42,450 nt of DNA from IMG/VR virus record IMGVR_UViG_3300027278_000019, positions 1 to 42,450 of that record, one strand, 5' to 3'. Of this stretch, positions 1 through 42,450 are shown one piece after another (positions within the stretch are counted from its first letter, which is position 1; each line of letters begins with the position of its first letter). The DNA comes from a virus (Duplodnaviria; Caudoviricetes). Under the pieces are notes generated by a model. It had not been told where the DNA came from. It saw only the letters and a program-made list of their open reading frames with translations, and made no database searches. The position numbers and the translations under genes are program-made.

Positions 1-722
1 AAGCAACTTCCGTCTGTGGGTGGGCGGTAACTGGTAAACCGTATATGCTGTCCGAAAGGATAGTCGCAGAGCCAGTCGGTGAGCGATAAGGAACTTGGCG
101 GTTCTACAGCGTATAGCCAAAACGGTAAACAGTAAAAACCAACTGGTAGTTACAGAGTCCGAGTCCGCAAACAAGGGCAATGTAGCATTACAAACGGTGA
201 AAGGGTAGGACCTGGAGTCGTGAAGTAAGGTTGAGTAGTCCGCAAGACGAAAGACAGTAGGTGTGTTGTATACTGTATCTAACAAGGTATGGTGCAACTG
301 GGACAGCACATCTTAGTAGGTTCGCAAATAGCTCAGCGGTAGAGCAATTCCCTTCTAAGGAATCGGCACAGGTTCAATCCCTGTTTTGATATAAAAGCGA
401 AAGACTGTCCCGGTACGTTGTGAAAGGTGCTTAACACCTAACACGCAAGTGAATTAGGTCTACGGAAACTCGCAAGGTGGATGTAGTTGTTCGGATAGCA
501 GACGTAACTTCTTAGCGGAAGTGAACAGCTCGCAAGGCTGGCGGAAGATAGAAGGACGAATAGCAACGTGCGACAGGAGAAAAGCCACTCCTCTAAAAAG
601 GCAGCACTGAGAGATACTAGTATAGCTGAAAGGCATATTAGTGGATAACGGATTAACTTTCCTCGCAAGGGATAAGGTACGGTCCAAAGGCTCTCATATA
701 AAGGTATAATCTCAGCCTGCAC
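1..722 (+). ncRNA. Large structured ncRNA, probably GOLLD RNA (5' end likely outside the window)
   Basis: No + strand ORF is listed over ~720 nt. Dense GNRA-capped hairpins (TCC-GAAA-GGA 51-60, CAC-GCAA-GTG 442-451, repeated C-GCAA-G), long-range pairing GGGACAG 300-306 / CTGTCCC 405-411, an embedded tRNA-like domain, and an intrinsic terminator directly after. Size, phage context and embedded tRNA fit GOLLD; family call from recognition, not a covariance search. Confidence 0.7.
322..391 (+). tRNA. tRNA-Arg(TCT)-like domain with defective acceptor stem, embedded in the ncRNA
   Basis: D arm GCTC-AGCGGTA-GAGC (331-345); anticodon arm ATTCC-CTTCTAA-GGAAT (347-363, anticodon TCT 354-356); T arm ACAGG-TTCAATC-CCTGT (368-384). 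Acceptor stem has only 4 contiguous pairs (CAAA/TTTG) and no CCA. Confidence 0.7.
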
Positions 723-729
723 TAAAATG

Positions 730-753
730 AACCCGCCAATGGCGGGTTTTTTT
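730..753 (+). terminator. Rho-independent terminator after the ncRNA
   Basis: AACCCGCC-AAT-GGCGGGTT followed by a T run. Confidence 0.85.
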
Positions 754-779
754 ATCTACATATATAATTTTTAAAAACG

Positions 780-787
780 CATAAATA
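780..787 (+). promoter_or_regulatory. T4-type late promoter (CATAAATA)
   Basis: NATAAATA motif upstream of the RBS; recurs before most structural genes. Confidence 0.65.
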
Positions 788-815
788 CAGATGTAAGCAA
801 ATTTCGGAGAAAGCT

Positions 816-1484
816 ATGGCGTCAGTAATCAATCCAGATAATGGTGAATTAAATATTTTAGGTAGTTTGAGTTTAACGAGCGACCTAAGTATAGGCGGTG
901 GACTAAGTTTAGCAGGAAAATTATCAATTGATGATACATCAGACATTGATCTAAATACTCCTACTTATGGCGATGGTGCATTAAACATTGCAGGCGGCGG
1001 CTATTTTGGCGGCAACCTATATGTTGGTGGTACACTTGTTGCCAATGGTGATGTTATTACACTTGGTAACGGTGGCGGCAGCTTAACACTAAACGCAAAT
1101 ATTAGCAGTGATATTTTACCGTCAACTACAGACACGTATAATGTCGGTTCAACGTCAGCTGAATGGAACTACGGATTTTTTAGAAATATTGTTTTAGATT
1201 CAGATGAAGAAACAGTTAATACAAGTGTTTCAACAATTCAAGGTGTTTCTTATATTGATGGATCAACTTCATCAACTGTTACTCTTGGTAACGGTGAATA
1301 CACGGGGCAAATAAAAGTAATAGTAGCGGTTGTTGATGTTTCATCATCACCAGTGCAGGTCACTCCGGATAACTTATTAGGATTTACTAGTATTATATTC
1401 AATGCGGTTGGGCAAACAGTTACACTTATGTACACATATGCAGGGTGGGTAATTTTATCAAATCGCGGCGCTAGCTTAGTTTAA
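816..1484 (+). CDS. Putative virion structural/fibre protein (Gly-rich beta repeats)
   Basis: 222-aa ORF, GGAG RBS, late promoter, GGGLSLAG/GGNLYVGG repeats typical of fibre shafts. Confidence 0.6.
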   Translation: MASVINPDNGELNILGSLSLTSDLSIGGGLSLAGKLSIDDTSDIDLNTPTYGDGALNIAGGGYFGGNLYVGGTLVANGDVITLGNGGGSLTLNANISSDILPSTTDTYNVGSTSAEWNYGFFRNIVLDSDEETVNTSVSTIQGVSYIDGSTSSTVTLGNGEYTGQIKVIVAVVDVSSSPVQVTPDNLLGFTSIIFNAVGQTVTLMYTYAGWVILSNRGASLV

Positions 1485-1489
1485 AAAAT

Positions 1490-1497
1490 AATAAATA
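1490..1497 (+). promoter_or_regulatory. Late promoter (AATAAATA)
   Basis: Late motif upstream of an AGGAGG RBS. Confidence 0.55.
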
Positions 1498-1521
1498 CGT
1501 AGAGTTTAGGAGGAATAATAG

Positions 1522-2439
1522 TTGGCAATAAACATAAACCATAGTAAAAATACAATTAAAACTGAAGACAAGCTAACTATTGACGCAGCAAATAATGTTT
1601 CTGTGACAAACAACCGTATAACTGATTTACAAGACCCTGTAGATGACCAAGACGCCGTAACAAAACGTTTCCTTGCACAGTATACGGATGGAGGTACATT
1701 TACGTATTCAAATATAACTCCTATGCCAGAAGAAGTAGGTGGCTATGAAGCTGGTGATACATTTAACAATGCTACATTACAACAGCTTTTTACAAATTTA
1801 CTTTACCCATATCAGTATCCAGCATTTTCTGCATTTTCACTTGCAGGGCAGACTACAACTATCGAAGTTGGCGATACAATAGCAGGCGGCACTAGAACAT
1901 TTGCATGGGGAACTACAAACAGTGTTAACGTAGAAACAAACTCAATCACTATTGAAGATGTTACAAACGGAATTGTTTATGGTAATAACTATGAAAATGA
2001 CGGCATTCAAAGTATTGACATTGGAAACTCAATTATTAAAACGTCTGCCCAGACGAACACATGGAAAATTTCAGCACGTAACACAAAAGGCCAGAATGTA
2101 TCCAAAAATTATTCAGTTAATTGGAGATGGAAAACTTATTATGGTACCAGTGATGCCGAATCACTAACCGAGATTGATATTAAATCTCTTGTTTCAAGCT
2201 CTTTGGATGCAAACTTTACTGGAAATAAATCTGTAGCAGCAAATGGATACAAATATTTTGCTTACCCTACTGTTTTTGGATTAAAGACAAATTTCCAAGA
2301 CTTGACAAGTGGGTTTGCGGTTGCCATGAATCCAGCAACAGTTGTCTCAATTACAAACGTATTCGGTATAAGTGCAGATTATTATGTACACCGAACAACT
2401 AACCCGATCGTTGGTTCATTAACGGTTGTGGTAGGTTGA
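1522..2439 (+). CDS. Putative virion structural/fibre-associated protein (TTG start)
   Basis: AGGAGG RBS 8 nt before TTG; 'ITDLQDPVDDQDAVTK' neck-like motif found in fibres and adhesins; beta-rich C-terminus. Confidence 0.65.
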   Translation: MAININHSKNTIKTEDKLTIDAANNVSVTNNRITDLQDPVDDQDAVTKRFLAQYTDGGTFTYSNITPMPEEVGGYEAGDTFNNATLQQLFTNLLYPYQYPAFSAFSLAGQTTTIEVGDTIAGGTRTFAWGTTNSVNVETNSITIEDVTNGIVYGNNYENDGIQSIDIGNSIIKTSAQTNTWKISARNTKGQNVSKNYSVNWRWKTYYGTSDAESLTEIDIKSLVSSSLDANFTGNKSVAANGYKYFAYPTVFGLKTNFQDLTSGFAVAMNPATVVSITNVFGISADYYVHRTTNPIVGSLTVVVG

Positions 2440-2450
2440 GGTAGCGTAAG

Positions 2451-3170
2451 ATGGCATTAATAACAGGCGCGGTAAACGTAACAGGCACAGTAGCACCAAC
2501 AGATACAAATGACGTATATGCAACACATGATAGCAAGTACGGAAAAGGTGGTTATCGTGAAGTAGCTGATATTACAGCCAGAGATTCTATTACAGTAGCA
2601 CGCCGTTCAGACGGTATGCTTGTATATGTACAATCAGAAGATAAAATATTCAAGTTAGAAAATGGATTAACTAACGACAACTGGGTTGAGTTTAAAGTAG
2701 ACGCAAGTAAAATTGTATACGATAACTCAAACAGTGTTTTAACTTCTGACAACATCCAAGACGCAGTTGATGAAATATCAGCAAGCGTTCATACTTTTAA
2801 AACTAAGTCAGTAACTTACGATTTAACAGGCGGGGCAACAGGATCAGTAACTGTAACCCAGGGTGATGACGTAAATATTGACGTTACAGTTGAATATGCT
2901 GAAAATAGTTTTTCAGTAGGTCCAACAGAAAAAACCGCAGTAGCACACTCTTTTGTTACTGGCAAATACAATATAGCAAAAATAACATCAATTGTTGAAG
3001 TAGGCATCGGCGATGACGATCTAAACAAGAGAAATGCTTTTGAGATATCCGAGTCGGGTGTGGTAAGCGCACCTGCAATGGAAAACGAAATGATAACACA
3101 GGATGGAGATCTTACTACTAAGAAGTATATAGATTATCTTATTATTGACTGTGGCAGCTATGATACTTAA
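2451..3170 (+). CDS. Putative virion structural/fibre-associated protein
   Basis: GAGGT RBS; 'NIQDAVDEI' fibre motif; ends IDCGSYDT. Confidence 0.6.
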   Translation: MALITGAVNVTGTVAPTDTNDVYATHDSKYGKGGYREVADITARDSITVARRSDGMLVYVQSEDKIFKLENGLTNDNWVEFKVDASKIVYDNSNSVLTSDNIQDAVDEISASVHTFKTKSVTYDLTGGATGSVTVTQGDDVNIDVTVEYAENSFSVGPTEKTAVAHSFVTGKYNIAKITSIVEVGIGDDDLNKRNAFEISESGVVSAPAMENEMITQDGDLTTKKYIDYLIIDCGSYDT

Positions 3171-3186
3171 TTATGGGAGAGCGTAA

Positions 3187-4467
3187 ATGGCGCAAACAAT
3201 TAAATTAAAACGCGGCTTAGAAGCAAGCCGCTCAAGCATTACACCAGTCGCTGGTGAGCTTATCTATACAACTGATAACCTAGAAGTTTTCTTTGGTAAT
3301 GGTGCAATTGCAGGTGGTACAGAAATTGGATACCTTAATACACGTACTGGTGGTTCAGTAAACGGTCCAGTAACACTGAATTCAGCAGTTACTATTGCGG
3401 CTGGTGACGAAAATGTAAACGTATTTGAAGTACTAGATTCAGAAGGCTCAGCACTTTTTGAAGTTACACAGACTGGTGACGCAATTATTGGCGGTAAGCT
3501 AACCGTTAATGGTGACGGACAATCAAGTTTTGCAGGTGACGTACTAATTGGTGGTTCATTAACCGTCAACGGCGATGCAACTGTAGCAGTTGATCTTTCA
3601 GCTGACTCACTTACTGTAACTGGTGATCTACAGGTAAACGGCAATTCATACCTAGGTAACGAAGCAACCGACACAACAACAATCATTGGTGCAACAAGTA
3701 TCACTGGTGTAACAACTGTTAACTCAACAGTTACAAAAGCAGCCGGTGACGAAAATACAAACGTATTTGAAGTAGTAGACAGCGAAGGCGCAGCACTATT
3801 TGAAGTCACTGAAACTGGTGATGCTATTATTGCTGGCGTACTAACTGTTAACGGCGATGGACAGTCAAGTTTCAGCGGTGACGTTCTAATTGGTGGTTCA
3901 CTACAAGTTAACGGTGACGCAACTGTAGCAGTTGACCTAGCGGCAGATACACTAACACTAACTGGTGACCTAGTAGTAAATGGTAACACAACACTAGGCA
4001 ACGAAGAAACTGATACTACAACAATCAACGGCGTTACAACAATCAATGGTAACACAAGCATTGTTGGTGACCTAACTGTAACAGGTACAACTACTACTGT
4101 TAACTCAACTGAAGTTAATATTGGTGACTCAATCATCCTACTAAACAGTGGCGCAACTGGTGCTCCAACACAAAACGGCGGTATTGAAATTGAACGCGGT
4201 ACTGCTGACAACGTTGCTATTTTCTGGAACGAAGCAGCAGACGCTTGGTACATTACAAAAGACGCAACTGATGAATCTGGCCCAGATACAACAAGTGTAC
4301 GTATCCTAGACACTGATGACCTTGCTAACATCAACAACGCAGTTTATACACAAGAACTAGGTCAACACGCAGATACAAACTTTACTAATGTTGCAACTTC
4401 TGACATGATCATGTGGTCAGGTAGTGAATGGGTTAACTCAAGCACAATCGACGGCGGCACATTCTAA
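3187..4467 (+). CDS. Fibre protein with Mtd-N-like N-terminus and an internal duplication
   Basis: N-terminal TIKLKRG...GELIYTTD motif, beta-strand repeats, GDLTVTGTTTTVNS module, ends IDGGTF. Confidence 0.7.
   Translation: MAQTIKLKRGLEASRSSITPVAGELIYTTDNLEVFFGNGAIAGGTEIGYLNTRTGGSVNGPVTLNSAVTIAAGDENVNVFEVLDSEGSALFEVTQTGDAIIGGKLTVNGDGQSSFAGDVLIGGSLTVNGDATVAVDLSADSLTVTGDLQVNGNSYLGNEATDTTTIIGATSITGVTTVNSTVTKAAGDENTNVFEVVDSEGAALFEVTETGDAIIAGVLTVNGDGQSSFSGDVLIGGSLQVNGDATVAVDLAADTLTLTGDLVVNGNTTLGNEETDTTTINGVTTINGNTSIVGDLTVTGTTTTVNSTEVNIGDSIILLNSGATGAPTQNGGIEIERGTADNVAIFWNEAADAWYITKDATDESGPDTTSVRILDTDDLANINNAVYTQELGQHADTNFTNVATSDMIMWSGSEWVNSSTIDGGTF
3397..4050 (+). repeat. Intragenic tandem duplication, 342-bp (114-aa) period
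   Basis: AAGDEN(V/T)NVFEV... begins at 3397 and again at 3739 with high protein and DNA similarity. Confidence 0.85.
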
Positions 4468-4475
4468 TATAAATA
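4468..4475 (+). promoter_or_regulatory. Late promoter (TATAAATA)
   Basis: Exact T4 late consensus, intergenic. Confidence 0.7.
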
Positions 4476-4489
4476 ACATAATACTTAAT

Positions 4490-4511
4490 TGTCTGGGGCA
4501 TGCCCCAGACA
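4490..4511. repeat. Perfect 22-bp palindrome
   Basis: TGTCTGGGGCA-TGCCCCAGACA with no spacer and no T tail. Confidence 0.85.
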
Positions 4512-4561
4512 TAACACTAACACAGTAGAATTACGAACTCCAATTAGATGAGAAGGTTACC

Positions 4562-5290
4562 ATGTCGCAGAAGATTAGATTAAAAAGAACAGACGTTTCT
4601 GGTAGAACAGCCGTAGATGCACAGCTTTTGTCTGGCGAACTGGCCATGAATACAATTGATGGATTGCTTTGGGGCAAAGGTCAAAATGTGTTTGAAATCA
4701 TAACTGAAAATAGAGTATATAGCCCAGTAACTAATCTCAATAAAGTAGTTACAGAAGCAGAATTAGACACACTAATAAACGACTACCAACTCAACAATGT
4801 AGTAACTTTCGATCAACAAACATTACCAGGATCACAAAATTTTACAGGTGATGGTACGACTGTAACATACACATTAACAAATACTCCTGCGTCAGCTGAT
4901 GCGATTGATGTTTATGTTGATGACGTATTACAGCGTCCAGAAGAAGTATTTTCAGTAACTGGAAACACCCTAACTTTTTCAACAGTACCATACGATGGCG
5001 CAGACATTTATATCAAATATCGCTATGCATTTGCTACTATCATGGACAACCCCGATGGCAGCATTGAAAATCGTCATTTAAATTTGACATACACTAGCGA
5101 TCAGTTTACAAATGACGGATCACAAACAGTTTACACTATTGAATCTGGACATACTGTTCATGATGTATTAGTTATTATTAACGGTCTAATACAACCTCCG
5201 TATGCATACACAATTGATGGAACAACTCTTACATTGGCCACTGCTCCAATGGTAGGATCAGTTGTAGATTTTAGATATCTACCAGTATAA
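4562..5290 (+). CDS. Structural protein: Mtd-N-like N-terminus plus two FTGDG-type beta-sandwich repeats
   Basis: KIRLKR...GELAMNT N-terminus; two FT(G/N)DG..TVTY/TVYT...V(Y/I)..LQxP repeats. Confidence 0.65.
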   Translation: MSQKIRLKRTDVSGRTAVDAQLLSGELAMNTIDGLLWGKGQNVFEIITENRVYSPVTNLNKVVTEAELDTLINDYQLNNVVTFDQQTLPGSQNFTGDGTTVTYTLTNTPASADAIDVYVDDVLQRPEEVFSVTGNTLTFSTVPYDGADIYIKYRYAFATIMDNPDGSIENRHLNLTYTSDQFTNDGSQTVYTIESGHTVHDVLVIINGLIQPPYAYTIDGTTLTLATAPMVGSVVDFRYLPV

Positions 5291-5322
5291 CAAATATAAG
5301 CAGTTAATCAGTGAAAAAACAC

Positions 5323-5330
5323 TATAAATA
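5323..5330 (+). promoter_or_regulatory. Late promoter (TATAAATA)
   Basis: Exact consensus 120 nt upstream of the giant fibre gene. Confidence 0.7.
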
Positions 5331-5450
5331 ATTACGGCTAACCATTGATATCAGTTAGCTATTTTGTCCTGACTACATAGTAGAAGGGGCATGAAAGTCC
5401 GCCGTAAGAAGCGGATAATCAATATATTGATTATTATGGAGAAAACATAA

Positions 5451-8400
5451 ATGGCTTTTAGACAGATTAAGTCACCAGCCCTAGCCAATCAGGCAGTTAT
5501 CAATACAAAACTAGACGTTACAGCGGTTACAGGCCAAAACGCTAAATCATCAACAGCACTATCAGGTACATTCCTAATTGCTGACGTTGATACAGGTAGT
5601 CTAGCAAAGATCACTGCAGGTGCGCTAATAGGCTCATTTACAACAGACAATCTAGCAGAAGGTACAAATCTATACTTCACAGACGCACGTGCTCAGTTAG
5701 CAGTTGCAGCAGATATTGCTTCAGCAGTTTCAGCAGAAGCAGCACTACGTGAAGCAGCAGATGGTCTACTAGATACAGCAATCACAAACGAAGCATCAAC
5801 ACGTGCTTCAGCAGACACAACACTACAAGCAAACATTGACGCAGAAGCAACAGCACGTGCTGGCGCAGACACAGTTCTACGTACAGATTTCGAAGCAGCA
5901 GACGCAGATTTGCAAGCACAAATCAACAACATCATCAGCAACACTGATCCAGAAGCACTAGATTCACTATCAGAAATCGTTGCAGCTTACCAAGCAGCAG
6001 ACGATGCATTTACAGCAGCTATTACAGCGAACGCAACAGCTATCTCAACAGAGACAACAAACCGCGTTAACGCTGACAATGCTCTACAAGCAGCTATTGA
6101 TGGCGAAGCAGCAACACGTGCAGCAGATGATCTAACACTACAAGGCAACATTGATGCAGAAGCAGCAACACGCCTAGCAGCAGATAACGCACTAGCTGGT
6201 CGTGTAACAGCGAACGAAGGTGATATTGCTACACTAGAATCAGATCTAGCAGCAGAAGTAACACGTGCAACAGCAGCAGAAGGTGTACTAACATCAGGTC
6301 TAGCAGCAGAAGTAACACGTGCAACAACAGCAGAAGCAGCTAACGCTTCAAACATCGAAGCTGAAATCACAGCACGTGCGTCAGCTGACTCACTAATCCG
6401 TACAGACTTTGCGGCAGCAGATGCAACAAATCTACAGGCAGCAAAAGACTACAGTGATGCAGCAGACGTAGCGCAAACAACATCACTACAAGCATATGCA
6501 GATCAAGCAGAAGTAGATGCAGTTGCTACAGCAGAAGCATACACAGATGCTCGTGAAGTTGCAATTACTTCAACATACGAAGCATATGCAGATCAAGCAG
6601 AACTAGATGCAGTTGCTACAGCAGAAGCATACACAGATGCTCGTGAAGTTGCTATTACAACAGCATACCAAACATATGCAGATCAAGCAGAAGTTGATGC
6701 GAAAGCATATACAGACGCTCGTGAAGTTGCTATTACAACAGCATACGAAGCAGCAGATGCAGCACTACAATCACAGATTGACTTCATCGTTTCAAACACA
6801 GATGAAGCAGCTCTAGACTCACTAACTGAAATCGTTGCAGCTTTCCAAGCAGCAGACAGTTCACTAACAGGTCTAATCAATGCAAACACAACTGCAATCA
6901 ACAACGAAGCAGCAACACGTGAAGCAGCTGACTCAACACTAACATCAAACCTAGCTACAGAAGTATCAGCACGTCAAACAGCAGATACGACTCTACAAGC
7001 TAACATTAATGCAGAAGCAACAACTCGTGCAACAGCAGACGGTGTACTACAAACAAACATCGACGACGAAGAAACACGTGCGCTAGCAGCAGAAGGTGTT
7101 CTACAAGGTAATATCGACGCAGAAGCAGCAACACGTATTGCAGCAGACTCAGCACTAAGTGGCCGTGTAACTACACTAGAAGGTGATATGGACATTGTTG
7201 AATCAGGACTAGCATCTGAAATCACAGCACGTACAAATGCTGATACAACACTACAAGCAAACATCACAGCAGAAGCAGCGGCTCGTGTAGCAGCAGATCA
7301 AACACACACATTTGATATTGGAGCACTAGACACACGTGTAACAACAAACGAAACTGATATTGCTGATCTAGAAACAAATCTAGCACAAGAAGTATCAGAT
7401 CGTATTGCTGGTGACAACGCTCTAAGTTCAGCACTAACAACTGAAGCAACAACTCGTGCGGCAGCAGATGTTACTCTACAAAACAACATCGACGCTGAAG
7501 AAGCAGCACGTATTGCAGCAGATGATCTACTACAAACTGCTATCGATAACGAAGCAGTGGCACGTATTGCAGCAGACGGTGTTCTAACAACAAACGTTAC
7601 AAACAACACAACTGCAATTGCAACCAACACAGCAAACCTAACAACAGAGATTGCAAACCGCATCGCTGGTGATAGTGCGCTAGGCGGTCGTCTAACAACA
7701 GCAGAAAGCGATATTGATGCGCTTGAAGGCCGTATGGACACAGCAGAAGCAGACGTAGTTTCTCTAGAAGGTCGTATGGACACAGCAGAAGCAGACGTAG
7801 TTGCTCTAGAAGGTCGTATGGACACAGCAGAAGCAGACGTAGTTTCTCTAGAAGGTCGTATGGACACAGCAGAAGCTGACATCGTAGCAGTTGAAGGTCG
7901 TCTAGACGGTATTGATACAGATCTAGCAGCAGAAACAGCGGCACGTATTGCTGGTGATTCAGCAACACTAGCTTCAGCAAATACATACACAGATACAGCG
8001 ATCACAAACCTAGTTGATGGTGCAGACACAGCACTAGATACACTAAAAGAGATCGGTGATGCATTTGCCGCGGCAGACTCAAACCTACAAACTCTAATCA
8101 CAAACAACAGTACACGCCTAACAGCGGTTGAAGGTGAAGTAGACGTTCTACAAAGTGAGATGGATGCAGCAGAAGGTCGTTTAACTGTAAACGAAGGTGA
8201 GATTGATACACTACAATCAGACCTAACAGCAGAAACAGCGGCACGTATTGCAGCAGACACAGCACTACAAACAGCACTACAAGCATATGCAGACCTAGCA
8301 GAAACAGATGCTAACACATATGCAGACGCTGAAATTGCAGCGGCAGTTGCAGCACTAGAAGCAGCAGATACAGCACTAGACGGTCGTGTAACAACACTAG

Positions 8401-10646
8401 AAGGTGAAATGGATACAGCGCAGGCTGATATTCTAACAAATGCTGGTGACATTGTAGCACTAGACGTTCGCGTAACAGCAAACGAAGGTGATATTGCTAC
8501 AAACGCTAGTGACATTACAGCACTAGACGGTCGTGTAACAGTAAACGAAGGTGACATTGCTCAACTAGAACTAGACCTAGCAGCAGAAGTAACACGTGCT
8601 CAAACAGCAGAAGCAGCAAACGCAACAGCTATTGCTAACGAAGTTACAGCACGTCAAGCAGCTATTGATGCAGAGCACCAGCACCACATTGACGGTGACG
8701 CAGCTACACTAACAAGTGCAAATGCTTACACAGATACACGTGAGACAGCTATTACAGCGGCTTACGAAGCATATGCAGATCAAGCAGAAGTTGATGCAAA
8801 AGCATACACAGACGCTCGTGAAGTTGTAATTACTTCAGCATACGAAGCAGCTGATACTCTACTAAACACTGCGATTACTAACGAAGCAAGCACACGTGCA
8901 ACAGCAGATACAAACCTACAGAATACTATCGACGCTGAAGTAACACGTGCTCAAGCAGCAGAAGCAGCAAACGCAGCGGCAGCGGCATCTAACCTACTAG
9001 AAATCACTGCAACACAAGCGGCAGCTGGTCTAAACACAGATGGTACATTCAACGCATATGTTGATACCAACTTCATTGACACTGCTACAACACTACGTGG
9101 TGCAGACATTCTACTAGACGCAGCAATCAAATCTGAAGAAACACGTGCTCTAGCAGCAGAAGGTGCTAACGCAACAGCTATTTCAAACGAAGTAACTCGC
9201 GCAACAGCAGTAGAAGCAGCAAACGCAGCAGCTATTACAGCAGAAGCAAGTACACGTGCAGCAGCAGACGTTGCACTAGGCGATAACATCCAAACTGTAT
9301 CGGACACCCTAGCACAAGAGCTACTAGACCGTGCAGCAGCAGATAGTAACCTACAATCACAGATCGACTTCATCGTGTCAAACACAGATGCGGCAGCACT
9401 AGATTCTCTAACAGAGATCGTTGCAGCATTCCAGACAGCTGATGGTGATCTACTAACAACTGTAACAGCTAACACAACAGCTATTTCAACTGAAGAAGCA
9501 GCTCGTATTTCAGCAGACAATGCTCTAACTACAGCTCTAGGCGCAGAAGAAACAGCACGTATTAGTGGTGACGCAACACTACAGTCAAACCTAGATACTG
9601 AAGTTGCAGCACTAGAAGCAGCAGACGGCGTTCTACAAACAAACATCGACGGCAAAGTTGCTAAGTCAGGCGACACAATGAGTGGCGACCTAGCTATGGG
9701 CGGTAACAAAGTAACTGGTCTAGCACAGCCATCAGCTGGTGCAGATGCAGTTAACCTAGATTACCTAAACACAGCACTATCAGCTTACGATCTAGATAAC
9801 TTCACTACAACAGATCTAGCAGAAGGTGACAACCTATACTACACAGACGCTCGCGTTCGTGCAGCGGTTTCAGCTTCAGGCGATTTAAGTTACGATTCAG
9901 AAACTGGTGTATTCAGTGTAGATACTTCAAAGGCACTACTAGATCTAACAGACTACGTAGGTACAGAGACAGACTACACAGCAATTGAAGGCTATGTTCT
10001 AGCTGTTAAGTCAGACGGTTCAGGCGTTGAACTAGTTGATCCAGCATCACTATCATTCGCACAATCAAACCGCCAGACAATCAACGGTGACGGTGCTCAG
10101 ACAACATTCGCACTAAACTTCTACGCAACTATTTCTAACGCAATGGTATTCGTAGGCGGTGTTATCCAGGACCCTGTAACACACTACTCACTAGATAGTG
10201 AAGCACAGACAATCACATTCGTTGAAGCAATCCCAACTGGTACACAAGCAGTTGTAGTTGCTAACGCAGTTGGTAACACACCATACATTGACAATGGTTC
10301 AATTACAAGTGAAAAACTAGCATCAGACGTTAAAACTTTCATTGCAGGTGGTAACGTAACAGCTGGTACTTCAGGTTCAGTAGTTGACACATTCAGTGGT
10401 GCAACATACCGCTCAGCTAAGTTCGTAATCCAAGTATCATATGGTTCAGAGTACGAAACACGCGAAGCACTAGTTGTACACAATGGTACTTCAGCGTTCA
10501 TTACAGAATACGCAATCGTTTACACAGGCGCAGGTCTGCTAGGTGATGCAAGTGTTCAAATGAACGGTACAGATGTTGAACTAGTTTATACAGCTAACAA
10601 CGCAGGTACAACAGTAAAAGTTATCGGTACTTACATCGAAGCATAA
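5451..10646 (+). CDS. Giant Ala/Thr/Asp/Glu-rich coiled-coil fibre protein (1731 aa)
   Basis: GGAG RBS; long run of E..R..AD and YTD/YAD coiled-coil repeats, four ALD(S/T)L.EI motifs, two EG.NLY(F/Y)TDAR motifs, C-terminal beta domains. Confidence 0.8.
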   Translation: MAFRQIKSPALANQAVINTKLDVTAVTGQNAKSSTALSGTFLIADVDTGSLAKITAGALIGSFTTDNLAEGTNLYFTDARAQLAVAADIASAVSAEAALREAADGLLDTAITNEASTRASADTTLQANIDAEATARAGADTVLRTDFEAADADLQAQINNIISNTDPEALDSLSEIVAAYQAADDAFTAAITANATAISTETTNRVNADNALQAAIDGEAATRAADDLTLQGNIDAEAATRLAADNALAGRVTANEGDIATLESDLAAEVTRATAAEGVLTSGLAAEVTRATTAEAANASNIEAEITARASADSLIRTDFAAADATNLQAAKDYSDAADVAQTTSLQAYADQAEVDAVATAEAYTDAREVAITSTYEAYADQAELDAVATAEAYTDAREVAITTAYQTYADQAEVDAKAYTDAREVAITTAYEAADAALQSQIDFIVSNTDEAALDSLTEIVAAFQAADSSLTGLINANTTAINNEAATREAADSTLTSNLATEVSARQTADTTLQANINAEATTRATADGVLQTNIDDEETRALAAEGVLQGNIDAEAATRIAADSALSGRVTTLEGDMDIVESGLASEITARTNADTTLQANITAEAAARVAADQTHTFDIGALDTRVTTNETDIADLETNLAQEVSDRIAGDNALSSALTTEATTRAAADVTLQNNIDAEEAARIAADDLLQTAIDNEAVARIAADGVLTTNVTNNTTAIATNTANLTTEIANRIAGDSALGGRLTTAESDIDALEGRMDTAEADVVSLEGRMDTAEADVVALEGRMDTAEADVVSLEGRMDTAEADIVAVEGRLDGIDTDLAAETAARIAGDSATLASANTYTDTAITNLVDGADTALDTLKEIGDAFAAADSNLQTLITNNSTRLTAVEGEVDVLQSEMDAAEGRLTVNEGEIDTLQSDLTAETAARIAADTALQTALQAYADLAETDANTYADAEIAAAVAALEAADTALDGRVTTLEGEMDTAQADILTNAGDIVALDVRVTANEGDIATNASDITALDGRVTVNEGDIAQLELDLAAEVTRAQTAEAANATAIANEVTARQAAIDAEHQHHIDGDAATLTSANAYTDTRETAITAAYEAYADQAEVDAKAYTDAREVVITSAYEAADTLLNTAITNEASTRATADTNLQNTIDAEVTRAQAAEAANAAAAASNLLEITATQAAAGLNTDGTFNAYVDTNFIDTATTLRGADILLDAAIKSEETRALAAEGANATAISNEVTRATAVEAANAAAITAEASTRAAADVALGDNIQTVSDTLAQELLDRAAADSNLQSQIDFIVSNTDAAALDSLTEIVAAFQTADGDLLTTVTANTTAISTEEAARISADNALTTALGAEETARISGDATLQSNLDTEVAALEAADGVLQTNIDGKVAKSGDTMSGDLAMGGNKVTGLAQPSAGADAVNLDYLNTALSAYDLDNFTTTDLAEGDNLYYTDARVRAAVSASGDLSYDSETGVFSVDTSKALLDLTDYVGTETDYTAIEGYVLAVKSDGSGVELVDPASLSFAQSNRQTINGDGAQTTFALNFYATISNAMVFVGGVIQDPVTHYSLDSEAQTITFVEAIPTGTQAVVVANAVGNTPYIDNGSITSEKLASDVKTFIAGGNVTAGTSGSVVDTFSGATYRSAKFVIQVSYGSEYETREALVVHNGTSAFITEYAIVYTGAGLLGDASVQMNGTDVELVYTANNAGTTVKVIGTYIEA
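6491..6750 (+). repeat. 90-bp (30-aa) intragenic tandem repeat
   Basis: AGCATATGCAGATCAAGCAGAA at 6491 and 6581, with a third shortened copy near 6671. Confidence 0.8.
7725..7892 (+). repeat. Four near-identical 42-bp (14-aa) tandem repeats
   Basis: GAAGG(T/C)CGTATGGACACAGCAGAAGC... at 7725, 7767, 7809 and 7851 (EGRMDTAEADVV(S/A)L). Confidence 0.9.
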
Positions 10647-10668
10647 TTTTACTGAATAAGTAAAGACT

Positions 10669-10700
10669 GGGCGGAGACTTTAGGGTTTCCGCCCTTTTTT
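10669..10700 (+). terminator. Rho-independent terminator
   Basis: GGGCGGAGACT-TTAG-GGTTTCCGCCC plus TTTTTT. Confidence 0.85.
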
Positions 10701-10829
10701 ATTGAATAACATAAACTACTATGATAATAAATAAAGAGTTTTAAAAGCAGTTAATACCACTATCAATCGCCTTAAATATTATTGGAAACTCTATGTTTCC
10801 CTTTTTTCGCGAAAAAAAGGAAATAATAA

Positions 10830-13800
10830 ATGGCACAAAAGAAATTTATTATCGACGGTGGTTTTTCAACTAACGCAGACTCAGTAATTACTGGTAACCT
10901 AGTAATGACAGGTAACGTTCTTCCGTCAATAAACTCAGACGGTGTAACTGGTTATGACCTAGGTAGTCCAGATTTTAAATGGCGCGACCTATTTCTATCA
11001 CAGGGCTCACTATACATTGATGGACAAAAAGTTCTACAATCAGATTCTGGCACAATCGTTGTTTCAGCTGATCCTGACCAATCACTATTAACAAAAACAA
11101 CTGGAACTGGTGTATTAACATTCCAGTCAGAAACTCCAATTTCAATTGCTGGTACACTACAAATGGGTGTAGGCAAGCGTATCACATCAGCTGATGGTCT
11201 ATCAGTTGTATTTGGTGATAAAATTGATATGGATTCAAACCAGATCATTAACGTTGGTACTCCAACAGCAGAAGGACACGTGACAACAAAAGGTTATGTT
11301 GACAGCGCAATCACATCAATACTTGGTGGCGGCGGTTCAGCAGTTTCAGGTACAACTGGTACATTCTCAAGTGATGTTAGTATCCAAGGTAACCTAACAG
11401 TTAGTGGCACAACTACAACTGTTAACTCAGAAACAATCTCATTAGCTGATAACATTATCGACCTAAACTCAAACATGACATCTGGTACACCAACAGAAAA
11501 TGCTGGTATCAGAATTATGCGTGGTGACGAAAGTGCAGTTCAGCTACGTTGGAACGAAGCTACTGATCGTTGGACATTTACAAACGACGGTACAGCATAC
11601 TATCCACTAGTAGTTTCAACAACTGACCTAGTTGAAGGTACAAACCTATACTTCACAGATGCACGTGCTCAAGCAGCCCTAGCATCAACAGTATCACTAC
11701 TACAATCAGCTGACACAACACTACAAGCTAATATTACAAGTGAAGCTTCAACACGTGCAGCGGCTGACACATCAATTCGTACAGACTTTGGCGCAGCAGA
11801 CGCAACACTACAATCAAATATTGACAGTGAAGAAGCAGCACGTATTGCAGGCGATAGTGCTACACTAGCATCTGCACAAGCATACGCAGATAGTGCAGAA
11901 GCAGACGCAATTGCTTCAGCAAATGCATATACAGATGGTCGCGAAGCAGCGATTACAAGTGCATACCAGACTGCTATTGCAGCGGCAGCAGAAGCTCAAG
12001 ACGAACTAAACGAACTAGTTGATGTTAATATTACATCAGTAACAAATGGTCAATTCCTACGTTACGACTTGGGTGCGCAAAAGTGGATTAACGTAACAGC
12101 AAACACAACTATGATTGCTGAAGGTACAAAACTGTTCTTTACAGATGCACGTGCCCAAGCAGCGGTTGCAGAAGACATTGCTTCAGCAGTTACAGCAGAA
12201 GCAAGTGATCGTTCAACAGCAGACGCAATACTACAAGTTAATATTGATACACTAGAAGCAAGTCTAGCAAGTGAAGCAAGTACACGTGCTGGTGCAGGCA
12301 GCGATCTACAAGACGCTATTGATGCAGAAGCAACTGCTCGTGCAAGTGCAGATACAACACTACAAGGCAATATTGATACAGTAGCAAGTGATCTAGCAAC
12401 TGAAGCAACTGCTCGTGCAAGTGCAGATACAACACTGCAAGGCAATATCGATGCATTAACCACAACAGTCAACAATGTAATCAGCAATACAGACGCGGCT
12501 GCACTAGACTCATTAACTGAAATTGTTGGAGCATTCCAATCAGCAGATAGCACAATCAATGGTGCAATTACTTCATTGTCTGGATCTGCTGCCGCAGATC
12601 GCGCAGCTATCCGTACTGAATTTGCAGCAGCAGACGTAGTTGTTACAACTGCATACACTGATGCAATTGCAACAGCAAAAGCAAGTGCTATCTCAACCGC
12701 GGCAACTGATGCGACAACAAAGGCAGATGCGGCTGAATCAGCAGCTAACACATACACAGATGGTGAGATTTCAACACTTGATGCTTCACTAAAAACATAT
12801 GCAGACACAGCAGAAGCAGACGCAATTGCCGCAGCGGCAACTGATGCAACAACTAAAGTAGCAGCAGAAGCAACTGCTCGTGCAAGTGCAGATACGACAC
12901 TGCAAGGCAATATCAATGCAGAAGCAAGTACACGTGCAAGTGCAGATACAACACTGCAAGGCAATATTGATACACTATCAGCAAGTCTAGCAAGTGAAGC
13001 ATCAACACGTGCAAGTGCAGATACAACACTGCAAGGCAATATCAATGCAGAAGCAAGTACACGTGCAAGTGCAGATACAGTACTACAAGGCAATATTGAT
13101 ACTGTAGCAGATGATGTTGCAGCACTATCAGCTGATGTTGCAGCACTAACAACTGATGATGTTGCAGAAGGCTCAAACCTTTACTATACAGATGCACGTG
13201 TTATCTCAGCACTAGCAGCCGGTTCAGATGTTACTATCGCAGGTAACCTAACAGTTTCAGGTACAACTACAACAATTAATACTGAGACAATCAATCTAGC
13301 GGACAACATTATCCTACTAAACTCAAATGCAACTGGTTCTGCTTCACAGAACGGCGGTATTGAGATTGAGCGCGGTGATGACCTAAACGTTCAGTTCATA
13401 TGGGACGAATCAAATGACCGTTGGACTGTAGGTGCTGAATCACTATACTCAGCAGGTGGATTTATCGGTAATGTTACTGGCAATGCTTCAACAGCAACTA
13501 AGTGGGCTACTGCTCGTACCAACACTGTAACCCTAACTGGAGACGTAACTGGTACAGGTAATGCTTCAGTAGACGGTACTGGTAACTGGACTGTTTCACT
13601 AGCAACAACTGTTGCAGCTAATAGTGTTGCACTAGGCACAGATACAACTGGTGCGTATGTTCAAGACGTAGTAGCAGGCAGTGGTATCAGCATCAGTGAA
13701 TCTGCAAGTGGTGCTGAAGGCAACGTAGCTACAATTAGCCACGCTGACACTTCAAGTGTAGCAAACGTTTCAAGCAACAACTCAGGTGGTGTATTCATCC

Positions 13801-14114
13801 AGGACGTTGCGCTAACATTTGATGCATATGGTCACACAACAGGTGCGTCAGTAGCAACAGCTACAATGACAAACTTCCACAGTGGTGTTACAGACATTAA
13901 CTCAACAGTTGCAAGTAACAACGCATCAGGTTCAGTTAACATTACTTTCACTGACCTAGTAGGCGCAGTACACTATAACGTGTATCTAAACCGTATTCTA
14001 CTACGTCCAAGTGAAGTTACAAATGTAAACACGTCAACTGGTCAAGTAACAATTGCAACAGGCGTTCTTGCAACAGACGACGAACTAGAAGTAACAGGAC
14101 TAAAAATTGCATAA
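10830..14114 (+). CDS. Long fibre protein with coiled-coil stalk (1094 aa)
   Basis: Two GNLTVSGTTTT modules, three EG.(N/K)L(Y/F)(F/Y)TDAR motifs, 18-aa EAS/TRASADTTLQGNI repeats, ATKWATART..LTGD motif. Confidence 0.8.
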   Translation: MAQKKFIIDGGFSTNADSVITGNLVMTGNVLPSINSDGVTGYDLGSPDFKWRDLFLSQGSLYIDGQKVLQSDSGTIVVSADPDQSLLTKTTGTGVLTFQSETPISIAGTLQMGVGKRITSADGLSVVFGDKIDMDSNQIINVGTPTAEGHVTTKGYVDSAITSILGGGGSAVSGTTGTFSSDVSIQGNLTVSGTTTTVNSETISLADNIIDLNSNMTSGTPTENAGIRIMRGDESAVQLRWNEATDRWTFTNDGTAYYPLVVSTTDLVEGTNLYFTDARAQAALASTVSLLQSADTTLQANITSEASTRAAADTSIRTDFGAADATLQSNIDSEEAARIAGDSATLASAQAYADSAEADAIASANAYTDGREAAITSAYQTAIAAAAEAQDELNELVDVNITSVTNGQFLRYDLGAQKWINVTANTTMIAEGTKLFFTDARAQAAVAEDIASAVTAEASDRSTADAILQVNIDTLEASLASEASTRAGAGSDLQDAIDAEATARASADTTLQGNIDTVASDLATEATARASADTTLQGNIDALTTTVNNVISNTDAAALDSLTEIVGAFQSADSTINGAITSLSGSAAADRAAIRTEFAAADVVVTTAYTDAIATAKASAISTAATDATTKADAAESAANTYTDGEISTLDASLKTYADTAEADAIAAAATDATTKVAAEATARASADTTLQGNINAEASTRASADTTLQGNIDTLSASLASEASTRASADTTLQGNINAEASTRASADTVLQGNIDTVADDVAALSADVAALTTDDVAEGSNLYYTDARVISALAAGSDVTIAGNLTVSGTTTTINTETINLADNIILLNSNATGSASQNGGIEIERGDDLNVQFIWDESNDRWTVGAESLYSAGGFIGNVTGNASTATKWATARTNTVTLTGDVTGTGNASVDGTGNWTVSLATTVAANSVALGTDTTGAYVQDVVAGSGISISESASGAEGNVATISHADTSSVANVSSNNSGGVFIQDVALTFDAYGHTTGASVATATMTNFHSGVTDINSTVASNNASGSVNITFTDLVGAVHYNVYLNRILLRPSEVTNVNTSTGQVTIATGVLATDDELEVTGLKIA
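12320..13100 (+). repeat. Imperfect ~54-bp intragenic repeats (RASADTTLQGNI)
   Basis: CGTGCAAGTGCAGATAC.ACACT(G/A)CAAGGCAATAT recurs about six times, in two clusters. Confidence 0.8.
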
Positions 14115-14128
14115 TTAACTAACCAACG

Positions 14129-14152
14129 GTGGGGGGTATGACATCCCCCCAC
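14129..14152 (+). other. Strong GC-rich intergenic hairpin without U tail
   Basis: GTGGGGGG-TATGACAT-CCCCCCAC. Confidence 0.6.
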
Positions 14153-14243
14153 TTAGACAAAATTAACAAAAGTTAATGGAGTCAGTGGCGTACAAGATGT
14201 ATTGCTTCGTGTTAGTTAAGCTCAAAAACAGAGGAGAGCTAAA

Positions 14244-15956
14244 ATGTCAGATCGTTATATTCGCTACTATGATTCAAATAGTGGTAGCACAACAACAGGT
14301 ACTTTCAATTTTGATAAATCAAAGAAGTACAAGCTAAACAAGACAAGTGGTTCAATTGAAGAAGTAACCGCCTTAACCCCGCTGGCCGCTGACGAAATCA
14401 GTATTCCAGGTAGTAAATCATCACTACGCCGTATTGGCGACCTAGAACGTAACATAACAATTCTAGCGTCAAAAGCTGGTATCTCTGGTGCAACAAACAG
14501 TGATACTGATACTGTTCTAAAAACAAGTGCGCAAGCACTAAGTACTGCAAGTAATGCACTAACATCAAGTAATGCTACTATTACACTAGCACGTGGTGAT
14601 GGTACAACAGATGTAGTAACAGTAAACAACGTTGCAAACGCTTCAGCAGCGACTACTGCTACAAAATGGGCAACTGCTCGTACACTTACATTAGCAGGTG
14701 ATGCAAGCGGCTCAGTTAGTATCGATGGTTCAGCAAACGTTTCACTAACAATGACAGTTGCGAACGATTCACACACTCACGCATTTGCTAACCTAACAAG
14801 CAAGCCAACAACACTAGCAGGTTATGGTATCACTGATGCATATACATCAACTGATGTTGACGCATCAATTGCGACCGCAATTTCTAATCTAGTTAATTCA
14901 GCACCAGGTACACTGGATACACTGAACGAACTAGCGGCAGCTCTAGGTGATGATCCAAACTTTGCCACTACGGTTACAAATAGTATTGCGACTAAATTAA
15001 ATACTTCTAGTTACACTGCTGCGGATGTCCTTACCAAGATTAAAACTGTTGACGGGGCGGCGTCTGGTCTGGATGCAGACTTGCTTGATGGTAATCACGC
15101 AAGTGCTTTTGCTTTAGCAAGCCACACCCACGATTACGTTCCAGAACGAAGCCGCTCAGACTGGAACGACAGCACTGTTATAAATGATGTCATCGGTCAG
15201 ATGGCATGGAAGCACCATGGCAACAACCACACCATCTTTGACGCATCCAACAGCACGTCACCTACAGGTGTAGCTAAAAACAACACAAACCCAGATGTGC
15301 CATGGGCTGCGACCTACCCCACCCTGATGGGTTACAACGGTACAAACACTTATGGTGTCCGTGTTGACATTGCACGTAAGGCAGAACTCCTTGGTGGACT
15401 AGCCGCCACACAGTTCCTGCGTTCAGATGTGGCTAGTACATCAACTAGCACTGTAAACGCTGCCACATTCAACGCTACCTCAACTGCTGGTGGCGGCTTC
15501 CAAGGCATTGACGCTGACACTGCAACAGCACCTTCTTTCACTTGGACTGCTGATCTCAACACAGGCATCTACAGACCAGCGGCTGACCAACTTGGCATTA
15601 CTACTGGCGGCGCCGCGAGGGGTGTATTTTCTGCTACAGGGTTATCCGTTACTGGTTCGATAACAGCAACTGGCGATGTAACTGCTTACTCAGATGAACG
15701 TCTAAAAGACAATATTGAAGTTATTCCAAATGCTGGTGAAAAAGTAGCTGCCCTTCGTGGTGTTACATTTACCCGTAAAGCAGATGGCATTGCATCAACA
15801 GGTCTAGTTGCACAAGACGTGGCAGCAGTTCTTCCAGAAGCAGTTATTGAAGGTGACGACGGTATGCTATCAGTTAAGTATGGTAATATTGTTGGTCTAC
15901 TAGTAGAAGCTATTAAAGAACTACAGGCAGAAGTAGCAGAGTTAAAAAAGAAATAA
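14244..15956 (+). CDS. Tail fibre with C-terminal peptidase S74 intramolecular chaperone
   Basis: GAGGAG RBS; APGTLDTLNELAAAL, KPTTLAGYGITD and LDADLLDG fibre motifs; YSDERLKDNI...GLVAQDV...YGNIVGLLVEAIKEL. Confidence 0.85.
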   Translation: MSDRYIRYYDSNSGSTTTGTFNFDKSKKYKLNKTSGSIEEVTALTPLAADEISIPGSKSSLRRIGDLERNITILASKAGISGATNSDTDTVLKTSAQALSTASNALTSSNATITLARGDGTTDVVTVNNVANASAATTATKWATARTLTLAGDASGSVSIDGSANVSLTMTVANDSHTHAFANLTSKPTTLAGYGITDAYTSTDVDASIATAISNLVNSAPGTLDTLNELAAALGDDPNFATTVTNSIATKLNTSSYTAADVLTKIKTVDGAASGLDADLLDGNHASAFALASHTHDYVPERSRSDWNDSTVINDVIGQMAWKHHGNNHTIFDASNSTSPTGVAKNNTNPDVPWAATYPTLMGYNGTNTYGVRVDIARKAELLGGLAATQFLRSDVASTSTSTVNAATFNATSTAGGGFQGIDADTATAPSFTWTADLNTGIYRPAADQLGITTGGAARGVFSATGLSVTGSITATGDVTAYSDERLKDNIEVIPNAGEKVAALRGVTFTRKADGIASTGLVAQDVAAVLPEAVIEGDDGMLSVKYGNIVGLLVEAIKELQAEVAELKKK

Positions 15957-15990
15957 TCACAGTTTAATGTGAAAAATAAACTACTAACTT

Positions 15991-16018
15991 AGAGGGGCTG
16001 GCCTAGCCCCTCTTTTTT
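15991..16018 (+). terminator. Rho-independent terminator
   Basis: AGAGGGGCT-GGCCT-AGCCCCTCT plus T run. Confidence 0.85.
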
Positions 16019-16022
16019 ATAC

Positions 16023-16030
16023 TATAAATA
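16023..16030 (+). promoter_or_regulatory. Late promoter (TATAAATA) 5 nt before ATG
   Basis: Exact consensus directly after the terminator. Confidence 0.7.
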
Positions 16031-16035
16031 CCACT

Positions 16036-16491
16036 ATGAAAATTGTCAAGCATATAGATACAGTAAAACATTTGCCACGATCCGCAAATCCCATAATAGA
16101 AACTCTTTCACTAGAATGGGTAGCATTTGAAGATTTATGGGTTACCCCTGATCAAGTAGCTACTTTTGATATCGGACATTTAAATGAAATATTAGAAAAT
16201 TACCACCCTGCATTATTGAGATCCAGTAGTGTGGTGCTAATAGACGGACACCGTGTTTTATGGGATGGACAACATACTGCAACTGCTAATTGGATTATGG
16301 GTATGGACAAGGTTCCGTGCCTAGTTACGACGACTGATACGTTGGATTTTAAAAACATACCCAGCATAGAAAAGTTTGACAGTATACAAATAGCTAAATT
16401 AATGATGGATTTAATTGAACAAAATAATATATCTTCCATTGCGGATTTACAAAATTATATAAAAACATATGATAATTATCAAAACAGATAA
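16036..16491 (+). CDS. Hypothetical protein with ParB/Srx-like DGQH motif
   Basis: LWDGQHTATA...KVPC pattern resembles the ParB N-terminal fold signature. Confidence 0.5.
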   Translation: MKIVKHIDTVKHLPRSANPIIETLSLEWVAFEDLWVTPDQVATFDIGHLNEILENYHPALLRSSSVVLIDGHRVLWDGQHTATANWIMGMDKVPCLVTTTDTLDFKNIPSIEKFDSIQIAKLMMDLIEQNNISSIADLQNYIKTYDNYQNR

Positions 16492-16494
16492 ATA
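16487..16494 (+). promoter_or_regulatory. Late promoter (GATAAATA)
   Basis: Late motif overlapping the upstream stop codon, before an AAGGAG RBS. Confidence 0.55.
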
Positions 16495-16529
16495 CAATAG
16501 CACAAACAAGTCCTTAAGGAGAATTTTGA

Positions 16530-17111
16530 ATGGCGTTTCGTAAACTTGATTTACAAATGACTAAATCTGAAGTCGTTGACTTCACTGATGCGGTTATGGT
16601 ACTAGCAAAAGAAAATACTAGTTCAACAGTTGATATCGGTATTATGGGCCGTATTGGTGTAAACACCTACGCTGGCCTGGTAAGAGATGGAGAAACTGGA
16701 AAATTCTTCCTAATTGATAACTACGCTCTTGGATCTACAGTAACCAGTAATGCAATTACTGAGGCAGGCATTACAGCACATGCAACACTTGAATTAGAAA
16801 ACTTAATTGCTAAAAGCGATGTAGTAACCTATTCAGACGCACGTTTTAAGCACAACGTAGTAACTATTGATAATGCATTAGAAAAAGTAAATGCAATGCG
16901 TGGTGTTGAGTACGAAAAAGGTGGCAAACAAAATATTGGTGTTATTGCCCAGGAAGTAGAAGTCATCGTTCCAGAAGTAGTTCATACAGATCCAGAAGGA
17001 ATGAAGTCAGTAGCTTATGGCAACCTCGTAGGGTTACTAATAGAATCTATTAAAGAATTAACTGCCCGTGTAGAATCACTGGAAAAACAAATTTTTGGTG
17101 ATTCCAAATAA
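16530..17111 (+). CDS. Short fibre protein with peptidase S74 chaperone domain
   Basis: YSDARFKHNV...GVIAQEVE...YGNLVGLLIESIKEL. Confidence 0.8.
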   Translation: MAFRKLDLQMTKSEVVDFTDAVMVLAKENTSSTVDIGIMGRIGVNTYAGLVRDGETGKFFLIDNYALGSTVTSNAITEAGITAHATLELENLIAKSDVVTYSDARFKHNVVTIDNALEKVNAMRGVEYEKGGKQNIGVIAQEVEVIVPEVVHTDPEGMKSVAYGNLVGLLIESIKELTARVESLEKQIFGDSK

Positions 17112-17119
17112 AATAAATA
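17112..17119 (+). promoter_or_regulatory. Late promoter (AATAAATA)
   Basis: Late motif, intergenic. Confidence 0.5.
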
Positions 17120-17142
17120 CATAAAGTAAGCGGAGAAAAAAA

Positions 17143-20100
17143 GTGGCTTTTAAGGTTATAAACAACGAAGTAATTACAGACAGTAGCGTATTACAAAATA
17201 CTACTATTGATGAATCCAACGTCTTAAACAATGTGTTTAACGTAACAGACGGCACGACATCGCAACAGATTAACAGGGGCGGTACAGTAACATTTACAGC
17301 GGGTGCTGGTGTTACTATTACACAGTTAAACGGCACAGTTACAATTTCAAGTGACGCAGAAGGTATTGAGGACTTAATCTCTCCGCTACTAGTCCACGCT
17401 AACCACACCTATATTGATGCCACTTATGATGACCTTAACGACCAAGTGCTGTTGGCAGTAAACATTACTACAGACGGTGTTGCTGAAGGAACAAATCTTT
17501 ATTATACAGATGCCAGAGCAGATGCACGTATTGCTCTACAGACTGGAATTTATCTAGACCTGAGTGCCAAAGACACTGACGATTTATCAGAAGGTACTAC
17601 AAATCTTTACTATACTGACGCACGTGTAGATGCCCGTATACCTACAAACGTAAGTGCGTTCACAAACGATGCAGGATACTTAACAAGTTACACAGAAACA
17701 GATCCAATATTCTTAGCAAGTGCAGCCAGCGGTATTGCAGCAGGTGATATTACTAACTGGAATACAGCATATGGTTGGGGAGATCACTCATTAGCTGGAT
17801 ACTTAACAAGTTACACAGATACTAACACGTATTTACAGAGTCTTGGATTCAATACTTCAAATGGTGTATTGACAGCGACACTGACTGATTCTTCAACCGT
17901 CACAGTTGACCTAGATGGTAGATATTCAACTACAGATACCACCTATAGTGCAGGAACTGGTTTATCTCTAACAGGTACAACGTTTGCCAACACAGCACCA
18001 GATCAGACAGTTGTATTGACAGGAAGTGGCGCTACATCAATAAGTGGCACTTATCCAAACTTTACAATTAGTAGTACTGACACAAATACAACTTATACCG
18101 CTGGTAGTGGATTAACACTAGCAGGAACAACATTTAGTCATACTGATACATCAAGTGCTAGCGATTTAACTGCTAGTGCAAGAACATACGTAACAGGTCT
18201 AACTTTTGATACTTTTGGACACGTAACAGGATACAGCACTGGTACTGAAACAGTAGTAGATACAGACACAAATACAACATACAGTATTGGTAGTGAAACT
18301 GCAACAGGCGGCGTTAATTTAAGATTAACTGGAAGCGATGCAACGACTGATGATGTTAAATTTGCTAATGGTTCTAATATAACAATTACTCGAACAGATG
18401 CTAATACAATTACTATTGCAGCGACTGATACTAACACAGATACACTACAAAGTATAGCAAATAATACTGGCGCAGCGGATCGTTTTATAACAATGGTTGC
18501 CAATGCAAGCGGCGCCCAGTCTGGTCTTTCAAATGCTGGTTTAAAATATAATACATCAACACAAAAATTAACATTGGGCGGTGATTTAGCAGTCGCCGGC
18601 GATGCAACTATTAGCGGCAATTTAACAGTATTGGGTACAACTACTACAGTTGATGTTGCAAGTCTTTCAATTACTGATAACTTGATCTATCTAAACAATG
18701 GCGGTACAGCGACTATTACTAATGCTGTTGGTAATGGCACAACTGTAACATACACTGCTGACAATAACTTTAGCACTGGATATACAGTTGATGTAACAGG
18801 TGTAAATCCAAGTGCTTACAACGTTACTGATGCAACTATTACAAGTGCCAACGCAACTAGCTTTACAATCAGTAGCAGTGCTACTGGTACATATGTAAGT
18901 GGTGGTAGTGCAAGAGCGCACACAAATACAAATGTTGACTTAGGTTGGGCAGGCAGCTATACTACTGGAAGTTATGCACACGCTGGTCTATTCCGTGATG
19001 CTTCTGATGGCATATTTAAAGTATTTGACGGTTATACCCCTGAGCCTGATGACGCAGTAGACATTGATACAAGCCACGCAAGTTTTAGCCTAGCAGACAT
19101 GCAAGCCGCTAACTTTATTGGTAGTTTGACAGGAAATGCTGCAACAGCAAGTAAATGGGCAAATGCTAGCACTATTACACTAGGTGGCGATCTAACTGGT
19201 AACGTAAGCATTGATGGCAGTGCAAACGTAACACTTACTGCAACCATTGCAGCAAATAGTGTTGCGCTAGGTACAGATACAACTGGTAACTATGTAGCAG
19301 GATTAACTGCTGGTACTGGCATTGCGGTCACTGGTACTGCTGGTGAAGGTTGGAGCCCAACAGTAACACATAGCAACACAACGAGAACAGACACAACAAG
19401 TGCAGGCACACTAACACACGGCGGTACATTTACTGCCGTTGATAGCATAACATCAAATGCCCTAGGTCACGTTACTGCTATTAATGTTAAAACATTGACA
19501 ATGCCTTCAGATACTAATACAACATACAGTATTAGTAGTGAAACTGTAGCTGGCGGCGCAAATTTACGACTAACAGGAAGCGATTCGTCAACTGACGATG
19601 TTAAAATTGCCAGTGGTACAAACGTAACCGTAACACGTACTGATGCAAATACTATCACAATTAGTAGTACTGATACAAACACAACCTATAGTGCAGGAAC
19701 TGGTTTATCTCTAACAGGTACAGTTTTTGCTAACACAGCACCAGATCAGACAGTCGTATTGACAGGAAGTGGTGCTACATCAGTAAGTGGTACATATCCA
19801 AACTTTACAATCAGTAGTACTGATACAAATACCGTATACACGCTACCTGCTGCGACATCAACAGTACGCGGCGGCATTGAGTTGTTCAGTGACACTGTTC
19901 AATCAGTAGCAGCAACCGCAGTAAGTGCTACAGCAAGTAGAACATACGGTGTACAGGTAAACTCAAGTGGACAAGCAGTAGTTAACGTGCCATGGAGTGA
20001 TACAAACACAACTTACACCGCAGGAACTGGCTTAACACTATCTGGTACACAATTCATTAACGCAGCACCAGATCAAACTGTTACACTAACAGGAAGTGGG

Positions 20101-21600
20101 GCTACATCAGTAAGTGGTACATATCCAAACTTTACAATCAGTAGTACTGATACAAATACAACATATGGCGCAGCTACAAGTACAGTACTTGGTCTAATTA
20201 AACTAGAAGACGCCACAGTTCAATCAGTTGCAGCAACCGCAGTAAGTGCTACAGCAGGTAGAACATATGGCGTACAAGTAAACAGTGCAGGTCAAGCAGT
20301 TGTTAACGTACCTTGGGTTGACACAAACACAACTTATGGCGTAGCTACTACAAGTGCAAATGGTCTGATGTCTTCAACAGACAAGAGCAAGCTAGATGGT
20401 ATCGAGTCAGGGGCAACTGGTGACCAGACTGCGGCTGAAATCCTGACTGCAATCAAGACTGTGGATGGTGCAGGTTCCGGCCTTGACGCCGACCTGTTGG
20501 ATGGCTTAAGCAGCGCATCTTTCTTGCGGGCTGATGCGAACACTGCGACCACAGGATATTTACAAGCAGAAGGGTTTGTGAACACTGCTGGAGGATCACT
20601 TTCTATCTTCAACCCTCAAGGCGCAAGCTATGCGACCACCACCACCACGGTAACTGGCGCTATCAAAATCACTTTGCCGCAATCATGGACCAATACCATG
20701 ATGCGAATGACTATTCGTATTTACGAATATGCAACAAATGAAGCGTTTGAGGTTGTTTGTGGTGGCTATAACTATTCGCCAAGTGCAACTTGGGCCAATA
20801 GTCCGTTTGCTTATATCATCGGATCGCCAAATGTGAACCGCAACTTCACTGTGCGTCTTGGGCATGATGGCACATATTGCTGCGTTTACATCGGTGAAAC
20901 AACAAGCACTTGGTCTTATCCACAGGTTGCAGTAACGCATTTTGTTGCTGGTTATAGCAATTACGATGCGGACCAATGGAACGACAACTGGGCTGTTGGT
21001 TTTGCAACGACACTTGGGACAATCACAGCCACGATTACCAACTCTGAGATTGGCCGTTATTTGGACGGTAACGTGGTTTGGCATGGCGGTAACGATGGCG
21101 CTGGATCAGGCCTAGACGCTGATACACTTGACGGCGTACAAGGTGCTAGTTTCTTACGCAGCGATGCAACTGATACCGCGAGCGGTGTTATTACATTCAG
21201 TAATGCCACAGCATCAACATCAACAACTACTGGCGCAGTGAAGATTACTGGCGGATTAGGTGTTGGCGGAGCAATTTATGCCGGCGGTGATGTTACAGCT
21301 TATTCAGACGAACGACTAAAAGACAACATTGAAACAATCACAAATGCAGTAAATAAAGTTGACCAACTACGTGGTGTTACATATACACGTAAAGAAGATG
21401 GCATTGCTTCAACTGGTGTTATTGCGCAAGATGTGGAAAAAGTTCTACCACAGGCAGTAACAACTGATGAAGATGGTATGAAGGCCGTTAAGTATGGCAA
21501 CATGGTTGGTTTGTTGATTGAAGCAATTAAAGAACAAACTGAAACAATTAAGGGTATGCAAGCAGAGATTGCTGAACTTAAGGCTAGACTTAACAACTAA
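17143..21600 (+). CDS. Long Thr/Ser/Gly-rich tail fibre with peptidase S74 chaperone (GTG start, 1485 aa)
   Basis: GGAG RBS; modules joined by DTNTTY linkers; two GSGLDAD(L/T)LDG motifs; C-terminal YSDERLKDNI S74 domain. Confidence 0.85.
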   Translation: MAFKVINNEVITDSSVLQNTTIDESNVLNNVFNVTDGTTSQQINRGGTVTFTAGAGVTITQLNGTVTISSDAEGIEDLISPLLVHANHTYIDATYDDLNDQVLLAVNITTDGVAEGTNLYYTDARADARIALQTGIYLDLSAKDTDDLSEGTTNLYYTDARVDARIPTNVSAFTNDAGYLTSYTETDPIFLASAASGIAAGDITNWNTAYGWGDHSLAGYLTSYTDTNTYLQSLGFNTSNGVLTATLTDSSTVTVDLDGRYSTTDTTYSAGTGLSLTGTTFANTAPDQTVVLTGSGATSISGTYPNFTISSTDTNTTYTAGSGLTLAGTTFSHTDTSSASDLTASARTYVTGLTFDTFGHVTGYSTGTETVVDTDTNTTYSIGSETATGGVNLRLTGSDATTDDVKFANGSNITITRTDANTITIAATDTNTDTLQSIANNTGAADRFITMVANASGAQSGLSNAGLKYNTSTQKLTLGGDLAVAGDATISGNLTVLGTTTTVDVASLSITDNLIYLNNGGTATITNAVGNGTTVTYTADNNFSTGYTVDVTGVNPSAYNVTDATITSANATSFTISSSATGTYVSGGSARAHTNTNVDLGWAGSYTTGSYAHAGLFRDASDGIFKVFDGYTPEPDDAVDIDTSHASFSLADMQAANFIGSLTGNAATASKWANASTITLGGDLTGNVSIDGSANVTLTATIAANSVALGTDTTGNYVAGLTAGTGIAVTGTAGEGWSPTVTHSNTTRTDTTSAGTLTHGGTFTAVDSITSNALGHVTAINVKTLTMPSDTNTTYSISSETVAGGANLRLTGSDSSTDDVKIASGTNVTVTRTDANTITISSTDTNTTYSAGTGLSLTGTVFANTAPDQTVVLTGSGATSVSGTYPNFTISSTDTNTVYTLPAATSTVRGGIELFSDTVQSVAATAVSATASRTYGVQVNSSGQAVVNVPWSDTNTTYTAGTGLTLSGTQFINAAPDQTVTLTGSGATSVSGTYPNFTISSTDTNTTYGAATSTVLGLIKLEDATVQSVAATAVSATAGRTYGVQVNSAGQAVVNVPWVDTNTTYGVATTSANGLMSSTDKSKLDGIESGATGDQTAAEILTAIKTVDGAGSGLDADLLDGLSSASFLRADANTATTGYLQAEGFVNTAGGSLSIFNPQGASYATTTTTVTGAIKITLPQSWTNTMMRMTIRIYEYATNEAFEVVCGGYNYSPSATWANSPFAYIIGSPNVNRNFTVRLGHDGTYCCVYIGETTSTWSYPQVAVTHFVAGYSNYDADQWNDNWAVGFATTLGTITATITNSEIGRYLDGNVVWHGGNDGAGSGLDADTLDGVQGASFLRSDATDTASGVITFSNATASTSTTTGAVKITGGLGVGGAIYAGGDVTAYSDERLKDNIETITNAVNKVDQLRGVTYTRKEDGIASTGVIAQDVEKVLPQAVTTDEDGMKAVKYGNMVGLLIEAIKEQTETIKGMQAEIAELKARLNN
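17941..20340 (+). repeat. Dispersed intragenic module duplications
   Basis: TY(S/T)AGTGL..APDQTV.LTGSGATS.SGTYPNFTISSTDTNT three times (~17941, ~19684, ~20011); SET..GG.NLRLTGSD twice; VQSVAATAVSATA.RTYGVQVN twice. Confidence 0.8.
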
Positions 21601-21622
21601 GTTATAGTATAGTCAAAAAAAA

Positions 21623-21630
21623 CATAAATA
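21623..21630 (+). promoter_or_regulatory. Late promoter (CATAAATA)
   Basis: Late motif, intergenic. Confidence 0.6.
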
Positions 21631-21687
21631 CAACAGTATGCAGAATTGCATACTTTTAACGTTAAAAGTAATGAGGAGTCTCATAAT

Positions 21688-21873
21688 ATGGCATTACCAG
21701 CAACAGGTGCGACAATTTCAATGGGTCAGGTTCGTGACTATTTTAGTTTGTCAGGCACCGTGACTCTATACCAGTTAGGTACTTTTATTTCGCCAAGTGT
21801 AACAACAAATATTTCTTTGTCAGCAACATTTGGCGGATGGCAGAACCCTAACTCAACAGGTGCAAGTCCATAA
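21688..21873 (+). CDS. Small fibre-associated protein (61 aa, MALPATGATISM...)
   Basis: GAGGAG RBS favours ATG at 21688 over the track's TTG at 21646; the MALP..G.IS N-terminus resembles small proteins seen downstream of S74 fibres. Confidence 0.6.
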   Translation: MALPATGATISMGQVRDYFSLSGTVTLYQLGTFISPSVTTNISLSATFGGWQNPNSTGASP

Positions 21874-21905
21874 GCAATGATTTAAGAGCGTTGTCTTCGT
21901 TAATG

Positions 21906-21936
21906 TTGACAACGTTCTTCTTTCATAATATAAATA
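21906..21936 (+). promoter_or_regulatory. Late promoter TATAAATA (21929-21936), with TTGACA 17 bp upstream (possible dual promoter)
   Basis: TTGACA 21906-21911, 17-bp spacer, TATAAA; the -35 box lies in an inverted repeat (GCGTTGTC/GACAACGT). Confidence 0.55.
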
Positions 21937-21975
21937 AAATTACAAAAAAACTCAATAAATTCACAGGAGAAAAAT

Positions 21976-22392
21976 ATGAGTATTAGAACACGATTTGAAA
22001 TCGAGACATTTCTATTAGGCGCACATCCTACTAAATCTCGTCAAGCAAAACAACTATTAAGCGAACTAGAACAAGCAAAAGCACACAATCATCCAGATCT
22101 TCCAGTACTAGAAGCAGTATACGCAGACTTCGCAGCATCAAACGATGTTGACTCATTATTGACTTCAATTGAAGTAGAAGAAGAAGAATACTGGGTTAAG
22201 CGGTTAGCAAAGCTAGCAGCAATTGATATTTTAACAATTGGTAAGGTGCAGCCAGAACATATGAACTATATGGCAGCACTAAGTGATGAAGCATTCGCTG
22301 CATGTGTTAAGAGTGCTTCACTGATGGCTAAAACAATGAACGAACAAGTTCGTGAAATTGAAGCAGAACTAAGCTCAGAACTTTCAGAATAA
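21976..22392 (+). CDS. Hypothetical protein
   Basis: AGGAG RBS, 138-aa helical-looking ORF. Confidence 0.75.
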   Translation: MSIRTRFEIETFLLGAHPTKSRQAKQLLSELEQAKAHNHPDLPVLEAVYADFAASNDVDSLLTSIEVEEEEYWVKRLAKLAAIDILTIGKVQPEHMNYMAALSDEAFAACVKSASLMAKTMNEQVREIEAELSSELSE

Positions 22393-22400
22393 GTTAAAAC

Positions 22401-23048
22401 ATGGTATCGATACCAAACTATCTATACCGTGCAGATAAGAATGCGCGAGTTGCGATATGCGTTCCTGTGCGTGACTACGTGACTGCCGCGTTTTCTTTCA
22501 GTCTCGCTATGCTCTTAAAAAAGTGTGGCGAGACTGATCGTAAAACATCATTACATATGGTAATGGGCAGTGAGATAGCAAGTCAACGACAGCAACTAGC
22601 AACTGAAGCATTGTCTACGAAATGCACCCATATTCTTTGGCTAGACAGCGATATGCGTTTTCCCAATATTACCTTGGAAGCACTGTTATCACATGATAAA
22701 GATATTGTTGCGTGTAATTACAGCACACGTGTAGAGCCACATATACCTGTAGCATTTACTAGTAAACATGACATGGGCGAAAGACTGAGTGCAGACGTAG
22801 GGTTAAATAAAGTAGCAGCCGTTGGAATGGGTTGCATGTTAGTAAAACGCAATGTTTTTGAAAGCATGTCACTACCTTACTTTGGCGTTGAATGGAATCA
22901 AGACTATACGAGTTTGATTGGTGAAGATTTGTATTTTGCTAACAAAGCAGATCTTGCTGGATATGATATTTGGATTGATTCAGATTTAAGTAATAGAATT
23001 GCTCACATAGGAACAAGAGCATACACATTAGAGGGTGATTGTATATGA
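22401..23048 (+). CDS. Glycosyltransferase family 2-like protein
   Basis: VAICVP N-terminal strand, ILWLDSD (DxD), VGMGCMLV and GEDLYF motifs of the GT-A fold. Confidence 0.75.
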   Translation: MVSIPNYLYRADKNARVAICVPVRDYVTAAFSFSLAMLLKKCGETDRKTSLHMVMGSEIASQRQQLATEALSTKCTHILWLDSDMRFPNITLEALLSHDKDIVACNYSTRVEPHIPVAFTSKHDMGERLSADVGLNKVAAVGMGCMLVKRNVFESMSLPYFGVEWNQDYTSLIGEDLYFANKADLAGYDIWIDSDLSNRIAHIGTRAYTLEGDCI

Positions 23049-24142
23049 TTAATTTAGAGAGATCAGCATTATTTGACTACAAAGGTCAAAGCGTAATCAC
23101 ACCTTGGGATAGATTAAAAAAGCACATTTTTCAGTCATATCCAATACACGTAACAGATCATATACGTACAGCAGATCAATTATTGCAAGCCGCCCGTGAA
23201 TATGAAGATAAATCTGATATGGTATGGATAGTTAATAATAATATTAAAACGGCAGACGATTTTCCATGGCATTATCGTCCTAGTGATATTGGTAAAAGTT
23301 TTATTCACGAATTCCCAAGAGTGACAAGAAGAAGTAAGCGTCCAATGCTTTGGGGAGATGTGCGGCTAGTGCCAACAGGTGGCGTAGCACACGGCACAAT
23401 TAAAAATAAAATTATTGCTACATATCATGAAGCAGACTTTGACATTGTTATGTTGAGCTATCATGAAAGTGAAGCAGACGCAAACTATATAAGACTGAAG
23501 ACACGGTTTCCTGATATTAAACACGTTAAAAACGTTAAGGGTATTGCGGAAGCACACCGCGAAGCAGCACGTGTTTCTGAAACTGAAATGGTTTGGATTA
23601 TTGACGCAGATGCTGATATCTTAGACCATTTCTGCTTTGATTACATCCCGCCAATGGCAAATCGTAAGAATACAACGTACAGTTGGTTTGCACATAACCC
23701 AGTAAACGGCTTAGAATATGGATATGGCGGCATTAAACTATTTCCACGTGAACAACTATTAGAGATGGGTCATGAACTACCAGATTTTAGTACTGGCGCA
23801 GCATTTTACCAACCTGTTCGCGATGTTGCTAACATTACAAGTTTTAACAAAGACCCATTCCGCACGTGGCGCAGTGCCTTCCGCGAATGTGTTAAGTTAG
23901 CAAGTAAGATCAATCCTAACCAAAAGGATGGTGAAACCAATGAACGACTAGAAATCTGGTGTACGGTTGATAACGGCGCACGTTTTGGACGTTACTGTGT
24001 TAAGGGTGCTAATGAAGGTCGTGAATATGGTATCGCAAACAAGGACGATGTCGCGGCACTAAACAAAATTAACGACTTTGAATGGTTGCGCGAACGCTTT
24101 GTTGAAAGCATGAAACAGCGTACTATTAGAACAGACGATTAA
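23045..24142 (+). CDS. Glycosyltransferase-like protein (duplicated GT-A-like domain)
   Basis: ATGA overlap with the upstream gene; MVWIIDADA DxD motif, a degenerate N-terminal copy (MVWIVNNN), YGYGGIKLFP. Confidence 0.6.
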   Translation: MINLERSALFDYKGQSVITPWDRLKKHIFQSYPIHVTDHIRTADQLLQAAREYEDKSDMVWIVNNNIKTADDFPWHYRPSDIGKSFIHEFPRVTRRSKRPMLWGDVRLVPTGGVAHGTIKNKIIATYHEADFDIVMLSYHESEADANYIRLKTRFPDIKHVKNVKGIAEAHREAARVSETEMVWIIDADADILDHFCFDYIPPMANRKNTTYSWFAHNPVNGLEYGYGGIKLFPREQLLEMGHELPDFSTGAAFYQPVRDVANITSFNKDPFRTWRSAFRECVKLASKINPNQKDGETNERLEIWCTVDNGARFGRYCVKGANEGREYGIANKDDVAALNKINDFEWLRERFVESMKQRTIRTDD

Positions 24143-24591
24143 TTAAAACTATCTAACCAATTAGAACCATCCGCAGCGCAGTTGTTGTGGATGGTTTTTA
24201 TTTTCTTTATAATATCTTTATTGAATAATTGTGCCTTTACGCCAGGGTGCAGTGGACGCGGCCAGTTTCCAATCTTAACCCAACAAAAACCATCGCTTTC
24301 ATTATTCAACACAGGTACAAATTCTTCGTAGACTGCGACAACAAAAGTATTATAGGTAAACTTTTTATCAGGACTGGTAAACTTATTCAGCGGATAAACC
24401 TTTTCTACTCCAGGAAGTAGTCCTATTTCTTCTTCTAGTTCACGTAATAATGTTTGTATAGGACGTTCAGACTCTTCGCCCTTGCCGCCAAAGAAACCCC
24501 AAGTACGCGGATGGCTAGATTCATTACTGCGTTGTTGTAACATCACTCTTCCAGTATCAACCGCTAGGAACACGCATCCACTAGCTTGCAT
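24139..24591 (-). CDS. Nudix hydrolase
   Basis: Nudix box GGKGEESERPIQTLLRELEEEIG. Confidence 0.9.
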   Translation of the reverse strand: MQASGCVFLAVDTGRVMLQQRSNESSHPRTWGFFGGKGEESERPIQTLLRELEEEIGLLPGVEKVYPLNKFTSPDKKFTYNTFVVAVYEEFVPVLNNESDGFCWVKIGNWPRPLHPGVKAQLFNKDIIKKIKTIHNNCAADGSNWLDSFN

Positions 24592-25225
24592 TAAAATCTC
24601 CAGGAGATAAATTATTATGTACTAGATACACGATGTCAGACCAAGTTATTGATCCATTTGATCTATTTAATGGCAGGAACCAAAATGGATATACGTGCGA
24701 TTGGGTGTTTGGAACACGCAAATAGCTATCAACATCTTGCTTAACCCAAAACAATGTTTTCATTTCTTCCAATAATAATCTAGTATGATGATTTGGTATA
24801 CTTCTTGCATGTATTTTGTATAAACTATCATCTATTACGATGGTAGTGTCTGGATTAATCTGTAAGTTATTATTCGAATTGAAAGAAAAAAATTCATTTC
24901 TCTTTAATTGAATATCATTGTTTCTTGGATTAACAACAAAGCTAACATTGTACCCTGGTTTTTTATAATTTACAGATGTTTTATTAACAATAATTTTTTT
25001 GATATTTGGATAATCAAATTGCATTATTCTAATATGTTCTTCTATCAGGTGTATATTAAAAAAGCTAACCTCTACATATACAACGTCTACCGTAGGCAAC
25101 ACGCTATCCAACCATGTTTGGCTTTCTTCATACCCGCCCTTCTTTCTGTGTAACATCTCATGTATACACATGTGACCGTCATAACGAATATTAATCAATC
25201 CTTCATCATCAATCCATGTTGACAT
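24581..25225 (-). CDS. Hypothetical AT-rich protein
   Basis: GGAGGA RBS and TAATG coupling to the upstream stop favour a start at 25225 (MSTWIDD). Confidence 0.65.
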   Translation of the reverse strand: MSTWIDDEGLINIRYDGHMCIHEMLHRKKGGYEESQTWLDSVLPTVDVVYVEVSFFNIHLIEEHIRIMQFDYPNIKKIIVNKTSVNYKKPGYNVSFVVNPRNNDIQLKRNEFFSFNSNNNLQINPDTTIVIDDSLYKIHARSIPNHHTRLLLEEMKTLFWVKQDVDSYLRVPNTQSHVYPFWFLPLNRSNGSITWSDIVYLVHNNLSPGDFNAS

Positions 25226-26580
25226 TATAAGTATATCCTCCAATATCCAGCTTTGTAGATACCTTCGTAGCTATTAAACCAATCTGTTCCATTCCATTCT
25301 AGTTGATCTCCTGATGCAGTGTTATAAACATAGTGTTGCGTTGTTATACTTGAAGCATCGAAAATAATAATCCAACCGCTGCCGTTGTATTGTATAATGT
25401 CATTCACTTTTCCATCCACTACTCCCCAAACGCCACCTATTGGCATGTCGCTTTGTAGTAGATAGCTTTGCCCTGCCTCTGCTACTGGAACAACCCCATC
25501 ACCTGGAAAATTCTTAGCAGGGTTAATAACACCTGAAATTGCAGGAAGTGTGTTCGCAGGAAGGGTGTCAACGTCAATATCAACTATTAAGGCATTTGCA
25601 TCACTTGGATGATAACTCAAGCGACCTATAATATCATTTTCAGTATCGCCTGGATTATTTGATTTGCGTAATCGTATTTGACTAATACCCTCACGCAATG
25701 CACCAAACGGTATCAGTGCATTTTTCCATTCAAGAGTGTTTCCATCTACATCAGTTGTTCCGCCTGCACTGTTTAGCAGGTATGCGTTTCCGTCAATATA
25801 GCGAAGTTTACGATCTTCAAAAGTAACAATTGTGTATTGCAATGACGATGTATCAAATGGTTCTTGATTTCTAAATGCATCTAAATCAGCATCATCCAAA
25901 CTATACAATTGATTAAGCACAGTATGAATAAGTTTTTGTCGTTTTACTTTTGCAGGAGGATTGATCCAAATTGGCATTTCAAATGTAAGTGTAGCAACAT
26001 CAACAATGTCATCTATATTACTGCCAACGCTACGACTACTCCAAACAGTATTTGTCATTTCAACATATGCAAGACGTGACCAGTCAAGTCCATTGCTGGT
26101 TGTCTGAATATTTAGTGTTGGGTTGAACAGTACTAGTATCTGCTCAAGTAATTGTAATTTTTGATCTGTATTACTTGTCCATATATCGCAATTCATTGTT
26201 AGCTTGTATGGTACTGGCATATGACGTTCAACAGTGTAGGTTCTGCCTACTTCGTTTAAATATTCACCAGTTGCAGCATCTATTTTCTTTTCATGGACTG
26301 GCACTTTTTCGACATGATCTTGATCCATGCGATAACTGGCGTTCATGTCTAGACTTGTCACATAGCAACTTACAAATGGGACAGTGTTAGTGATGTTTTC
26401 ACTGTTTTCACGCTGAATGTGTGCAGCCATACGGCTAATATCACCATAACGAACAGGCACTTTTTGAAAAATAGGAAACCTATCCTCGCCTACTCCCATC
26501 TGAACACTGAATCCACTGAACAAGCGAATAAACTGTTGTATATATCTGCGTATTTGTTTATCGTAAAAGTAATCTGCCAT
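25225..26580 (-). CDS. T4 gp15-like tail sheath stabilisation/terminator protein with C-terminal extension
   Basis: YFYDKQIRRYI.QF..LFS, KVPVRYG, MPVPYKL and QLLEQILVLFNP motifs typical of the gp15 family. Confidence 0.75.
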   Translation of the reverse strand: MADYFYDKQIRRYIQQFIRLFSGFSVQMGVGEDRFPIFQKVPVRYGDISRMAAHIQRENSENITNTVPFVSCYVTSLDMNASYRMDQDHVEKVPVHEKKIDAATGEYLNEVGRTYTVERHMPVPYKLTMNCDIWTSNTDQKLQLLEQILVLFNPTLNIQTTSNGLDWSRLAYVEMTNTVWSSRSVGSNIDDIVDVATLTFEMPIWINPPAKVKRQKLIHTVLNQLYSLDDADLDAFRNQEPFDTSSLQYTIVTFEDRKLRYIDGNAYLLNSAGGTTDVDGNTLEWKNALIPFGALREGISQIRLRKSNNPGDTENDIIGRLSYHPSDANALIVDIDVDTLPANTLPAISGVINPAKNFPGDGVVPVAEAGQSYLLQSDMPIGGVWGVVDGKVNDIIQYNGSGWIIIFDASSITTQHYVYNTASGDQLEWNGTDWFNSYEGIYKAGYWRIYL

Positions 26581-27650
26581 TATTCAAAATCCGTCTTTGG
26601 GGTTATAACTTGACTTAGTGGCTGACGTTCTGGGAACTCTTGGTTGTCCACAATAGTTGTGTTATTATTATTAATAAATCCGCTAGCATTGAATGTTCTG
26701 TCGCTCCAAGTAACATCGCTCACATTGTCGTATAGTCTATGCCAACGACTGCCACGGAAAACAAACAATCTGTTTGGGGTAAAGTCTGTTCTTATAAAGT
26801 AATCACCATCGTTTGGTTCTTGTGGAAACTGATCTCCACTTTGTATAGTTTCGCCATGTTCATATTCAGTCGTGGTATTATCTGCTACTCCAAACAAGTG
26901 TTCAGCAAGTGGCAGGCCTAGTGGATCAGCGGCCTCTGCACTAGCTACAATAGCATCACTGATGTTAATCTCTGTCTTATAGCTACTGATTTTGTTCTTT
27001 AAGCTATCTGGATCACCAGCAGTACCAAGGATGTCAGCATATTCTTGTGTATCTGTAAGTGGACTGACCTTAACACGCCATATATGCGGATACCAGGTTT
27101 GACTAAAGCCTTCACTGCCACGGTTAGCGTCTTGTACTACATAAAACTTATTGACAGCTTCTCGATCATTGTTTAGTAATAAATCATCACGCAAGTGCGG
27201 CAACTCAAATACATCACCTGGCATAATCTTACGACCTAACTTTTCAACCATGTCGTTAATGTGGAATGTAATAAACAGTGTATCGTTTGTCAGGAACAAC
27301 CCAAACTGGCTCAAGTCAAAATCATTGTCACTTACGTTGTATACGCCACGTAACTCATAAATGTCAGGATCATACTTGCGATCTCTGTTTTCCATAAACA
27401 GTAGGTCTTGTATCTTTGTTTCGTTAATCCAACCTTCTGGGTTAACTTCAATGCCAAGCGTAGGGTCTAACTCCAATCCACTACCGTAGTTTGGTTCACT
27501 AGGATCTGCGCTGTTAAGCGTTTGTTTTGGGCCAAGATACTTGTGTATATGGACAGCAGTGCCGCCAATGTCAAATTGCTCACGAATATTTCTATCCATA
27601 AACTTGTAATCGTTGCCTTTGTATGGTTTGTAGAGACTTAGACGTGGCAT
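26580..27650 (-). CDS. T4 gp14-like neck/head-closure protein
   Basis: DLLFMEN..., LSQFGLFL..D...ITFH, PGDVFELP pattern; adjacent to the gp15-like gene. Confidence 0.65.
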   Translation of the reverse strand: MPRLSLYKPYKGNDYKFMDRNIREQFDIGGTAVHIHKYLGPKQTLNSADPSEPNYGSGLELDPTLGIEVNPEGWINETKIQDLLFMENRDRKYDPDIYELRGVYNVSDNDFDLSQFGLFLTNDTLFITFHINDMVEKLGRKIMPGDVFELPHLRDDLLLNNDREAVNKFYVVQDANRGSEGFSQTWYPHIWRVKVSPLTDTQEYADILGTAGDPDSLKNKISSYKTEINISDAIVASAEAADPLGLPLAEHLFGVADNTTTEYEHGETIQSGDQFPQEPNDGDYFIRTDFTPNRLFVFRGSRWHRLYDNVSDVTWSDRTFNASGFINNNNTTIVDNQEFPERQPLSQVITPKTDFE

Positions 27651-27671
27651 AAATTTTTTTCCTATATATCG

Positions 27672-27679
27672 TATTTAGC
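27672..27679 (-). promoter_or_regulatory. Late promoter variant (GCTAAATA) for the leftward operon
   Basis: Minus-strand TAAATA motif upstream of the AGGA RBS of the gp14-like gene. Confidence 0.45.
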
Positions 27680-27681
27680 TG

Positions 27682-27710
27682 TTGACAAGCAATACACAAT
27701 GCTTTATAGT
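27682..27710 (+). promoter_or_regulatory. Sigma70-type promoter
   Basis: TTGACA (27682-27687), 17 bp, TATAGT (27705-27710). Confidence 0.8.
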
Positions 27711-27744
27711 AAGATGTAAACAGAAAAACACTGGAGACTACAAA

Positions 27745-29004
27745 ATGGCTAAAAGTATTGGCGTTAAGATTCCCAAGAAAAAACCACGTGCTAAAGTAAA
27801 CCGCAAAACTGGCTTTGCTGATCCAGTGTGGACTGGGTGGGAACGCTGGAGCGGTGAGAAGTTTCACCGTGAAGTAGACCGTTTGAAGTTCATGTATTAC
27901 AATCAGGTCGATCCCAAAGATCTAATGCCTAGCGTATATCACTGGATGAAAGAAAACGGGTATACTCCCAAGCAGATCAAAGCAGCTAAAGCAGTCTGGA
28001 TTAGTCCCAACGTTGCTATTCAGTGCAAGCTACTTGCTACTGGTATGCCAGCACACAATCCTAAACATGCCGAATATTGGGAATCACTTCCTGGCACCGG
28101 TGACAAGCTGAAGCCCGTCACTGACTTTATTAAACAGCACGTTGATCAATCAGTTGAAGCCGGTATGAGTAAAGTAGCTGAGGTGGAAGCTAAAGAAAAA
28201 GCAGCCGCTAAGAAATACACTCCTAGCATTCGTGAAGTGATGTTTGACGCAGCCTGTGCTATGAGCGAGGGCATCGACGATGTAGTTGAGGACTTTGTCC
28301 GTACTAACGATCCCGCGGTTGTTGCTGATTTTGATCCCTACGCTATACTGGTCAAAGTTCAAGCAAAAGCAAACCATGCTCGTATTATCCGTAAACAATA
28401 CGAGGGTGAATTTGAAGAAATGACACTCGTTAACAATATCCCATCAGCGACTCAACTTAAAAAGATGACTGAGCGTGAACAAGATGAGTGGGAACAGATT
28501 AAAGAGGGCTATGCACACTTTACTGCAAAGCAGAAAAAAGCAGCTCTTGAACTGTTTAAAAAGATCATCGATGCTTGCGACATGATTATCAATACGCAAA
28601 AGGTTACACGGGCACCGCGTAAAGTGAAAGCCAAGAGCCCAGAGCAACTAGTAAGCAAGCTGAAGTTTAAAGTTAACGACACCACGTATGCTATTACCAG
28701 TGTGCCGCCAGCGCAAATAATTGGTGCAGTAGCAATGGTAGTATTTAACGCTAAAACACGTAAGCTGGGCATTTACATTGCAGCGGATGAAGTCGGGTTT
28801 GGAGTTAAAGGTTCTACGCTAACTAATTTCAATGAAACCACAAGTGTTCAGAAAACAGTGCGCAAACCTGACGAAGTATTGGGCAAGTTTAAAAAGACTA
28901 CCAAGCCTAAGACGCTCAAAGAGTTCGAGATGATTAAGACCACAGAAACTAAAATGAATGGTCGCTTTAATACAGACACAGTTATCATCTCAGTGTTCAA
29001 GTAA
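27745..29004 (+). CDS. Hypothetical Lys-rich protein, probably early
   Basis: GGAG RBS before ATG 27745 (the track's TTG start is the -35 box); has its own sigma70 promoter and terminator. Confidence 0.75.
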   Translation: MAKSIGVKIPKKKPRAKVNRKTGFADPVWTGWERWSGEKFHREVDRLKFMYYNQVDPKDLMPSVYHWMKENGYTPKQIKAAKAVWISPNVAIQCKLLATGMPAHNPKHAEYWESLPGTGDKLKPVTDFIKQHVDQSVEAGMSKVAEVEAKEKAAAKKYTPSIREVMFDAACAMSEGIDDVVEDFVRTNDPAVVADFDPYAILVKVQAKANHARIIRKQYEGEFEEMTLVNNIPSATQLKKMTEREQDEWEQIKEGYAHFTAKQKKAALELFKKIIDACDMIINTQKVTRAPRKVKAKSPEQLVSKLKFKVNDTTYAITSVPPAQIIGAVAMVVFNAKTRKLGIYIAADEVGFGVKGSTLTNFNETTSVQKTVRKPDEVLGKFKKTTKPKTLKEFEMIKTTETKMNGRFNTDTVIISVFK

Positions 29005-29030
29005 TAGTAGTGTAATAAAGTTAAAGCATC

Positions 29031-29056
29031 AGGGGGGCGCAAGCCTCCCTTTTCTT
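29031..29056 (+). terminator. Rho-independent terminator
   Basis: AGGGGGGC-GCAA-GCCTCCCT plus TTTCTT. Confidence 0.75.
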
Positions 29057-29063
29057 ATAAATA
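29056..29063 (+). promoter_or_regulatory. Late promoter (TATAAATA)
   Basis: Exact consensus before the neck gene. Confidence 0.7.
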
Positions 29064-29082
29064 GTAATAAGGAGATCCTATT

Positions 29083-29823
29083 ATGAGCGCCAAAAGTGAT
29101 TTAATTAAAGAAATGGAACTACGCCTAGGTGGCGGTATGGTTGATGTTGAACTTGACCCAGAGCATTATGAACTGGCTATTAAAAAGAGTTTAGCAAAGT
29201 ACCGTCAACGTGCAGAAAATGCAGTTGAGGAAAGTTTTGTATTTCTTCCAGTAGTATCAGAGGTCAACGAATACACGTTACCAAACGAAGTCACTGAAGT
29301 AAAGGATATTTACAGACAAACTTCCGGTGGCATGGGTATTGGTAGCGGCAGTGATTTTGAGCCATTTTATGCATCATATATGAATTCATATCTACTTGGA
29401 TCAGCAAGATCAGGCGGGTTAGCGACTTATGATTTCCTTATGCAAAACCGCGAAACTATGGGTAGACTGTTTGGATCAGAAATACTGTTTACATGGCGCC
29501 CACAAGATCACCGTATTATACTGCATCGTAAGCTAAAAACAGACGAAACATTAGTGTTGCACGTTTACAACTATCGTCCAGATGATAACTTGTTAAACGA
29601 CACCTATGCTGGTCCATGGATTAAGGATTATGCATTTGCACACGTTAAGCTGATGCTAGCAGAAGCACGTGGCAAGTTTAGCCAGATCGCTGGACCTCAA
29701 GGAGGTACAACCATGAACGCTGATACATTACGCAGTGATGCACAGGCAGAAATGGACAAGTTAGAAGTAGAACTAACTTTGTACAATGATGGCAGTGCAG
29801 GCTTAGGATTTGTTATTGGATAA
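29083..29823 (+). CDS. T4 gp13-like neck protein
   Basis: LRLGGGMVDVEL, WIKDYA.A..K, GKF...GPQGG.T.N motifs; ends FVIG. Confidence 0.8.
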   Translation: MSAKSDLIKEMELRLGGGMVDVELDPEHYELAIKKSLAKYRQRAENAVEESFVFLPVVSEVNEYTLPNEVTEVKDIYRQTSGGMGIGSGSDFEPFYASYMNSYLLGSARSGGLATYDFLMQNRETMGRLFGSEILFTWRPQDHRIILHRKLKTDETLVLHVYNYRPDDNLLNDTYAGPWIKDYAFAHVKLMLAEARGKFSQIAGPQGGTTMNADTLRSDAQAEMDKLEVELTLYNDGSAGLGFVIG

Positions 29824-29867
29824 AGTACAAGGTTAACCCTATTTCAGCATGTTTTTCAGGGGTCTGC

Positions 29868-29875
29868 TATAAATA
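29868..29875 (+). promoter_or_regulatory. Late promoter (TATAAATA)
   Basis: Exact consensus before the sheath gene. Confidence 0.7.
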
Positions 29876-29932
29876 GTAGTAGAACATAGATTCTCGAATT
29901 TACATGTAAAAAGATAAGGAGAACTTTAAAAA

Positions 29933-32359
29933 ATGGCAAATCTAGTTTCACCTGGAGTACAGGTCACAGTAACAGATGAGTCAGTTTATGGTCCAGCAGG
30001 TTCAGGCACAGTACCAATGTTATTCATTGCTACTGGCGAAAACAAAGCAGACCCAACTGGCACAGAAGCTGACGGTATCGCTAAGTATACCAAAGCATCA
30101 CAAGCCGGAAAACCAGTCCTTGTCACATCACAACGCGAACTAACACAATACTTTGGGAATGTCGACTTCCGCAAAGTTGCTGGATCAGTAGTGCAGGGTG
30201 ACGAAACAAACGACTACGGTCTTCTAGCAGCATATTCTTTCCTAGGTCAAAGTTCAGCAGCGTACATTGTACGTGCAAACATTGACACCGCAGCACTACG
30301 CCCACGATCAAGCGAACCAGTAGGACCGGCTGCAAATAACACATACTGGCTAAACCCAAGCAGTTCAAGTTATGGTATATTCCAATATACCATTGGTGGC
30401 TGGCAGCTAGTAGAACCTACATTAGAAGTAACAGCAGGCGGACTTCCAACTGCAACACCAGTTGATGGTGAATTCCTTGTAGTTCTTGATAACGGTACAA
30501 CATCAACAGAAATCTCATACTGGATTGGTGAGAGCGGCAACTGGGTAGCACTTGACTCATCATGGGCTACAGGTACAGCAACATTTGCCCCACACTATAA
30601 TGAGCCAGTAGGAGCAGTTGTGGGTGATGTTTGGATTAAAACAACACAGCCTGGCGTAGGACTAGATCTCGATCTACGCCTATACACATCATCAGTTGGT
30701 GATTTTATCGCACAACAAATACTTTATGTGCAATCAAGTGGCCCAGCAGGAGACAACACAGATACATTCCAAGACGGCAGTCTTCCAGCAGCAAGAACAT
30801 TTGTTGAAGGAGATATCTGGATTGAAGTCATGGATGGCGCTCTAAACATCACACGCTGGGATAGTTCAAACACAGAATGGGACGATGTTGCTACTGATGA
30901 TTCAGTTGCAACAGGGGGCTTCACAATGATAGTGTCGGGTGCAGAACCAACTGGTTCTCCAGAAGACGGTACTATCTGGTTTGACTCAGACATTAACGAA
31001 TTGGCTATCTTTGAAGTAACAATCGACGGCGGCGAACAAAAATGGATGCGAGTAAATGAGGTATCATATAGCACAGTTGCTCCATCAGGCGCAACCGCTG
31101 GTGACTATTGGGTAGACACAGGAGCAGCAACATCTTATCCTTCACTTTATCGCTATAACGGCAGTGCATGGGTAGCAAAAGACAACACTGATCAGTCAAC
31201 AAGTGCAGGTGTTGTTTTTGGTGATATCACAGCAAATGACGTAGTGGCAGGCGATTTCGTCGCACACGGTGCAGTATTAACTGATGGTCCAAGTCCACTA
31301 ATATATCCAGTTGGCACAACAGGAATCAACATGTGCCGTTCAGGTGGCACAGTTCGCATTTACAATGATTCACTAGACGGCGATTGGAAGTGGCGTAATC
31401 TAGCAGGCAACCAAGCAGACGGTTCAGGATCATTTGGTCGTGCAGCACAGCGCAAGGTTATTGTTGCTGCGATGCAGGCAAGTGCAAGCGGTACAGAACT
31501 ACGCGAAGACACTGTACAATTCCGTCTAATTGCTGCACCTGGTTATCCAGAACTATTTGACGAAATGGTAACACTAAATGCTGATCGCAATGAAACAGCA
31601 TTTGTTATTGTAGACGCACCGTTGCGTGTTAACCCAACACAGGCTATTGCATGGGTACAGGGTACAAACGCAATTGAAAATGGTGAAGATGGTCTAGTAG
31701 GACGCAACACATATGCGGCAGCATATTACCCAAGTGTTCTAACAACTAACCCAGCGACTGGCGACAGTGTAGTTGCTCCAGCATCACATGCTGTTCTATA
31801 TACATATGCATACAGTGATAACGTAAGTTATCAGTGGTTTGCACCAGCTGGTCTAACACGCGGTGTTGTACAAAACGCATCAAATGTTGGTTACATCAAC
31901 GGTGAAGGTGAATTTGCAGCAGTATCACTAACACAGGGTTCACGTGACGTAATGTATGAAAACAAGCTAAACCCAATTGCTCGTTTCCCAGCAGAAGGCA
32001 TCATCGTGTTTGGTCAGAAGACACTAGCAGCAGGCGCAAGCGCACTAGACCGTGTAAACGTAGCACGTCTAACAGCTTACCTACGTGAGCGCTTTGCAGT
32101 TATTGGTCGTCCATACTTGTTCGAACCAAACGACACAAACACACGTAAGAACGCAAAAGGCACATTTGATGGCTTCATGGGCAACATCCTAGCACAACGT
32201 GGCATATATGACTTTGCTGTTGTGTGTGATGAAACAAACAACACACCAGCACGTATTGACCGTAATGAGCTATGGATTGACGTTGCAATTGAACCAACAA
32301 AAGCAGCGGAATTCATCTACATTCCAATCCGCATTGTTAACACAGGCGAACTAAGCTAA
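29933..32359 (+). CDS. Tail sheath protein (T4 gp18-like)
   Basis: LVSPGVQVTVTDES N-terminus, WFAPAGLTRG, FGQKTL, DRVNVARL, VCDETNNTP..IDRNEL, EFIYIP. Confidence 0.95.
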   Translation: MANLVSPGVQVTVTDESVYGPAGSGTVPMLFIATGENKADPTGTEADGIAKYTKASQAGKPVLVTSQRELTQYFGNVDFRKVAGSVVQGDETNDYGLLAAYSFLGQSSAAYIVRANIDTAALRPRSSEPVGPAANNTYWLNPSSSSYGIFQYTIGGWQLVEPTLEVTAGGLPTATPVDGEFLVVLDNGTTSTEISYWIGESGNWVALDSSWATGTATFAPHYNEPVGAVVGDVWIKTTQPGVGLDLDLRLYTSSVGDFIAQQILYVQSSGPAGDNTDTFQDGSLPAARTFVEGDIWIEVMDGALNITRWDSSNTEWDDVATDDSVATGGFTMIVSGAEPTGSPEDGTIWFDSDINELAIFEVTIDGGEQKWMRVNEVSYSTVAPSGATAGDYWVDTGAATSYPSLYRYNGSAWVAKDNTDQSTSAGVVFGDITANDVVAGDFVAHGAVLTDGPSPLIYPVGTTGINMCRSGGTVRIYNDSLDGDWKWRNLAGNQADGSGSFGRAAQRKVIVAAMQASASGTELREDTVQFRLIAAPGYPELFDEMVTLNADRNETAFVIVDAPLRVNPTQAIAWVQGTNAIENGEDGLVGRNTYAAAYYPSVLTTNPATGDSVVAPASHAVLYTYAYSDNVSYQWFAPAGLTRGVVQNASNVGYINGEGEFAAVSLTQGSRDVMYENKLNPIARFPAEGIIVFGQKTLAAGASALDRVNVARLTAYLRERFAVIGRPYLFEPNDTNTRKNAKGTFDGFMGNILAQRGIYDFAVVCDETNNTPARIDRNELWIDVAIEPTKAAEFIYIPIRIVNTGELS

Positions 32360-32385
32360 AGTATAGCTTTATAAAATATAACAAG

Positions 32386-32416
32386 TAGGGTAGTAGAAAT
32401 ACTGCCCTATTTTTTT
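32386..32416 (+). terminator. Rho-independent terminator
   Basis: TAGGGTAGT-AGAAAT-ACTGCCCTA plus T run. Confidence 0.8.
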
Positions 32417-32426
32417 GAACAAAAAG

Positions 32427-32434
32427 CATAAATA
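32427..32434 (+). promoter_or_regulatory. Late promoter (CATAAATA)
   Basis: Late motif after the terminator, before the tube gene. Confidence 0.65.
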
Positions 32435-32469
32435 CATTATATAAAACAAACCTTAAAGGAGATTTATAA

Positions 32470-33069
32470 ATGGCTGTAACAGTTAACTTTGGTGTCCCAA
32501 CAGAACAAACTGGTGGCACACTCATGCCAAAACTACAATACCGTTTCCGTGTAACATTCACAAATTTGGGCGGACAAGGTACAACTGGCTCACTAGTAAC
32601 ACGTAACGTAGTAAGCGTTACTCGCCCAGCATTGGATCACGAAGACGTAACAGTTGATGTATACAACTCAAAGATCAGACTAGCTGGCAAACACACATGG
32701 CAAGACGTAACACTTGTAATTCGCGACGATGTTAATAGCGATGTTATGACACTGCTAGGCAACCAGATGGCTCGCCAAGTAAACCATGCAACACAAGCAT
32801 CAGCAAAAGCTGGCGAAGATTACAAATTCGGTATGAAAATCGAAATGCTTGACGGTTCACAAACAGACAACGTAATTGATACATGGACATTAGCAGGTTG
32901 CTTTATTCCAAGTATTCAGTACGGTGATCTAAACTATGCAACAAGTGACGTAGTGCAAATTACTGCAACTATTCGTTATGATAACGCATCAAACGAAGGT
33001 AAAGGTTCAGACGTTCTAGCAAAAGGAACACCTGGCAAGGGCAGCGTAGCACCTGGCGCAAACAATTAA
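32470..33069 (+). CDS. Tail tube protein (T4 gp19-like)
   Basis: PKLQYRFRV, AGKHTWQDVTL..RDD, W.L.GCF...YGDLNY...I.YD; follows the sheath gene. Confidence 0.85.
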   Translation: MAVTVNFGVPTEQTGGTLMPKLQYRFRVTFTNLGGQGTTGSLVTRNVVSVTRPALDHEDVTVDVYNSKIRLAGKHTWQDVTLVIRDDVNSDVMTLLGNQMARQVNHATQASAKAGEDYKFGMKIEMLDGSQTDNVIDTWTLAGCFIPSIQYGDLNYATSDVVQITATIRYDNASNEGKGSDVLAKGTPGKGSVAPGANN

Positions 33070-33084
33070 TACAGGCTTTGAATT

Positions 33085-33729
33085 ATGAGCGGATTTCTAG
33101 GAGGAGCAGCATCGTATATCTATAGCCAGAGCGAAGCAGGTAGCACCAGCACACAGTCATTTATTCCTAGAAGTAAGTTTCAATTCGAAACTAAGATTTA
33201 TCACAAGGGGAGTAGCGTGCCTACTCCCTTTGTTTTGAATAGAATTTCAGAAATATCAATGCCAACTGTAATTTTTAAAACAGTTATGATGAATCAATAC
33301 AACAAAAAACGTTTGGCGAATACGGGCGTTGAGTATCAACCTATATCTATTAATGCCTACGATACCCGTGATGCACAAATAGAAAAGTTTTTAAAAGAAT
33401 ATGCAGAATATTATTATGAGGGTACTATGAATGACCAGACTGGACGTGTGCAAAGTATTGACGACATAATAAGTCCAGATTTTTATGGTGGCACGAGCGG
33501 GCGTGGTTTGAAATTGCTAGAAAGCAGATTTTTTATGACAAAGATAGAAATCAGACGATGGTCAAGCCCAAGTGATGATAACCTAATAACATTATGGAAC
33601 CCGCTGATTACTGCTATACAAGGCGATACTCTAAGCTATAGTGATAGCAACCCTGTACAGTACAGAATTGAAATAGCATATGAGGGATATGATATTCACA
33701 CATCTAGATCTGGCCGCACCGGACGTTAA
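33085..33729 (+). CDS. Tube-fold baseplate/tail tube initiator (gp54/gp48/gp19-like)
   Basis: I.MP......NQYNKKR....YQPISI..YD and D.LSYS..PVQ....AYE tube-family pattern. Confidence 0.6.
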   Translation: MSGFLGGAASYIYSQSEAGSTSTQSFIPRSKFQFETKIYHKGSSVPTPFVLNRISEISMPTVIFKTVMMNQYNKKRLANTGVEYQPISINAYDTRDAQIEKFLKEYAEYYYEGTMNDQTGRVQSIDDIISPDFYGGTSGRGLKLLESRFFMTKIEIRRWSSPSDDNLITLWNPLITAIQGDTLSYSDSNPVQYRIEIAYEGYDIHTSRSGRTGR

Positions 33730-33739
33730 GGAATAGCCA

Positions 33740-34186
33740 ATGGCAAAATTTCAAAATGGTGAATACATTCCTCAAAATCCAAGTAAATATATAGGCAAAG
33801 GAACTCCGCGATATAGAAGCGGATGGGAATTAGCAGTATTTCGTATGTGTGATAACCACCCTGCTATACTAGGTTGGGGAAGTGAAACTCATCGTATACC
33901 ATATAGGCATCCTATCACGGGAAAACAAACAACATATGTTCCAGATTTGCTAATGGTATATCAGGATCGTAGTGGGCAGAAACGTGCTGAAATGGTTGAA
34001 ATAAAACCAAGTAAGCAAATATTAGGGGAAGCCCGTTCACAGATGGAAAAGGCGCAAGCAGTTATTAATGCAGCAAAATGGGAAGCAGCACGTGCATGGT
34101 GTAAAAGTCAAGGATTGGGCTTCCGCATTATTACTGAAAAAGAAATATTCAATAAACCACAGGGATCTAAAAGGAAGAAAAAGTGA
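33740..34186 (+). CDS. Head completion protein (T4 gp4-like, TnsA-type nuclease fold)
   Basis: NPSKYIG...YRSGWE, W.SE...IPY, Y.PD, EIKP, N.AKW.AA..WC, F.IITE. Confidence 0.9.
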   Translation: MAKFQNGEYIPQNPSKYIGKGTPRYRSGWELAVFRMCDNHPAILGWGSETHRIPYRHPITGKQTTYVPDLLMVYQDRSGQKRAEMVEIKPSKQILGEARSQMEKAQAVINAAKWEAARAWCKSQGLGFRIITEKEIFNKPQGSKRKKK

Positions 34187-35064
34187 TCTATAACCCCGCT
34201 GGTCCGTATATGATTGCGTTGGGTACCAGTCATACGGCTGGTATTTGTGATACATATACTATACAAGATACATTTGCAGACAAGATAGCCCGTGAATTAA
34301 ATCTAGAATTAATCAAAATAGGAATTCCGGGCTGCATTAATGAAGAACTTTCATACGCATTTTTAAGATTGCAAAACAGTGGATTATTGGAAAATGAAAA
34401 TTTAAAATTCTTTTTGCTTGAACCTAGACTAACAGAAACAAGTATGAGAATAGGTATAGATTCATTTTTTAATGTAAATGATGCAACAGAAATATTAGAA
34501 ACTTACATTAAAAAAAGTATAGGATACACCGCGATTAAAGACAAATATAAGGATGAATTTATACGTCCATATAGATTAGTTGCAGAGTATTTTAGTTTTG
34601 TTATGAATGACAAGTCCTCTGTTGATGATAAAGTCAACAATATACTACAACTTATTAATAACAGAACAAATAAAGAATATGAAGTAGATCCAGATATAAA
34701 ACGTATTATAGAAGATTATGTAAATTATTCATTGCATTATGCTGAAAGCTATGCAGAGCTTTTTAATAACATGATACACATATCAATGATTTTAAACACA
34801 TTAAACTTAATAGAAGTACCTACCGCATGGATTACATTTGACGAAATGTATCGCAATAAATTACGAGGTATAGATAGAAATCTATTAATTACGGGCTACT
34901 TTAAAAATACAAAAGATACGTTAATAACAGATGGCATATGCAATAAGTATATGAACAATTCACCGCATCTATTATGTGATTGTGGACATTTAAATAGTGC
35001 AGGACACGATAGCCTGTATACAGAAATAATAGATAAAATAAAAGACATAGTTGATTTTAAATGA
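34183..35064 (+). CDS. SGNH-hydrolase-like protein, AT-rich (paralog 1)
   Basis: GTGA overlap start; ALGTSHTAG, IGIPGCIN, C-terminal CDCGHLNSAGH. Confidence 0.55.
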   Translation: MIYNPAGPYMIALGTSHTAGICDTYTIQDTFADKIARELNLELIKIGIPGCINEELSYAFLRLQNSGLLENENLKFFLLEPRLTETSMRIGIDSFFNVNDATEILETYIKKSIGYTAIKDKYKDEFIRPYRLVAEYFSFVMNDKSSVDDKVNNILQLINNRTNKEYEVDPDIKRIIEDYVNYSLHYAESYAELFNNMIHISMILNTLNLIEVPTAWITFDEMYRNKLRGIDRNLLITGYFKNTKDTLITDGICNKYMNNSPHLLCDCGHLNSAGHDSLYTEIIDKIKDIVDFK

Positions 35065-35924
35065 ATATAAACATTCCAGATTCTCCCTACATGATCGCAT
35101 TAGGAACAAGCCACACTGTCGGGCAATGTAATGGCGAAGTTTTAAAGGAATCATTTGTGGATTATGTGGCAAATGAATTAGGGTTAGAACTTATAAAAAT
35201 AGGCATGCCAGGATGCACAAACATGGAACTACTTTTTTCATTTAACAAACTATTCAATAACGGATTTATTAACAATAAAAACATGAAACTGTTTTTACTT
35301 GAGCCCAGAGTTGTAGATGCAACTATACGAATTCCGTTAGAGGGATTGTTTGATAAAGAAGATGTAAGGTCAATGATATTAGAGAATTTAAAAGAGCGTA
35401 CATTTACAGAAGAAGACGCTAGCTTTAAAAGAGAATATGAAATAATAACTGCTATTTTCAATAGACATCAAATGAATTTGCCACTTGATGAAGTTTCAGC
35501 TGATATTGAACAAAATGTAAACAATTTTATAGATGGAAATTTTAAGGTAACTGATGAAACAGGATATATTCTTAAAGATTATAGTAGGTATATTTTAAAT
35601 TATGCTGATACTTATATGCAAACCATGGATAATTTAATAATAGTAAATTCGATATTAAATCATCTAGAATCTTTGTCAAAAAAGTATTTCTGGCTAACGT
35701 TTAGTGTATTTAATGATAAGCATGAAATAGTATCAAATGAACTTATTAATTCCAAGTTACATCACAGACTCTTAAGAAAGTCTATAACCAAAGAATATCA
35801 AACAGTGTTGGCAAACAAAAATTTATTATGTGAATGTGAGCATATGAATGAAGCTGGGCATAGGCATTTGTATACGCTGATAATAGACAAGATAAAGGAA
35901 GGCTACTATGACAAAACGACTTGA
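35061..35924 (+). CDS. SGNH-hydrolase-like protein, AT-rich (paralog 2)
   Basis: ALGTSHTVG, IGMPGCTN, FLLEPR and CECEHMNEAGH shared with paralog 1. Confidence 0.55.
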   Translation: MNINIPDSPYMIALGTSHTVGQCNGEVLKESFVDYVANELGLELIKIGMPGCTNMELLFSFNKLFNNGFINNKNMKLFLLEPRVVDATIRIPLEGLFDKEDVRSMILENLKERTFTEEDASFKREYEIITAIFNRHQMNLPLDEVSADIEQNVNNFIDGNFKVTDETGYILKDYSRYILNYADTYMQTMDNLIIVNSILNHLESLSKKYFWLTFSVFNDKHEIVSNELINSKLHHRLLRKSITKEYQTVLANKNLLCECEHMNEAGHRHLYTLIIDKIKEGYYDKTT

Positions 35925-36459
35925 AGAAGAATTCAATCTTCCTCCAATTGAAGACATCGAATTTAATTATGATGATGAGGAAGAGGACACTGAGCCTACA
36001 TTAGAGGAAGTGCAAAATGAAATAGCACTATATAAAAATGAAATGGCAATAGCTGAGAAGGTAGATGCTGCCCTTCCACTTGTTCAGGGTTTAGAAGAGC
36101 TAGACAAAGAAATGGACGAATACGCTACTAAAGCAATGAACACATTTGAAGAACTATGCGACTTAGGTAAAAATGTAGAAGATCGCCATGCAGCACCAGT
36201 ATTTGATAGTGCTAGTAAAATGTTAGCAGCCGCTATACAAGCTAAACAAGCAAAAATGGATAAAAAGCTGAAGATGGTTGAATTGCAGATGCGTAAACAA
36301 CGTTTGGATATGCAGGAAAAAGAACTACAACTTAAAATTAAAAAAGCAAATGAAGCTGATGACGAACTTGATAGTCCAGCCATAGAAGGCAAGATTGTAG
36401 GTGATCGTGCTAGTATGATTGCAGAAATTATGTCGAAAATGAAACAAAACGATAAATAG
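35908..36459 (+). CDS. Putative terminase small subunit (T4 gp16-like)
   Basis: Acidic N-terminus, helical core, IVGDRASMI C-terminal motif, located upstream of the large subunit. Confidence 0.55.
   Translation: MTKRLEEEFNLPPIEDIEFNYDDEEEDTEPTLEEVQNEIALYKNEMAIAEKVDAALPLVQGLEELDKEMDEYATKAMNTFEELCDLGKNVEDRHAAPVFDSASKMLAAAIQAKQAKMDKKLKMVELQMRKQRLDMQEKELQLKIKKANEADDELDSPAIEGKIVGDRASMIAEIMSKMKQNDK
36451..36458 (+). promoter_or_regulatory. Late promoter (GATAAATA)
   Basis: Late motif before an AGGAG RBS. Confidence 0.55.
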
Positions 36460-36479
36460 TAATACTAGGAGACATGGCC

Positions 36480-36980
36480 ATGAAATCTTTTAAATCATAC
36501 TTGCAGGAATCTGCAAAAACATACACATATAGAATTAAGTTAGCAAAAGAGTTAACAAACGAAGAATTTGACCGCATTGAACGTCACTTAGTAAAGTACA
36601 ACGTTCAAAAGTTCGGCGCACCAAAGAAACTAATGTTACAATCAACACCATACGATTTCCCACAACTGCGTGGTTATGAGATTCATGTTGTTGAGTTCAC
36701 TACAACTATTCCAGCAAGTGCATATCAAATTCAAACAGAGATTCAAAATTTAATTGGTATTAGCGACGGCTTTATGAAAGTACGCAGTGACCAAGAGCCA
36801 TTAGAAAAAGCAGAGCAAGCAGAACAAGCTGGTGAAGTTGTAAAGAGCCTCCTAGAAGATCCAGACTACAGTGAAGCAGAAACTGTTAAGGCTGAAGATT
36901 ATTATGGCGACAAATATAACACAAAGTTTGTACAAGAGCTACTAAAGCTACGCAAAGAGAAGGAAAAAGACAATGAATGA
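36480..36980 (+). CDS. Putative internal head protein with a capsid-targeting-like N-terminus
   Basis: AGGAG spacing favours the second ATG (36480), giving MKSFKSYLQE/S. Confidence 0.6.
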   Translation: MKSFKSYLQESAKTYTYRIKLAKELTNEEFDRIERHLVKYNVQKFGAPKKLMLQSTPYDFPQLRGYEIHVVEFTTTIPASAYQIQTEIQNLIGISDGFMKVRSDQEPLEKAEQAEQAGEVVKSLLEDPDYSEAETVKAEDYYGDKYNTKFVQELLKLRKEKEKDNE

Positions 36981-37701
36981 TCTAGCCAGAATACTAGGTC
37001 TTGCAGGTCTAGCTACGGAAAAGAGCGTAGCAGCGCCAGCAGATCGTGAACTAAAAGAACAAGATGGTTGCCCATGCGGCGGCGGCGGACATTGCAAGTG
37101 TAGTGGTGATTGCCCAGATTGTAATTGCCATGGCAATAATGAATGGGATGAATCAGTGGTAAACAAAGCAAAAGATCCTGTAGGAGAAGCATCAAAACCA
37201 GATTTCCTTGATGTTGATGGTGACGGCGATCGTGAGGAATCATGGAAAGATGCTGAAGAAGATAAAGAAGAACTTGACGAAGCAACGGCAAAAATTGCGT
37301 GCCTAACGTGTGATGAAGTTTCAACAGCAAAAGCATGGGAAAAGAATCACGGATTCTGCCCTAAGTGCAAAACTTCAAGTCAGGGCGTAGCAGAGTCAAT
37401 TGAAGAAGATGACGAGCTTACTGAATCACCAACAATGGACACCACGCAACTAGTAATTATGATGCGTAATGCTGGACTAAGCGAAGAAGTTATCTCACAA
37501 AAACTAGACGAATGGGCAAATACGCCAGAGGGCGTTGGCGAGGTAGAACCAACAGCACATGGCGATGCATATGATTTCGCACAGAGTGTTAACCTAAGTC
37601 TAAAGCGTTACCTAGATGCGCAGGATATGAAAGTGCAAGTTACTGAACACAAAGTTGAGAACATGAAAGCACTTTATGAAGCACACAAAGCAAAGAAATA
37701 A
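36973..37701 (+). CDS. Acidic modular protein with Cys-rich, DxDxDGD and CxxC motifs; putative head protein
   Basis: CPCGGGGHCKCSGDCPDCNCH, KPDFLDVDGDGD, CLTC...CPKC, LAGL/NAGL motifs. Confidence 0.65.
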   Translation: MNDLARILGLAGLATEKSVAAPADRELKEQDGCPCGGGGHCKCSGDCPDCNCHGNNEWDESVVNKAKDPVGEASKPDFLDVDGDGDREESWKDAEEDKEELDEATAKIACLTCDEVSTAKAWEKNHGFCPKCKTSSQGVAESIEEDDELTESPTMDTTQLVIMMRNAGLSEEVISQKLDEWANTPEGVGEVEPTAHGDAYDFAQSVNLSLKRYLDAQDMKVQVTEHKVENMKALYEAHKAKK

Positions 37702-37722
37702 GTCCTACTGATAGGGCGGGCC

Positions 37723-37751
37723 AAAATAGCACCTGCGGGTGCTATTTTTTT
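37723..37751 (+). terminator. Rho-independent terminator
   Basis: AAAATAGCACC-TGCG-GGTGCTATTTT plus TTT. Confidence 0.8.
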
Positions 37752-37752
37752 G

Positions 37753-37760
37753 GATAAATA
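37753..37760 (+). promoter_or_regulatory. Late promoter (GATAAATA) 5 nt before the terminase ATG
   Basis: Late motif directly after the terminator. Confidence 0.6.
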
Positions 37761-37765
37761 TTATT

Positions 37766-39328
<1,563 letters not shown>

Positions 39329-39336
39329 TCAAATAG

Positions 39337-39344
39337 CATAAATA
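39337..39344 (+). promoter_or_regulatory. Late promoter (CATAAATA)
   Basis: Late motif, intergenic. Confidence 0.6.
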
Positions 39345-39370
39345 GTTATATAACAATAAGGAAGACTACA

Positions 39371-40642
39371 GTGGAACAACTTGCAAGTGAAATATTCGCT
39401 ATTCTAAAAGGGGCTAATTACAAGCTACGCCTGTTTACAGCAGCCGGAGTCAAAACAATGGACCCAGAAGAAGCAACACGTTTCTATGCATACGATCAAG
39501 ATTTAATGGTTTCAATTCGTCATGACGAAGCAAAAACAGAAGTAGTAGTCCAGGCTGGTGAGGGATACGATATTCCACGTAACTCAAAGTTACTTGGCGC
39601 AATTAAAGCCACAGCCCATAGAAATTTAGGTGAATATACAGTGAGAAAATTTGATAAAGCAATAGCCCCAAAAGACTTCGCACACCAGAGTGTAGTTGAA
39701 AGCGCATTTGGCAAAGCGTATGGTAGTATCAAAACAAGCTACGTAATGAGTCCACATGCTAAACTAATTATTAAGCATAGCAAAGGTGTTGACGAGAGCG
39801 TTAAAGGTTCACGTAGCCGTAATATTCACAGCTTGTTCATTGAGAGTGAGCAGGGAGAGAAATTTGCGTTTCCATTCAAATACATGAGTGGCGCAAAAGC
39901 AATGACGATGCACGTCAGCGAAGGCGGTACACCATATGACGAGAAGGGCAAAGCGATCCTATCCGTCTGTGAAGAACTCGCAGATCTAACCAAGTTTGTA
40001 AAGCATACACGTGCCAACAAACTTGTCAACGAAGGTAACGAGGACATTGTTGAAACAATTCGTAGTAGAATTGCAGAAAACAAGGCACTTGTTAAATCTT
40101 TGTCAACAAAAAGAGGTTATAACAACTTCCAGGTATCAGAAAATATCCAGGAAGAACAAATTGATGTTGACATCACGGAACAATTCCTATATGATACATT
40201 TACCGCAGAAGAAATGCAAAGAATCGTAAGCCGCGTAAATCGCATCGTATCAGAAGCAGGAAAGAGAGACAACATGCAGCAAGAACTTATTGGTAAACTA
40301 TACGGTATCATTCAAAGCGGAGATTTGGGTATGTCACACGTTGACGTAAACGACCCAGAGCATCCAAACAACGAAAATCCAGCAAAATATAGCGGTCCAC
40401 AGGGTGCTTACGCAAAACTTGCTAGCATGTTGTCATTCATTGCTAAACGTACAAAGAACGACGAACTATCAAACGTACTGGGTGAACTAAGTGAGCGTGT
40501 CTTTAATCTAGACAAATCATCACTAAACGTACTAGCAAAGTTCGTCATGTTTGCACTAAAGCCAAAGGCAGCACCAGCGGCGGCGACTGAATCTTCCCTA
40601 ACTGAGAGTGTAATGTTCTCACTACGCAAAAAGATTTCCTAA
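39371..40642 (+). CDS. Hypothetical late protein (GTG start)
   Basis: AAGGA RBS, 423-aa ORF, late promoter. Confidence 0.7.
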   Translation: MEQLASEIFAILKGANYKLRLFTAAGVKTMDPEEATRFYAYDQDLMVSIRHDEAKTEVVVQAGEGYDIPRNSKLLGAIKATAHRNLGEYTVRKFDKAIAPKDFAHQSVVESAFGKAYGSIKTSYVMSPHAKLIIKHSKGVDESVKGSRSRNIHSLFIESEQGEKFAFPFKYMSGAKAMTMHVSEGGTPYDEKGKAILSVCEELADLTKFVKHTRANKLVNEGNEDIVETIRSRIAENKALVKSLSTKRGYNNFQVSENIQEEQIDVDITEQFLYDTFTAEEMQRIVSRVNRIVSEAGKRDNMQQELIGKLYGIIQSGDLGMSHVDVNDPEHPNNENPAKYSGPQGAYAKLASMLSFIAKRTKNDELSNVLGELSERVFNLDKSSLNVLAKFVMFALKPKAAPAAATESSLTESVMFSLRKKIS

Positions 40643-40662
40643 TAGGTGATCTTAAAAACTGC

Positions 40663-40691
40663 TTGACAGTGAGCAGTATTTGTAATACACT
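40663..40691 (+). promoter_or_regulatory. Sigma70-type promoter
   Basis: TTGACA (40663-40668), 17 bp, TACACT (40686-40691). Confidence 0.8.
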
Positions 40692-40768
40692 GTAAAGGCT
40701 AACATAGGCACACGCGAACATTAGTTTGCAAAATTATATACTAACATAGGCTAATAAAGGAAAAAACT

Positions 40769-41785
40769 ATGGCATCACTAGCAGAAATCCGTGCGAAATT
40801 ACTCGCACAAGAAAATCGTCAAACTGGCACACGTTCAACAGGCACTGGCGACAACGCAATTTTCGCACATTGGAATATCAAAGAAGGCGAAACTGCAACA
40901 CTACGCTTCCTACCAGACGCAGATGAATCAAACACGTTCTTTTGGAAAGAACGTCAGATGATGCGTTTTGAATTCCCAGGCGTTAAAGGTGGGGATGAAC
41001 ACAAACCTGTAACAGTACAGGTTCCATGTATTGAAATGTGGAATGAAACATGCCCAGTACATGCTGAAATCCGTCCGTGGTTTAAAGATTCTTCAATGGA
41101 AGACCTTGCACGTAAGTACTGGAAGAAAAAATCATACATCTTCCAAGGCTTCGTAACTGATAACCCAATCACTGACGAAGAAACTCCAGAAAATCTAATT
41201 CGTCGTTTTGTAATCAGCCCACAGATCTTTAAGATCATCAGTGCGGCACTAATGGATCCTGATTTCCCAGAAATCCCAACCGATTATGAAAACGGCACTG
41301 ACTTTAAAGTAGCCAAAGGCAGCAAAGGCGGCTATGCAGACTATGGTACATCAAACTGGGCTCGTCGTGAGCGTAGTCTAAACCAAACTGAACGTGATGC
41401 AATCGCACAGTATGGCTTGTTCAACTTGAACGACTATCTTCCAAAGAAACCAAATGCTGAAGAACTAAACGCTATCTTTGAAATGTTCGAAGCAAGTGTT
41501 GATGGTCAGCTTTACGACCCAGAGCGTTTTGCTAACTACTACCGTCCATACGGTGTAGAGGCACCATCGACTGGGGCTCGCACAACACCTGCGGCAGCAG
41601 CACCACGCCCAGCGGCCCCTGCGCCAGCGCCACGCCCTGCTCCTGCTCCAGCAGCAGATTACGATGACGAAATCCCATTTAAATCAAATGAGGAAGTAGC
41701 ACGTGAGTCAGCACCAGCAGCATCAGGCGATGCAAAACCAAGCGCACAGGACATCCTTGCGATGATTCGCAACCGTAAAGAATAA
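40769..41785 (+). CDS. Single-stranded DNA-binding protein (T4 gp32-like)
   Basis: LRFLPD, C......CPV, ARKYWKKKSY, G.DFK..K...GYADY..S.W; Pro/Ala-rich tail. Confidence 0.85.
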   Translation: MASLAEIRAKLLAQENRQTGTRSTGTGDNAIFAHWNIKEGETATLRFLPDADESNTFFWKERQMMRFEFPGVKGGDEHKPVTVQVPCIEMWNETCPVHAEIRPWFKDSSMEDLARKYWKKKSYIFQGFVTDNPITDEETPENLIRRFVISPQIFKIISAALMDPDFPEIPTDYENGTDFKVAKGSKGGYADYGTSNWARRERSLNQTERDAIAQYGLFNLNDYLPKKPNAEELNAIFEMFEASVDGQLYDPERFANYYRPYGVEAPSTGARTTPAAAAPRPAAPAPAPRPAPAPAADYDDEIPFKSNEEVARESAPAASGDAKPSAQDILAMIRNRKE

Positions 41786-41805
41786 TTACGTATAATGTCT
41801 ATATA

Positions 41806-41824
41806 GGAGGGCAGACTGCCCTCC
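41806..41824. repeat. Near-perfect palindrome/hairpin after the SSB gene
   Basis: GGAGGGCAG-A-CTGCCCTCC with only a weak T tail. Confidence 0.65.
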
Positions 41825-41848
41825 ACTTTACATTTTTGGAGAAATATT

Positions 41849-42043
41849 ATGGCTACTAAGCTATCAGACAAACTATCTAAAGTTGATGAAGACATCACTA
41901 TCACACAAGCAGACAATGGCTTTATCGTAGCAGTATCTGGTCGTAATTCAGAAGACGACTGGGCGACCGCTAAGATCGTATGTACTTCACTTGATGAAGT
42001 TGTAGATCTTATTAAAGAAGCATCTGCTATGGAGCATTCATAA
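41849..42043 (+). CDS. Small hypothetical protein
   Basis: GGAG RBS, 64 aa, fills the gap between SSB and UvsX. Confidence 0.7.
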   Translation: MATKLSDKLSKVDEDITITQADNGFIVAVSGRNSEDDWATAKIVCTSLDEVVDLIKEASAMEHS

Positions 42044-42045
42044 GC

Positions 42046-42450
42046 ATGGCACGACCATTTGACATTAGTAAATTTCGCAAGAGTATTACTAAGTCAGTGC
42101 CTGGACTAAGCGTAGGATTTAACGATCCAGACACTTGGGTCAGCACTGGTAACTATACTCTTAATAAACTTATCAGTGGTGACTTTAACAAAGGTATTCC
42201 ACTTGGCAAAGTTACAGTTTTTGCAGGTGAATCAGGTGCAGGTAAATCATACATTGCATCAGGTAACCTAGTAAGACACGCACAAGAACAAGGTATTTTC
42301 GTTGTTCTTATTGACAGTGAAAACGCACTAGACGAGGCATGGCTTAAGGCACTAAACGTAGACACTGATGACAGCAAGCTACTAAAACTTAACCTTGCTA
42401 TGATTGATGATGTTGCAAAGGTTGTTAGTGACTTCATGAAAGACTACAAA
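42046..42450 (+). CDS. uvsX: RecA-like recombinase UvsX (5' part, runs off the window)
   Basis: Manual translation: MARPFDISKFRKSITK...STGNYTLNKLISG...GIPLGKVTVFAGESGAGKS (Walker A)...LIDSENALD; absent from the ORF track because it has no stop in the window. Confidence 0.9.
   Translation, partial: MARPFDISKFRKSITKSVPGLSVGFNDPDTWVSTGNYTLNKLISGDFNKGIPLGKVTVFAGESGAGKSYIASGNLVRHAQEQGIFVVLIDSENALDEAWLKALNVDTDDSKLLKLNLAMIDDVAKVVSDFMKDYK

Follow-up and report, generated by a model that had tools for sequence, protein, structure and literature searches.

A shortened tRNA-like element within the J13/15 linker of phage GOLLD, possibly an anticodon-arm bait

GOLLD RNAs, about 800 nt long and variable in their 5' domain, assemble into large multimeric cages (PMC12990946; PMC12286853). 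No function is known for these cages, and storage of tRNAs is what has been proposed in print. tRNAs located in the J13/15 linker of GOLLD have been described, among which a Mycolicibacterium tRNA-Phe, together with the idea of 'inhibited storage' (PMC12990946), and 'covalently linked tRNAs' were reported for GOLLD (PMC12286853). In cryo-EM this variable linker was found to be disordered, and in the env-38 cage it points to the interior; the same paper cites a ribosome pull-down of GOLLD (PMC12286853). The accessible supplements of this cage study (10.1101/2024.12.08.627333 / PMC12286853) do not mention tRNA or acceptor. The tRNA-in-GOLLD arrangement itself is thus already published, and what is newer here is a shortened, exchanged and fold-maintained form of it. 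The literature searched yielded no account of an exchangeable GOLLD insert with a shortened acceptor; the original GOLLD discovery and 2025 structure papers may hold one.

The GOLLD RNA of the phage fragment and its tRNA-like element

The whole stretch of DNA considered here, the window, is virus record IMGVR_UViG_3300027278_000019 (Caudoviricetes, 42,450 nt), and all positions refer to it. Apart from the RNA it is filled by tail fibre, sheath and terminase genes, which mark it as part of the genome of a large myovirus; PHROG matches were obtained for 14 of the 18 proteins scanned. These genes, and the fact that G000 is a virus record, place the RNA in a phage. Among the tail fibre genes lies an alanine-rich repetitive ORF of 1731 aa (5451-10646) with strongly CGT-biased Arg codons. 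The ncRNA that carries the tRNA-like element is GOLLD: Rfam RF02032 matched positions 258-718 (model 1-416) with 192.9 bits, at a gathering cut-off of 150. The features are as follows.

1-721, plus strand: GOLLD RNA; RF02032 matches its 3' domain (258-718), and its 5' end falls before position 1
300-411, plus strand: GOLLD pseudoknot helix, GGGACAG (300-306) / CTGTCCC (405-411), bracketing the linker
321-401, plus strand: anchor helix, TTCG(C) 321-325 / (G)CGAA 397-401, taking up the leader and the place of acceptor positions 1-3
325-388, plus strand: shortened acceptor stem, CAAA (325-328) / TTTG (385-388), then an A/T-rich tail (389-396) without CCA
329-346, plus strand: U8 and D arm, GCTC/GAGC (331-345), with G18 G19 (338-339), U20 (340) and Levitt G15 (336)
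347-363, plus strand: anticodon arm, ATTCC/GGAAT, loop CTTCTAA (352-358), TCT at 354-356
364-384, plus strand: variable loop, including Levitt C48 (367), followed by the T arm, ACAGG/CCTGT (368-384)
729-749, plus strand: intrinsic terminator-like hairpin 3' of the GOLLD end; RNA contigs end at 716-721

A promoter scan of positions 1-900 found none. The initial annotation had seen the cloverleaf as a subdomain inside the GGGACAG/CTGTCCC helix. This helix indeed brackets the linker, but it crosses the GOLLD helix 259-265/307-313 of the Rfam alignment and is a pseudoknot rather than a simple enclosing stem. Relatives harbour differing but complementary versions of it, although extraction of linkers demanded pairing of this type and the count of the helix among them is not independent.

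The element occupies the variable J13/15 linker of GOLLD. The D, anticodon and T arms that the initial annotation had seen are all present (331-345, 347-363 and 368-384). ARAGORN called a tRNA-Arg(tct) at 322-392, the sole tRNA in the stretch, and the Rfam tRNA model matched with 56.8 bits (E 6.5e-11); tRNA programs fill positions 1-3 with borrowed leader bases. The acceptor had been described as broken. CAAA/TTTG are indeed the only contiguous pairs and CCA is absent, but in the 7-bp register five of the seven positions can pair, U322-A391 included, with mismatches only at 2:71 and 3:70. 'Shortened by deletion and conserved' describes the acceptor better. The pairing of TTCGC with GCGAA proposed to anchor the cloverleaf is supported by covariation of this helix in relatives (see below). 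C325, claimed by both helices, can join only one, leaving a split between acceptor and anchor of 4+4 or 3+5 bp. Both folds score -12.3 to -13.1 kcal/mol, compared with a single-sequence minimum of -20.3 that omits the acceptor remnant. Single-sequence folding recovered the anchor helix, D arm and T arm but not this remnant, and folding of 322-393 gave no cloverleaf (z -0.79) and is not counted as support. The case for the cloverleaf is made by covariation and not by folding energy.

Cloverleaf, acceptor and transcripts in relatives

Pattern scans and BLAST yielded 370 sequences including the stretch itself; one of these (L320) is probably the stretch's own contig and holds no independent information. 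Linkers were obtained from 245 sequences, 110 of them distinct, while 125 of the 370 loci gave no linker; of 127 left-over loci 34 had a core match, several with further cassettes outside the counts given here. All 18 loci checked pass the GOLLD cut-off, including those of the cultured phages phiCbK, DSS3_MAL1, DSS3P8, Cp1R7A-A1 and Phosso. Cloverleaves were parsed from 94 of the 110 distinct linkers, by a parser that required paired D, anticodon and T stems, U8, the D-loop GG and the T-loop TTC, features which are therefore not independent evidence. The other 16 were sorted by eye into 4 slightly deviant cloverleaves, 10 reduced two-hairpin forms and 2 that are neither, these 2 being the only linkers of the 110 without a recognisable hairpin set. 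The 15:48 tertiary pair, not required by the parser, is present in 91 of the 94 (AU 51, GC 21, UA 19). Pair types within the arms vary, for example at 12:23 (UA 52, AU 26, CG 15) and 30:40 (GC 54, CG 27, UA 13). RNAalifold on 40 hand-picked linkers returned the three arms and, unprompted, the anchor helix, with two-sided changes in 14 of 18 pairs. It missed the acceptor remnant, probably owing to a gap column, and the remnant rests on register-based counts.

Those counts separate the two halves of the acceptor. The inner pairs 4:69 to 7:66 are kept in 93, 88, 89 and 94 of the 94 cloverleaf linkers, the outer pairs 1:72 to 3:70 in 49, 18 and 62, and CCA is present in 10. Four or five contiguous acceptor pairs without CCA were found in 75 of the 94; in this phage there are four. 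Free tRNAs neighbouring the same loci are different: a full set of seven acceptor pairs occurs in 53 of 74 free tRNAs versus 2 of 78 embedded elements, and CCA in 67 of 74 versus 7 of 78. A graded series runs from 6-7 bp with CCA (L017, L099, L298, L364) via a decayed CCA (L047, L056) to 4-5 bp. The series is unrooted; read in this direction, it would represent shortening of the acceptor by deletion. Anchor helix types among the 110 linkers are TCGC/GCGA (83), TTGC/GCAA (9), crossed (1) and neither 5' word (17). On the core tree three switches of type are needed, and the covariation of the anchor helix is real but rests on few events. Since the inner four pairs hold, the outer three and CCA are lost and the anchor helix covaries, the acceptor appears to have been shortened and not randomly decayed.

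That the insert is merely a tRNA pseudogene in decay, tolerated by its linker, would suit a linker that is variable and disordered in cryo-EM (PMC12286853), as would the existence of GOLLDs without a tRNA-like insert, which are common (e.g. L003 and L115). Random decay of the arms, named in the initial annotation as the mark of a pseudogene, was looked for in the relatives and not seen. The three arms show compensatory changes, the 15:48 pair and the acceptor remnant are maintained, and loss is confined to the outer acceptor and CCA. The pseudogene reading thus appears largely refuted and is very improbable. The short acceptor, the missing CCA and the anchor helix in relatives rather support the earlier suggestion of a mimic that would not be aminoacylated, and we consider it highly probable that the element is a folded, non-chargeable tRNA mimic retained in GOLLD.

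The same annotation had also considered a processing handle. At such a handle RNase P or RNase Z would cut at a distance set by the elbow and separate the 5' and 3' domains of GOLLD or open the cage. The elbow is intact, and RNase P, RNase Z and the CCA enzyme measure from the tRNA elbow, which RNase P and RNase Z clamp (PMC4919913). However, such a handle calls for a full-length stack and a free leader, while here the stack of acceptor and T stem has 9 bp and the leader is base-paired, and leader pairing hinders and slows RNase P (PMC9433436). By this ruler mechanism the short stack and the leader bound in the anchor helix would make the element a poor substrate for RNase P, RNase Z and CCA enzyme, and GOLLD is for that reason predicted to stay uncut. 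Furthermore, cassettes without an elbow occupy the same slot. Part of positions 1-780 is contained in 24 metatranscriptome runs, 8 of which hold at least half of the words. In eight of the 24, the contigs of which were placed on the window, single contigs span position 1 or 150 to 716-721 in X1, X2, X3, X4 and X6, and 1-415 in X5, so that contigs in six of the eight runs (X1 to X6) bridge both borders of the element without a break. In X10 and X11 window-like pieces do break at the element borders, but the loose ends read as other cassettes, and the sole joint of known content is a replacement, not a cut-out. These contigs are a weak hint at an intact transcript, being blind to small excised RNAs, strand and level. 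Five contigs end within 716-721, which is the Rfam end and lies before the terminator; contigs from RNA libraries that end at 717-721 measure 801-856 nt, some reaching past the first base of the stretch, and do not fix transcript ends. Little or no RNA depth was seen outside GOLLD; the runs had been selected with this stretch, and depth is for that reason no measure of level. A processing handle is disfavoured and, all told, unlikely.

Storage of a real tRNA-Arg(UCU) would require excision, repair of positions 1-3 (Thg1-like) and addition of CCA, in keeping with the 'inhibited storage' proposal (PMC12990946). The loop of this phage is canonical, ARAGORN and Rfam call a tRNA, 10 of the 94 relatives retain CCA, and two of five related genomes harbour a PolyA_pol/CCA-family gene. 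In none of these five phage genomes, however, was Thg1 found, and positions 70-72, the template for such repair, are the most variable acceptor positions. Undecodable loops are common among the relatives. In the tRNA-cluster regions covered, each of the five genomes (171-382 kb) has a complete, CCA-encoding tRNA-Arg(UCU), and CCA is encoded in 162 of their 171 free tRNAs. Where the embedded loop is canonical (three of the five genomes), a free full tRNA shares the identical 7-base loop; the other two embed 8-base loops. Decoding therefore does not depend on the insert, and a role in reading AGA was rejected on the presence of free tRNA-Arg(UCU) in all five. The accompanying remark on codons is accurate: AGA is commoner in several low-GC ORFs, whereas CGT dominates overall (83 AGA and 250 CGT of 454 Arg codons in 32 ORFs). 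A20 is a determinant for ArgRS. U20 is present in 92 of the 94 cloverleaf linkers, this phage's included. The pseudo-tRNA of a mycobacterial GOLLD gave no detected product (PMC6582537). Storage is thus even less likely than a processing handle as an account of this element, though it may apply to the CCA-bearing minority of cassettes. Judged on sequence, a functional tRNA-Arg(UCU) is matched in its arms and tertiary core, and departed from in the 7-bp acceptor, the CCA and a kept anticodon; the RNA of this phage is accordingly classed as a member of GOLLD and not of the functional tRNAs.

Some related jumbo phages have free tRNAs with a CUA anticodon (amber suppressor-like) and CCA, ~310 nt 3' of GOLLD in L019, L021 and L029 and also in G002 and G004; these tRNAs hint at recoding or read-through of TAG.

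Turnover of cassettes and anticodon loops

The initial annotation had raised the possibility that the slot holds different tRNAs in homologous RNAs, and different tRNA-like cassettes were indeed found. Among 27 pairs whose two flanks each show 95% identity or more, 15 have linkers below 85% identity. A test on pairs with identical bodies is biased by the deduplication of linkers and was repeated on whole GOLLD stretches (see below). The core tree implies 44 changes of cassette family, compared with a minimum of 5 and a mean of 67 after shuffling, and the family of this phage requires 15 changes for 16 members. An AU test rejected a single clade for this family (p 6e-72) and for the reduced family (p 2e-6), with cassette groups that were defined after sight of a first tree. 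By these results cassettes pass between GOLLD cores that are almost the same. It is unlikely that mis-assembly explains this, as full and reduced forms both occur in isolates and RNA contigs put other cassettes beside window-like flanks.

The reduced linkers (L037, L048, L053, L058, L080, L113, L271, L299, L332 and L347; 10 of 110) lack T arm and acceptor. They consist of the anchor helix, mostly kept, one hairpin and then an anticodon-like hairpin, which in 9 of the 10 is a perfect 5-bp stem with a 7-base loop, NTTNGGW. Such an anticodon-like hairpin occurs in 13 of the 16 unparsed linkers, compared with 1.4 expected by shuffling. A search for further reduced cassettes returned only an already known one. 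In L001 and L014 the linker, ~380 nt 5' of the GOLLD 3' end, shows by eye a D-like arm, an anticodon-like arm and a degenerate T arm; it may be a step on the way to the reduced form. Matches resembling manA RNA were observed 5' of GOLLD at L080:78-284 (55.5 bits, just above the cut-off) and, on the minus strand, at L037:89-292 (43.9 bits, below it).

GOLLD is unannotated in the cultured phages phiCbK (L112:1545-2031), DSS3_MAL1 (L110:1525-1988), Cp1R7A-A1 (L247:831-1293), Phosso (L114:828-1296) and DSS3P8 (L113:641-1074). Of the two Roseobacter phages, DSS3_MAL1 carries a full and DSS3P8 a reduced cassette. The inserts, where annotated in cultured phages, are named tRNA-Gly, -Lys, -Arg or -Leu; these annotations are likely wrong and would distort counts of phage tRNAs. 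Adjoining GOLLD, tmRNA genes were seen at L110:2046-2480 and L113:1245-1564 (both permuted, of the alphaproteobacterial type), L112:648-1087 (minus strand) and L022:1599-2014.

The anticodon loop is the part of the element that varies and is probably exposed. Among the 94 cloverleaf linkers 45 loop sequences occur, on an anticodon stem that covaries, with 7 bases in 82, 8 in 11 and 6 in 1; canonical loops number 55 and non-canonical ones 39. The 82 seven-base loops hold 18 anticodons, led by CUU (16), UAG (16), UCU (14) and UGA (9). The weight that the initial annotation gave to Arg(UCU) is not borne out by this variety or by the free tRNA-Arg(UCU) of the related genomes, and the Arg identity of the element seems incidental. 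Three loops turn up on more than one kind of body: CTCTTAA with 8 changes, CTTCTAA with 6 and TTTAGGN with 9. Loops with G at position 33, which would break the U-turn, were noted in L022, L110, L248 and L112, from two separate alphaproteobacterial phage groups.

Between the Caulobacter phages phiCbK and Swift, Karma and Magneto the GOLLD 3' domains are ~99% identical and differ mainly in the anticodon loop; over ~1070 positions there are 14-17 differences, of which the loop has three. In the 12 closest links of whole GOLLD stretches the loop shows 15 differences over 86 positions versus 27 over 5860 elsewhere, an excess that amounts to three independent loop changes, with none in 7 of the 12 links, which were picked for few non-loop differences. 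In the deep tree 31, 36 and 30 changes fall on loop positions 32, 35 and 36, respectively, and 32 on T-loop position 59, so that the loop is about as fast there as a free position, and drift could explain its rates.

Such rates, equal to those of a free position, would also suit a mimic that engages another reader of tRNA shape (ribosome, synthetase, modification enzyme or the cage), its loop being a liability that escapes nucleases or drifts. The elbow and the 15:48 pair are the most conserved features, G33, A32 and 8-base loops recur, a ribosome pull-down of GOLLD is cited (PMC12286853), and mutation of the anticodon loop was proposed as an escape for phage tRNAs (PMC10264068). On the other hand, reduced cassettes discard the elbow and retain the anticodon-like hairpin, the commonest loops are exact copies of loops of working phage tRNAs, and a pure liability could shrink the loop, while 93 of the 94 loops have 7 or 8 bases. 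This reading is a serious possibility, and a bait is ranked ahead of it.

Possible function and comparison with known systems

Our best explanation is that the short-acceptor cloverleaf, likely left uncut and uncharged within GOLLD, may serve as an exchangeable anticodon-arm bait for tRNA-targeting defence proteins, with a probability of roughly 0.4 for this reading as a whole. Nucleases that act on the anticodon arm are common defence effectors and function in phage defence (PMC12409363; PMC13056530; PMC10264068), and a kept tRNA body combined with a traded loop and cassette is a pattern that looks typical of a host-facing surface; on these two grounds a bait is the best guess for the function, tentatively held. 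With one mimic per GOLLD chain, an assembled cage would carry many. The putative partner, an anticodon nuclease or a similar tRNA-binding defence factor, might be bound or kept busy, by which real phage tRNAs with the same loop could be spared, and change of host might drive turnover of loop and cassette. The broader idea that GOLLD is a multivalent RNA display scaffold, with the linker as an exchangeable anti-defence cassette soaking up or caging host anticodon nucleases, is doubtful. Confidence in the bait is modest in view of the interior position of the linker and a partner that is putative: a linker facing inwards, as in the env-38 cage, would conceal the bait, except where the cage opens or is formed late. 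Furthermore, the 39 non-canonical loops suit escape from cleavage as well as a bait.

Storage of working tRNAs cannot account for most inserts of this clade, whose fold is nevertheless kept while the anticodon arm turns over. For this clade the storage idea is thereby weakened, and the search is directed to a partner that reads anticodon arms, for which the cultured Caulobacter and Roseobacter phages are a ready system to test GOLLD function. Display by GOLLD, if true, would amount to an anti-defence mimic made of RNA alone, comparable to those made of protein, and would be the first function for GOLLD cages.

Rfam gave no match to tmRNA, YrlA or mascRNA in positions 1-3000 of the window. The tRNA elbow built into another RNA is a property that the GOLLD mimic shares with these three RNAs. 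In tmRNA and in the bacterial Y RNA (YrlA) the acceptor and T side is kept and a normal anticodon arm is missing. In the GOLLD mimic it is the acceptor that is trimmed, and the anticodon arm is retained. With phage tRNAs directed against anticodon nucleases, such as the tRNA-Lys of T5 against PARIS AriB (PMC12409363; PMC10264068), the common point is the anticodon arm as a changing surface of conflict; those tRNAs, however, are complete and rescue translation by resisting cleavage, whereas the GOLLD mimic is predicted not to translate. The closest described systems are the GOLLD tRNAs themselves, which agree with this locus in RNA family, linker slot and coding by phages. The published insert is treated as a tRNA, possibly stored (PMC12990946; PMC12286853), while the inserts described here mostly have an acceptor of 4-5 bp, no CCA, an anchor helix and a variable loop, with reduced forms and exchange. 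The GOLLD of Mycobacterium aubagnense similarly holds a defective tRNA, for which no product was detected; it was called a pseudogene (PMC6582537), whereas covariation in the present clade shows that the fold is maintained.
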